Shown piece by piece: positions 1 through 64,000 of a DNA stretch of 64,000 nt; position 1 is the first letter of the stretch, and every line of letters begins with the position of its first letter. The DNA lies in contig OZ024740.1 of the NCBI GenBank assembly GCA_964016885.1, positions 273,544,001-273,608,000 on the forward strand, in the 5' to 3' direction. Below the pieces are notes generated by a model that saw only the letters and a program-made list of their open reading frames with translations, did not search any database and was not told where the DNA came from. Position numbers and translations under genes: made by a program. This stretch comes from Eledone cirrhosa. Lineage: Eukaryota.

Positions 1-145
1 TGTGTGACGTAATAGCTTTGACAATATATAAACAACAGGCTATCGAACCAACCAGCCTGCCAACCAAAAATTTATAATGCATTGAAATGAAAACCAACCG
101 GTGTGTGTGTTTTTATTGGCAGCATGACCCTTCCAAATGATAGCA

Positions 146-150
<5 letters not shown>
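1..150 (-). mobile_element. Decayed interspersed repeat, same family as 63200-63375 (opposite orientation), next to (TA)n
   Basis: Reverse complement (tttggaagggtcatgctgccaataaaaacacacacacc...attataaatt...atatattgtcaaag...cgtcacaca) aligns by eye with 63200-63375. Confidence 0.6.
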
Positions 151-173
<23 letters not shown>

Positions 174-176
<3 letters not shown>

Positions 177-730
177 AAATATTAAAAAAATAATGAATAA
201 AACAATGAAACAGTTCCTTATATTAAACAAAAAAAGTTCATTATTTAACGATCGTTTCTAGGACATATATGTGTTAGAATTGGCATGCATATTAAACAGA
301 TCTATGTACAAAATTATACAAAATTATACAAACTATCAAATTTAATATACATACCAACACATATATATGCCGTCTTCAGAAATAATTTATTTCTGAAGAC
401 GGCATATATATGTGTTGATATGTATATTAAATTTGATAGTTTGTATAATTTTGTATAATTTTGTACATAGATCTGTTTAATATGCATGCCAATTCTAACA
501 CATATATGTCCTAGAAACGATCGTTAAATAATGAACTTTTTTTGTTTAATATAAGGAACTGTTTGATTGTTTTATTCATTATTTTTTTAATATTTTATCT
601 TGACTCTGTATTCCGTTTATCTTTCACCGAAAGTGATTTTTGAATGCATCTCTTCTTTCCATGATATCCGGATTACATTGAGTTCTTCATACGGATTGGA
701 CACTACCGTAAACTCTTGGTAGATTTATCT

Positions 731-734
<4 letters not shown>
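174..734. mobile_element. Hairpin-type non-autonomous PLE/retrozyme-like element: about 210-bp inverted arms (174-384 / 388-598) plus 3' extension, between (TA)n tracts
   Basis: Near-perfect palindrome centred at about 386 with a few mismatches; an HHR motif in each arm. Confidence 0.85.
387..531 (+). ncRNA. Type I hammerhead ribozyme with about 110-nt stem II insertion (mirror copy 241-385, minus strand)
   Basis: ttattt-CTGAAGA(393-399)-ggcatatatatgtgtt...aacacatatatgtc-cta-GAAAC-gatc-GTT^aaataa; stem I ttattt/aaataa; palindromic stem III AACGATCGTT. Confidence 0.7.
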
Positions 735-775
<41 letters not shown>

Positions 776-2242
776 CGTGTGTGAGAGTATATGTGTCGAA
801 GTATGTGTGTATAATACTTTTTAATTTATGAAGCAAACTCTGCAATTTAATGTACGCTTCATACTTTTGAATTTGTAAAATAAAGTTTCGCCTCTTCTTT
901 GAGCTTATATGACGTCCATATTTACTTATGCATTTAAAATACGCCCTAGGTACTAAATACCTACTCCATCCCTGCTGTAGACCTTTCAGTACGTTTATCA
1001 TTTGCCTATTCGGCATTTCCATTTGTGTGCATTAAAACAAATTATAACTTACCGATATAATCGGTAAATATTTCAAAATCTACGAAATATATTTGATGCT
1101 TTTTAAAGCTCTACTAAAGAATTAATACAGTGAGCATGATTTTCTTCAATTTATAAACCCCTTTCTTTAAGAAAAAATAAACTTCAAGAATAAAATACCA
1201 TTTAGTGAAATCCGATAGAATATATTTTACACGACGAAAAAGACATCAACGTTTATATGCTTACTCAATATACTAAAATGTGGCAGAGGCGTTTTTATTT
1301 TCTGAACAAATTCCTTTAATGGACGTATCTAATTGTGTATTTAGCTGCAGTTACTGTTGTTTAGTCCTAAATTTGGTGATAGCTATTTGTTTTAATTTCA
1401 TGTGTATTGTTTTCTATTATCTGATAGATTTTAGGCACAACATTTTTTAAAGCATACTTAACGATTTTTTTTTTTATAAAAACGAGCTAATTGTTATTTT
1501 TATTATTCATAGTAGCCAAAGAAAAAACTCCAATAACATTTATTAAAATAAAAAATAATTTTAGAAAAAAACTTACATATTTCGAAATGTTTTCTGTAGT
1601 TCCGCATTTTATAGATGAAAAAAGTTAAAGGAAAATGAAAAACTATTAAACCTAGATGCTGAAGAATTCTCATGTGTATTTCTCTATTTTATGAAATTTG
1701 ATGAATATTTCGAAACTAAATATTTGAGATATACTGTTTTGCCTGAAGCATTCAAAACATATTTTCGCTTCATTAGAAAAACATATATAAGTAAAATTGA
1801 ATGTATTCTACGTTTCTATCATTCTTTACATATCATCATATGAATTTATATTGGTAATTCAACATTTACTGTTGATGAAAATATACATTTTACAAACTGT
1901 TTAAAATCAGATGTATTCATGCACATGGTGTTTACTAATGTTTTTTTTTCTAGATTCTGATTTAGCTAAGATGTATTAAAACATAGCGCTAATCCTTTTA
2001 ATCATTGTAGATACAGATGAATTTCAGAATGACACATCTATCCAGATGGTAATACTTGCAGTTACCTATGAGTCAATTAACATACAATATATACATTTTG
2101 CCCACAATGATTTTGCATCACCTTTGAAAAAGGAACAACGTACTTTACCATATATCAAAAAATAATTACCTGAAAATGCAGGTAAAAGATATAATTAAGA
2201 CATATTATTGTGTTGTAGTATATTTAAGAAATATCTATCTCA

Positions 2243-2500
2243 AGCCAGGAGGCTCGTCAGGCCGATATTTATCCCGGTTTCGTGGCGTGAAACAGCTGAA
2301 AGAACTAGACTACCCTTGAACATGAAGCCTGTCCATCGCAGGGTTAAGCTCTGAGATATTGCTGCTACTCATTTTCAGATGAGTATATTGGAGCAACATG
2401 AAGTGCTCTAAAACATAATATACAACGTAACCCAGGAATCGAAACCACGATATTAGGATATTAGGTCCAACTCCCTTATCACTAGGCCACGCGTCTTCAC
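2243..2500 (-). mobile_element. tRNA-derived SINE (V/CORE-like domains), decayed
   Basis: Minus strand: gtggcctagtg (A box) ... gtttcgattcc (B box) ... ctgcgatggacaggc ... gaaaccgggat; related to 59015-59285. Confidence 0.65.
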
Positions 2501-3079
2501 TGCATATTTAATGCCATATATAATTTAAAACAACATAATTACTTGTTAATTATATTATGAGTAATTGGATATAAATATTTAGAATTTATTTGTTGCTGAA
2601 AAGCTATCAACGTATACCTCAATAATAATCTTCTTCGGAAGAAAAAAGAGTCAATTATATATACTGGGTCATTATTTGCTTTTACGACATAGGCTTTGGA
2701 AACTTCTCATCTTGTAAGATATTTAATTTTATCGTTCATCTTAACAATCACACATTTGTCGTAAGTATAAAAGAGAGATATTTCGACAGTAGGGGTGAGA
2801 AACATCTTGGCTTATAAAACAGCTTTTCACAGGTTATAATGTAATATTATCACCTGTGTCTAAAGATCTGTACATAACACAATCATTTAAGCCATAAACC
2901 CGAAACAGTAATCTACTATAAGTTGCATTTTCCAAGAACGTGTGACAGTGGCAAGAAACTCTCAATATATTCTGATACTAAAAGAATTCCCTTCACCAGG
3001 TCTACAGTGAGCAAAACTGTTCTAGCATGGCAGAAAAGAATCACAACGACTCATCCTTCTGGAAAAGTGTTCTCTATTT

Positions 3080-3260
3080 ATTCTTCTATTTCTTGTTGAG
3101 ATCTATTGTGTCTAGTTGTTGAAGTTATCTAAATCTGCAATATTATCGTGTGTCTTCGTTTAGGTAAACCATTACGTCTTCTACCTTCAGCCAGTCCGTC
3201 AGAACTTATATTGCTTAGGTATATGGCGTAGCCTTTAATGTATTTAAGGAGATTCATGAA
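3080..3260 (-). pseudogene. Very decayed RTE-like LINE 3' fragment
   Basis: Minus strand translates GLAEGRRRNGLPKRR, resembling the RTE C-terminal GxRxRGRPKxR motif. Confidence 0.3.
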
Positions 3261-4619
3261 TTGACACAATAAAGAAATAGCTGATTTTACCAGCTCTCAT
3301 TTTAAATCCCTAAAATATGTTGAAATTCAGTTGCGCAATGCATAGTGAAATTCTTGCAAGTGGCTGAACATATAGCTCTCAGGTTCAGCTTGTGATTCAT
3401 GTATATATGTGGGTGTGTAAATATATTTACAAGTAGTTTGACTGAATGGAGCTTCTGGATTACATGTATGCTAGTATAAAGCATTATAAGCCCGAAAAAC
3501 AAAGCATATAATTTATAGAATAATTCTAAAGGTTATTCCCAACACTATGTAATAGGCAGATTCGCAACTTTCTTTACATTTTCTTTATTACATAATGTTA
3601 GTTACAGTCTAATCTGTAATGTATTATATTATTGAAGCAAAACATTGTTAATGCGCCAGTACTTTTAACTTATAATGACATTTAATCACTCTAATAACAA
3701 ACTCAATTATCTGAAACATAGTAACTTAAATGTCATGTTAACTAATATAAATATAGCCACAAGGGAAATAGTTTTTTTCCTCATCAAACAAAATAAATTG
3801 ATTCATAAAAAAGTACATTTGTGTAATATAAGAAATTATTAATAAAAACCTATCACGTTTTCCTTTTAAATCAAGTCCTTACTAAATATCAAAGAAAAAC
3901 AACTGACATAATTGTTTCTAGAAGCTGAGAAGTAAAGCATATAGAATAACTGTTGTTTGTTGTGGCATTTAAATGTATGCAGCTATTTTGCGAATAAAAG
4001 AAGGGCCTTTGCAAAACCCTTGGAACGGATAGGTTACGACAGCTCTTTTCTTATGTCTAAATATTTAACTAACTTTTATTGCTATTAAAGTCTGAATATG
4101 AAATGTTTCATATAATTTCCTCAACATGAATGTCTGAAATCTGAAAATGATAGATATGGAAACTTAATAAATATGTCAAACCTTTTTTATATTCTCGTAT
4201 CATTAATTAGCTAAAACAAATTTGCCTACCATCACGACATCCCTTTTTTGTTTTCTATTCTTTATTTTGTTTTGTTTTCTTTGAAAGCAGTTATTTGTGT
4301 GCGGTTACGCCTGAAAATGTATTAGAGTTATGTAAGCATATTTACATTTATATGAGTGTATAAGCACCGTATATCCATGAAGTGTTTTAATAAGTGCATC
4401 TTTTTTTATTTATCTATATTTGTGTACACTACAGAAACTTGAATATTGTAAACGCCATGTCATATTGTAAACGCCACATTATATTATACTAATTATCTGT
4501 ATGTCTTTATTTGTCTATTTCATTATCTAGCATAATGCTAAAAATTATAACTAGATATCTCCTTTTTTAGTTACCCTGCCGCAATGCTCAAATAAGAATT
4601 TCATATTACTTTCCTTTGT

Positions 4620-4880
4620 AAATCCTTATAATTCCTGTAGTAAAATTCCAAGTTGCTTTGTTTAGCGTTGTACATCGTGTGATCGTCCATATAAAAGTGA
4701 CGGCTAATTTTCTTGCCAGAGCATTTGTAAACATGTCCAATCCGGTTTAGATCTTCAGTCAATCGTGTCAATGTTATGCAGGAAAGCAATATTGATAGGG
4801 AATTCCCTTGAAATAAGCTTAGATTTTATAACTCCTTTTTTGGTTTGTATCTGCAGAACTGCCGGCCACTTACTCATAGC
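4620..4880 (-). pseudogene. RT fragment of an RLE-type (R4/R2-like) non-LTR retrotransposon
   Basis: LNRIGHVYK...KISRHFYMDD resembles the KISHLLYMDD catalytic region; upstream MSKWPAVLQIQT. Confidence 0.5.
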
Positions 4881-5239
4881 AGGGTTTATGAATTTTTTGT
4901 TGTTGCTTTTCTTATTATTTATATTATTGTTGTCATTATCAATTTCTATTGATTGTGAATTGTAAAAATATAACATTTGTCATCTTTTCTGTGCGTATGT
5001 TTTTTTTTGTGCGTAGCTTCTGTGGTCCACATTGTCGTCGTCATCATCATCATCATAAACATCATCATTATAATTAAAAATTACCATAAAAATTACCAAC
5101 AAAACCTCTACAATCACTACATTTATTTTTATATCTTAATTGTTATAACATCTCCATTGCAACAAACTATATCATCATCACAAATACTACTATTATCAAC
5201 AACTTCATCAACATTAACATCTTACATATCATTATCATT

Positions 5240-5413
5240 GGGGGAATTGGCAGTATCGGTAGAGGGTTGGACGCATAGTTACGTCCCTTTACAGTCTGAG
5301 TTCAAATCCCACCGAGGTTAACTTTGTCTTTCATCCTTACGGGGTCGATAAAATAAAGTACCAGTAATGTACTAGGTAATTGCTGGCCTTGTGCCTAAAG
5401 TAGAAACAATTAT
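5240..5413 (+). mobile_element. tRNA-derived SINE family A (Nin/Deu-like core), copy 1 of a tandem pair
   Basis: tggcagtatcgg (A box), gagttcaaatcc (B box), ctttcatccttacggggtcgataaaataaagtaccag, tail ggccttgtgcctaaagtagaaacaattat. Confidence 0.85.
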
Positions 5414-5417
5414 CATT

Positions 5418-5607
5418 GGGGGATTGGCAGTTTCAGTAGAAGGTCGGACACCATGCTTTGCAGCATTGAGTTATGCCCCTTTATGGTGTGAGTTCAAATC
5501 CCGGCGAGGTTCACTTTGCCTTTCATCCTTACAGGGGTAGATAAAATAAAGTACCAGTAATGCACTGGGATAATTGCTGGCCTTGTGCCAAAAGTAGAAA
5601 CAATTAT
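5418..5607 (+). mobile_element. SINE family A, copy 2 of tandem pair
   Basis: Same boxes, core and tail as 5240-5413. Confidence 0.85.
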
Positions 5608-6349
5608 CATTATCACTGTAATGTCGATTACTACCATCATCATCATAATAATGATCCTGTTTCCTTAATTAGCTCCGTGATTAATATTACCCCCAATCAC
5701 CAACATCATCTCTCTGACAATCAATATCAACATCATCGTCAATATTACCATCAATATCTCCATCACAACGATCTTCATTTATTACTATCACAGACATAAC
5801 AACAAACAAATCAACTGCCATATACATCATCATCATCATTGTCATAACATAATCAATATCGTGATAGCCATCATCTCCACCAACCCACACCACCAGCCTC
5901 AGTAGCATTCCTAATCATCATCGTAGTCATCGCCTTCATCATCGTCATCAACATCTTCATGATCCCCTCCTCCTACTCCTCCTCTCCACCACCATCACCA
6001 TCATCATCATTATATAATTAACATGCGTCTCTAAGAATAAACATATTATTCTGGCGTCATAAGCTAAGCGAAATGAGTTACATAAATACAACAGATAATC
6101 AACATATACTTACAAACACCTACCCCAAACGCAAACATGATCATACATAAACAAAAAGACAAACACGGTACAAAAACATACACAAATGAACGGATAAACA
6201 AACACACACACACACACACCCGCACGCAACACACACACACACACACACACTCACAAACATACACACACATGCGCGTAAAGAAGAAAAGAGAGGGAAAATA
6301 GAAAATAGTGAAAATTAGAAAAAGTGAGATACTGCACATCAGTGAAAAA

Positions 6350-6388
6350 AAATATATATATATATATATGTTTGCATATATATATATT

Positions 6389-6462
<74 letters not shown>

Positions 6463-6572
6463 CATATATATATGTATATATATATTTGTATATATATATA
6501 TATATATATTTGCATATATATATGTATATATATATATATATATATTTGTATATATATATATATATATATATA

Positions 6573-6605
<33 letters not shown>

Positions 6606-6628
6606 TTGCATATATATATATATATAGT

Positions 6629-6703
<75 letters not shown>

Positions 6704-6710
6704 ATATATT
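6350..6710. repeat. Interrupted (TA)n microsatellite, representative of dozens of (TA)n/(CA)n/(GA)n tracts in the window
   Basis: Direct reading. Confidence 0.95.
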
Positions 6711-7208
6711 TATGGAGGGAGAAAGGGATAGAGCAAGAGAGAGTGAACTGGGAAAAGGAGAAAGAGATAGTATGAAATAAGGAGAAATAAGGAGAATGGG
6801 AGAGCTTGGATGAGACAAAGGGAAGGAGATATTTAGTGATTGAAATTAGGAGTAAACAAACTATATTGAAATCTAATTAAATAAAGGGAAAATACATTAA
6901 TGGAATAAGAAAATTTGAATGAATGCGTGATTAGCTGAAAAACAGAGGTATATAGGTTTTCAGTAATTGAGACTTTAATCATAATGGGTCAGAGGCGTCA
7001 AGATATTTTGCTATAACTAACTAGTCTTTATTTCAGTGTGGTATTCGTTTCATCGAATAATACTTGGAGAACTCCTATGTTACGGAACAAAAAGGTTGGT
7101 GTAAATGCAGACATGCACACAAACACACACACATAAACACTCAAACACACACACATACAAATACACACACACATACACACGCACACCCACACATACACAT
7201 ATATTTAG

Positions 7209-7448
<240 letters not shown>

Positions 7449-8559
7449 TGTGTGTTTGTGTGTATATATGTATTCTAGAATTTGGTGTCGGGACAGCAGG
7501 AGATCAGCCGTCGGGGCCTGACTATCTAATGTATATATATATATGTGTGTGTGTGTGCCTGTGTTTGTGGAGAGAGACAGTGGGGGAGAGAGAGGGGGGG
7601 GGATAATGAGAGAGAGAGAGAGAGGGTGAGAGAGGGAGAGAGGACTAAGAGAGAGCCTGGCTGCGAAGCGAAATCCCCATCAACACAACAGCATACCAGC
7701 GTCTATGTATACATTTAAACAATGATTTATCAAAAATAAAAGGAATGATCACACCCGAAATGTTCATGTTCCGAGGACCTGATATTGTAATATATCAACA
7801 ATAGAAAAAACATATTTGTCTAAGGGAGATTTAATATGGTGCAAAATTCAAGCCAATAAATGTTGTAGTTCAGTGAAATCACCTCATTAAGAATATGCAA
7901 GATATACTGCATCTTGTTTCTAACAATAGATTATACGGAATCATATGGAATAAAGTGACCAGCCTACAGACACACTTAAATTCATAGTAGTCTACTCATA
8001 AAAATTAGAAATCTCGTAAAGAATGCAACATTCGAGATAATCACCAAGCTGGGCAGGTTACATGAAAATTAAAATAGATGTTAGCGGGGAAAAAATGCAA
8101 GATAACACAAGAAAAGGAAATGCTTGAGGATAAACTAGACTAATTCATTAATTCTTTAATTCACATCTGAAAAAAGATTTCATCTTAGCAAAACAAATTT
8201 CCAAATCATATAAATTTCCACATTGTTTGTCGTTCCATCAATGAATTGGTCATTCTTTCTTATTTCTTTTTCTTAACCTTTTCGATTGATAGGTTTTCCA
8301 TTTTTTCACATACACTTTTGCCAAATGCGTGGCACTGGATGGCTAAATGATTTGCCATGGGCATGCCACAGAGAAAGAGCTAGCATTTGAAGTATTGCTT
8401 AACAGCAAAGCAATTGCAACTCCCCAAATTGACAATTATTTAAGCAAAGATATTTCTTAGCTATGAAATAGAGTTGTGAATACTTTTTCTTACACACGAA
8501 TCTTATATACAAACATACATACATACGTATATGTATATCTATCTATACATATCTTTATA

Positions 8560-8643
<84 letters not shown>

Positions 8644-8657
8644 CATACATATATGAG

Positions 8658-8711
<54 letters not shown>

Positions 8712-9018
8712 CACACACACAATTATAAGCATGTACTCTGAAGGTGCATTTTTCTTGTGTCTTTATATTACTCGGCTGTACAGGATATTTTTAACGCCAT
8801 GTTTATAAGATTTATATATATTTCTTCATTCAATAGTTTCCAGCTATTCTCTCCATCATGTCTCCATAACCATTAATAGGTTTGGTCAGAGGGGCTTCTA
8901 CCTAATTGCTCATAGAATACACTAAAACCTTTTATGAACAACGACAGCAGAAGGTAAATTAGTATTACATTCGTTACTGATTGTCAAACACATTAACAGA
9001 TTGGCTGAAGTTTTATTT

Positions 9019-9103
<85 letters not shown>

Positions 9104-9116
9104 TTATATATATATG

Positions 9117-9147
<31 letters not shown>

Positions 9148-9165
9148 GTATATATATCTATCTAC

Positions 9166-9226
<61 letters not shown>

Positions 9227-9582
9227 TATGCGTACACACTCATATACAGCGCAATACAAGAAGACACAAACACTTACATATATTAATACACCCAGATACA
9301 TATACACCCGTAAATGAATGAGAATGTTAATTGATTAAATACCTTTTCTTTCCCCCTTTTCACTCATTTCCTATTTTCTTGGTCCTATTTTATATTTCCA
9401 ATCGTCCTAGAGTTGTTTAATTTTAGACATACCCTTAGAACTATTCCTATAACACATTCTTACATTCTTATTCAATATATCTAGACCAAGAACGTGCCAT
9501 AGTAAATACATTTGCTTTATAAAAAGAATAGTGAGGATATTCTTTTGTATGCACACACACACACAGCACTCCCATATATATA

Positions 9583-9652
<70 letters not shown>

Positions 9653-9653
9653 G

Positions 9654-9703
<50 letters not shown>

Positions 9704-9725
9704 TTGTAAATATATATATATATAT

Positions 9726-10122
9726 ATACAATATATTAACAAATGGAAACTATATTTATAAAACCATATTTATTTCATTATACATATTTCAAGGACACCA
9801 AAGCAAATTATAGTGTGCTTTCATCAGATAAAATATAATATAGATCAGTTTTATAGGAGCTTCCAACAGACATGGTCGCATTCTTTTAAGGGTATGTCAA
9901 TATTTGTTTATAAAACTGATCTATATTATATTTTATTTGATGAAAGCGCACTACAATTTGCTTTGGTGTCCTTGAAATATGTATAATGAAATAAATATGG
10001 TTTTATAAATATAGTTTCCATTTGTTAATATATTGTATTTTTACTCCAAAAATTTGTTGAGTGCTTTGTATCAGTTATAAAAATATTTGCTTGTTGTATC
10101 CCAACAAATTAAATATAACTTC

Positions 10123-10124
<2 letters not shown>
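9726..10124. mobile_element. Inverted-repeat element (arms 9726-9855 / 9909-10038) in (TA)n with an HHR-like core
   Basis: Minus arm: CTGATGA-aagcacac...gtgtcctt-GAAA-tatgta; plus arm has TTGATGA; stem I imperfect. Confidence 0.75.
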
Positions 10125-10162
<38 letters not shown>

Positions 10163-10190
10163 AATGTATGTGTATATATATACATAAATG

Positions 10191-10297
<107 letters not shown>

Positions 10298-11205
10298 GTG
10301 TATATACATACATACATATATACATACATACATATATATATATATAAGTATATACATGTATATATGTATATTTAATGTAACGAACTGGTTTTCTCCTGAA
10401 AGTTTTGCAATAACCACGTGGAAAATGTTTTGATATATCGAGTGAAAAGTTATTAGTTGATATATATCCTATTGGATTTGAGTTAGTGTACTGTGCTGTA
10501 CCATTTTGGCATCATAGAACTAATGGTCTTATGTCCTCACCTTTTAAACAATGGAAAAAATTAAGAAAAACAAAAACAGATTATATTTCTTTGAGAAAAG
10601 CAGTGCTAGATATAAACTGATATGTTGTTTTGTATGTGGAGGTCTTTTGTTTACAAGTAATTTTGAAGAATACGTTTAGCTGATATTTATGACTGACAGA
10701 ATTCCGAATAACAATTTACAAAATTGCACACCATCTTCGCAGGTTCGTCATGATGGCTGAGATTGATATGGGTGATATCTAGTTTGAACATTTTTAAGCC
10801 AAAGTTTGTAGAAAAAGAATAACGTGGGCAGGACCAAAATTCCAGAAGGTTGATGTTTTGGCAAAGAAGGAATGCGCTGATTAAACTCTGAACATGATGT
10901 CAGTCAGATACTTCCAGCGTTTGTATGTGTTATAAACATTATTTAGGATAAATAAAAAAATAATTAACACAGACTGAAACAACTTGACCACATTTAAAAT
11001 AAAAATCTCTGTGCCCTTTTGAATAAACTTCGAATTTTAATGCCCTGTCTCAGTTGTCTAAAGGTGATTTTGTCATTGCATTGACAGTCATATGTCTTAA
11101 TGAACTTTGAGTCAAAGAAAAACATTACTAACACATATACATAAACACACATAGAAAACACACACATACATAATAAGGTTTACAAAAAGATGGTATTTTA
11201 ATTGT

Positions 11206-11238
<33 letters not shown>

Positions 11239-11269
11239 GTGTATATATTATATACATAAATGTATATAT

Positions 11270-11388
<119 letters not shown>

Positions 11389-11397
11389 AATATATTA

Positions 11398-11720
11398 AAT
11401 TGAAAAGGTGGAGAATAACATGGTCAACAGTACAAAAGATCGAGCTAGTATCGTATTTGAAACTGAGTGACACTGCTTCTAGTGTTCAGCAATTTTTAGA
11501 CAACTTTATCAGAGAACCAATCGTTAGATTGTAAATAATAAATCCCCCTTTTTTGTACTGTTGACCATGTTATTCTCCACTTTTTCAATTTTATTACACC
11601 AAGATAAACTTATATAGGAATACAATTGAAATCATAAACTCGTCATCTACTAAAACTATCCATAATAATAAGTATTCACAACCTCTAACTGGATTACCTA
11701 TAACGATATTTTGTTATCCC
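11398..11720. mobile_element. Short inverted-repeat element (about 40-bp arms 11398-11437 / 11551-11590) between TA/CA tracts
   Basis: aattgaaaaggtggagaataacatggtcaacagtacaaaa is the near reverse complement of 11551-11590; no clear HHR. Confidence 0.65.
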
Positions 11721-12238
11721 TTTTATATACATATATATGAAAACAGGAAGAAAGAGACGATTATTAGGAAGAAAAATATATTATTTTCCTTTTTTATTTC
11801 TCTCTCTCTCTTTTCTGGGTTAGAAAATGATTTAAACGAAATATTTTACTTTGTGTGAAGTGTTAAGGTATTAGTTGATTTATTAATTATTTAACAATGG
11901 CATTTATTTATCTATTTATATATTTAATAACTGTCTATTACCGGTTTCAGCATTTTTATGCATTATCAAATGATAGCGAAATGTATTAGTGTGGTGTCAC
12001 ACATGTTAAAGAGAAGGTTTAGAAAGAATAATGTTATTTACAAACAAGGTTTATGCAGTGAAAAGAAAAAAAGAAAAAAGAAAAGAAACGGCGTAATGTA
12101 GAGCATAAAGAATCAATGTGAAAGAAAAATATAATGTTATTTACAGGCATAGTTCTTGAAGTTAAGCAGATCAAATTGTGTTAATATAGCAAGAGTACTT
12201 AGTTGATCCATGATTCCATGATGGAGGCAAATGGTGGA

Positions 12239-12602
<364 letters not shown>

Positions 12603-12765
12603 TTTATATACACTCTATAAACTACAGCCGCCTAACAGCTGGAGCACAACCTAACATGAGATAGACACAGTAACAGCAACAAGCGCTTCGACCAGCGTCG
12701 CCGCTTGTTACTAAAATTTATACACGTAATAACACACACACACACACACATACACACACACACAT

Positions 12766-12812
<47 letters not shown>

Positions 12813-12814
12813 TT

Positions 12815-13236
12815 AGGATTGGTGCTCTGAAATAGCGATGTATACATGAATGTATGTATAGTGTATTTGGTAATATACTGTATGTTTAATTAAAAATATT
12901 TAGAAGAGAATTCGCTATGAGTTTTAAAGGCAGTGAATACGTCACTTACTTGTTCTCGGCAAATACAACAAAGAGCGGCCGACAGACAGTCTGTTACTCG
13001 CTTGTGAGCGTTTATCAAGACCACACACTCAGTTGCCTTTGCCAAGAATTATAGACGCGGGATTCTTATAGAATTCCAGTAATAATCAGGAGCAGATTAA
13101 ACAGAGCGATTGCTGGTCCAACAAAAATTAGGTATAAGTATTGGTGCTCTGAAATAGCGATGTATACATGAATGTATGTATAGTATATTTGTATGTTCAA
13201 TTAAAAACATTTAAAAGACCATTCTACGTCACTTAG
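12815..13236 (-). mobile_element. Partial tandem (322-bp period) retrozyme-like element with decayed HHR at 12975-13024
   Basis: Direct repeat at 12819 and 13141; minus strand gtggtc-TTGATAA-acgctcacaagcga-GTAA-cagactgtctgTC^ggccgc: all three stems retained, core mutated. Confidence 0.7.
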
Positions 13237-13252
13237 TTAATCTTGGCAAAAG

Positions 13253-13339
<87 letters not shown>

Positions 13340-13469
13340 AGTGTGTGTGTACAAATATGCATACACACACGCGTGCATGCAATCACAGAAACCACACGCG
13401 CATACGTAAATTTACAGCCATATAATGGACGTATATTTCTCCCGATATATATATACATATACACATATG

Positions 13470-13592
<123 letters not shown>

Positions 13593-14136
13593 ATGTGTGT
13601 GTGTCTGTGTGTGTATGTGTGTGTATGTGTATGCGTGTGTGTACATGTGGATGTTAATTTGTTCTATGTAAAATGCACATAAACTTACATACACAGGCAT
13701 ATGAAAGGAATAACGGATAGCTGAACGGAAAAAGTTTAAATGATATAAAAGAAGAAATAATGACCACCTGATCCCCATCTGTGCGTGTTATGAGGGTTTA
13801 CCTATTGCGTTTAATTTACAACTATGTGCTTATATCGTGTGTGTATGTATTTGTACATGTATGTTTGTGTCAGTATGCATTGAAGTATAATTTTCTATGA
13901 GATAATATTTGTATGTGCTCGTTTGTGTGCGAGTGAGATTTATATGAGAATATATTTTGTTAGTTTGCAATAAGCTCTGCGTAAGAAGATACATGTGTGT
14001 GGTTCCTTTCTTACGAACAGGAATAATTAGTCAAGCCTCTGATAAAAAAGAAATACAATAACCAGAAAAGCACACACACACACACACTCATATATGTGTG
14101 TACATGTACATATATGTATATATATATATATATATG

Positions 14137-14195
<59 letters not shown>

Positions 14196-14196
14196 G

Positions 14197-14273
<77 letters not shown>

Positions 14274-14335
14274 GTGTACATACCTACATATATGCCTATA
14301 TATATATACCTCTCTCTCTCTATATATATATATAT

Positions 14336-15176
14336 TTGTTTCCTTCTTCATCACTTTCTGCTGCTTAAACCATTTTGTTTGTTTAGCGTCCCCTTTATTT
14401 ACGTGTCCCAACGACATTTTTTTAGCCGTTGCTCGCACCAACCTGAGGTATATGGCCTTTAATGCGACGAAATGCCTACGATGGTTGGAAGGCCACTGAT
14501 GTGGACAAACTTGTTCATATGTAACCCATTTGCAGCGCCGCAGTTCATTATTATCATATTTACACATATATTTTTTCCTCCGCTGCCACCAGTCTGTTTC
14601 GTTCTTTGTGTCTTTACCCTTTCTAGCAGTCTCTCTCTCTCTGTTAGCCTCTTCCTCACCTTTCACTCACTCACTCTGTCACTACCTCTCCTCCTCCCCT
14701 TTCTTCCCGTTTGACCTGTCCGTAATCCTTTTCTCGCGGGCACTTGGCCAAGCCGGTATGAATTTTTTTTTCTCTCTCTCTCGTCTGCGACTTCACAGAA
14801 CTTATGTTTACCGAATTCGCAGACCAGACCCCTTCTTCCTCCTGTTAGACCTGTGCGAAATTCCTTCCTTGCTCACATTTCAACCAGGTTTGATGGTCTT
14901 TATTCTCTCGTTCACGATTCCACCGAATTTATATTCATAGAAATCAGGGACTTGTTTCCTTCTTCATCACTTTCTGCTGCTTAAACCATTTTGTTTGTTT
15001 ACCCTAGCGTCCCCTTTATTTACGTGTCCCAACGACTTTTTTTAGCCGTTGCTCGCACCAACCTGAGGTATATGGCCTTTAATGCGACGAAATGCCTACG
15101 ACGGTTGGAAGGCCACTGATGAGGACAAACTTTTTCATATGTAACCCATTTGCAGCACAGCAGCTCCATTATTATC

Positions 15177-15180
<4 letters not shown>
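14336..15180 (+). mobile_element. PLE-like element with about 225-bp direct terminal repeats (14336-14558 / 14952-15180), flanked by (TA)n
   Basis: Near-identical direct repeats; decayed HHR-like pieces (ctgatgaggacaaacttg/tttc...atgta). Confidence 0.7.
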
Positions 15181-15215
<35 letters not shown>

Positions 15216-16284
15216 AATATGTATATATATAAATATATATATATAAATGATCTCTTTGAGTCTAAACTCTAAGCTATTTATTTATTTATATATATATATA
15301 TACACACGCTTACACACATATACTTATTTATTTTTTTCTTCATGTATATATATATTCATAAATATGGGGAACATTTTTCATAAATGGGTGGGAGGAGAAT
15401 AATGAAGCAGAGAATAAGTTAAAGATATTGAAATATAGAAGAAAAATCTAATGATTTGAAAAGAATGAGCTATGAGTGCAGTCTTAAAATAGAGTTACTG
15501 AAACATATTTAAACTATAGGAAACAACATCGAAAAAATGGATTGGAGGAACATTCAGAGAGAAGGAATACAAATAAGAAATGAAATAACAAAGAACGATA
15601 AAAATGAGAATATATCAAGAGAATGAATAAAGAAGAGAAGAAATGTACGAGAAAGCGGGAAAGGGAAATAAAATAGTATATTTGAAAACGTGGAGTGAAT
15701 AAGAGAAGAAATATGATAGAGTAGAAGAAAATTAATGAAAATTAAAATGATAGAATGAAATGAACGACAATGAAATAGAAAAAAATAGAAAATTAAAATA
15801 CTGAAAGTAATACAGAGAAGGGATTGAAAATGATAAAAAATATAAAATGATTGATGAAACTGAAAAGAGAAGGTGGGAATAGAAAAGTGTAAATAAAAGA
15901 AAAGGGAGATAATATAAAGGAATGAAGGAAAATAATAGTCGGTAAGAAAAGTTTAAAATGTTAATGGAAATGGACGAGAGATGAATGAACTGGAGACGTA
16001 AGTAGATGTTAGAAGAAAAAGAAGTAAAATGTTACATGAATTTAGGTATGAATGATACAAATGAAGAATGAAACTTAAATGGAAAGACACAAGAAGAAAA
16101 TATGATATTAAAAGAAATGAATGAAATATTGGATAGTAGATATACAGGTGAAAATACAAACGTTGAAACTGTAAAAGAGAGGACGAAGGAAAGAAATATT
16201 ACGGCAAAGAAAGTCGGAAGTGTTACATAAAAGAAAAGGAACAGGAATAAAATGAAGTAAAAATAAAGGATCATTGAAATATAC

Positions 16285-16325
<41 letters not shown>

Positions 16326-16469
16326 TATGTCGTATATCAGCAGGACGATGACAGTATTTAAGTCACGAGAAAAGAATAATTTCTAGTATTTGTTTCTGAT
16401 ACTTTATCTCGGAATTCAAACCTCTCCTAGGCCAGCTTTACTTGTTATCCTTTCATGGTCGACAAGGCG

Positions 16470-16880
16470 CAGTCATCTTTCCCAGCTCGAACCAGCAGGG
16501 CTGGATCGAAGGGATGGCAAAAGGACAGACGACATGACAATCTTCCCGTTTCGCGGGGGTAGGCCTCTCATGTGGGATGTCACATGCCGTTACACCTATT
16601 CAAGTGGCAAAACGGGCGTTCAGCTACCAGCCCAAGCCTTGCTGCCCGCCAAACCGAAGAGGGAAAACTGTCCAAGTATCGACCGTTCTCGGATAGGTTT
16701 ATGATAGAGCCTGTAACAGTAGAGACGTCCGGCGTTCTTGGCCCCCGATCACATATCTAGTTGTTGCTATCAGAGTGGTGCTGGCCGCCCGCAGGTGCGT
16801 GCTCCTCGTTGTAAAGTGGCTCTTCTAGCGCATCTCCCTCCCCGTACCCTGTGGAAATGCGTTCTCCATCCTGTCGGCCG
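16470..16880 (+). pseudogene. CRE-like non-LTR retrotransposon 3' fragment (restriction-like endonuclease domain)
   Basis: LEPAGLDRRDGKRTDDMTIFPFRGGRPLMWDVTC ... EEGKLSKY ... PVTVETSGVLGP ... WLF*RISL..CGNA; frameshifted. Confidence 0.8.
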
Positions 16881-17229
16881 GTACCCAGAGATGGGGGGGG
16901 GGAGTAAATCTTTTGGTAGTGGACAATACTATTTCGGACGCCAATTTCACCCATGAATTGTGTGCATTTTTGCACCATTCATTTCATATAATAAATCGCA
17001 AGTAAACTTACGTTCCTATACAAATAAGTTCCGGTTAAATAACAGTGTATTGACAGGATTCTTAAAACGTCAGCAGATATAAAGAGCAAAGTGTCAAAGC
17101 AGAATAAATTTCACATTAAACTTCCCTGTTCTAATGTACATTTAAAACTGCTCTCTTCAGAAATTAATACTGAAATATATGCAAATAACAAACAAATAGT
17201 TTATCGCTCTAAATGGCTGAATACAATAA

Positions 17230-17478
17230 ATGTAATCTGAGATTTTCGAATGTTAATAATAATAATAGATTCGTTTGCAGTTATGTAAACAGCCTCTTTA
17301 AAGCCATGTCAGTAGAATGACACTGTCATTCTTGCTCTTTTGTTAGCATCTGTTTACATGCCGACACAAGAGCAAGAATGACGGTGTTATTCTACTGACA
17401 TGGCTTAAAAAAGGCTGTTTGTATAATTGCAAACGACTCGAATATTATTATTAATATTCGATAAACTCAGATTACATT
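17230..17478. repeat. Diverged long hairpin (about 120-bp arms, short loop)
   Basis: aatgtaatctgag...gccatgtcagtagaat...gtcattcttgctct versus agagcaagaatgac...attctactgacatggc...ctcagattacatt. Confidence 0.8.
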
Positions 17479-17621
17479 GAAACATATGCATATTTCAACC
17501 AAGTAATTCAATTCAACGACAATGTCTGAACGGTGTAAGTCAACATGCTAGAAATACCATTTAAATCTTCCTGTTTAGTTTCTTAAGAGGAATCCCTATT
17601 ATATTTGCTTATTCACAGTAA

Positions 17622-17722
17622 TAATTGTTTCTACTTTTGGCACAAGTTCAGCAATTAACCAGTGCATTACTGGTACTTTATTTTATCGGCCCCGTAAGGA
17701 TGAAAAGCAAAGTTAACCTCGG
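17622..17722 (-). mobile_element. SINE family A, 3' half
   Basis: taattgtttctacttttggcacaag...ggtactttattttatc...ggatgaaaagcaaagttaacctcgg. Confidence 0.8.
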
Positions 17723-18439
17723 TTGGCAGCTATTGCACTTACATCCCAATTGAAAAATTGTATATAATAGTATTTATATGTCAAATAATGAAAACATTCA
17801 GATCACATATATGGATATGGATGTTAATTGATTTCACCCGTATAGTATCACATTTTAATTATAAATTTATTCGTTTATGATAAATGTTTTAGTTGGAAAA
17901 TATTCTGCCTAACTTTTTCTTGTCTAATTTGACCCGAATAAAATATTTACGATTCAGTCATTTCCGTTTTAAGTGATTTTCTTTCTTTGTTTCGGTTTCA
18001 GTCTAAGACTTTAGAAACATTGAATATGTTCAATCTCTTATTTTCGACATCCTCAGACGTAGAAATTGTTCTCTTGACTCTCCTCGATTGTAAGAGAAAT
18101 ACAATTGCTGACAGAGAATAACTGCAATATCTTAACGGTTTACACTTAGGATCTTTTTTCACCACACATTGTGAGTGTACATCGATTTGAGATGTGAATA
18201 ATAGATCCGCTTAATCGCAGTCTTCTTCATTGAGACCAGTAACACATATTTTGAACCCATTATAAATTGTTATTAACAGATGGCTGAGGCGCTTTTAATT
18301 TCACAACAATCATTTTGATTGGTCCATCCATTTTTGGATACAAGGGAGAGAAGCTATTTCATATTCGCTTATTTAGTTGTAATAATTAATATATCTCAAA
18401 TGCAAAACAGTGTTACATCTATTTAAGAGTATTTTTTTT

Positions 18440-18780
18440 TTTTCATCTTAAGTAGTTTTATGTCTTCTCTGGTTATCTACATTTCCTTCTTCCCACTGGC
18501 GGTCCACGTGCTATTGCAGTCTTGGATATACGTTGTGATGGCATTTTGAATGCATGTCCTCGAAGTCTCATTCTTCCCGTTGCCACAATTAACTACAGAT
18601 TAAGCGACATATTCCTTCTCAGAAATTTCAGAAAGATTATCTTATATAAAACTACTCATAATCTTGCTAACGGCAATCTATGCCGGGGAAACTTTCACGA
18701 TATGTTCTATAACTATCTAAAGATTTAATGCATTCCATAAACGGTGTTGGCACGGACATTTTGAGATCATATAGATAGAG
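18440..18780 (-). pseudogene. RTE-clade LINE 3' fragment
   Basis: Minus strand RMRLRGHAFKMPSQRISKTAIARGPPVGRRKCR*PEKT matches the RTE C-terminal pattern. Confidence 0.6.
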
Positions 18781-18879
18781 GGCGGTTCTAAAACACACAT
18801 TCACATACACAAACACAAACACACACACACACACACACGCGCGCAAGCGCGCACACAAAAATACTCACACGTATATATT

Positions 18880-18968
<89 letters not shown>

Positions 18969-18972
18969 TTAT

Positions 18973-19049
<77 letters not shown>

Positions 19050-19053
19050 GAAA

Positions 19054-19644
19054 AGGCGGTTTGTATAATAATATATTTTTATTTTATCATTCTGTCTGCT
19101 TCTTGGTTAAATATTTCAAACAAATGTGGTTTTTCAACCCTTGTAATTTTAGATACACGGTTTACTGTGTTTCTTACTATATATTATTAATCGGCTGAGT
19201 ATTTTTATACTTGGAGCTTAATAGTTACAGGGTTCCAATTGAGTTTTAACTCTAATTTTCATATATATTTCTGCTCCCTCACAAGTTGAGCTTATTAAGT
19301 TGTGTGCGTTGGACTGTTATTACTATTCAATACACGCTTACCACGTTTGACTAGCGGAGCACGAGGTGACAAATTCATCTTTCTGTATGAACGTTGGCAA
19401 ATAGTGTTTGTTGCATTTAATCAGATTCTCTCGCTGATGATGCCAAGGATTATCTGTTACAAACACACTCAGGGGGAAACAGATTAGGAATAATCTGTCC
19501 GAGAGATATAATGGTTATTGAGGCGGTTTGTATAATAATATATTTTTATTTTATCATTCTGTCTGCTTCTTGGTTAAATATTTCAACCAAATGTGGTTTT
19601 TCAACCCTTGTAATTTTAGATACACGGTTTACTGTGTTTCTTAC

Positions 19645-19653
<9 letters not shown>
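19054..19653 (+). mobile_element. Retrozyme-like element: about 130-bp direct repeats (467-bp period) in (TA)n with an internal HHR
   Basis: aggcggtttgtataat...cttactatatatta at 19054 and 19521; no ORF. Confidence 0.8.
19427..19506 (+). ncRNA. Type I hammerhead ribozyme, canonical core, GUC site
   Basis: tctctcg-CTGATGA-tgcc...gggg-GAAA-cagatta-ggaa-taatctg-TC^cgagaga; 7-bp stem I, 8-bp stem III, weak stem II. Confidence 0.8.
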
Positions 19654-19724
<71 letters not shown>

Positions 19725-20259
19725 GATGGATGCACCCTCGTTATCGAGTATTATCGCCATTGCACGATATACCATTATTAATAATTATTAATTATTTCGA
19801 TCGTGCAATGCCTGTGTGTCAAGTTATTTTTTAAAGTGAGGAAAGACTGTGCACTGAGCCAATCCCACTCTCTGAGCGACAGTAGCTATAACCAGAAAAG
19901 AAGAAAAGATCAACACCATCGGTAACTCTGAGCTGCAGGTTTTATATCGGAGTTATCCCAGTTTCCTGAGTTGCCTTCTCCTAGAAAGTCTTCTGAGAAA
20001 GTCTAGGTGTCCTTCACTCTCAGTGGTTTAACGGCGCAGTACATGTGTATATACATATTTACACACTTTCGGATGGCCGTTGACCCTGCAGGGTATCCAA
20101 AATCACCCTCCTCACCAAATATACTTGGTGGGGTTGCCGGTTTAGTCGCGACGACGGGACACGCGACAGGTTGTACTGGGTTACATGTTACCAGTAGCAC
20201 TCAAGAGTGACCTGACATATGTATATATATATATATACATACACTCTTACATACATAGG

Positions 20260-20290
<31 letters not shown>

Positions 20291-20471
20291 ATATATAGAA
20301 TTAATACATCTACCAGCATATGCGTACAGATGTACACTAATGCTAGTAAATATATAAGTTATGTCAAAGTACCTAGGTGGTTCAATGCAGGGGGATGCAG
20401 AACAATTATATGAAAGACGTAAAATAAGAAAATTTTAAAAATTAAAAATTAACTTACTTACTAATATTTTC

Positions 20472-20558
20472 ACTCCAACTAATTAGTTTCTTTTATGGGA
20501 TAAATATAACTAAATGGGACAATGTAACTATCGAGAATTCATTACGTCATCAGGGAGT
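20472..20558 (-). ncRNA. Hammerhead ribozyme (inverted copy)
   Basis: Reverse complement of the 20772-20853 motif, CTGATGA core intact, stem II partly decayed. Confidence 0.65.
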
Positions 20559-20771
20559 CTATTCTCAACTAAGTTTCCAGGCAATGCGCGGACACTAGGA
20601 ACCCATATAAAATAATAATTCAGTGGATGTAATAAGCTAGCGGGGACTAAATTCCATAGCACTGAAAAAGTTCACTGCTTCTGGTCAGCTAGCTTATTAC
20701 ATACACTGAATTATTATTTTTATATGGGTTCCTAGTGTCCGCGCATTGCCTGGGAACTTAGCTGAGAATAG

Positions 20772-20853
20772 ACTCCCTGATGACGTAATGAATTCTTGAT
20801 AGTTACATTGCGTAACTATATTTATCCCATTACAGAAACTAATTAGTTGGAGT
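20772..20853 (+). ncRNA. Type I hammerhead ribozyme
   Basis: actcc-CTGATGA-cgtaatg...cattaca-GAAAC-taatta-GTT^ggagt; stem I actcc/ggagt; palindromic stem III AACTAATTAGTT. Confidence 0.82.
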
Positions 20854-21306
20854 GAAAATTTTAGTAAGTAAGTTAACTTTCAATTTTTAAAATTTTCTTA
20901 TTTTACGTTTTTCATATAATTCTTCTGCATCCCCCTGCATTGAACCACCTAGGTACTTTGACATAACTTATATATTTACTAGCATTAGTGTACATCTGTA
21001 CGCATATGTTGGTAGATGTATTAATTCTCCATATTTATCTTCAAATTATTTGTTGAGCAAACTTGCCAAATCTACTGCTAATTCATAGTAGTAGTAGTAG
21101 GCTCTAGTCATAATACCACCCCACTCCTAACTGACTAACCTCAGTATCACGTGATTGATTCTTTAGAATCTACCACTGACCAGAAGCAGTGAACTTTTTC
21201 AGTGCTATGGAATTTAGTCCCCGCTAGCTTATTACATCCACTGAATTATTATTTTTATATGGGTTCCTAGTGTACGCGCATAGCCTGGGAACATAGCTGA
21301 GAATAG

Positions 21307-21388
21307 ACTCCTTGATGACGTAATGAATTCTCGATAGTTACATTGTGTAACTATATTTATCCCATTACAGAAACTAATTAGTTGGAGT
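21307..21388 (+). ncRNA. Hammerhead ribozyme, tandem copy with C3U change
   Basis: actcc-TTGATGA...GAAACtaattaGTT^ggagt. Confidence 0.65.
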
Positions 21389-21444
21389 GAAAATTTTAGT
21401 AAGTAAGTTAATTTTTAATTTTTAAAATTTTCTTATTTTACGTC

Positions 21445-21483
<39 letters not shown>

Positions 21484-21606
21484 GGTAAATATTGATGCAA
21501 TTCAATTCAAGCACTCAACGTTCTTTTTCCACATAGAAGTGACGGAGTAAATATCGAATAAGGAAAAGCGAAGTAGTGTCAGATGTTCAAGTCCTTTAAT
21601 AATAAT

Positions 21607-21680
21607 GCTGTGATATATATTTCAATGACGACACTGGCCACACTGTTCTGTGTGCGAGTGTCGTGTCATCATCAGACAGC
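21607..21680 (-). ncRNA. Type I hammerhead ribozyme, AUC site
   Basis: gctgt-CTGATGA-tgacacgacac...gtgtcgtcatt-GAAA-tatata-TC^acagc. Confidence 0.8.
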
Positions 21681-22138
21681 TTGTTACATAATAAGGTTAT
21701 GTTTCCGAGGCAATCCAAATTAAATCGACATGGGAACGGAATAAGTTCATGCTTTTGGGTTTTTCATCCGTTCCCTTGTGAGTATCAATTAACTCCCACC
21801 GGTCTGCGCAAGCGCATGTCCGAAGGAAATTGACCATTAGCCACCGCATATTTCAACGAAATTCGCTTAGTCAGTTCACCCTCTCAGCCAAACAATGGCC
21901 CACCTATGCCCCACCAAAGTTTACTGCTACCCATTACGACTGTGGCAGTCAGCCAAAAGCCAGAGGGGATGGGAGGGTGTTAGTTTTATAGGTCATAATA
22001 CTACCTCTCACTAAGCGTTGACAGTAGGACTGACCATCAACTCATAAGGTAAAATAAACTTAATTCTAAGTATCATGTATTTACATTGTAAGTTAAGAGC
22101 GAGAGTTGGAAATAAAAATTAACCTTATCATGTAACAA

Positions 22139-22212
22139 GCTGTCTGATGATGACACGACACTCGCACACAGAACAGTGTGGCCGGTGTCGTCATTGAAAT
22201 ATATATCACACC
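22139..22212 (+). ncRNA. Hammerhead ribozyme (partner arm)
   Basis: Same motif with one stem I mismatch (acacc). Confidence 0.75.
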
Positions 22213-22258
22213 ATTATTATTAAAGGACTTGAACATCTGAAACTCCTTCGCTTTTCCT

Positions 22259-22334
<76 letters not shown>

Positions 22335-22544
22335 AAAGAGAAAACACAGGTAAGCATTAAAAAAAGGATTTTATCTAGGTATTTACGACCGTTTCATTGG
22401 TAAGTGCAAACTTATATCACTATACTGCAAATAGCAGCCACTCAATAATAACCGTACGTTGAAACCGTCCATGAAACTGGCTATCTTAACCACGAACTGG
22501 ATGACAATAACCAATTTTCTGCTTCCCTATATATATATATATAT

Positions 22545-23865
22545 ATTTATTAAAATAACAGATTAAAGTTTAAGCAAAGAATCGCTGCTTTCACCCATAA
22601 CGGGATCTTCTGAAACTAAAAAAGTCAATCTGTGAACGCAGAAGTGAATATTTAAAAAACCGTTGCAACCGAGGGAAGACAGGAAGACGATACTTTGATT
22701 CGTGGAAACATTCCCTGGCAAAGAACGGAAAAAAACGAAGTAAATACGTCATTATTTGGAGCGGTGAAAACAATTACACGCAAAGACAAAACCACTAAGG
22801 AACTATACGCGGATATTTTACGTCTTGGTGTGGTAGCTAGGTATTTGTTATGTTTATACCATTACTTATTTGTATAGGTAAGTATATATTACCTGTATGT
22901 TTTGTAAAGGTACGTGCACTTTCTCGTACGTATATTTGCCTGTATATGTCATGGCGTATATATTATATATTCTGGTACCTGTGCGTTTGGTTATGTGTAT
23001 ATGTGTATTTGCGTCTGTGCGAGTACGTATGTAGGGTGTGTGTATATGTGTGCTTTGTGTTTTCGTCGACGTACGCCTGCGGACATAAGTGTATTTACAT
23101 GTAGGTATGTGTGTGAGCGCGTTATATACGTTTATTTAATTATATGTATACACGCACACACACACAGACACATACACATATATATACATTTTTATGTGTA
23201 TTTGGTGTATAAGTTCGAATGTGTGCGGGTACATGCGTTGCGTGGGTTCTGTATGTTCGTGCGGCTTTTTTTGTGTATGTGCTTGTATTTGTACACCTAT
23301 GGCGTGTGTTTTCGCGTATGCTTGTGTATGTGCGTATATGGATGCGTGTATGTATTTATTTAATTTCAATTACCTCTGTATTTTATTTACTTTATTCTTA
23401 ACTCTGAAGTCGAGAATCATTCGGTTTCCTAGTTAGAATTGTAGTCTACGACTTCAGTTATACCATTTACGTGGTTTTGTCTTTGCGTGCAATTGTTCTC
23501 CCCGCTCCACATAATGACGTATTGTCTTCGCTTTTTCCGTTCATTGCCAGAGAACGTCTCCTTGAACCACCTAATAGAATATTAGTCTACGACTTCGTTT
23601 ATACCATAAACGTGGTTTTGTCTTTGCGTGTAATTATTTTCACCGCTCCAAATAATGATGTATTATATTCGTTTTTCCCCGTTCTTTGCTAGGGAACGTT
23701 TCTACGAACCAAACTATTATCTTCCTGTCTTCCTCTGGTTGCAACGGTTTTTGAAATATTTACTTACGCGTTTACAGATTGACTTTTTTAGTTTCAGAAG
23801 ATCCCGTTATGGATGAAAGCAGCAAATCTTTGCTTAAACTTTAATCTGTTATTTTAATAAATATT
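22545..23865. mobile_element. Inverted-repeat element (arms about 22545-22795 / 23611-23865) with internal about 140-bp tandem duplication and HHR-like motifs
   Basis: agttt-CAGAAGA-tcccgttatgg(g/a)t-GAAAgca...tgcTT^aaact at 23790-23840 (+) and 22567-22617 (-). Confidence 0.78.
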
Positions 23866-23966
23866 TGCTCTATGGTTCTTAAATATTTGATATATATTTA
23901 TCCTTATCGATCCCTCTTTGGATTTTAGTCTTCAAATGTATTATTATTATTGCTATATATTATAAT

Positions 23967-24160
23967 AAGGCGGTGGATTGGCAGTATCGGTAGAGGGTCG
24001 GACGCCAGGATTTCCAGCATAGTTACGTCCCTTTACGATCTGAGTATTCAAATCCTGCCGAGGTTGACTTTGCCTTTCATTCTTACGGGGTCGATAACAT
24101 AAAGTACCAGTAATACACTGGTAATTTGCTGACCTTGTGCCTAAAGTAGAAACAATTATT
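23967..24160 (+). mobile_element. SINE family A, full length
   Basis: A/B boxes, core and tail. Confidence 0.85.
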
Positions 24161-24162
24161 AC

Positions 24163-24229
<67 letters not shown>

Positions 24230-24621
24230 GGAGATAAATAGATAGATAGATGGATATGTGGTGTGAACAGTTTGAATAAATTAAGTACATTATTGTGTCG
24301 ATTATTTCAAAACAACGTAAGTGAAAGCGCAAATATTATATTGTACAAGCGTAACTACGGGAATGTTTAGAGTGAATACATTGTAAAAGTATTAATTACT
24401 TCATTTTCACTATAATATTATAATTGCTGATATTTGTTGACACTGTAAAGTGTTGGTGTTGAATTTAATTAAATATATCTCTGCTACTAGAAAACAAATC
24501 AACTAGTTTCTAGTATTTACATTCGTAATTAAGAATTTACTTTGTGAAACGTAAATTTTGCCCTACAGTTAGCCTTATGCCATTACAATGTATGGATTCA
24601 TAATTGAAGGAGCGATACACA

Positions 24622-24682
<61 letters not shown>

Positions 24683-24686
24683 ACTA

Positions 24687-24719
<33 letters not shown>

Positions 24720-24762
24720 AAACTACTAGTACTACTCCAACTACTACTAGTGCTGCTGGTGG

Positions 24763-24807
<45 letters not shown>

Positions 24808-24812
24808 AACAA
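24622..24812. repeat. Compound (CTA)n/(CTG)n microsatellite
   Basis: Direct reading. Confidence 0.95.
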
Positions 24813-24854
24813 CAAATAACGATAATAATAACAATAAGTTTTGAAATGTTATGG

Positions 24855-25245
24855 TAACAATAATTATAATTCTTTCTTTATTAATCAAAATGCCGAAATA
24901 TTTAGATCAGCGGGGATTTGCGAAAAGTATAAAACACGTAAAGAAATAAAACTCATCACAAAACAGAATACACATTTGCCAATAGGGGGGGGGGGTGACA
25001 CTCAGGTGGACGCAGGATCACCACAGAACCCAAACCACAATAATCTCCAAGAACACCATAAGAACTTTCATCTCGAAACTCTCCAGCCTTCACGCGTATC
25101 TTCAGAGTAAGCCCATTCATCATCACTCATCACTCGTCGACTACTGTCGAGATGATGGATCTCACTCTCATGCCCCAGAATTCCCTGTCCCCCATCGCTA
25201 CCCCCAGGTCCTGTCTACTGATTCCCGTATACCTAGAGATAACGT
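24855..25245 (-). mobile_element. 3' fragment of a Tx1-like LINE related to the 41-53 kb elements
   Basis: Minus strand gaatgggcttactctg...ggctgg, poly-C tract, ttaataaagaaagaattataattatt resemble the 3' ends at 46760-47027 and 52620-52930. Confidence 0.6.
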
Positions 25246-25249
25246 CAGG

Positions 25250-25475
25250 GAATGACAGCTGCCTACTCCTAGAGGAGATTGGATGGCATATATACCCGCC
25301 TCTTAATGAGAGTGCAAAAGCTATCCTGGAAACGACATCCCACCTTGTCTAAAATCTATGGCAAACTCCCTCGAGCCTCTGCCCTTCTAAAATCCCGGAG
25401 AGCTCAATTTGCTGGCCACTGTCACCGTGCCAGCAATGAAATCATATCCGCTCTCTTGCTCTGGAAGCCCATTCA
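25250..25475 (+). pseudogene. RTE-clade LINE C-terminal fragment
   Basis: LDGIYTRLLMRVQKLSWKRHPT...IYGKLP...RRAQFAGHCHR...LLLWKP. Confidence 0.75.
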
Positions 25476-25689
25476 CTGAGATCATCATCTCTACATTCAC
25501 CCACATTTTAACAAACGTACTCGAACCAGCACCTAATTCTCCACCCTCACCTCCTTTTCCAAGCGGAACTTGAAAAAGGTGATGAGAGCTTGGACGAAGA
25601 GGAAAGTTTCTGTCTTCACTCATTTCAGCTGCATCCATACTCCACCATCTTTGATATAGCCACCAGTCAGAGGAAAACTGCTTGCTCTC

Positions 25690-25815
25690 TCCTGCCAAAA
25701 GAAGGCAGCGGGGCAATTTTCTGTGAGTCGTGGCGTAGCCACGCTAGTGTTAAAAGACGAGAACAAGGAGGATATTATAAATAATTTTTGACCCATAAAT
25801 CTACTCAACACAGCG
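25690..25815 (+). pseudogene. Short Tx1-like RT fragment
   Basis: ttctgtgagtcgtggcgtag...aaagacgagaacaag...cccataaatctactcaacacag aligns with 50707-50801. Confidence 0.65.
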
Positions 25816-25829
25816 CTCTGCCATATGCC

Positions 25830-26130
25830 TAATCCAGTCGATTCCCAGCAAGTCAAATTTTGAGTGTTATTTTTCCTGTCAGAGAGAAATATTATAAATT
25901 AGTCTGTTTGACATCGGTCCAGAGAGTACTTCTTTCCAAGAGTATGAATTTTTAAGAGAACTGTGACGCTTCCAAAATGTATGGCTCTTGAAACGTGTTT
26001 TATATCTAGCATCAACCTCTTCAATGCTGCTTCCACGTGGGACTGAGGGGCCAGCCTCGGCTTTATTGACTTGGTGCCGATACATCAGTACGTTAGTGTC
26101 ATTTTTCTGTTGCAGACAACACTTCAGACG
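25830..26130 (-). pseudogene. Possible decayed Naiad-like GIY-YIG fragment
   Basis: NVLMYR...KTRFKSH...YSWK...YNISL*QEK spacing resembles the 53560-54070 protein. Confidence 0.3.
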
Positions 26131-26814
26131 GAAAACTTATGTTTGCCCATGTTATTTCCACTATTACAAGATTGGCTGCTTGAATGAAACATTCATCACA
26201 CCTGCTAAACTCTATATGTAAGAATGCCGTATTTATGTGCTTTTGTGGTTGTTGATGCCGTTGTTGTTGCTGCTACCGCAACCGCCTTTGTCGTAGTTGT
26301 TGTCGGTGCTACTTCTGTTGCAACTGCTACTTTAGTTGTTGTTTTGTTGTTGTTGTCTTCGTTGGCGTTTTTGCTGCTGCTGCTTTTCTTGTTGTCGTTG
26401 TTGTTGCTGCTGCTCTTGCTGTTATTGTTGTTATTGGTGGTGGTGTTGTGGACGGTCGCCTTGTTGGTGCTGTTTATGTTGTGGTGGTGACACTATTGTC
26501 AGCCTTAGAACTCCAGTCCGTGGCACTCTAACGTGACATGATTTTCTCGATGTTGGAGGTGGATGTCGCCGCCAAATTGCCAAAATATTGTAGGCATACA
26601 TTTTAATTTTAACGTTCGAATATGTGTTCCAAGGATTTAAATTTATGGGATCGCCATTCTTCAAGGCAAAGATTGATGAAATATGTCCATTTGTCCACCA
26701 AAATATATAACAAACAACGACTTAAATATGAGAAAATAACAAACTTTCGGGAGCTTACAACAACAACAAAACTACTAATAATAATAACATTATTATTATC
26801 AATAATGATAATAA

Positions 26815-27008
26815 TAATTGTTTCTACTTTTGGCACCAGGCCAGCAATTATCCCAGTGCATTACTGGTACTTTATTTTATCGACCCCGTAAGGATGAAAG
26901 GTAAAGTTAACCTCGGCGGGATTTGAACTCAGATCATAAAGGGAGGTAACTATATGCTTCAAAGCATGGCGCCCGACCCTCTACCGATACTGCCAATCCA
27001 CCGCCCTT
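26815..27008 (-). mobile_element. SINE family A, full length
   Basis: Reverse complement of 23967-24160 type. Confidence 0.88.
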
Positions 27009-27318
27009 ACAATAATATTAATAATAATAATAATATTAATAATAATTTTCAATTATGTTTATAAACAATAATAATAATATTAATGATAATAATATTAATA
27101 ATAATTTTCAATTATGTTTATAAACAAAACAAACTTAGCTATAGCAAGAATAACAGTAATATCATTAACAACAATTATTGCGGTAGTATGAATTCCAAAA
27201 TCAGCCAGCTGCAATAATTGTATTAACTCTCAGATTAATTTTATTGGAGCAATCTTGCAAACCAATTAAGTAATATTGATACTTTAAAAATTAGCTAAAG
27301 GCCATATATATATATATG

Positions 27319-27483
<165 letters not shown>

Positions 27484-27572
27484 TTGTGTGTGTAATGTAA
27501 GACAAATGATCATGAATATTTATAATCATTATTTCGTAAATTTATATCTCTCCAGCTATCTATTCCTCGATT

Positions 27573-27609
<37 letters not shown>

Positions 27610-27612
<3 letters not shown>

Positions 27613-27759
27613 CGAGTAGGACCCCGACGGCTGAGCTCAAGCCGTTTCGACGGCTAATTCTGGACAGCTAATTCTGTTCCTATTACCCGCTCTACTACCC
27701 TAAGTATTGTGTACTTTGGTGCGTTATGGTCCACTTGGTTCCTTACCACATTTCCTTCG

Positions 27760-27760
<1 letters not shown>
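27610..27760. mobile_element. pLTR remnant (3' half of HHR on minus strand) of the family at 54254-54362; related remnants at 7475-7530 and 60630-60705
   Basis: gaacgagtaggaccccgacggctgagctcaagccgtttcgacggctaattctggac is the near reverse complement of 54305-54362; in (TA)n. Confidence 0.75.
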
Positions 27761-27804
<44 letters not shown>

Positions 27805-27874
27805 GTTTGTTAGTTTGCCTTTTCTTAGTAATAACCTAACACACATACACTCATATATATAAATATATATATAC

Positions 27875-27967
<93 letters not shown>

Positions 27968-28683
27968 ACTTACTTACTGTGGTTACCTCCGATTCAACCC
28001 GGAATAACGTATATATATATATATATATAAATACGCATATTTATATAAGTATATAAGTGTAAGATTTCTGTTGAATGCTGCAAAAATATAAATGTGGTAT
28101 GAAGACTTTTTAACGGACATTTACAAGCATACGATTCTAATTGTACACAAAGTTTATCACCATAACTGGATTGATAAACTAATTAAGTTCATTAAATTTG
28201 ATGCCTGCTTACTAGAAACAAAAGAATAAACATACAACTATATAATTATTAAATCATACAAGAAAATAAAGAAAAATGTAATGAAAAATACAACATCGGA
28301 AATGAGGGCTATTTATTACGAAATTGTGTACTTTTCATCAAAAGACTAATCAGTATTGAGTGTTAAGTTGTTGGATAGCAATACAGGCATAAATTGTAAA
28401 ACATTTTGTTTGTGGCCTTAGGATTATATCGTCTGCATAGTTTAATTGCTATTCTAGAGACTTCATTTTTATTGTGTTTAGTGTTGCTATTACAGTTACT
28501 GTGAATGTTTGTCTTTTTTTTTTGTTTTTGTTGTTTAACCACAGGTCAGCTCTGTTAGAGCATACATTGAAATATTCATTGCATGTTTGCAGGATCAAGG
28601 ATGTGGTGATAAAGAACAGCATATCGCTGGATTGGAGAAACAATGTCAGTGATCAATTTTTACTTCATTATATACATTCACAT

Positions 28684-28867
28684 CGGTGGATTGGCAGTAT
28701 CCGTAGAGGGTCGGACACCATGCTTTGACGCATAGAGTTACGGCCCTTGCTGAGTTCAAATCTCGCCGAGGTTAACTTTGCCTTGCATTCTTACTGGGTC
28801 GATTAAAAAAAGTACCAGTAATGTACTGGGGTAATTGCTGGCCTTGTGCCAAAAGTAGAAACAATTA
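28684..28867 (+). mobile_element. SINE family A
   Basis: A/B boxes, core and tail. Confidence 0.85.
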
Positions 28868-29049
28868 TATACATTCACAACTGCTGAAAACGAACTGATG
28901 TAGGAGCACTAAATCTGGTCAACACGATCTCGATCAGGTTAATTTCCGAACAAATAGATATGCCTACAGTTTTGCTGTAATGGACACTCGTCTTTCTTCC
29001 TGCAAGAGTATCTTGAATGTTGATGTGGTTTCTACTTTGAGGTCAGTGG

Positions 29050-30040
29050 GGATTTCATGTATGGGGCACAAGAATAGGAAACTCTCATTGGACATCGATT
29101 GAAGATCTTACTGTATTGTTGAGGGTAAAGTGCTTATCAATACGGTCTAAGAATTTCTTATCTATATTAGTTTCATATTTAGTGAGAAAGGAGGCCCGAA
29201 CCAGATTATTATTCTTTTTCAATTTTTACTTCTAGGAGGGTGTCTATTTGGCCTGTATTTGATCTGTTCCTGAAATTCAGGATCTCGGAGGGCTTTGGTA
29301 GAGTACGGCGCAATATTTTAAAATCTCGCTCTGCTGGATGATAAGTTCGAGATTCTACGGCTAATGTTGGGTACTAGAATTTTAAAAAACCGTATGTAGG
29401 TGGCATGTTGCTCTGTTGATGTATTTCGGCTCGTTCGGTTTATGACAGAGTTAATGCGTGCCGGTTGGTAGATGTAAGTATAAGATGAAAAAGTTTACAC
29501 TAATGATGTTCATGTCGACTCTAATTTTAAGGCCTAGAATACGAAAGGTATTTATCAGGTCTTTACGGAACTTGTTCATATCGTACCCGCTGCGGTCCTG
29601 GATTAGAGAAAGAGCGTAGTCGCAGAATATACCGATGGTGTAGTCGGGGAATTTCTGTTTAAGCGTATGAAGAATGTATAATCTTACAAGATTGCATATA
29701 TCCGCGCTGTCGTATGACCCTAGAGACATCGAATGGATCATCTGGGTAGGACATTTTTAACAAGGCAGTGTCATTGTTGAATAGAAGTACTTTTCGTGCG
29801 TGGTAAATAAGGTCGAGTTCTTTATTCCTGTACTCTCGAAGGTTCGAGTGATGTCTGCGACCTTGTCTAGTAGTGGATTAGTGATAGATGGGTAATAACC
29901 AGTTGTATCAAAGAGGGTGAACTTAGCTCTGTTTTTCGATGAAATGTTTTTGAACCAGGACATAACCGATGTGGTATTGTTACAGAGTAAAAGGCACATA
30001 TTGTTTATGATACGTGGCATCAAAACGACCACTTTACTGT
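29050..30040 (-). pseudogene. Penelope-like (Naiad-like) reverse transcriptase, decayed
   Basis: VMSWFKNI..K..AKFTLFDTTGYYPSIT; SLGSYDSADICNLVRLYIL; GIFCDYAL (decayed GLYRDDGL); HKPNEPKYIN; TNIDKKFLDRIDKHF. Confidence 0.8.
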
Positions 30041-30161
30041 GTGGACTAGGCGTAGGGATAGGGGATGTGTTTCTATGTAGGGCGGGGATTAGAGAGGTAA
30101 GTCTAGAGCGGGACTCTTAGCTGGTGAAGTCTTGCGCGTGTACATTATATTTTCTAAATGA

Positions 30162-30237
<76 letters not shown>

Positions 30238-30544
30238 TGAAACAAAATGAAAACGAAATTTCATTTCTCACTCTTAGTATGGCACTTACTTAAATGTAAG
30301 TATGCATGTATACGTACATACATATATGTATACAGACGTACAGTAGCATGTACATATATATATATATATATATACATATATACATACATATGCATACAGG
30401 TACACATACATATATGCACGTATCAGTTTAGCGGCGCTTATTATAACGTCGCTTTGTTCGTTTGTAAACAAACTGAACAGCCTGAATTTATGCCATACGG
30501 TGTTAAGGCAACCACGTCACCTTTTTGTTCAACACTGACACAGG

Positions 30545-30589
30545 AACGATGTACCAGTTTCAAGCTTGTTAGCTATCATCAGCACCGTT
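30545..30589 (-). ncRNA. Minimal type I hammerhead ribozyme (inverted copy)
   Basis: aacggtg-CTGATGA-tagctaacaagctt-GAAAC-tg-GTA^catcgtt. Confidence 0.78.
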
Positions 30590-30847
30590 TACCCATCTGC
30601 CAGATGGTTGAACGTTCGAAAGTATATACTTTCCTTATGAAAGTTAACGGCTGAGCAGCCTAATTTGCATAGTAAGTGCCATACTAAGAGTGAGAAATGA
30701 AATTTCGTTTTCATTTTGTTTCAATTTATCGTTTTCGGTATGCCTGACCGATTTAACTCACTCAATATGCAAATTAGGCTGCTCAGCCGTTAATTTTCAT
30801 AAGGAAAGTATATACTTTCGAACGTTCAACTCTCTGGCAGATGGGTA

Positions 30848-30892
30848 AACGGTGCTGATGATAGCTAACAAGCTTGAAACTAGTACATCGTT
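30848..30892 (+). ncRNA. Minimal type I hammerhead ribozyme, GUA site
   Basis: aacggtg-CTGATGA-tagctaacaagctt-GAAAC-ta-GTA^catcgtt; palindromic ACTAGT stem III. Confidence 0.85.
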
Positions 30893-31140
30893 CCTGTGTC
30901 AGTGTTGAACAAAAAGGTGACGTGGTTGCCTTAACACCGTATGGCATAAATTCAGGCTGTTCAGTTTGTTTACAAACGAACAAAGCGACGTTATAATAAG
31001 CGCCGCTAAACTGATACGTGCATATATGTATGTGTACCTGTATGCATATGTATGTATATATGTATATATATATATATATGTGCATGCTACTGTACGTCTG
31101 TATACATATATGTATGTACGTATACATGCATACTTACATT

Positions 31141-31164
<24 letters not shown>

Positions 31165-31173
<9 letters not shown>

Positions 31174-31350
31174 AATGGCTTCTACTGGACTAGAACTGTT
31201 TCATTCGGAGGAAATCATCTGATGATTTCTTCCAAATTAAACCGGGCTAGTCCTGTAGAAGCCATTTCTATATTATATATTTATACTCTGCTATGTATTG
31301 AGTCCCTTACTAACTGTGGTTACCCCCAATTGAACCCGGAATAAACATAT
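31165..31350. mobile_element. Family X mini-element, hairpin form centred at 31220
   Basis: gaaatggcttctac...tcatc-t-gatga...gtagaagccatttc, then tail tactctgctatgtattgagt...actgtggttacc. Confidence 0.8.
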
Positions 31351-31417
31351 ATATAGAGAGAGAGAAAGAAAGAGAGAGAGAGAGAGGGAGAGAGAGAGAG
31401 GGAGAGAGAGAGAGAGG

Positions 31418-31479
<62 letters not shown>

Positions 31480-31979
31480 TTAAATTCGCGGAAAAAATAA
31501 TTAAGTACAGAAATAATATAATATTGAAAATGTTATCAATTTTAGTGATAAATTTCTAAGACAAATTCTATTAACAGTAAATATGAATATAGTAATTGGG
31601 ATTTGTCTACAATTGAAGAAATAATTTAGTTATTCTCCTTATTGCTTCTCCTTTAGTTAACATGTACATGGTTATGCATGAATACTAAATTTGCAAAAAT
31701 TCTTCATAGAAGAACAAAATGAAATCTTCCTTGTGAAATAGAATTCATACAGAATATTAATATGTAAACTTATAGAGCTGTTTTCACTTGAAAAACTGAC
31801 AATTCTTGTAAGTAGATGATGTTATATTCTATTGAATTAATCCCAGTCCATTACTGGTATTGTTCAGATGTAAAGTGAGAGGAATATAGGAAATTAAATG
31901 TAATTTTCTTTTAGGAAACTTCAATGTTTTAGGTCAATCAGAATTATTGTCGTTTATTAAATCAGTTTCTCTCTCTCTC

Positions 31980-32082
<103 letters not shown>

Positions 32083-32239
32083 GGGTGTGTGTGTGTGGGG
32101 GGGGGAGTGTGTGGTGTGTGCTTGTGTGTGTGTAGAATATATATAGATAGATAGATTGTGAGTTAACTGCTAGACTACTAAGACCATATTCTATGTACTC
32201 GATCCCTGTTTAAGTTGAGTGTATGTATAATGAAACTTT

Positions 32240-32340
32240 AGTGCTCGACGGCTGAACTGATGCCGTTTCAGCTGTGAGAGTATAACAGAAATATGTAATC
32301 GTTTCGACGGAATTCTATACGCTGATCCTTCAAGTGTAGG
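32240..32340 (-). mobile_element. Decayed HHR-bearing pLTR related to the 54254 family
   Basis: Minus strand ttgaagg-atcagc...agct-GAAAC-ggcatcagttcagcc-GTC^gag. Confidence 0.45.
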
Positions 32341-34569
32341 GCTTTGTGTGTGTGTGTGTATGTGTGGGGGGCTTAAGTGGAGAAAAGTATGTACTAAAGA
32401 GAGGAAAATTATTGAAGGTACTAAAACTATCGGTGGGAGCTTTGGCCAATAGTCTCACAGTCGCGCAGTAATGTCGCGACATATGTGTCCATGTGTGCGG
32501 CGCAGTCCTGGGTCTTTCATTTATGTATTAATTACCACCATTTAGTTGTGTGTACATGCGTAAGTGTACGTATGTGTGGAGTTGTGAAGTTGTGCGTTCG
32601 CTATGTGATGGTCGATGGGTGGGGATAGCTAACATTTGGGAAGGAACGAAACTGCTACAGTGTCGAAAATGAGGCGAGGTATTCCATGGTTGAGATGAAA
32701 ATTCAGTGTAATAAGTATTATTTCTTGAGCTGTTGAGACAATGTCATGTGAGTGTATTACCCCCTGGTGTGTATGTGGTGTATGTGTATGTATGTGCCCG
32801 TGCGTGTAGCATTCTGGTGCTCGTCATTGTAGGTTGGGATAGTGGTGTGCGTTCTCGATCCGGTGGTGTATTCATGTGTGTACAAGAAAAGAAAAGAGTG
32901 GCATAAAAGGTTTAGGGAGTATTTTGTGTCTTTACTTGGGTGTGTGTAATAGATGTATGTCCATGTGCGCTCTGCTCAAGTGTGGTTCATTTACATTTGT
33001 TCGTTTTAGTAGTGATGTAGCTGTGTAATCATTCTGTCTGTTTGCGTGCACAAATACAAATTTACAAAATATCCACACACTCCCATGCACCACTCCACCC
33101 TCCCACACACCCACAAGCACAGCCACATAGCCAAAACGCACACTCGTTGATCTTAAAGCAAGTCACTACACGCCGACGGGCGTACATACGCACTCACTTA
33201 TTCACCGTTCAAGCACCCACTCCCGCGCAAACCCATCCCTTTTCCTCCGAAAACAGGAACAAAAAGTATCACACTGACAAACCTTCGTACACACACGTAC
33301 GCTGTGTGGGTCAGATTTGAGGGTCCCGTGTGTCATGTGAATATTTTCTTGCTGTTTCGGCTGGTTGTTGAGCATGCAATCTGGCACGACACCGGTAAGT
33401 GTGCCAAGCGATGGTGTTGATTTTGGCTTCGGGTAGCGTGAGCATGTTCCCGACGTGAATACTCGCTCCCGTTTCTTGTTGCTTGTGTACCGCGCCAGTA
33501 GGTGGGAGGGGAGCATGTGCCTGTGTAGGTCTACGTATAAAGTACTTGTTAAATTGTATAGTAATTAAATGTAATAGTAGTTAAAATAGTAGTTAAATGT
33601 ATCAGTAGTTAAAATGGTAGTTAAATTTAAGTCAAACTAAAGTAAATAGAATCAATATCCATTAAATTATGATGATTTTTTGTACCCATGAATCTCTCTC
33701 CCCATCTCTCTCTCGTTCTCTCTCTATCTATCTATCTCTTTATCTACCTATCTATCTATCTAATTATCTGTTCGTCTGTCAGCCAACATTTGGATGGCTG
33801 TTGAGACTTGTGCTTTTTTACTGTTATTATCGTTCTTTTCGAAGATAGATACATAGGTAATAAACAGATCATAGATTCATAAACAGATAGGCATAATTGA
33901 AAGACAAACTGATGGACATATAAGCAAGCAGACAGACAGAGAGACAGATAAACAGAAATGTAGATAGATATTATAGATTGACAAACGGAGTTGTTTTAAT
34001 TGTCTGATGATTTCTATAGGCAAAGATAAATGAATGTATACGTATATTCATTTATCCTTTTTTGCGTTGTATTCTCCATATTGTCTGTAATTGTCCCCTA
34101 AGTTTAACGACTGGTTTTCTTATATTGGAATAAGAGAATGTTCCTTCCTGTCTATCTATAATTTTATTCAAGGTAAATATGCACTCGTTTTCTGTGCGTC
34201 GTCCCGCATGTTGTTCATTATTTCAAACCGACACATTCGTTATTTAGATGTACCATCGACGTAGAATTCTAAGCTTTGTTTTCCCGCCGTTTATCACACG
34301 AACACGCATGAACATTGTAATATTTCCTTGTTATTGTTGTTTGTCACGTTTGCTATTTTTTCGTTGGTGGACTGTTCCATTCATTCGTGTTTTGTACCAT
34401 TTTACATTCATTCTGTCATATTTGATTGATATATGTTATTTACAAAGGCCATGCTTGAGTATTGTTACGCCGGATTCCCGATGTATATCGTGAGGTGACC
34501 ACAATTATAAAAGTAGTCACTATGTTAGACGATATATACGCATCTTTATATTATTATAAAAATAAAATT

Positions 34570-34670
34570 TGTGGGACTAGAAATGTTTCATTCATAAGAA
34601 ATAACGAGGAACCACAAGATGATTTCTTACGAATGAAACTGTTCTAGTCCCGTAGAAGTCATTTCTACAA
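34570..34670. mobile_element. Family X mini-element, decayed hairpin
   Basis: gggactagaa...tttcattc / gatgatttcttacgaatgaaactgttctagtcccgtagaag. Confidence 0.7.
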
Positions 34671-34775
34671 TATATATATATATATATATAAGCTTTCACC
34701 GTAATTTTTACTAAAGACATTTTTAGCATGATAGTGGGGTTTAGAACCCTCAGAGAAATGGAAAAAGATGAGTAT

Positions 34776-34846
34776 TGATGTACATGGGAGTCGAACCCAC
34801 ATCTTTGGTTATCCAGACCACTGTGCTACCATTACACCAACACATC
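34776..34846 (-). tRNA. tRNA-like sequence (inverted copy), anticodon position GGA
   Basis: Reverse complement of 35218-35288 with one variable-loop difference. Confidence 0.5.
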
Positions 34847-35217
34847 ACCCATCTCCTTCCATTCAAATTTGAAGCTACATTCTTAGCAAGTAAATGACAA
34901 GTAAGTATGTTTTGAAACAGTGAGCGAGTTTGAAATTAGAAATATAACCTTTCACCGTATTTTTTACTAAAGAAATTTTTAGCATGATAGTGGGGTTTAG
35001 AACGCTCAGAGAAATGGAAAAAGATGAGTATTGACGTACATGGGAGTTGAAATAAACAACTTTGGTTATCACACTATCAGGCTAAAAATGTATTTAGTCA
35101 AAGATACGGTGAAAGCTTATATTTCTAATTTCAAACTCGCTCACGGTTTCAAAACATACTTACTTGTCATTTACTTGCTAAGAATGTAGCTTCTAATTTG
35201 AATGGAAGGAGATGGGT

Positions 35218-35288
35218 GATGTGTTGGTGTAATGGTAGCACAGTGGTCTGGATAACCAAAAATGTGGGTTCGACTCCCATGTACATCA
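35218..35288 (+). tRNA. tRNA-like cloverleaf (71 nt), anticodon position GGA, short variable arm; probably a Pol III cassette rather than a decoder
   Basis: Acceptor gatgtgt/gtacatc; D arm gtgt-aatggta-gcac; anticodon arm tggt-ctGGAta-acca; T arm gtggg-ttcgact-cccat; TTTTT at 35298-35302. Confidence 0.55.
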
Positions 35289-35420
35289 ATACTCATCTTT
35301 TTCCATTTCTCTGAGGATTCTAAACCCCACTATCAGGCTAAAAATGTTTTTAGTTAAAAATACGGTGAAAGCTTATATTTATAATTTCAAACTCGCTCAC
35401 TGTTTCAAAACATACTTACT

Positions 35421-35477
<57 letters not shown>

Positions 35478-35481
35478 ATGT

Positions 35482-35661
35482 GTCCCGAGTTCAATAGGGG
35501 GTAACCACAGTATGTAAGGTACTCAATACATAGCAGAGTATACATATTTAATACAGAAATGGCTTCTACAGGACTAGAACTGTTTCATTCCAAGGATAAC
35601 ATCAGGAAAGCCCCTGATGATTTCCTTCGAATGAAACAGTTCTAGTCCTGTAGAAGCCATT

Positions 35662-35670
<9 letters not shown>
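35482..35670. mobile_element. Family X mini-element, hairpin form with back-to-back HHR motifs
   Basis: CTGATGA(35614)-tttccttcgaat-GAAACAG-ttctagtc-CTGTA^gaagc and inverted copy 35562-35610. Confidence 0.82.
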
Positions 35671-35711
<41 letters not shown>

Positions 35712-35804
35712 ATACCTTACTTTGGGGTGTAAAATAAGAGAATATATATATATAGAGAGAGAGAGAGAAAGAGAGAGAAAGGGAATGTGAGATAGAAAAG
35801 GTGG

Positions 35805-35945
35805 TCGGGGTTAAGCGTCTGTCACGGTTGAGTAAACATAGGGAATCAATAGCTTGCCTTTTTGTGATTAAGGATTCAAGAGCTCTAGTGACTTTAGTCA
35901 AAGATGAAATGTTCATGTTACTCATGTTTCTTCTGATGAAGTTAA
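35805..35945 (-). pseudogene. Possible PLE GIY-YIG C-terminal remnant
   Basis: TRALESLIT...LLNRDRRL resembles RxxLESxxI...LNRDxG. Confidence 0.3.
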
Positions 35946-35994
35946 TCGAGTGAGGAAAATAGAGTCCTGTTTTGAAATTCCCTCTCTCTCCCCC

Positions 35995-36025
<31 letters not shown>

Positions 36026-36067
36026 GTCTCTCTCTGTCTCTCTTTTTTCTCTCTCACACTCTTTCTT

Positions 36068-36101
<34 letters not shown>

Positions 36102-36721
36102 ATACACCCACTCAAACACTTAAACACACTGACACACTGCACACATATAGATTTCACAATTCCCCTGGCGTGTTCATATATATGCATGTATACATGCTTA
36201 TATGAAATGTATAATTTCAAAGTTAATTTGTTTAAATGGATTCATATGAAAAAAGGAAGAAAAAAAGAAATATCGAAAATCTATTAGTTTTTAGTCAGTC
36301 TAGTGTGTAATACAAATGTCCCCAAATGTGAATAAAACTAAAAACTTAGGAAGTTCAGTGAACAATATAGATAGATGATATATACATAAGTAAAAATAAA
36401 CTAAAGAGTAAAAACTTAAATAAATCTAAAATACAATGAGTGGTCTAATGGGATTAGTAAACTGTCTCATATCATGTATCTGTAACTTTGATTGGAATTT
36501 TTGCAGGTCTATTGTATTTTTTTAATTCCATTGTTTATTGTATTTCGTTATATATTTTTTTATTTTGTGGCGCTTTCTATGTTAACTGTTATTTGTTTTA
36601 TTTTTCTTATGGTTTTTAAAATCTTTTCTGTCAGATTTTATCCGAATGTCCATCTTGATTAAAAAAAAAAACAACACCTAAAAGATGGTCAACAGAGATA
36701 TCTCTCCCCTGTTACTCTCTC

Positions 36722-36793
<72 letters not shown>

Positions 36794-37504
36794 CATCTCC
36801 ATCTCCCCCTCTCTCTATCTCTCTCTTTATATCTCTCTCTCTCACTCTCACTCTCTCGTTTTCGCTCTCTCTCTCACGATCTATCTCCGGCGTTCTTTTA
36901 TTCTCTGTTTACTATTCCCCTTTCCTCTTATGCTTTCACTTCACTTTTCCACACACTGGGAGTTATCACAACAAGGAGGTTTCTATGTGAGTTATTCTGA
37001 TTGACAGAAACGTCTCTAGAAAATTGTAAGCTGGCATTGATTTCTTGAGCCTACGGCGCAGATTTGTTTAATGTAGTATTATATTTTTACAAACTACAAT
37101 GTTCAAGGGTCTCAGTCATGTTTCTGTAACTTTCTTTTACTTATATATAACAGTATTAGATGAAACAGGAGAATTCACACAAACACACAGCTGTTGGTGA
37201 CAGAGTTTGAACTCAGAATATAAATCACTGAAGTTTTCCAACGTAAGGTCTTATATACTCTCCATTATTTCGGTTGATTTCTTTTAGGGATAGCAAAATC
37301 AAATGACAATCAGTCAAATACTGTTCAGTATATGTAGTATGCGGAACTGGAATATACATGATGCACCCATTAATATGTCACATTTAACTGTATGATACGC
37401 TTCCATAAAATAAATTCAGTGTTGCCATTAATACGTTTACAAACTGCATAAATTCCATTTGATGCCACCTCCGTATTTATCTGAAACAATATGATTTTCT
37501 CAAT

Positions 37505-37850
37505 TGCATTATAGGGTTGTGGAAAAAGTATATTATGGGTTTTTTCACAACGTTTTAAGAAAACAGATATATGGTTTTGTGGAAGTAAATTCACAGTATT
37601 GTTTGAAAATAATTATAGAATGTGTCACATTGATTAGGAGGTTTAAGTCACAATATCCACAGGGTTTTGTTACAATTATTATATGGTTTTAACAAAATGT
37701 GTGTAGGGCTTTGGATCATTTAATTATATGGGTTTTTCAAAAGAATTTAGGGTTTTAGTCAAACAAAATAGAGGAATTTGTGCATGTAATTAAAGGGTCT
37801 TGTCACAATAATTATAGGGTTTTGGTGAAAATAATTATTGGGTTTTTCTG
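37505..37850. repeat. Decayed minisatellite, about 23-bp unit (attatagggttttgtcacaata-like)
   Basis: Recurring attat-aggg/tggg-tttt motifs at regular spacing. Confidence 0.55.
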
Positions 37851-37929
37851 TTGTATATGTGAGCAGTGGTTAATCACTCAGACGCTGAGGTTACAAGAGA
37901 AGTTAAATAGCTGAAATGTGACAAAGTCG

Positions 37930-39185
37930 TGGGGTAGACGTAATGTGGCCAGAGAGGTGAAAAGGTATATGACTGCATTCCACGGAAGCTGCTATGGAAG
38001 TATGGGATCGATCGTCAGCTTCTTGCTGCTCTGATGTCCCTATACGAAAGCACGAGTATTTGTGTTCGGGTAAATGATGCTAAATCGAAACCATTCAATA
38101 TGGGCTCCAGATCCGCCAAGGGTACGTGCTGTGAAGTTTCCTGTTCATCATCCACAACCGGGTTGGAAGTAATATCACGACTGGCGGGTCTAAAATGTGT
38201 TGTTCGGAAATTGCAGATAATATGGTATTACTTAACTCGACAAAAGGTGATCTCCGACTTGCACTTGATAGGTTTGATATCAAGTGCTGCATCGCTGGAA
38301 TCAATGTAAATCACTGCTGAGAAAACTGAGACAATCGTCCTCTCAAAGAAACCTGCGCAGGGAACTCTACATGTGAAGAGAGTTCCACTGAAGCAGGCGG
38401 AGTAGTTCAAGTATCTCCGGTCAATTTTCACGAGCATTGATGGGAGGAAAGACGCTCAATTAAATGCAAGAATTGCATGGGCTGGTGATATATAATTGTT
38501 TCTATTTTTGGCACAAGGCCAGCAATTAACCAGTACATTACTGGTACTTTATTTTATCGCCCCCGGTAAGCATGAAAGGCAAAGTTAACCTCGGCGGGAT
38601 TTGAACTCAGATCATAAAGGGACGTAACTCTATGCTTCAAAGCATGGTGTCCGACTCTCTACCGATACTGCCATGCGCTAGCTTCAGCATTCGGTAATCA
38701 CAAGAAGCGAGGTAGGTTGTAAAAGCTAAACTCGCTATTTTCGATTCGGCAGTCCTGTCAACCCTTAACTATTGTTATGAATCTTGGGTAATGATCGAAA
38801 GAATACGATATCGAATTCAACCGGCCGAAATAGTGTTCCTCTGAAGGATCTTTAGAGTAACGTTACTCGATAGAATGCGTAGCACAGATCAGAGAGCCAC
38901 TGCAGTAGGGCCGATACTTGTCCTTATGAGAGATCACACTTTCGATACTATGCGCATGTGTTTAGAATGTCTTAGGAAAGAATCGCTGTACAGATTTAAC
39001 GGACAAATCCAAACGGTAGATGACCCAGGAGTAAAGACCGAGGAAGATAGTAGGATAACATGCATCAGGTTGGCTGGTGCCGCAAGGGGAGCCAGCCTTA
39101 TAAATTGGAGACGGTTGCTTCTGAGAGAACCCGCTGAAAGGAGTGTTTGAGGACTCTTCCCCCACGACCATCTCAAGAAGAAGAA
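37930..39185 (+). mobile_element. 5'-truncated decayed RTE LINE interrupted by a SINE; (GAA)n tail
   Basis: YDCIPRKLLW..YGIDRQLLAALMSLYESTSICVRVN..KSKPF; LKQAE*FKYL; C-terminal region similar to 55470-56130. Confidence 0.8.
38493..38673 (-). mobile_element. SINE family A inserted in the RTE
   Basis: Full family A sequence, reverse complemented. Confidence 0.88.
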
Positions 39186-39199
39186 GAAGAGAAGGTGAG

Positions 39200-39330
39200 A
39201 AAGAGGGCGTGGTGGAGAAAAGACATATGACTGAATGTTTAGTGTCTTAGTGTGTTCGCATCTCGAGCGTTAAATTACGAATTCGATTTCCAGTGGCGCG
39301 TTGTGTCCTTGAACAAAACATTATATATCA
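39200..39330 (+). mobile_element. Decayed CORE-like SINE head; paralogue at 58440-58625 (-)
   Basis: actgaatgtttagtgtcttagtg...ctcgagcgttaaatta...ccagtggcg.gttgtgtccttga.caaaaca shared. Confidence 0.6.
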
Positions 39331-39443
39331 AGAAGAAGAAGAAGAAGAAGAAGAAGAAGCAGAAGAAGAAGAAGAAGAAGAAGAAGAAGAAGAAGAAGAA
39401 GAAGAAGAAGAAGAAGAAGAAGAAGAAGAAGAAGAAGAAGAAG
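39330..39443. repeat. (GAA)n microsatellite
   Basis: Direct reading. Confidence 0.95.
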
Positions 39444-39697
39444 ATACACATAACAGTTTGAGGTACCACAATCTAACTGAATACTAAACATCTAAACATA
39501 TGCCATCATTAATGAGATATCTTCTTCTTCTTCTTCTTCTTCTAGATGTGCATGATTTGTTGGCCTGGAAGCAATAAATAATAAAGGCTACCAAATAAAA
39601 TATCTATTAATCACTTTTTTCTCTTGTTCTTTCTCTCCCCCTCTCTCTACACTCCGTCATCTCTCTCTCTCTCTCTCTCACTCTGTATATATATACT

Positions 39698-39860
39698 TAT
39701 ATATTCATTTCATTGGGGATAAATAGTGAATCTTGTTATTATTTGTCTGCTTGCGCTGAAAATCCAGAGTAACAAGAATCACTATTTAGCCTTAATAAAA
39801 TGAATATATAAACTCTACTTCGGTATTGAGTACACTTTTCTCTCGGCTACCAACTATATA
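39698..39860. repeat. Small diverged hairpin with family X-like tail, between TA-rich flanks
   Basis: atatattcattt...aaatagtga.tcttgtta versus taacaaga.tcactattt...aaatgaatatat, then actctacttcggtattgagtac. Confidence 0.55.
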
Positions 39861-40379
39861 CGCATATAATTATATGTATATATACATATACCTAGTCGGC
39901 AACTTTAAAATCTTAATGTCACGAATCCCTATTTTCATCTAGTTTCGTGTACAAATTAATGTTCCTTAGTTATTCATAAGTGTTTGTGAAGAAATTATGT
40001 TTTAGTTCAGAATTTGTAAACAATTCAGTAGAGCCATTAAAGCAATATACTTCTTTTGGCTAATTAGTGACTGCATCAACTTCTGTTAAATTCTATAGTT
40101 TCTTTTTTCACCTTCTTTCTCGTTTTTCTTTTCACATTGAATCGAACTAGTATTAAAATGGATAAATGAGAGGACGTGATTTCTTCCTTTATATTTTAAT
40201 TTTATCATTCCATATAGGATTTTCTGTTTTTGTAACATGTTTTTGTATATTCTCACATGTGTAGTTGTGTGTGTAGTCTAGGTTATATGCAATGTATATA
40301 GACATACACACACAGATACAGAGATTTATATATAAACACATATATATATATATATATACACACAGACAGACACACACAC

Positions 40380-40430
<51 letters not shown>

Positions 40431-40476
40431 TAGAGGTTCATATAAATATATATATGTATATATATGTGTGTATCTT

Positions 40477-40509
<33 letters not shown>

Positions 40510-41434
40510 ATACATATATACATATATATATATATATCCATACATATATATAAAGACACACACATATATATACATATATATATATTTCTATGAACCTCTA
40601 TGCGTGTGAGTGTATGCATTTGTGCATCTAAATATATGTCTACATGCGTTGATACACCTCTCACCATATTTTCGTTGTTTTTTTCTGGGGTCTTCATTGT
40701 TATGTAGTTCTCATTATAAAAAAGTAAGTGACTCATTTATACAAATCACATTTTGTTCTCTAAAAAAAACCTATCTGTCTGCCTTTCTTTCTCTATCTTT
40801 TACCTCTCTCTTTCACCCTCCTCTCTTTCTTGCGCTCTCTCACTCCCACTTCACCACAATCCCCAATATTACCATCATGAACTTCTAAGAGAAAATATTC
40901 CCGTACAGTTTATGAAAGAAAATCTACAACCACCTCCTAACATTTCCTCTCACAATCTCATAACCGCTAGACATTAAAGTTGTGGTAAATTGAGAGCAAA
41001 AAACATGTAACATGTACTCTACTTCATAAATATGTATAAAAAATAGAGGCCAGGGCTGTGTTATTGATCTTAATTTATTAATGTCATTAATTCTTCTTCT
41101 TCTTCTTCTTATTATTATTATTATTATTATTATTATTGAATGCTATGGTTGACGGAGGCTCGGCTCTGTAAGGTATTGTAAATTTTGAACGCTATAACAA
41201 TTGTAAATTGTTTAAAACTTAGACCAACTTGTAGACAAAAACACCCTCCTCCTCGTGAGAGGGGTCTTTCTGCCCGTTATGTGGCCCTTCGGGTTAAATA
41301 ACTGCTTATTGGGGTTTTGTACCCAATATTTATTTTAAACAAAAAACAACATCGCTACGAAAAAGAAATTTCATAGGTCACTCCCACTCATTCCGTCTTC
41401 TTCTTCCTCAATCATCACTACAGCAGAGAGAAGA

Positions 41435-42595
41435 TTGTCTCTCTCCCTCCATTCTTTAAATGTGTCTCTCTCCCTCCCTTCTCTTTCGCAAGCGACGAAA
41501 GAAAAGAAAAGTCTCGTGCAAAGCGTGCAAGGTTTCTCCACGACGACGACGACAGCGACGAAACAGGTGTGCGGGAAATACGAAAACCCAGTTCATTCGT
41601 CTGACGTCAGGAATAATAGCAGTAGCAGTCGTAATAACAACAGCAACAGTGACAATGAAAACAACAGTAGCAGCCGCAACAGCATCACCAGCAGCATAAA
41701 CAACAACAGCATTAGCAGCAGCAACACCAACAACAACCACAGCAACAGCGGCGGAGGCAGTAGTCGTAGTACCTGCAGCAACAACAAAAGTACCAGCAGC
41801 TCTGACGACAACAACAACAACAGCAGCAAAGAAAAACCAATCTCATTTGCAGGTATTGCGAAAAACTTGGAAACAATCCTCATAACAAATGAGGAATTAG
41901 AGGAAGCGAAGAAGATGGTGACAAAGAATGGAGACCGAGCAATCTGCAAGGCAGCGGAAAAGTTTTTCGACACCAAACAGCACTGTACGGTCACGTACCG
42001 TACAGTAAGTACAAAATCCCGTAGGGTGGAAAGAGCCACAGAGGCTCAAATACAAAAAGCCTTGGGGTCTGTGTGGCAGCGGAAAACGCACATCACCCGA
42101 GGCAAAAAATATGCCACCGTAGACGTACTTGTTGCCACACCCCAGGAGGCAAAGGCCCAATCAGTAGTGACCCTAAGGAGCGAGGAAATGGTGTTGGTGC
42201 CCTCCTACTGCGGGCAAAAAATTGTGAGGGTCAAACTGACCCACGTCCCCCCTGGAATGGCCCCTTCTTGGCTGGCCGCGTCTGTCCTCGTCGGAATCGA
42301 GGACAAAACAACTGTACTGCAAGTACAGAAAAAAGTAAGAGAAGATTGGGTCGGCACCTCCATTGAGATGCTAATCCAAACCAACCAGGAGTGCATCGAA
42401 GCTATCCCGGATGTGATAGACTTCGATAACGGCACTCAACTGCCCATAAGTGTTGAGGGAAAACGCCCGAAATGCTTTCGCTGTGGATCGAAAACTCACC
42501 TCAGGGCCTTCTGCAACGAGAAGACTCTGAGAAAGGAGAAAACCCCCTCCTTCCAAAACCGGCTCCACGGCTACCAGCAACAGGACAAGCGGTAA
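41435..42595 (+). CDS. LINE ORF1, gag-like zinc-knuckle protein (start uncertain; C-terminal part continues in another frame to 43454)
   Basis: CFRCGSKTHLRAFC (CX2CX4HX4C); homologous to 47244-48491. Confidence 0.8.
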   Translation: MSLSLHSLNVSLSLPSLSQATKEKKSLVQSVQGFSTTTTTATKQVCGKYENPVHSSDVRNNSSSSRNNNSNSDNENNSSSRNSITSSINNNSISSSNTNNNHSNSGGGSSRSTCSNNKSTSSSDDNNNNSSKEKPISFAGIAKNLETILITNEELEEAKKMVTKNGDRAICKAAEKFFDTKQHCTVTYRTVSTKSRRVERATEAQIQKALGSVWQRKTHITRGKKYATVDVLVATPQEAKAQSVVTLRSEEMVLVPSYCGQKIVRVKLTHVPPGMAPSWLAASVLVGIEDKTTVLQVQKKVREDWVGTSIEMLIQTNQECIEAIPDVIDFDNGTQLPISVEGKRPKCFRCGSKTHLRAFCNEKTLRKEKTPSFQNRLHGYQQQDKR

Positions 42596-43489
42596 CCAGG
42601 AACGATAGGTCCGTGGCACCCATGCCCACGCCAAGGAAATCAAAAACAGCAGCAGCAGTGGAAATATTAACAACAACAACAGCAATATACCAAATGCAGC
42701 TGCAACAGAGACTCCAGTGCAAACATCACCAACAACAACAGGTGAAAGAGTGGAGCTGGTACCCCTCCCCGACCTCACAGAATCAGACATGGAGTGTGAG
42801 GTGGGAGAGGGATGGCAAAAGGTCGTAAGAAGGCACAAACGCAGAAGCAGCGCATCGTCGCCTTTGAAAAGGGAGGAAAGAAATGAGAAAAGGGTAAAGT
42901 CTACTGCAAAGAGACCCACAGCAGCAACACCACCAACACCATCACCGCCCACACTAGCACCACCATCACCACCGGCGACAACCCCACCGCCAACAACACC
43001 TTCAACACCACCACTACAAGCACCAACATCGCAAACACAACAACAAAACACACACACCCAGCAACAACGACAAGAAAATAGCAGAACCACACCCCACCCC
43101 CAGAAAAACAAATGCACGGCAATAAATACACACAACAAGAAACTAATGACTTACATAATTGAACACACAGACATTTCACAACACGACTACATAATACCAG
43201 CACCAATCAAAACGCTAACTAACATAAGACTGCTAAAAATAGCACAGAAACAATACACAAACATTAAAACGAAATTCCCCAACGCAGTTGGTGATTTGAG
43301 GGACCTAGGAGGAACTATCAATCGAAGAGTATATTCAGACATTCTCTTAGAAGAGCCGACGACCAGCCGAAGGGACGATTCAACGGTCCCTTCACCAGAC
43401 GATCAAGTGAAAAGGGATGTAAAAACCATCCCTCCTCTACCAAAAGTACGGTAAGTGGTCTTTCCCATCTTTTCCACTCTATTTTAAAC

Positions 43490-46400
43490 ATGACCTCACT
43501 CAGAATAGGCAGCATAAATGCGCGTGGCTTGGGGTCGTCATGGAAGCAGGGTCACCTGCTCAACGACCTCAGGTCACTAAACATAGATGTAGTGGCCATC
43601 AGCGAGACCAGAATCTCCGAAGCACGGGCCTTCGCACCGATCTTCGGCGGCTACGATGTGTACGCATCTCCCAGCCGTCCTGGATCGGGGGAGGAGTTGC
43701 TGTGCTTTTTCGGAGAGGTTTGGATCTCGCCATACGGGCCATCTTCCTGGACCCAGAGGGTAAGCTGGTGGTGCTGGACGTGACCAGCGGAGACGGGCAA
43801 GCTTTCAGGCTAGTGGCCGTCTATGCCCCGACAGGAGCACGGCGGCCTGATTTCTTCCGGCGTCTGGAGACCTTTCTTGGAACGTCCCGCTCTTTAGTGT
43901 TAGTGGGCGACTGGAACGGGATCTTAGATGCACGCTGGGACTGTGTGGGATTAGCGGATAGGGGTGGAGGGTGCAAGAGCCTCACCAACCTGCTCAGGCG
44001 TTTTGAAATGTCTGACAGGTACCGATTGGATTTCCCGAATGTGCCAATGTGGACTTGGACAAATCGCATAGGGTCATCCAGATCATATCTAGATAGAGTA
44101 TTTTGTAGGGAAATAGATAGGTCTAGCATAGGCTGTCCACAATTCAAGATAGTCAGCTACACGGACCACAAATTCGTGATCTGTGTGCTTGACTTAGATA
44201 GGCTTCATAGACGAGGACCCGGCTACTGTAAGCTAAACGCGTCCTTACCAGCGCGCAAGGCCTACAGAGACCGGATTAGAGAACTAGTTAAGCGGGCGTT
44301 GACGGTGGCCATCGTCAACAAGTGGTGGTTTGTTCTGAAAAGAGCGATTAGAATAGAATCGATTAGGTTTAGTAAGGCTTTAGCAATAGAGAAAAATAGA
44401 GCAGAGGGAGAACTAGTTAGAAAATTAGACGAGGCGCTTAGCAAAGACATTGCGACCGACGTGCTTGATGCGAAATTGGCCCTTGACCAATTCTTCAATA
44501 CAAAGCACGAGTGGCGGAGGCGCGTCGTGGCAACAAAGCCACGATCCGGTCTTTGGTGGACCACGACGGGCGCATGCTACTCGATCCCGGGCAAATGTGT
44601 GAAGCTTTTCAGCGACACTTCGTTCAGCTGTTCGGGGGCAGCGGTGGGGCGGGTCGACGGATGGACTTTAGTGTCTATCTCGACGGACTGCCGCGGCTCT
44701 CGACCACAGAGGCGAAGTGTTGCGAAAAGCCGATAACAGCCGCTGAAGTAAGGGAGGCATTGACTGGCTGCACAAGGGGTAAATCGCCTGGTTTGGATGG
44801 TCTGCCCTATGAACTTTATGTACAGATGCCAGACTTGTTTAGAGGCCTCTTGGCGGACGTCTACTGCAACTGGCAACAGAACGGGAGAATTCCCAGTTCT
44901 GTGAGCCGAGGAGCGGTGGCACTGCTGAGAAAGGATCCGAACAAGGGGGATAACATAGATAATTTCCGGCCCATAACTCTGCTAAACACAGAGTTCAAGA
45001 TTTTGGCCAAGGTGCTAGCAAATAGGTTGGCGCTTGTCGTTGGTGGTCTGGTGGGAGAGGCGCAGACATGCGCCATTCCCGACAGATCCATCCACGACAA
45101 CCTCCACCTCATGCGATACATCGTAGAGAGGGTAGCTAGGGAACCTGGCACGGGTGGGTCCTTGATCAATTTAGATCAGTCGAAAGCTTTCGATAGGGTC
45201 GACCATCGTTACCTAGCGGCAGTCCTGAGGGCGGCTGGCTTTGGGCCCGTCTTTAGAGGCTGGATCGCTGCCATGCACAGCGACATCTGCGCTCGGTCCG
45301 CCAAGGATGTCCCCTCTCGTCCCTCTTGTACGTAGTGACTCTCGAGCCATTACTGCACAAACTGGAGACGTTAAGGGGCATCCCGCGCGAACTAGGATGC
45401 GGAAGAACCGTGTCAGCATATGCGGACGATGTCACCGTAGTGGTGTCGAACGCCAAACACATCGAGGCGATCGGCACTACACTAAGAGAATACGAAGCGG
45501 TGACAGGAGCAATGATCAACCAGGAAAAGTCAGTGGGCCTGCAGCTCGGCACCTGGAGAGGCAGGTCCATGCCGTCCAACAGCATCGCGGACGCTGGACG
45601 GAGGGACCGGTTAAATTGCTAGGGGTCTGGTTCGGTTCGGACCTCCAGACGGACAAAAACTGGGACGAGGTGACGAGCAGGGTGGCTTCTCTCACCCAGA
45701 AATGGGCGGAGAGGAAGCTATCCCTGAAAGGTCGAGCGGAGGTGGCTAACGCGTACATCGCGTCTGTCATCTGCTACCGCCTGACCGTCGTACCTTGTCC
45801 TAAGCCTCGCCTGACTGCGCTGGAGCGTTTGCTCTTTCGCTTTTTGTGGAAGGGACGCGCTCCGATGGTCTGGCGGTCCATCAGTTGTCAACACCCGCTA
45901 CGTGGAGGGCTGGGTATGCCGTGGCTGATGATGCGCAGGCACGCGCTCAGGCTACGACATTTCCACCTCTTCCTCGACGGTGATCAGGTGTGGTCGGCGT
46001 TTGCTAGACACGTATTTCCCCAGCTCGTTTCCTTGACGGAGCTGCAGTCCTGGGTCAAGCGAAGACCGAGAGGGAGCGCCTGGAGACTGGAATGTCTTCA
46101 GGCGCTCACAGCCCTCGACCAATCGGGCAATGTGATCGGTGGAAACTCCACCTCGGCGTTCTATAGAGGATTAGTGGAGGGGAAGAGCGACGACGTACTT
46201 GGGGAAACTCTAGGCGTCGACGAAAATCAACTAGCCAATCTCTTCGGAAGAAATTTCGGGCCAGGGCCTATGGACAACTTCCAGAAATCTCTGGCCTGGC
46301 AGTGCTACCGAGGAGCCTTGCCAGTTCGGGATAAACTCTACAGGCATGGAGGTGCCGTCAGCCGGGCATGTCCGAGATGCGCGCAGGGCGACGAAACCGT

Positions 46401-46787
46401 CCTGCACGCACTCGTCCAGTGTCCGAAAATTGGTGACTTGTGGGTTTATGTCGAACACCTGCTGTCGCGTTTAGGACGGATCCGGCTATCATCTCAGTCC
46501 ATCGTGAGGATTTCCCCGCCCTCCTCCTTTAGCCGGGAAGGGCAGGCAATTTTTATCATCTGGTGGCCATGGCGAAAGAGATAGTATGGTTGACACGTTT
46601 GAAAGGGCTGAAGACGAGCTTTTACCACTTCGGTGATGCTCTGATTGACTTTTTCAAATTTCATATGAAAAGGGTATTGAATCAGAGTAGAGAGGAAAGT
46701 GCTCTCTTCCCAGCATTTTGTTGAAAGATGGGTGAGAGAAGCAAGAATGGCCCGAGTGAATGGGCCTACTTGAGTATATATCTGTAA
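43490..46787 (+). pseudogene. LINE ORF2 (AP endonuclease, reverse transcriptase, C-terminal Cys motif), frameshifted and internally deleted
   Basis: SINARGL, ISET, VYAP, GDWN, YLDR, TDH; KSPGLDG, NFRPITLLNTEFKILAK, DQSKAFDRVDH, AYADD; CPRC..DETVLHALVQC. Confidence 0.92.
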
Positions 46788-47243
46788 ATTAAAGGTGGAA
46801 AACTGGGAGAGGGCTCTTGCCTTGGTGATCAGGGTCATTGTGGCTTTTTACTGGGCTTTCTCCACAAATGTCCCTCCGAAGTCTCCCCCCTATTGGGGAA
46901 TTTTTCATTGTTTTTTTTTTTACACGCAGAAATGCCCATTTGTACCGCCCTGTATTGTCCTGCACTGTCCTTAATGTCTACTTTATGTAAACCCTTGTGG
47001 TTAATAAAGAAATCATAATTATTATTATGTGTGAAGACAGACAAGTCTGCGGGGGAAAAGGTTCTTAGCTTTAAGCTGTTTTAAAGTGTCTTTTTTTGTA
47101 TTTTCTTGTCATTAACGAAACTTAAGGTACACATCTTGATTTAAAGAGAGGGATACCTCTCAATATTCGGGCTTTAAGCCCGAATATTCAGATTTATTTT
47201 TTAAAAACTTCGAAAAAAATCGCTTCCCCACCAAAAGAAAATT

Positions 47244-48491
47244 ATGGAAATTTTCGACCTTGAAACGGTAAACAACGTTCAGGTCAAAAGTTTAAAGGCA
47301 GCCACTGCAGATTTCGCCACGACTACGACGGCTACAGTCATGCCTGTCATCCACTCTACTGAATGTGAAGGCAAAACTAAAAAGCTACCATCACAACCTT
47401 CTGCCATAGCAGCAGTATCATCTGAAAACGACATCACCACCACCGCCACCACCACCACCACCACAACAACAACAACTCAGAGCAATAACGACAAAAACAC
47501 CGACAGCTTCAATGTAAACAAGGATGGCGGTGGCAACAGCAAGAATGACAACAACAATAAGAGCATCAGAAACACCACATTTGCTGCAGCAGCAGCAAAA
47601 ACAAAGCGCTTATTGAATATCGATATTGATATTAGCGATAAAGACGAACAGTTGGCCAAAACGTGGAGGCTAATTAAACGGGAGAAGTCCTGGGCAAACC
47701 TGACCATCCCCGACGAGGCAATAGCGGCCATGCAAAGGAGGACGGTGCTCTTTCGATGTATTTCGGTGCAGACACGAAAAGTGGAACTTGCGAGCCAAGC
47801 AGAGGTAGAGGCTGCTTTGGAGTACATCGGAAGTAACATAGAGTACAAAGCAAGAGGCAAACAGTTCGGTACCATCTCGGTACTGTTCAAAACCGAGGCC
47901 CTCGCTATTAAGCACTCGGTGACCCTCTGCAGAACAGAACGCATTATCATGCATCCGTCCTATATGGGTAAAAGGACAGTGAAGGTACGCATTCCCAGCA
48001 TCCCACCAGGAATGAACATATGGTGGCTGCTGGGATGTGTAATCGAGGAGGGGACAGACACCACCCTCCTGGACATCAAAAGGACAGAGAGAGAGGACTG
48101 GTCCGGAATGGATTTGGAGATTCTTCTCCAAATGAAACCGGAGGATATGAATAACATCCCAGATTTTGCCCGCCTGCAGGACGGGACAACAATCCAACTA
48201 ATGATTGACGGAAGAAGGCCACGCTGCTTCGTTTGCGGGGGTGCAACGCATCTTCAAGCCTTCTGCCCTCAGCGCAAAAATGCAGGGGGTCGCAAACCTC
48301 CTTTGTTGCCAACGCCAGTGTCAGCACGGAAAGCTGCACCACCACCACCACCACCAAAAACAAGATCAACAAAAACACGGACACCAACATCAAAAGCAGC
48401 CGGATCACAACCAACACCAAAACCAATCCAAGGAGAAAACGAGGAAAGCTCTCCCCCTCCCCCTACCCCCCCCCCCCAATTATACACATAG
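47244..48491 (+). CDS. LINE ORF1, gag-like zinc-knuckle protein (frameshifted continuation to about 49195)
   Basis: CFVCGGATHLQAFC; Pro/Thr/Lys-rich tail. Confidence 0.82.
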   Translation: MEIFDLETVNNVQVKSLKAATADFATTTTATVMPVIHSTECEGKTKKLPSQPSAIAAVSSENDITTTATTTTTTTTTTQSNNDKNTDSFNVNKDGGGNSKNDNNNKSIRNTTFAAAAAKTKRLLNIDIDISDKDEQLAKTWRLIKREKSWANLTIPDEAIAAMQRRTVLFRCISVQTRKVELASQAEVEAALEYIGSNIEYKARGKQFGTISVLFKTEALAIKHSVTLCRTERIIMHPSYMGKRTVKVRIPSIPPGMNIWWLLGCVIEEGTDTTLLDIKRTEREDWSGMDLEILLQMKPEDMNNIPDFARLQDGTTIQLMIDGRRPRCFVCGGATHLQAFCPQRKNAGGRKPPLLPTPVSARKAAPPPPPPKTRSTKTRTPTSKAAGSQPTPKPIQGENEESSPPPPTPPPQLYT

Positions 48492-49229
48492 ACAAAAAAA
48501 ATAAACGCACACACAGACACAGAGACACTCACAGACACAGACCCTTTGTCTTCCAGCAGCGAAGATGAAGGAAAACCCAAAAGTGCAAAAAAACAGAGAA
48601 AACTCACAAAAAAAAAGCCCCAACAAAATACAAAAACACACACAACAAAAAATACAGACACCACTAACGCAAACACTTCCCTAATAACATTAGCACCATC
48701 AGCAACATCGACACCACGTCCACAATCCCCGAAACGCAAACAACCTAAACAAACACAAGTACAAATAAACACACAAATACCTGAAATTGCAGACACCACA
48801 CCTACAAAAAACATAGACATACCCGAAACAACACCACCAAAACCATCGCCACCACCTTCACCAAAACGAAAACAAATAAAACCACACCAACAAAATGTTA
48901 AAAACTTCGTGCTTGTCAGAAGGGCCAACGATAAACTGATGGCCCTCTTAGCGCGAAGCGTGGACATTCAAACAGAGGGGGAGATTTTTGAAATGAGCAC
49001 ATTTTGCGTGCCAGAAGATTTGCTTCTAGTCCGAATGTAACTCAATTCCTTCAAAGAAATTCGAGAGAGCTTTCCTCAAGACGTGGGAAACCCGAATGTG
49101 AAACCCATATCAAGACTTTTAAAGGGGTTCCCAAAAGAAACCCCACCAACCATGGAGGTCGAACCACCCGACCTTCACAAGACCCGGGAGGTAAGTAAAC
49201 CTTCCCTCTCTCTCTCTTAGCTTACCAAT

Positions 49230-52200
49230 ATGGCAATATTAAGAGTAGGAAGTTTAAATGTTCGCAGCCTGGGGTCAGCCTGGAAGCAGGGTCGCCTGCT
49301 CAACCACCTCCGGTCGCTGGAAATGGATTGCCGTAAGCGAGACCAGAATTTCCGACACGCGCGCACTAGTCCCCATTTTCGACGACTATCAGATCTTCGC
49401 ATCTGTTATCAGGCCGGGAATGGGGGTGGGGTAGCAGTGCTGTTTAGGAAAGGACTGGATCTCGAGGTAAGGTCGATCTTCCTGGACCCGGACGGTAAGT
49501 TGGTGGTCTTGGATGTGAGCAGTAGCGAAGGTGGTGCCTTTAGACTGCTGGCCGTCTACGCCCCTACAGGGGCCGGACGACCTGACTTCTTTAGGCGCCT
49601 GGAGACCTTTCTGGGTACGTATCGCCCTTTACTGTTAGCGGGGGACTGGAATGGCATCTTAGACGCACGCTGGGATTGTGTGGGAGTAGCCTATAGGAGC
49701 GGGGTGTGCAAAAAGCCTCAAGCACCTACTCAGCCAGTTCCAACTGTCTGACAGGTATCGACTAGATTTCCCCAATGTGCCAGTATGGACATGGACCAAC
49801 CGAATGGGGTCATCTAGATCGTATATAGACAGAATCTTCATTAGGAAAATAGAAAGAAATAGTGTGGGCTGTCCACTTTTTAAAACGGTCGATATTCAGA
49901 TCACAAATTTGTGATCTGTACGGTCGACCTAAGTAAAACGCGTAGGTTAGGACCGGGTTACTGGAAGCTGAACATGTCATTTCCGGCACGTAAGGCTTAC
50001 AGGGACCGAGTCAACAATTTAGTTAAGCAAAAGTTGACTGGGGGGATCATCAGCAACAGATGGTGGAGGGGGGCTCTCAAAAGAGAGATTAGAGTAACTT
50101 CGATAGAGTTCACCAAAGAACTAGCGTTAGAGAAAAATAGAAAGGAGGGGGAGCTGGTAGATAAGTTAGACGAGGCTATTTGTCGTGGCATCGCAACGGA
50201 CGTGATAGCGGCGAGAATGGCATTAGACCATTTCTTCAATGCCAAACACGAGGTTGCATTGTCAGAGCTAAGGCGCGTGCGCTGTGAAACGAGGGAACTA
50301 AAGCTTTTCGATGGGCCCGCGTGGCGGAGGCGCAGCGTGGTAATAAAACCACAATTCGGTCTTTGGCGGACCGAGTCGGACACGAGATAAGCGATTCCAA
50401 GCAGATGTGTGAGGCCTCTCGCCAGCACTTTGCTCGGTTGTTCGGGGAGAGTGGCGAGTCAGAGAGAGTAGCGGGTTTCAGTCCCTACCTTGACGGCTTG
50501 CCGCGCATCTCGACGGTCGACGCTGAGCGCTGCGAAAGGCCGATTACTTCAGCCGAAATTCAGGACGCCCTTGTCGGCTGCATGAGTCACAAGTCACCCG
50601 GTTTGGATGGCCTGCCCTACGAGCTTTGCGTAAATATGCCAGACTTGTTCTCCGAACTCCTCGAAGAACTCTACTGTAACTGGCAGCAGAATGGGAGTAT
50701 TCCCAGTTCTGTGAGCAGGGGAGTGGTGACGCTGATAAGGAAAGACGAGAACAAGAGGGATACATTAGACAACTTCAGGCCCATAACTCTGCTCAACACA
50801 GAGTTTAAGATTTTGGCCAAGGTGTTAGCAAAGAGATTGGCGCTTGTCGTCGAGGATTTGGTTGGGGAGGCGCAAACTTGCGCAATCCCAGCCAGGTCCA
50901 TACACGACAATCTCCACCTCATGCGATACATCATAGAGAGGGTAGGGTGTAAACCTGGCTTCGGTGGGGCACTGATCAATTTAGATCAATCGAAAGCATT
51001 CGATAGGGTCGACCATTGGTATCTGGAGTTTGTCCTCAAAGCAGCTGGCTTCGGCCCTGTCTTTAGAAGCTGGATTGTTGCAATGCACAGCGCCACACGC
51101 TCGGTGGTCAGGGTTAATGGCCACCTCTCGGAACCATTTCGGCTCTCCCGATCGGTCCGTCAAGGGTGCCCTCTCTCTTCCCTTCTGTACGTATTGAATC
51201 TCGAGCCTTTACTGCGGAAGCTGGAGCTGTTGCAGGGCATCCCCGTCGAACCGGGACGTGGAAAGGCAGTGTCGGCTTATGCGGACGACATCACCGTGAT
51301 GGTGTCGAACACCTCAAAAATCGAGATGGTCGGCACCTTATTGAAGGAATATGAAAGGTTGACAGGAGCCAAACTTAACCCGGAAAAGTCGGTTGACTTG
51401 CAGATCGGAACCTGGAGAGGCAAGCCCATGCCGTCCAACAGCGCCTTGGGGCGCTGGACGGACGGACCAGTAAAGTTGCTCGGGGTTTGGTTCGGACTAG
51501 ACCTCCAGGTGGAAAAGAATTGGGACGAGGTAACGAGCAGAGTAGCCAGTCTCACCCAAAAATGGGCTGGGAGGAAGCTATCACTGAAAGGTCGCGCGGA
51601 GGTGGCGAATGCGTACATCGCGTCCGTCATCTACTACCGCCTAACCGTCGTGCATTGCCCCCGTCCGCGCCTCTTCAAGTTGGAACGGCTCCTCTTCAAA
51701 TTCTTGTGGAGGGGATAAGTTCCGTTTGTGAGGCGGTCCATCTGCTGCCAGCACCCTCTACGCGGAGGGCTGGGCATGCCGTGGCTAATGATGCGCAGAC
51801 ATGCGTTGAGGCTTCGACATCTCCAGATATTCTGCCTCAATGGTGAACAGGTGTGGTCGCCGTTTATCAGACGGGCCTTTCCGCAGCTCATTTCTTTGAC
51901 TGAGCTGCAGTCCTGGGTCAAGAAGAGACCGAGACTGGGTGACTGGCACCTGGAAAATTGCCAGGCACTCACTGCCCTCTACCAAGCGGGCAATGCGATC
52001 AGTGGAACTTCCACTCTCGAGTTCTATAGAGGATTAGTGGTGGGCAAGTGCGATGACGCACTCGGAGAAGCTTTGGGCCTCGACGAAGTCGAACTGACCA
52101 GTCTGTACCGGAGGACATTTGAGCCGGGGACGATGGACAATTTCCAGAAATCCCTCGATTGGCAGTGCTACCGGGGGGCACTGCCGGTTCGGGATAAACT

Positions 52201-52647
52201 CTACAGGCACGGAAGTGCTGTCAGACGGACCTGCCCTAGATGCGCACAGAACGACGAAAGCGTTCTGCACGCACTTGTCCAATGTCCGTGCATTACTGAC
52301 TTGTGGAGTTATGTCGAACAGCTACTGTCGCGTGTGGAACGAATCCGGCTATCGGCCGAGTCCATAGTGAAGATCGAGCCGCCACCTTCCTTAGGTCAGG
52401 AAGAGCAGGACATTTTCCTCTGTCTGGTGGCAGTTGCGAAAGAGATTATATGGTGGACCAGGTTGAAAGGACTAAAGACAGACACTTTTCTCATCGGCCA
52501 ATCCCTCATCCACTTCATCAAGTTTCACTGGAAAGGAGGGTGAGGGTGGAGAGAGAAGTGCTGCCCCCCAGTACATTTGCTAAAAGGTGGGTGAATGTGG
52601 CGAGAATGGCTCGTGTGAATGGGCCTACTCTGACCATGCGCCTATAG
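49230..52647 (+). pseudogene. LINE ORF2 (APE, RT, Cys motif) with frameshifts and a stop
   Basis: SLNVRSL, VYAP, GDWN, PGYWKLN, KSPGLDG, RSVRQGCPLS, AYADD, CPRC..DESVLHALVQC. Confidence 0.93.
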
Positions 52648-52922
52648 GCTGGCTAACTTGAGGAGAGGGGTGCTCTCCTGGGTGCCCTAGAAGCGCAGGG
52701 TGGTTCAGGATTGGTGGGGTACCCGAATCACCCCAGGGTCCCCCCCCCCCTATCGGGGAATTTATTTTGTTATATTTATGCATAGTTTATTTTATATTTT
52801 TATATTTTCATTGTTAAATTAGTTTTGCCATTGTGCACTTTTACTCGACCTTATTGTAAACCCCACTGTCCCTGTCTTTGTATTGTCCCCTACATGTCGG
52901 CCCTTGTGGCTAATAAATGAAA

Positions 52923-52991
<69 letters not shown>

Positions 52992-53559
52992 TTTGAGTCT
53001 CAGTCATTGATGTTAGTTAACTGGAAAGTTTGTTGAAATGAATATCAAGCGTATATCTGAAAAATTTGATACGGACAAATAATTCAGAATCCCCCACCCC
53101 CACCCGAAAAAAATCAATAAATAAATACTGATATACGAGAATCTAAAGCAGAGAAACCACTAAGAATAGTAGAAAGCTCGGAAAAGGGGCAGCCATCGGG
53201 TAAGAAAGCATGTATCTGGGCTCTATCACATCTGGTATAAAAAGCGGAGTCGGCCAACTCTATCATAGAATAGGGGATGGGGTGGGGGTACTGAGGCTAC
53301 AAAGGACCGAAGGGCTACCTCAGGATGGGCGGGAAAGTGAAAAGGACGACGACAAAGAGGGAGAACTGGGGTGGAAGGACTACGAAGGGATGGGGGGAAG
53401 AAGGAAATATAGAGGAAACGATAAAAAGTTATAAGAGAAAATCTTACGTCTACCTTTGCAAGCAGGGGTTATCCATTACAAAGTCGGCAAGTGGGGTGTT
53501 ACAGCCCTTGTCTACCCCCCCCCCCCCCCCCGGGGTCATTATGGGGTTTGAGGGCGGGG

Positions 53560-54070
53560 TAAGTCCTACGCAATCTGTGTTTGCATGCAGTTACCAGTTC
53601 GTCTTTCTTGTTTAGGAGTTGGTCCTTCGAAAACAGCATTAGTAAAGTTTCCTCCGAGCATAAATTGCACGGACGGCGTCCTCCCGTGTAAGAATTGGCT
53701 CTGGACAGTAAGCTCCAAGTGAGATCATAGGTAATATTATTATCTTTGAGGTCCAGATGTGGCCCGAAAGAGTGGTGGCGTGACGCCGGGCCGGGTTTCG
53801 GAAAGTATGTCTGTGTTGGTATAGCCGGGTCTTGAAGTCACATGCGGTTAATCCTATATAAGCTTTGTTGGAGGAGTCCGTCTTCACGTTGCACTGGTAG
53901 ATCACATTACGATCTCTGCATCTGTTGTCGAGTGGGAAAATGGATCGATCAGGACAGTTGCACATCCTGGTCGGCTCTCCACTGCTATTAAGGCTATTTC
54001 TTACATAGGGGTTGAGTTTTTTGTTGTTAGAGGAGATGATGTTTTGTGCAAAGTTAGGTGTAGTGCTGTA
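53560..54070 (-). pseudogene. Naiad-like PLE linker and GIY-YIG endonuclease (5'-truncated, one frameshift); pyrimidine-rich 3' region continues to about 53160
   Basis: CNCPDRSIFPLDNRC, NVIYQ...AYIGLT..FKTRLYQH..TTLSGHIW; after frameshift TWSLLSRA..Y...CNLC.EE...LLNKKDEL..CKH. Confidence 0.88.
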
Positions 54071-54253
54071 GGATCCTGCTGTGGTTGGCACTATCAACGC
54101 ACGGCTGGGTTTCCTCCCCTCCCTCTCCCTCTTTCTTCTACTGGCAGGTTCAGCTACCCCTTCCTTCCACAAATTGCCATGATAGAATTATGTGTCTCAA
54201 CAACAAACTTTTGACCAATCCTTGTGACAATCACTTTTACCATATATGGAATT

Positions 54254-54350
54254 ACTCCCTGAGAAGCTCGGCTATTCATGTACCAGGATGAAAATTGTCA
54301 TCTAGTCCAGAATTAGCCGTCGAAACGGCTTGAGCTCAGCCGTTTGGGGT
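54254..54350 (+). ncRNA. Hammerhead-like motif in the pLTR inverted relative to the GIY-YIG ORF (core mutated)
   Basis: actcc-CTGAGAA-gctcggcta...tagccgtc-GAAAC-ggct-tgagctc-agcc-GTT-t-ggggt. Confidence 0.6.
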
Positions 54351-54360
54351 CCTACTCGTT

Positions 54361-54414
<54 letters not shown>

Positions 54415-54914
54415 TATATAATTATAATCGAGCAAACACAACTGCACTTACAAAAATACACACTCACGGACATACATTCACAGAAATACACATACTTTCA
54501 CACAAACACATACATTCACACAAACACACATACTTACATTTACACAAACAAACACATACATATGCACTCACACACAGCGTCTATAAATCTGGAAATAGAA
54601 GGGTAAAAGGAAGTATAACTTTTTATTTATTTAATCTTAACAACACAGTTTAACTCTTTTTTAAACTCATTTGTTGTTACAGGTTTATTCACAGTTTTTA
54701 TAAAAGATATATATCAATATAATTCTTACAGATTGAAAACACAAACAAATATAATATATACAAAAGAAAGGGAAAGGAAAAAAGAAAGTGAAAGAAACAC
54801 ATATCTAGGACTAGATAAAAAAAATGCAGGCGAAAGTGGTGGACAAACGAGCCGCTACCAGAGCAAGAGATAACAATATCGCGAAGAACACTGGGAAACT
54901 TCTCTAATAACTTT

Positions 54915-55310
54915 TGACGCAAACCAGCACGACCGTAGCATTACCTCGGGTGATGGTGAGAATGAGGTGCCGGAAAAACCATGCGCCCTCACGAGCATCA
55001 CCAATTACGTCTGTTTTGCGAGTCACCAGTGAATATAAGAAACTCGCAGTCAGTAGCCCGATTCCGACAAACGTCTCGAACACCACAGCCTGGATAATGT
55101 AGTTGGCCGACAGATCACGTGATTTGAGGATTTTGTTCCGTTCAGCTAGGGATGCTGTAGTTCTCGCCCTTACCGCTGCATCGAGGATGTGGGAAGACGT
55201 TAAAGAGTCACTAACTGTGACGTCCTAGATAAGGCACGTTCCTCCTGACCAAGGCCACAGGGTACGACCGTCAAGTCTTTTCCTATCTATTCTAGACAAC
55301 CCATTCGGTT
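54915..55310 (-). pseudogene. Second CRE-like RLE-domain fragment
   Basis: PNGLSRIDRKRLDGRTLWPWSGGTCLI*DVTVSDS...AERNKILK...VVFETF...REGAWFFRHL...RGNA. Confidence 0.8.
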
Positions 55311-55469
55311 CTAAAATTGAGGGGATGTTTGCCCTGACCAAATCTCTTAAATGGTAATAATTTAGTGTGTGTATGTGCACGCGCGTGAATTTGTCGGTGT
55401 TTTTAAATTATAGACTTTTTACACATACATTCACACAAACATTGTGTGATGGACGGATTGACAGAATTT

Positions 55470-56130
55470 CCTTAAATTTATATAGATGTGAATGGAATTC
55501 TACTGAAGCAAGTAGAGAAGTTCACGTATCTCGTGGCCATGTTCATGAGTGATGGAATACAGAAGGCTGAATTAAGTTCAATAATTGCAAAAAGCTGCTG
55601 CAGTAATACACCATCTTCAGCATTAAGTAAACAGAAGAATGGAGGTAAGTGGAAGAGCCAAACTCGCTGTCTTCCTGTAATTCCTGCCAACCTTTATCGA
55701 GGGTCATTTATCTTGGGTAATGACCAAAACAATACAATTGCAAATACAAGCGGCCGAAATAGCGTTTCCCCGAAGGGACTTTGGAGTAACGTTACTTGAT
55801 AAAGGGCATAGCTCGGAGATCAGAGAGTCAGTCCTGGTAGAGATGCTACTTCTCCGAATAGAAAGATATCAGCTCCAATACTATGGGCATGTGGGTAGGA
55901 TGTCTCAGCAAAGAATTTCTGGACAAATTTTACAGGCAAAACCGACCGGCCAGAGACCCAGGGGTAGACCCTCAGCAAGATAGTTCGATAACATCGATGA
56001 GCTTCACTGGTCAAGCTTTGAGATCCAGCTGGATCAGTTAGAGATATTTGCTTCTGACAGACACGCTGGAAGGAGTGTTTGAGAAGGACTCTGCCCCCAT
56101 TCCCCTCTCAGAAATAAGTGGGCGAATAAG
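55470..56130 (+). pseudogene. RTE LINE 3' fragment
   Basis: LKQVEKFTYL; IQAAEIAF.RR..GVTLLD; LQYYGHVGRM..QR..QILQAKPTGQRPRGRP. Confidence 0.82.
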
Positions 56131-57939
56131 ATATTGTCAATTTAATTTCAATTTACATAGATCTATATGCATATATATTTGCGTATAATACCAATATGGA
56201 TACTACATGTGATAGCAGAAAACCACCCGGGGAGCGGTTATTCTGCTAGTACCGATAATAACAATAGACATTGGTAATGGAAATTATTAAACATTAACTG
56301 GTTAAAGAACTTTGTTAGGGATAGAGCGGCAAAGGTGATAAAGTTGAACATGATGATGCTGATGATGATGATGAAGATGATGATGATGATGATGAGGAGG
56401 AGCAGGAGGAGGGGGTGGATGAGGAGGTAGTTTTATTATTGAGGATGATGATGATGACGATGATGATGATGGTGGTGATGACAATGATGTTCATGGGATG
56501 GTGATCATCATCATCATCATCATCATCATCAAGTTCAAGAAGCTTGTGATAATGAATATGGTGGAGGCGTTGTTGATTTAGATTTCAAACAAGTAAGGAA
56601 ACACTTCCTATTATCTCTTCCAATAAAGAAAATACAAACTCATATTTCTGTCAAAGACGTATATATCGTTTCACCAAATTATTGATCAGTATCGTTCTTC
56701 TCGTTCCGCTTTCTTCTATACTATTTCATTCCTTCTCACTTTCTCGACCTCTCTCTTCCCCCATCCATCTCTACATACATGCTTAAATACACACATATAT
56801 GCAATCATACATACATGCATACATATATATATACATACATACTTACACATGCATACATAATTATACATCCATAATATATATATACATACATACATATTTG
56901 CACACTTACATAATAAATACATACATACATTCATACATACACACATCCATGCATATATAATGGCGTACATACATACATACATACATGTCTGCATGCGTAC
57001 TCATAAATGCAAGCATGCCTACATACTCACACCATAATACAAACATACGTACATTCATTCTTACATACATATATACATACATGCATACATCCTTATACGT
57101 GCTAGCATGTATGCATACATACATCAATCCATCCGTACATACATACATGCATACATATTTATACTTGCAAGCAATCATATATGACTACATACATACACGC
57201 ATATATATATGCAAGCTCATAGATACATACATACATGCATACATACATACGCACGTACGTACGTACATACATCAATAAATAGGTAGATTATGGAAGAATT
57301 TTTATTAAATTTCTACTATGATAATTAACTACGCAGGCATGACGAAAAATACTTAATTCATACATGAAAAAATGCATATGTTAATATAGATACATACACA
57401 TGTTCACACACAAAAGCACACACACATGCGCATGATATCCTTTTCGTGACCTTTGTGAGGATCAAGGTTTCAGGACCTGGTTGATCTCGGTGTGCCCAAT
57501 TTTTAAAACATATTGCAATGATAATACGTTAGTCAACCCGAAACTATAGTTAAACAGCTGTCCTCGTTGTAGTTAGAAACCTTGTAAATAGTTTAACGCT
57601 CGCCTGATAGAAAGGCGAAAGTGTTGAACACCATTAGAACCAACCATTAGCGAGAAGTGGCTTTACTGAAACAATAGTGTTCATAGAGGGCACCTGTCGA
57701 CCTTTATTAGTCTCCCAAGCTGAAAAATAACTTGGGATAATCCTACATTCAATCTAGTGGTATCGACGAATATAACTAAGCTTTTCTCATTGCTAAGCAA
57801 AATACACTTCCCATTAAGCCATAAATGCTACACAATTTTCAAACTACACAATGCTTAAGTTGTCTATACGTCTTTAGATATTATTGCTTTAAGTATCGCA
57901 GACTATAACAGCTTGAACCCACACAATCTAAACATACAC

Positions 57940-58290
57940 TCAAACGTGCAAATGCCAAAACCCTACCAATTGCCCACTAAGTGGAACCTGCCTCTCAAAC
58001 GTGGTGTCCTACAGAGCTACCTCAAAACTATCAGTCAACGTCCAGATTTATTCAGACCCGTACACTCTTTAGATCCAAGAACAGGGAGAAATATATCTCT
58101 GTCTCATTTCATATGGAGCGTTTGACCTAAGGCAGTAAATCCCGAGCATTACATGGAGCATTCTCGATTGGGCATCTCCATACCACCTCGGTGCCGTAAC
58201 TGTCACCTCTTCCTCCGCAGGCGTTGCATATACAGCAGCAACGTGTGATATGCATCAACAGACAAAACATTCTGTTGCCACTGAGGAAGT
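57940..58290 (+). pseudogene. Naiad-like linker and GIY-YIG remnant
   Basis: CKCQNPTNCPLSGTC (CxCx5Cx5C) NVVSYR; HSFRS; SLSHFIW; ITWSILDWASPY. Confidence 0.72.
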
Positions 58291-58439
58291 AACTGGTTAG
58301 ATTACTTCAAACCATTGACCCCAGACTTCCACTCCAATCTAAGTGTACCAGCTATACGAACAAAGGAAACATCTGCTCAAGGATATTATTTAAAAGTGAC
58401 TGACTATTCCATAAACACATGCAACCATAGCGTAATACC

Positions 58440-58625
58440 CAGCAAGATTCAGCATAATACTGGCTCTTTGAATTACTGGTGAGGAGACTGGAATAACGTG
58501 ATATAAATTGTTTTGCTCAAGGACACAACACGCCACTGGCGAATCGAATAATTTAACGCTCGAGAGCCGATTTCACTAAGACACTAAACATTCAGTATCT
58601 GTCTTTTCTCTCCCCCTCTCGCCCT
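58440..58625 (-). mobile_element. CORE-like SINE, paralogue of 39200-39330, adjacent to (TTC)n 58626-58728
   Basis: Shared sequence with 39200-39330. Confidence 0.6.
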
Positions 58626-59014
58626 CTTCTTCTTCTTCTTCTTCTTCTTCTTCTTCTTCTTCTTCTTCTTCTTCTTCTTCTTCTTCTTCTTCTTCTTCTT
58701 CTTCTTCTTCTTCTTCTTCTTCTTCTTCTCTCACTCTCTTATACACACGCAAAAGTGTATCTATGCATGTAGAGACAGGGTTTTGTGGGCTTATGTCCAC
58801 GACTGTTTTTACATTTACAACAGTTTAATACAGGCGCTGTTGTGTATGTTACAACTACTAAAGTGGTGATATATATTACAGCGAAAGTGATGAAATGACT
58901 CAATAAAAACATCCAACAGCTGAAAGCTTCGGCATTTCGAGTCACTTTGATCGCAGAATGAAAACGTTATCTCTTTGTTCGTGTTTGTGTGGATTCTCAG
59001 GACCAGTTTATGGA

Positions 59015-59285
59015 ACCTACACAATGGCTTAATGGCTATGATGCTTGACGTAAGATTATAATGTCGTCGGTTCAATTTCTTGACAGGATGCTGCTTTGTG
59101 TGCTTGAGCAAAACACTTCATTTTGGGTGTCCCAGCTCACTCAGTCGAGAGTGAGCACCAACAGAAGCTGGAGAGTAAACATGTGATAGACCGACGTCCT
59201 GTTCAAGGAGAGTCTTTTAATCTCAGTCGGTTAACGCTAAGGAAAACGGGATAACATAACACCAACTTGATGAGCTTTCGGCTTA
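59015..59285 (+). mobile_element. Decayed V/CORE-like tRNA SINE
   Basis: ggttcaatt B box; tgtgcttgagcaaaacactt; gtgatagaccgacgtcctgttcaagg; gaaaacgggat. Confidence 0.55.
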
Positions 59286-59773
59286 GAACAGATTTTAACG
59301 GGACTCAACCATTAACAAATCTATGTTATATATACCATACACAGAATTGACCCATATCAAATTGCAGCACAAAAATGTAAACTTCATACACTGAGATAGA
59401 AGATCCCGAAACAGATATCGATATTACTAAAACATATATGGATATCACTAAAACGGAATCTGAAGTATTAATTATTCATATGCAGCCACCAGCCTAAGCT
59501 AATCTGGAAAATGTTCGTCTGTCCCAAATCACCGATGAATGTATATTCGCTGTTGAGACGACACAATGGAAACGTAAGATTGTATTTAACTCTAGGACAT
59601 GTACGATAGATTTGAGAGCTTGACTCTCAACTGCGTACTACATTACGATATTATAAAATATTAGCAATATAACTGCTTTCATGTTTTAGTGTCGCTTGAA
59701 TTAAATTAAATATTTACCTTTAAATTAAATCATTACTTCCACATATGTGCTCAGGCACAAAGAATCCCACAAT

Positions 59774-59898
<125 letters not shown>

Positions 59899-59964
59899 AC
59901 ACACTCACAGACACACGAACACACACACACAGACACGCACACAGATGTATATAAATATGAATAA

Positions 59965-60005
<41 letters not shown>

Positions 60006-60217
60006 CGCTTGTGTTTGAATGTATGCAAACCTAATGACATGAAAAGAAAATCAACATTTTTTCCCGTTTACTTCGGTTATTTTACATTTTAAATTGATCG
60101 GAAATGTCTGTGGAATTGGTCTCATGTTCTCAGCATAAGGAACATCAGTTACAATACCCGGGGCAAAACTTAATTTCAATGCATTAAGTAAGAAAGGGAT
60201 ATATATTTATACATACA

Positions 60218-60291
<74 letters not shown>

Positions 60292-60338
60292 AATATTCAT
60301 ATATTTATATATACATACATACATAAGTATACATGCAC

Positions 60339-60386
<48 letters not shown>

Positions 60387-60526
60387 AGGGAGATATAGAT
60401 ATTTATATGTGTATATGTAAATAAGTTTTATATTAAATATGTGTATATATATATATTTTTTTTTATATAAATATCTATATCATATACATGGATGTGTATG
60501 AATATGCATTAATTATTTATATAAAA

Positions 60527-60609
<83 letters not shown>

Positions 60610-60700
60610 ATATATATTATATATATATAACAATCAACAAAGAAGGTGTGGTAAGATACCAGGTGGACCAAAACAGCCGTCGGGGTCCTGACTCTTTTCC

Positions 60701-60739
<39 letters not shown>

Positions 60740-60862
60740 TGTGTGTGTTAATTTATACATAAATTAACGGTAAGAGACAAAGGAAAAATGAAAAAGGTAA
60801 ATGTGAGAATTAATAGGTGTTTGGAAGGGGGTTGGCTGAATACCGAAAAAGGGAGTAGGGTT

Positions 60863-60939
<77 letters not shown>

Positions 60940-60954
60940 AATATATATATAAAT

Positions 60955-61001
<47 letters not shown>

Positions 61002-61014
61002 TATATATATATAA

Positions 61015-61107
<93 letters not shown>

Positions 61108-61594
61108 TATACATATATATATATATAAATATATATATAAATATATATATACATAAATATATATATATATATATATATATAAATATATACATAAATATAT
61201 ATATATATATATAAATATATACATAAATATACATACATATATATATATATATATACATATATAGATAAATATATATACATATATATATATATATAAATAT
61301 ATACATAAATACATATATATATTTTTATATATATATATATAAATATATAAAGTCTGAAGAATTGTTAAAGACAGTTGTTTGTGTTGCGATGAGAGGAGAA
61401 GGAGGAGGCGTTAAGAATGCTCGAGAGTGAGAACGTAGGAGGGATAGTGGCAGGATAAGAAGGCATTTGCAATTAACGTTACTCAAGCTTCGTATAACTT
61501 ATATTAATAGAAAAAAGTATCTGTAACAAAATAACGAACACAAGCGAAAATCACCAATATATATATATATATATATATATATTTTATAGAAGGA

Positions 61595-61643
61595 GCTTCT
61601 ACAGGACTAGTACTGTTTCATTCAGATGAAATCTTCAGGAAGC
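61595..61643 (-). ncRNA. Type I hammerhead ribozyme, GUA site
   Basis: gcttc-CTGAAGA-tttcatctgaat-GAAACAG-tactagtc-CTGTA^gaagc. Confidence 0.82.
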
Positions 61644-61706
61644 ACACAGTAAGTAAGGTACTCAATACATGGCAGAGTAAAATTTTTTTTTAATTTTATA
61701 GAAGGA

Positions 61707-61755
61707 GCTTCTACAGGACTAGTACTGTTTCATTCAGATGAAATCTTCAGGAAGC
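61707..61755 (-). ncRNA. Type I hammerhead ribozyme, tandem copy
   Basis: Identical motif to 61595-61643. Confidence 0.82.
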
Positions 61756-61912
61756 TCAGGAGCTGTGTGTGTGTGTTTGTGTGTAACTCTATTGTGTGTA
61801 ACTGAATGAAACAGTACTAGTCTTGTAGAAGCTCCTTCTATAAAATAAAAAAAAAATTTTACTCTGCCATGTATTGAGTACCTTACTTACTGTGGTTATC
61901 CCCGACTCAACG

Positions 61913-61953
<41 letters not shown>

Positions 61954-61991
61954 AGAGATATGCGTATGTGTGTGTTTGTGTATGTATAATA

Positions 61992-62057
<66 letters not shown>

Positions 62058-62118
62058 TATGTATGTGTCTATATAAGTGTGTGCGCGAGTACTTGCATGT
62101 GAGTGTGTGTCTGTCTAT

Positions 62119-62247
<129 letters not shown>

Positions 62248-62548
62248 TAGGGTTAAACCTATATATTGATATCGACTGTATGTATAATGAAATGAATTTC
62301 AAGACTTGAATAAAAAATAAATTACTACATCAGGAAAAAAATAAAGCAATGACGTAGCTATAAACCTGCTGCGTTCGTTTAATTGAATTCGAGTGTGACT
62401 TTATGTTTGTTTGTTTCTCTGCCTTGTCTCTGTTTATCTATATTATCTCTACTGTATTTTGTCATCATTGCTTTTACCAATTATTTTATACATAGAAAGG
62501 AAGACGCACACACACACACACATACACACATACATATATATATATATT

Positions 62549-62624
<76 letters not shown>

Positions 62625-62847
62625 AATGGAGTAACATGTGCTATCACACCGAGTTTTTGGTTAGAACGAAAGCTTATTGAGAAAGTAAGTCCTCTGTTCG
62701 ATCTTCCAGAGACCTAACTTGTATACACCACAAGCGGACTTTGTTGATTTCGGATTTACAGAAACCTCACTACTTAGATAATCAATAATTTCGAAGTCAC
62801 GGTCCAGGAATGTTATATATACAGATATATGCATGTACGTATGTATA

Positions 62848-62936
<89 letters not shown>

Positions 62937-63171
62937 CTGTGTATACATATATCTGTGTATGTGTGTGTCTGTGTATTTCCTTTTCTCACTAGTCAGTTCT
63001 TTCGTTGCTACAGATCACGCAGCTGGATTAGCGGTCGCTATTTTCAATTTGCAAAGCCCTTTAAACTGTATGTTATTACTCTGAGGTATATACCTTGTCG
63101 AGTGCTTGGCTGCACTGCTGAGGGCATTCGTTGGCTTAGCTGCTACTCGAACTTCGAATATGCTGTACTTT

Positions 63172-63199
<28 letters not shown>

Positions 63200-63205
<6 letters not shown>

Positions 63206-63375
63206 TATACTTTGGGAGGGTCATGTTGCCAAAAAGAAACACACGCACCAGATGCTTTCACTCCAATTTATTATAAATTAAATTATTAATTTAAGAATTT
63301 ATAAATATCCGGTTGCTTCGTTAATCCCACAACCGGACGGTTGTTCATATATTGTTAAAGTTCTTTCGTCACACA
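63200..63375 (+). mobile_element. Decayed repeat, same family as 1-150
   Basis: See 1-150. Confidence 0.6.
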
Positions 63376-63714
63376 TTCTGTGACCTTTTCAATGACTGTG
63401 GATTATTTTATTTGTTTTGTGCCTCTCCTTTGTTCTGTCCTACGCCATCTTGTTTTTGTATATGTTGTGTGCTTAGTGTGCGCATGTGTTACATCCGGGT
63501 GTCTGTGTGTGTTTTTATTTGTTTATTTATTTGTTTATTTTCATGTTACTGGTTGGTTTTTTGTTCTATGTGTGTGTGTGTTTTCATTTTGTCCTTAATT
63601 GTAAGTTGTGATGTTGCTATTCCATTCATGTTTTCTGTTTAATTTTGGTTGGAGTTCATTTATTTTTATTGTCTCTGTGATTTGTCTAAACATTGCGTCT
63701 TTTCTGTGTGTAGA

Positions 63715-63992
63715 TTTTATTTTCATTTCTATGTTCTCTAATTTGCCCTTATGTTCTATTTTAGCATGTTGGTGGAGTATCGATGATTCTTTTTTATCTT
63801 GAAGCTCTCGCCAGTGAGAGCTTCAAGATAAAAAAAATAAATAAATAAAAAAGAATTATCAATATTCCACCAACATGCTAAAATAGAACGTAAGGGCAAA
63901 TTAGAGAACATAGAAATAAAAATAAAATGGCTTACCATGAGGTGGCTTCCCTATCTTATGTCTAGCCCTATATAAAGCCACCTCATGGTACG
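63715..63992. repeat. Inverted repeat (63715-63928) followed by a second hairpin (63935-63992); probably another element cut by the window edge
   Basis: tttctatgttctctaatttgccctt...atcttgaagctctc / gagagcttcaagat...aagggcaaattagagaacatagaaa; taccatgaggtggctt/aagccacctcatggta. Confidence 0.75.
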
Positions 63993-64000
63993 ACAACCAG

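What the first reader, a model, noticed from the sequence alone, without database searches (positions are those of the whole stretch)
20297..21450. Clearest retrozyme-like locus: 535-bp tandem unit plus inverted copy, three HHRs
Two same-strand HHRs 535 nt apart would excise a unit-length monomer (20849-21383). The palindromic stem III AACTAATTAGTT would allow the dimeric fold. The inverted arm begins in a different phase of the unit than the forward arm, consistent with a circular or multimeric template.
Basis: partly seen in the sequence, partly recalled or inferred. Interest (0 to 1): 0.75.

Follow-up and report, generated by a model that had tools for sequence, protein, structure and literature searches.

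The report
Penelope-driven hammerhead repeat with stuttering ends
This is one decayed copy of an abundant non-coding jumping repeat that carries a predicted self-cutting RNA motif and sits in TA microsatellites as two back-to-back arms ending at two fixed sites, a footprint likely left by Penelope-type retrotransposon enzymes, which likely also add short CT repeats as they start copying.

Summary
The repeat geometry and three hammerhead motifs are real. The locus is one insertion of a family with 9,366 exact matches to a 20-nt ribozyme word in this genome. It has an inverted arm (20297-20688) and a forward arm (20689-21450), both ending in (TA)n.

Family 3' ends fall at two fixed sites, about 67 (A) and 179 (B) nt past the predicted cut. 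Of 86 two-armed copies, 77 pair A with B, 1 is A/A, none B/B and 8 have an off-site end. A protein-coding Penelope-like element here leaves the same footprint.

Helix II covaries across subfamilies. At this locus only one of the three ribozymes is intact, so release of a 535-nt monomer is unlikely. The arms' different 5' phase is near-random truncation; circle versus linear multimer stays undecided. B ends gain (CT)n mostly where the template reads CTCT (21/24 vs 3/13), suggesting stuttering at initiation. No partner element was found.

Verdict: new member of the known Penelope-derived animal retrozymes. The scan had noted this two-arm footprint in other families here and in other genomes.

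The parts
20217..20297 (.). (TA)n microsatellite, left part of the target
   Evidence: TRF; sequence
20297..20688 (-). Inverted arm ('B arm', 392 nt). Its 3' end is at fixed site B (about unit position 179) next to (TA)n; its 5' end is truncated at unit position 328
20472..20558 (-). Hammerhead motif 3: core intact (20547-20553), helix II broken by private changes; predicted inactive
   Evidence: (z +0.36)
20688..20689 (.). Head-to-head junction of the two 5'-truncated arms, with a 1-nt overlap
   Evidence: overlaps of 1-5 nt in 40 of 86 family junctions
20689..21450 (+). Forward arm ('A arm', 762 nt, 1.42 units). Its 5' end is truncated at unit position 375; its 3' end is at fixed site A (about unit position 67) next to (TA)n
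20772..20853 (+). Hammerhead motif 1, intact: helix I 5 bp, core CUGAUGA, C-A mismatch at the base of helix II, 6 bp + 8x8 loop + 8 bp helix II, palindromic helix III, GUU triplet, predicted cut after 20848
20849..21383 (+). One full 535-nt unit, cut site to cut site; no ORF of 150 aa or more; folds better than shuffles (z -4.85)
20916..21027 (+). Internal copy of the 112-nt 'tail' between sites A and B. It holds a long hairpin (20970-21021) that is predicted in all five subfamily representatives and ends about 6 nt before site B
21307..21388 (+). Hammerhead motif 2 with C3>U at 21312; predicted impaired; predicted cut site after 21383
21449..21480 (.). (TA)16 microsatellite, right part of the target
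   Evidence: TRF

Best explanation
This is one decayed insertion of an abundant, non-coding, hammerhead-bearing tandem repeat whose two head-to-head arms end at two fixed sites in a (TA)n tract, likely written into the genome by a Penelope-like reverse transcriptase/endonuclease borrowed from a protein-coding element. Proposed steps: (1) a more-than-unit RNA is made, either a ribozyme-cut and ligated circle or an uncut multimer (inferred, undecided). (2) The enzyme, likely a dimer, binds the hairpins of the 112-nt tail and nicks both strands of a (TA)n tract (inferred). (3) One nicked strand primes at site A and the other at site B (the one-of-each pairing is shown; the priming is inferred). 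(4) At site B the enzyme likely slips on CUCU and adds (CT)n (the tracts are shown; the slippage is inferred). (5) Both cDNAs run backwards through the ribozyme, stop at near-random points and are joined head to head by microhomology (ends and junctions shown). This copy has since lost two of its three ribozymes and is likely a dead end.
For: Two-site rule: 77 A/B, 1 A/A, 0 B/B and 8 with an off-site end among 86 two-armed insertions. In the 39 taken in genome order it is 34 A/B, 0 same-class, 5 off-site. A third, distant subfamily gives 14 A/B, 0 A/A, 2 off-site of 16 (that query required an A end). (TA)n lies next to 202 of 207 A or B ends. Positive control: a 738-aa, 4,011-bp tandem element with a hammerhead ends at two sites 87 nt apart in (TA)n, one of each in 4 clean cases of 10 fetched two-armed loci. 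Papers describe the same layout: partial tandems, an inverted 5'-truncated copy and a tail at one end (PMC8557442; PMC3846280). They also report two internal start sites, both strands extended and a predicted dimer (PMC11167929). Helix II covaries: pair 42:92 AU 10/UA 8/CG 4, pair 45:89 GC 15/UA 6. The core is CUGAUGA in 162 of 172 motifs. Locus-specific alleles are shared between arms at 1.0/kb (in register) and 0.3/kb (out of register), against 0.018/kb between loci. (CT)n of 4 or more units occurs at 21/24 B ends with a CTCT template against 3/13 without; 0 of 73 internal sites exceed 2 units. The flank next to the A end is (TA)n in 24 of 25 such copies.
Against: No protein-coding partner sharing DNA with the unit was found: none among 30 GIY-YIG loci, 34 loci of a 784-aa family, five neighbouring elements or the 738-aa family. 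The link to Penelope enzymes therefore rests on the footprint. One A/A case (L023) exists, and L011 has arms from subfamilies 16% apart, so not every pair comes from one RNA. In the control family one locus was B/B with identical flanks, two were complicated or incomplete and three could not be resolved. The tail is 112 nt, longer than the 30-40 nt in the papers read. For stutter, 3 of 13 ends have a tract without a CTCT template, as does 1 of 14 in the third subfamily. Cleavage, expression and circles were not observed.
Confidence: 0.82

Rival explanations
1. One reading: this locus itself is an active retrozyme whose two same-strand ribozymes release a 535-nt monomer that circularises.
For: The cut sites are exactly 535 nt apart. 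The palindromic 10-bp helix III self-pairs at -9.0 kcal/mol. By inference, the intact core 1 could cut site 2 in the dimeric fold and site 1 in the monomeric fold. Axolotl retrozymes with weak helix II cleave better as dimers (PMC7229834 passages).
Against: Copy 2 has U3 (3 of 172 motifs). In a forward-arm transcript the predicted mean pair probabilities are 0.32 for helix III of copy 1 and 0.11 for the dimeric helix. With the inverted arm included, copy 1 is fully masked. Only 1 of 9 Xenopus retrozyme dimers cleaved in vitro (10.64898/2026.07.22.740005).
Confidence: 0.12
2. Family-level sub-model 1: the template is a monomeric circular RNA copied round and round by the Penelope-like enzyme.
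For: Arms reach 3,248 nt (about 5.8 units) with no wall at any unit position; 61 of 207 arms exceed 735 nt. Most unit pairs in young locus L209 differ by 0-2 substitutions, and the larger counts trace to homopolymer tracts. Where three or more copies overlap, 31 derived alleles are shared by all copies against 15 by a subset. The ribozyme is conserved across subfamilies 70-95% alike.
Against: The 15 subset alleles include unit-by-unit sharing between the arms (L002, L014, L028), which a monomer circle cannot give. In-register arms share derived alleles at 5.1/kb against 3.0/kb for tandem units and 2.3/kb out of register. The 5' ends are about twofold enriched at 0-19 nt past the cut (21 vs 10.5 expected), as for a cut linear RNA, though other bins are as high. 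In vitro, uncut RNA was the dominant substrate of a Penelope-like enzyme (PMC11167929).
Confidence: 0.5
3. Family-level sub-model 2: the template is a linear multimeric transcript from tandem source copies, or a cut linear unit that the enzyme re-enters by template jumping; circles are not needed.
For: In-register allele sharing between arms in L002 and L014 follows the 3' register rather than fold-back symmetry (L117 did so only before strict masking). Mosaic arms occur (L023, L024, L046). There is a mild pile-up of 5' ends just past the cut site.
Against: Other subset patterns split by arm (L208, L218) or by fold-back (L208), as later gene conversion would. No array longer than about six units per arm was seen in the loci sampled, so a long source is not shown.
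Confidence: 0.4
4. The tandem and inverted layout arose at DNA level (unequal crossover, fold-back repair) from a dispersed repeat, and the (CT)n tracts are ordinary microsatellite slippage.
For: The genome is extremely rich in microsatellites (112 TRF rows in the window). Some allele patterns point to conversion after insertion.
Against: DNA fold-back would give arms ending at the same site or at random sites, not one A and one B in 77 of 78 scoreable pairs. Internal copies of the same CTCT site never expand (0 of 73).
Confidence: 0.04

Closest known systems
Metazoan non-LTR retrozymes (PMC7229834, passages read; bioRxiv 10.64898/2026.07.22.740005, parts 1-3 of 5 read)
   Same: Non-coding, low-GC tandem unit with a type I hammerhead in each unit, dispersed in many copies, coexisting with Penelope-like elements; the preprint derives such repeats from pLTRs.
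   Different: The unit is 523-556 nt, against 150-450 nt in PMC7229834 (51-972 nt in the preprint). Arrays are short partial tandems. The parts read mention no inverted arms or paired 3' ends. Helix II is long and two-part with a conserved C-A mismatch. Circles and cleavage are not shown here, and this copy fails the preprint's criterion of two complete motifs.
Insertions of endonuclease-bearing Penelope-like elements: pLTR, inverted 5'-truncated copy, one-sided tail (PMC8557442, PMC3846280, PMC2377424, passages read)
   Same: Partial tandem plus head-to-head inverted copy, tail at one end only, (TA)n targets, hammerhead with palindromic helix III (PMC4209133, parts 1-2 of 4 read).
   Different: No ORF. 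The tail is 112 nt instead of 30-40 nt. The one-of-each rule is counted here (77 of 78 scoreable pairs), whereas the papers say 'often' or 'optionally'. No partner with shared sequence was found.
Poseidon element of Anolis in vitro (PMC11167929, main text read)
   Same: Two internal start sites downstream of the hammerhead, AT-rich target, both strands extended, predicted dimer.
   Different: That study saw no difference in start site between the two strands, pooled over molecules. Here each insertion uses one site per arm, and both sites carry TA-like bases that could pair with the target. No stutter is reported in the text read.
Template slippage at LINE/SINE 3' repeats (UnaL2; PMC3747384, passage read)
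   Same: Short repeats at the priming site likely slip during reverse transcription.
   Different: Here the slippage would occur at an internal start site on a two-unit CUCU template, in a Penelope-type system, and would build up to 24 units.

Membership tests
Type I hammerhead ribozyme | Core CUGANGA / GAAA / NUH in type I order | tested here: met
   Copy 1 and 162 of 172 family motifs. Copy 2 has U3.
Type I hammerhead ribozyme | Helices I-III, with covariation | tested here: met
   Helix II 95.5% paired, two pairs with changes on both sides. The 3' strand of helix I and all of helix III were fixed by the search word for most rows, so they give no covariation.
Type I hammerhead ribozyme | G10.1-C11.1 pair directly before G12 | tested here: not met
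   A C-A mismatch precedes the G-C pair in 168 of 172 motifs. A U-U mismatch at the base of helix II is described in an active axolotl motif, so this lowers but does not exclude activity.
Type I hammerhead ribozyme | Match to a curated Rfam hammerhead model | tested here: not met
   No hit at gathering score or at E up to 10.
Type I hammerhead ribozyme | Self-cleavage | not testable with these tools
   Needs in vitro transcription.
Metazoan non-LTR retrozyme | Non-coding tandem unit of a few hundred nt, low GC, without LTR features | tested here: met
   535-nt unit with no ORF of 150 aa or more; surrounding 2 kb is 36% GC. PBS and PPT were not searched for separately.
Metazoan non-LTR retrozyme | Two consecutive units with complete motifs | tested here: inconclusive
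   Not met at this locus. Met in 9 of 58 order-sampled loci and in young arrays such as L209.
Metazoan non-LTR retrozyme | Expressed as linear and circular unit RNA | not testable with these tools
   No RNA holder listed; this is no evidence either way.
Non-autonomous Penelope-like element | 5'-truncated partial tandem with adjacent head-to-head inverted copy | tested here: met
   86 of 131 insertions are two-armed.
Non-autonomous Penelope-like element | Two fixed 3' ends; tail at one end | tested here: met
   77 A/B, 1 A/A, 0 B/B, 8 off-site. Same pattern in a coding element.
Non-autonomous Penelope-like element | Hammerhead upstream of the 3' ends; AT-rich or microsatellite target | tested here: met
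   Ends 67 and 179 nt past the cut; (TA)n at 202 of 207 ends.
Non-autonomous Penelope-like element | Sequence shared with the pLTR of a coding RT + GIY-YIG partner | tested here: inconclusive
   None found. These cover only a few of many families (10,597-74,289 candidates per search, 150 scored).
Non-autonomous Penelope-like element | Target-site duplication | not testable with these tools
   Cannot be read inside (TA)n without empty alleles.

The most novel reading that the evidence does not exclude
A Penelope-type reverse transcriptase dimer loads on one small circular ribozyme RNA, primes the two strands of a cut (TA)n tract at two different internal sites, and stutters telomerase-like on a two-unit template before escaping. 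Each jump then writes a new (CT)n microsatellite, and perhaps extends the (TA)n that later copies target, so the family helps build the microsatellites it lands in.
Probability: 0.27. Interest if true: 0.7.

Novelty: new member of a known kind. Interest (0 to 1): 0.4.

Why it matters
The class is known, and the scan has met this footprint in other families. This family still makes two open points about Penelope-type copying testable with numbers. First, the 'tail at one end' is a near-strict one-of-each rule (77 of 78 scoreable pairs), which points to coupled priming of both strands by one complex. Second, (CT)n tracts of up to 24 units appear only at one priming site and mostly where the template reads CTCT. 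If that is slippage, a relative of telomerase adds short repeats at initiation and seeds microsatellites in a genome full of them. The ribozyme is also an atypical variant that Rfam misses (long two-part helix II, conserved C-A mismatch).

Tried and rejected
(1) Partner search. Five coding neighbours, a 784-aa RT + GIY-YIG family, 30 GIY-YIG loci and a 738-aa family share no DNA with the unit beyond AT-rich noise (best E 0.006). Family copies inside such loci (L066, L187) are neighbours.
(2) L1-type twin priming, in which one arm stops where the other primes: rejected, because 5' ends do not cluster at sites A or B.
(3) RNA-editing scars (a lead from earlier scan notes): no strand skew. Shared alleles A>G 17 vs T>C 12 (p 0.14); private 26 vs 42 (p 0.39). 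The A>G run in L208 is found in other loci.
(4) Circle versus linear by allele sharing. A first pass favoured a linear multimer. After masking homopolymers and adding 20 loci the subset patterns were mixed, so it is undecided.
(5) A pre-existing (CT)n(TA)n target: not supported. In 25 two-armed copies with a tract, the flank next to the A end is (TA)n in 24; two have a CT run further out.
(6) Expression: no RNA holder listed; read support was not obtained.
(7) Rfam: only chance miRNA-like hits.
(8) A conserved GTAAG just after the cut resembles a 5' splice site, but the candidate acceptor is not conserved across subfamilies; not pursued.
(9) The scan note found by sequence (e1-2475533, 3 of 98 words) is unrelated.
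Rows dropped before counts: 9 duplicate loci, L110 (twin of L109), L013 (twin of L008) and two stray fragments. Compound or mosaic loci (L011, L023, L051, L058, L123, L143, L212) were left out of the strict allele tests but kept, with compound ones split by hand.

Full report
OBSERVATION. The region holds a 231-nt direct repeat at 535-nt spacing and an inverted copy, bounded by (TA)n on both sides. I numbered the unit from the predicted cut (U1 = 20849). The inverted arm 20297-20688 runs from U328 through the cut to about U179. The forward arm 20689-21450 runs from U375 through two cuts to about U67. The arms meet head to head with a 1-nt overlap. Three type I hammerhead motifs are present. 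Copy 1 is intact and folds better than shuffles (z -2.97). Copy 2 has C3>U. The inverted copy has lost helix II (z +0.36). These defects are private or nearly so among the loci sampled.

FAMILY. The window lies in a 3.0-Gb genome. An exact 20-mer of the ribozyme occurs 9,366 times, and the reversed control 0 times (the forward count is a round 5,000 and may be a cap). The first 100 matches fall in 63 clusters, which suggests roughly 6,000 insertions (my estimate). I examined three samples: 51 distinct loci ranked by similarity plus 2 more from that list, 59 of those 63 clusters in genome order, and 18 multi-copy loci of a young subfamily. A fourth set of 27 loci of a distant subfamily was scored apart. 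Subfamilies are about 70-95% alike, with units of about 520-560 nt.

RIBOZYME. Of 211 anchored motifs, 172 were complete enough to score. The core is CUGAUGA in 162, and a C-A mismatch sits at the base of helix II in 168. In 22 diverse copies helix II is 95.5% paired, with compensatory changes at two of six pairs (AU/UA/CG and GC/UA), and the distal helix also covaries. The shuffle control ignores relatedness, but three different pair types at one position are hard to get without structure. Most rows were found by the 20-mer, so helix III and the 3' strand of helix I are conserved by construction. Rfam does not recognise the motif. A long helix II, a short helix I, an extra nucleotide after A9 and a small palindromic helix III are described for Penelope-like hammerheads, which cleave weakly and as dimers (PMC4209133, parts 1-2 of 4). 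The passages I saw of PMC3088659 do not describe the C-A mismatch. Supplementary alignments of these papers were not seen and may.

THE TWO-SITE RULE. Arms end 3' at site A (about U67) or site B (about U179), next to (TA)n in 202 of 207 cases. Of 131 insertions, 86 are two-armed: 77 A/B, 1 A/A, 0 B/B and 8 with one or both ends off-site. In genome order the count is 34 A/B, 0 same-class, 5 off-site of 39. Four copies scored as single-armed show a stub of the opposite class in the flank. The distant subfamily adds 14 A/B and 2 off-site of 16. The 5' ends are spread over the whole unit at about 0.0018 stops per base, and 40 of 86 junctions overlap by 1-5 nt. The 112 nt between A and B carry a long hairpin predicted in all five subfamily representatives.

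POSITIVE CONTROL. A coding tandem element of the same genome (738-aa frame, 4,011-bp period, hammerhead in its non-coding part) ends at two sites 87 nt apart in (TA)n. Of 10 two-armed loci fetched, 4 are clean A/B, 1 is B..A with an intervening piece, 1 reached one end only, 1 is B/B with identical flanks, and 3 were unresolved. I call it Penelope-like from its layout and motifs. Pfam gave no hit for its 298-aa C-terminal fragment, whereas a second, 784-aa family scored RVT_1 and GIY-YIG. [quoted passage not shown] In vitro, a Poseidon protein starts at two internal sites that bound the tail, extends both strands and is predicted to be a dimer (PMC11167929, parts 1-2 of 4). A 2026 preprint derives animal retrozymes from pLTRs (parts 1-3 of 5; its supplements are closed). 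No coding partner sharing sequence with this unit was found, and only a few of many families were seen.

TEMPLATE. Both arms usually come from one template lineage. Alleles seen in no other sampled locus are shared between arms at 1.0 and 0.3 per kb, and between tandem units at 0.7 per kb, against 0.018 between loci. L011 is an exception, with arms 16% apart. For a circle: arms up to 5.8 units, no wall at any position, near-identical units in young loci, and 31 alleles shared by all copies. For a linear multimer: unit-by-unit sharing between arms in L002, L014 and L028, higher sharing in register (5.1 vs 3.0 and 2.3 per kb), and a twofold excess of 5' ends just past the cut (21 vs 10.5; uncorrected p 0.003, other bins as high). 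The 15 subset alleles are of mixed kinds, as later conversion would give. I leave this near even. No RNA-editing skew was found.

STUTTER. B ends often carry (CT)n between the element and (TA)n, up to 24 units. Among 37 loci with both a terminal and an internal copy of the site, tracts of 4 or more units occur in 21 of 24 with a CTCT template and 3 of 13 without (Fisher p 0.0002; loci are related, so this is generous). None of 73 internal sites exceeds 2 units. In 25 two-armed copies with a tract, the flank next to the A end is (TA)n in 24, so the tract was probably not in the target. One of 14 B ends in the distant subfamily has a tract without CTCT in its representative unit. The focal copy has no tract. 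I infer slippage at initiation; growth after insertion is not excluded. Slippage at 3' repeats is known for LINEs (PMC3747384 passage). Searches listed no paper whose title or abstract start reports it, or the one-of-each count, for Penelope-like elements. The library lacks most subscription journals, and Repbase and Dfam were not searched.

THIS LOCUS. In a forward-arm transcript, helix II forms in both copies (0.92-0.94), but helices I and III of copy 1 only at about 0.3 and the dimeric helix III at 0.11. A transcript that includes the inverted arm masks copy 1 entirely. C3 and G8 changes abolish activity in the Poseidon motif. C3>U itself was not tested there, so impairment is inferred. Nine of 58 order-sampled loci have two or more intact motifs in one arm and are better test objects. 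No RNA holder was listed, which is no evidence either way.

EARLIER SCAN NOTES. After my own count I found notes describing the same two-arm, two-site footprint in other families of this genome and in other genomes. They are unchecked AI notes and add no support. They show the pattern is not unique to this family. One gave the editing lead, which failed here.

VERDICT. This is a new member of the Penelope-derived animal retrozymes (confidence 0.82), with a decayed focal copy. Interest 0.4, carried by the strict pairing rule and the template-dependent (CT)n tracts.

Noticed in passing
window 9700-10130, 21556-22263, 30400-31050, 61580-61900: Four other short elements, unrelated to the unit, with hammerhead-like motifs and inverted or tandem copies. 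The one near 9.8 kb resembles the hammerhead region of the coding 738-aa element (by eye). The one at 21556-22263 ends in (TC)19(TA)16 although its other arm shows no CTCT template.
   Followed up: partly
window 34686-35421: Element with inverted arms, each holding a tRNA-like 71-mer (Rfam tRNA at 34776-34846 and 35218-35288), ending in (TA)n; possibly a tRNA-derived repeat with the same insertion style.
   Followed up: no
window 41339-52543: Two tandem, broken non-LTR retrotransposon copies (endonuclease, RVT_1, zf-RVT), 72-75% alike.
   Followed up: no
window 19054-19654: A 134-nt direct repeat at 467-nt spacing between (TA)n tracts, likely another partial-tandem element.
   Followed up: no
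L096 (G000:C5:17087000-17096999), L098, L099: Very abundant young element with a 455-aa frame overlapping a 784-aa RT + GIY-YIG frame, 4,734-bp period, microsatellites inside its non-coding part, and no canonical hammerhead found by my pattern. A two-frame layout is unusual for this class as I recall it.
   Followed up: partly
L011 (G000:C5:35830922-35834452) and L023 (G000:C4:226175112-226178641): L011 joins an A arm and a B arm from subfamilies 16% apart. L023 has tandem units 9-10% apart and is the only A/A case. Both suggest two RNAs in one event, or template switching.
   Followed up: partly
L250 (G000:C4:268669300-268677900): Two-armed coding element with both ends at the long site and identical flanks on both sides: a larger palindrome or an assembly artefact.
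   Followed up: no
window about 20860-20873 and 21150-21160: A GTAAG motif just after the cut site and a TCACGTG motif are conserved in all five subfamily representatives; possible splice donor and promoter element.
   Followed up: no

What the first reader, a model, noticed from the sequence alone, without database searches (positions are those of the whole stretch)
30233..31143. Circular permutation within a single insertion
The left arm reads (A-B) inverted and the right arm reads B-C-A. Both the A-to-B and C-to-A junctions are present, which closes an about 470-nt circle A-B-C. A carries an intact minimal HHR with palindromic ACTAGT, and the unit contains its own TA-rich tract. This is sequence-level evidence for a circular or multimeric template.
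Basis: partly seen in the sequence, partly recalled or inferred. Interest (0 to 1): 0.72.

Follow-up and report, generated by a model that had tools for sequence, protein, structure and literature searches.

The report
Two-armed retrozyme insertion, Penelope-style
This is one of thousands of copies of a 472-base, protein-free repeat with a predicted self-cutting RNA motif, inserted as two back-to-back arms, and marks shared by the repeat units of sister copies suggest that a borrowed Penelope-type enzyme likely copied a small RNA circle into DNA from both sides of a chromosome cut.

Summary
The anatomy is real: left arm 30232-30670 = (A-B) inverted; right arm 30671-31142 = B-C-A, one whole 472-nt unit. 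It is not peculiar to this locus. The unit is a high-copy tandem family (10,756 exact hammerhead-core matches), and all three junctions are its normal head-to-tail joints. Permutation points are not free: arms end at two fixed sites 59 nt apart, and 37 of 37 classifiable two-armed copies not picked by their ends pair one of each, head-to-head, in (TA)n. This is the known Penelope inverted-copy-plus-tail footprint on a non-LTR retrozyme. Neither arm here fits inside the other, so fold-back copying fails; later inversion is unlikely (68 head-to-head, 3 tail-to-tail). This locus alone cannot tell circle from linear multimer. The family favours a monomer circle: variants fixed in every unit of an insertion are mostly sense-strand A>G (17 of 29, against 27 of 373 single-unit variants), as RNA editing would leave. 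Seven of 53 arrays are not star-like. No RNA data, no partner enzyme found. The scan reported this footprint before, probably for this family too.

The parts
30162..30231 (.). (TA)n target tract, left side
   Evidence: site II end runs into it
30232..30290 (-). Left arm, segment B = 59-nt 'tail'; its 3' end (site II) at about 30232
   Evidence: 100% inverted match to 30671-30729; 860 exact site-II-to-(TA)n ends in the genome
30291..30670 (-). Left arm, segment A (unit 97-472), 5'-truncated at 30670
   Evidence: 5 substitutions and a 4-nt TA indel against the right arm
30545..30589 (-). Type I hammerhead, left copy, helix III reads ACTGGT (palindrome broken); predicted cut between 30552 and 30551
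   Evidence: cut site from the hammerhead consensus, not assayed
30670..30671 (.). Head-to-head (5'-to-5') junction, A97 inverted joined to B1; 1 nt exact and 6-of-8 imperfect overlap
   Evidence: 30-nt junction occurs once in the genome at up to 1 mismatch
30671..30729 (+). Right arm, segment B (unit 1-59)
30676..30684 (+). 5' strand of a predicted long-range helix with 30939-30947
   Evidence: circular fold; pair 11-272 is A-U in 53, G-C in 30, G-U in 4, A-C in 1 of 88 insertions
30730..30766 (+). Segment C (unit 60-96), present once in this insertion
   Evidence: B>C and C>A are native junctions
30767..31142 (+). Right arm, segment A (unit 97-472); its 3' end (site I, no tail) at about 31139-31142
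   Evidence: 301 exact matches of one site-I-to-(TA)n pattern in the genome
30848..30892 (+). Type I hammerhead, right copy: helix I 7 bp, helix II 4 bp, helix III 2 bp with ACTAGT; predicted cut after 30885
   Evidence: helix I pair 182-218 is G-U in 88, U-G in 8, A-U in 5, A-C in 1 of 102 insertions
31020..31142 (+). TA-rich long hairpin inside the unit (variable-length tract about 31056-31079); 7 of the 12 editing-like sites of the family map here
31143..31171 (.). (TA)n target tract, right side

Best explanation
This is a head-to-head, two-armed copy of a high-copy 472-nt non-coding hammerhead repeat in a (TA)n tract, likely written by a Penelope-type (PLE) reverse transcriptase-endonuclease acting in trans on a monomeric RNA circle. 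Shown in sequence: tandem unit, two fixed 3' ends 59 nt apart, one of each per insertion, variable 5' ends, (TA)n targets, arms from one haplotype. Inferred steps: (1) arrays are transcribed, cut by the hammerheads (probably as dimers through ACUAGU) and ligated to 472-nt circles; (2) the PLE enzyme nicks both strands of (TA)n; (3) each nick primes a cDNA, one at site I (unit end) and one at site II (59 nt downstream); (4) both run round the same circle for independent lengths; (5) the truncated ends are joined, often by microhomology. Here the site-I cDNA made exactly one lap (B-C-A) and the site-II cDNA made 435 nt (A-B), which gives the apparent permutation.
For: Family: 10,756 exact core matches, 0 in the reversed control; 6,203 exact A>B junctions; arrays of 1 to 15 units in one arm. 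Ends: 54 of 54 classifiable two-armed copies pair site I with site II, 37 of 37 without the 17 from the set partly picked by their ends; 14 of 68 had an unclassifiable end. Same template: arms differ at 35 of 1,258 diagnostic site comparisons in 34 pairs, against about 274 for foreign arms. Independent extension: arm lengths uncorrelated (rho -0.15, p 0.29); 11 of 54 non-nested against 12.8 +/- 2.6 by permutation. Not a ribozyme-cut linear monomer: 133 of 171 arms read through the cut site, 4 of 171 stop within 10 nt of it (most loci were picked by the core motif), and the cut site shows no excess variation (10 of 2,019 against 355 of 63,760 calls). Monomer bottleneck: 46 of 53 insertions with 3 or more overlapping units have no partly shared variant. 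Variants fixed in all units are sense A>G in 17 of 29 against 27 of 373 singletons (Fisher p 4e-11), 11 of 16 for those fixed across both arms. Collapsed to sites: 12 of 24 (p 2e-7); 5' neighbour U in 9 of 12 against 37 of 117, G in none. That ADAR prefers a 5' U is recalled. 8 of 108 arm 5' ends stop within 5 nt of site I, 2.3 expected (p 0.003), this right arm among them. Known biology: a PLE protein cuts and extends both strands and starts at two adjacent internal sites that bound the tail (PMC11167929); circles as templates for tandem cDNA were proposed in PMC7229834 and PMC4209133.
Against: No autonomous PLE sharing the unit's ends was found in about 430 kb of flanks or 30 GIY-YIG loci. 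Seven of 53 insertions show variants shared by a subset of units: L087 repeats an ordered motif (C194T unit followed by a 458-nt unit) in both arms, L088 has six adjacent A308G units, L082 and L049 are hierarchical. These need a multimeric template or later DNA-level duplication and conversion. A>G against T>C is only p 0.045 after collapsing to sites (12 vs 4), and repeated sites may be inherited. In PMC11167929 ribozyme cleavage was not needed for insertion in vitro and unprocessed RNA was the main substrate. The hammerhead lacks the usual G-C pair at the base of helix II, and its full fold costs 7.6 kcal/mol in the circle. This insertion's own arms share no private variant.
Confidence: 0.7

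Rival explanations
1. Same two-ended PLE priming, but on an uncleaved linear multimeric transcript of a genomic array; no circle.
For: Explains everything seen at this single locus. L087 shares an ordered unit motif between arms. Unprocessed RNA was the dominant substrate for a PLE protein in vitro (PMC11167929).
Against: One edited A would not appear in every unit of both arms (6 of 6 in L074, 7 of 7 in L081, 5 of 5 in L094). None of the cross-arm shared variants is in register where rank could be read (L081, L083, L087; L049 runs off its locus). Copies could only shorten over generations, yet a 13-unit insertion with one variant exists (L096).
Confidence: 0.18
2. Arms are inserted at about monomer length and arrays grow later by DNA-level duplication through the repeated B segment (the route favoured in bioRxiv 10.64898/2026.07.22.740005).
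For: 7 of 53 arrays are hierarchical or show runs of shared variants. It would also fix a template edit in all units.
Against: 46 of 53 are star-like. Long arrays such as L095, L096 and L102 are identical or nearly so to one another, so length was present when the subfamily was young. Singletons are strand-biased (T>C 54, A>G 27; p 0.005), which fits errors made per unit at an RNA-templated step better than DNA duplication (inference). This window's arms already need more than one unit of template.
Confidence: 0.08
3. Fold-back self-priming: one cDNA snaps back and copies itself (proposed for PLE inversions in PMC3846280).
For: Junction overlap exceeds chance: mean 3.3 nt in the 45 of 68 junctions without inserted bases, against 1.3. 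43 of 54 pairs are formally nested.
Against: 11 of 54 pairs, this one included, have neither arm inside the other, which is the number expected for independent arms; only 4 of 54 have near-equal lengths. L015's arms do not overlap at all.
Confidence: 0.02
4. A later local inversion, or an assembly fold-back artefact.
For: No listed contig of four public runs bridged the central junction, though those runs need not be this individual.
Against: 68 head-to-head against 3 tail-to-tail pairs and strict I+II end pairing. The arms differ at 5 sites plus an indel and contain different segments, unlike a read fold-back.
Confidence: 0.02

Closest known systems
Metazoan non-LTR retrozymes (coral, mussel, axolotl; PMC7229834, passages and Discussion read; bioRxiv 10.64898/2026.07.22.740005, parts 1-3 of 5 read)
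   Same: Non-coding low-GC tandem units, one type I hammerhead per unit, structured predicted circle, thousands of copies, PLEs proposed as the mobiliser.
   Different: 472 nt (170-400 nt in PMC7229834; 51-972 bp in the preprint). The parts I read describe no two-armed insertions, fixed ends or (TA)n targeting. Circles were shown there by experiment and are only inferred here.
Insertion units of endonuclease-bearing Penelope-like elements, incl. the (TA)n-targeting Hydra and Naiad clades and non-autonomous Chlamys such as MRC1 (PMC8557442, passages and section 11; PMC3846280, passages)
   Same: Inverted 5'-truncated copy joined head-to-head, tail on one end only, partial tandems, microsatellite targets, hammerhead in the repeat.
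   Different: No RT or endonuclease ORF. Tail 59 nt, not 30-40. The papers call the tail optional or often one-sided; here the one-of-each rule held in every classifiable pair. No pLTR homolog found.
Poseidon PLE of Anolis, in vitro (PMC11167929, parts 1-2 of 4 read)
   Same: Two adjacent internal start sites bounding the tail; both target strands cut and extended; AT-rich target; predicted dimer.
   Different: Autonomous and linear template; no strand preference of start site was seen there, whereas here each insertion uses each site once.
L1 twin priming (PMC2837659, passages)
   Same: Two primers from the two target strands on one RNA give inverted, 5'-joined pieces.
   Different: No poly(A). 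The second site is fixed and downstream of the first, and the arms overlap (435 nt here) instead of leaving an internal deletion.

Membership tests
Non-LTR retrozyme | Head-to-tail tandem units of a few hundred nt | tested here: met
   472-nt period, arrays of 1-15 units per arm
Non-LTR retrozyme | One type I hammerhead per unit | tested here: met
   Core intact in 300 of 346 motif copies in the loci held, overlaps counted twice; helix I covariation; no Rfam hit
Non-LTR retrozyme | Non-coding, GC under 45% | tested here: met
   157 G+C of 412 scored positions, 38%; the only frames of 110 aa or more are antisense and run through the TA tract
Non-LTR retrozyme | Self-cleavage of the transcript | not testable with these tools
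   needs an assay
Non-LTR retrozyme | Accumulates as circular RNA | tested here: inconclusive
   No RNA run available; indirect support from insertion-fixed A>G variants
Autonomous Penelope-like element | ORF with telomerase-like RT and GIY-YIG endonuclease | tested here: not met
   None in the unit; not filed as an autonomous PLE
PLE-mobilised insertion | Inverted 5'-truncated copy joined head-to-head | tested here: met
   68 head-to-head, 3 tail-to-tail in 94 loci; 36 two-armed copies and 25 solo arms in the 54 motif-picked loci
PLE-mobilised insertion | Tail on one end of the insertion | tested here: met
   59-nt B on exactly one arm in 54 of 54 classifiable pairs; longer than the published 30-40 nt
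PLE-mobilised insertion | AT-rich or (TA)n target | tested here: met
   flanks
PLE-mobilised insertion | Target-site duplication | tested here: inconclusive
   Target is a microsatellite; no empty site seen
PLE-mobilised insertion | Sequence shared with the pLTR of an autonomous partner | tested here: inconclusive
   None in about 430 kb of flanks and 30 of 150 scored GIY-YIG loci out of 10,597 candidates
min-HHR of PLE pLTRs (PMC4209133) | Helix II 7-8 bp, helix I 4-5 bp, little or no helix III | tested here: not met
   Helix I 7, helix II 4, helix III 2 bp: the canonical metazoan type I layout
Canonical metazoan type I HHR | G10.1-C11.1 pair and loop 1-loop 2 tertiary contact | tested here: inconclusive
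   Base of helix II is U-U then A-U, as noted for axolotl HHR_Amex2; tertiary contact not tested
L1 twin priming | Poly(A) tail; two non-overlapping pieces with an internal deletion | tested here: not met
   No poly(A); arms overlap. Works alike, not a member

The most novel reading that the evidence does not exclude
Each two-armed copy is a fossil of one RNA circle read by two reverse transcriptases at once: a PLE dimer loads asymmetrically on two fixed sites of one edited circular RNA and rolls round it from both target strands, writing A-to-I edits into germline DNA unit after unit. That would be genomic proof of rolling-circle reverse transcription of an animal circular RNA, the mechanism behind PLE inverted repeats and tails, and a route by which RNA editing drives the evolution of a mobile element.
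Probability: 0.45. Interest if true: 0.75.

Novelty: new member of a known kind. Interest (0 to 1): 0.5.

Why it matters
The element class and the insertion shape are each known. How PLEs make inverted arms and one-sided tails is called undefined in PMC8557442, and circular retrozyme RNA as the reverse-transcription template is proposed, not shown, in PMC7229834. A family with about 10,000 near-identical units, two mapped start sites, a strict end rule and editing-like marks makes both questions testable by genome-wide counting and by a defined in vitro substrate. I found no paper reporting the end rule or the editing marks; subscription papers and the preprint's supplements were not searchable. 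The scan itself has noted both before. The single locus adds little beyond being a clean non-nested example.

Tried and rejected
RNA: no RNA holder listed; six runs of unknown kind, contigs only. Laying four of them showed the unit and its subfamily variants but cannot show ends or circles. Junction check: no listed contig bridged 30670/30671 in four runs; uninformative, since pieces were short and the individual may differ. Partner search: low-stringency BLAST of the unit against masked flanks, hammerhead scans downstream of PLE endonucleases, and 30 GIY-YIG loci found only another family copy. A DNA search with B+C returned nothing because common words are skipped. An ORF between repeats 2.5 kb apart (L003/L005) was suspected and not found. 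Site 162 looked like a unit-position marker but was an artefact of how the first loci were picked. Site 470 variation is the priming junction, not a unit variant. A pile-up of 5' ends at the ribozyme cut was looked for and not found. Counts use narrow exact patterns and cannot be compared with each other. The fold z-score (-6.9, 60 shuffles) is inflated by the TA palindrome and was not used as support. Plain folding did not give the full hammerhead. Twelve loci were dropped before the counts: eleven as duplicates or re-fetches, and L084, whose arrays are broken by long TA expansions and assembly-like repeats.

Full report
Observation. The region sits between (TA)n tracts. Self-alignment gives two nested inversions. 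B (30671-30729) is an exact inverted copy of 30232-30290. A (30767-31142) matches 30291-30670 with 5 substitutions and a 4-nt TA indel. C (30730-30766) is single. So the left arm is (A-B) inverted, the right arm is B-C-A, and the unit closes at 472 nt. A type I hammerhead motif lies in A on both arms; only the right copy has the ACTAGT palindrome. Rfam does not detect it.

Family. The window lies in a 3.0-Gb genome, probably a cephalopod; that is my inference and the wording of earlier notes, not tested. The 28-nt ribozyme core has 10,756 exact matches and none in the reversed control; the A>B junction has 6,203. I held 106 family loci: 26 from a DNA search, 54 covering the first 100 listed core matches on contig C1 plus 6 extensions, and 20 young arrays, 13 of them picked because both end types were listed. 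Other copies are head-to-tail arrays of the same B-C-A unit, so all three junctions are native. The unit is non-coding and 38% GC outside the TA tract. Helix I of the hammerhead and a long-range helix keep pairing across subfamilies; of the common alternative pair types in the predicted circular fold, 11 keep pairing (3 compensatory) and 7 break it.

Ends. In 94 loci after dropping 12 there are 68 head-to-head pairs and 3 tail-to-tail neighbours. The 3' ends fall at two sites, the end of A (site I) and the end of B (site II), both running into (TA)n. All 54 pairs with two classifiable ends have one of each; 37 of 37 without the end-selected set; 14 pairs had an unclassifiable end. The 5' ends scatter. 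This is the published PLE structure: an inverted truncated copy, and a tail on one end (PMC8557442, PMC3846280). In vitro, a PLE protein cuts and extends both strands and starts at two adjacent internal sites that bound the tail (PMC11167929). B is therefore best read as the tail, and sites I and II as start sites. The 'permutation' in the window is what results when a site-I arm of one unit meets a site-II arm shorter than one unit.

How the two arms arise. They share a haplotype: 35 differences in 1,258 diagnostic comparisons against about 274 expected. They are not copies of each other: 11 of 54 pairs, this one included, are non-nested, as many as independent arms would give (12.8), and lengths do not correlate. 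Junction overlaps are longer than chance in the 45 of 68 junctions without inserted bases. This rejects fold-back for this locus and favours two priming events, like L1 twin priming (PMC2837659) but at fixed sites.

Circle or multimer. The locus cannot decide. Its arms share no private variant, and its one hint is that the right arm is exactly one unit long; 8 of 108 arm ends stop that close to site I, 2.3 expected. The family says more. Arms read through the ribozyme cut without scars. 46 of 53 multi-unit insertions are star-like. An earlier scan note suggested editing marks, so I tested it: among 89 insertions with two or more overlapping units, variants fixed in all units and rare elsewhere are A>G on the ribozyme strand in 17 of 29 cases (15 insertions), against 27 of 373 single-unit variants. 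At site level it is 12 of 24, mostly after U, and 7 of 12 in the long hairpin that holds 15 of 117 scored adenines. One edited molecule copied into every unit of both arms implies a monomer template read repeatedly. Against this: A>G versus T>C is marginal at site level (p 0.045), 7 of 53 arrays show subset sharing, L087 repeats an ordered motif in both arms, and monomer insertion followed by DNA duplication could also fix an edit.

What is missing. No RNA data, no activity assay, no partner element. PLE families with the Hydra-type CxCX5C linker, a clade reported to insert in (TA)n, are common beside these copies and are my candidate mobilisers, without sequence proof. No contig was seen to bridge the central junction; the junction is unique in the assembly, and the family-wide pattern makes misassembly unlikely.

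Papers. PMC7229834: passages and Discussion. bioRxiv 10.64898/2026.07.22.740005: parts 1-3 of 5, supplements closed. PMC11167929: parts 1-2 of 4. PMC8557442: passages and section 11. PMC3846280, PMC4209133, PMC2837659: passages. Supplements were not read and may list cephalopod families.

Verdict. A real feature and a new member of a known kind: a non-LTR retrozyme with a PLE insertion footprint. The family-level end rule and editing-like marks carry the interest. I found them in no paper searched, but the scan has reported both before.

Noticed in passing
L030:6000-7400; L023:1-900: A second, unrelated tandem family of roughly 300 nt with its own type I hammerhead, head-to-head next to (TA)n in L030, units apparently identical.
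   Followed up: partly
window 34681-35421: Head-to-head pair (87% over about 700 nt) of a tRNA-headed element with a roughly 170-nt repeat; two tRNA-like hits at 34776-34846 (-) and 35218-35288 (+). May be another PLE-style insertion.
   Followed up: partly
window 28900-30150 (-): Decayed PLE reverse-transcriptase and linker fragment with many stops and frameshifts, Hydra-like by eye, abutting the left TA tract; no Pfam hit for the piece tested.
   Followed up: partly
window 31155-31285: Small fold-back element beside the right TA tract, with related copies at 35616-35715 and 61558-61636.
   Followed up: no
L087, L088, L082, L049: Arrays with ordered or hierarchical shared variants; L049 shares five variants within unit 210-285 between one unit of each arm, which looks like a conversion tract.
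   Followed up: partly
L083: One unit of a different subfamily haplotype sits inside an array: template switch, conversion or nested insertion.
   Followed up: no
family-wide: Single-unit variants are biased to sense T>C (54 against 27 A>G); unexplained, possibly reverse-transcriptase G-opposite-U errors.
   Followed up: partly
L029, L030, L031, L035: A Hydra-linker PLE family with a long 3' region ending at two alternative points and no hammerhead found by my scan within 1.8 kb.
   Followed up: partly
window 41339-52540: Two LINE-like elements with long ORF1 and endonuclease/RT frames in pieces.
   Followed up: no
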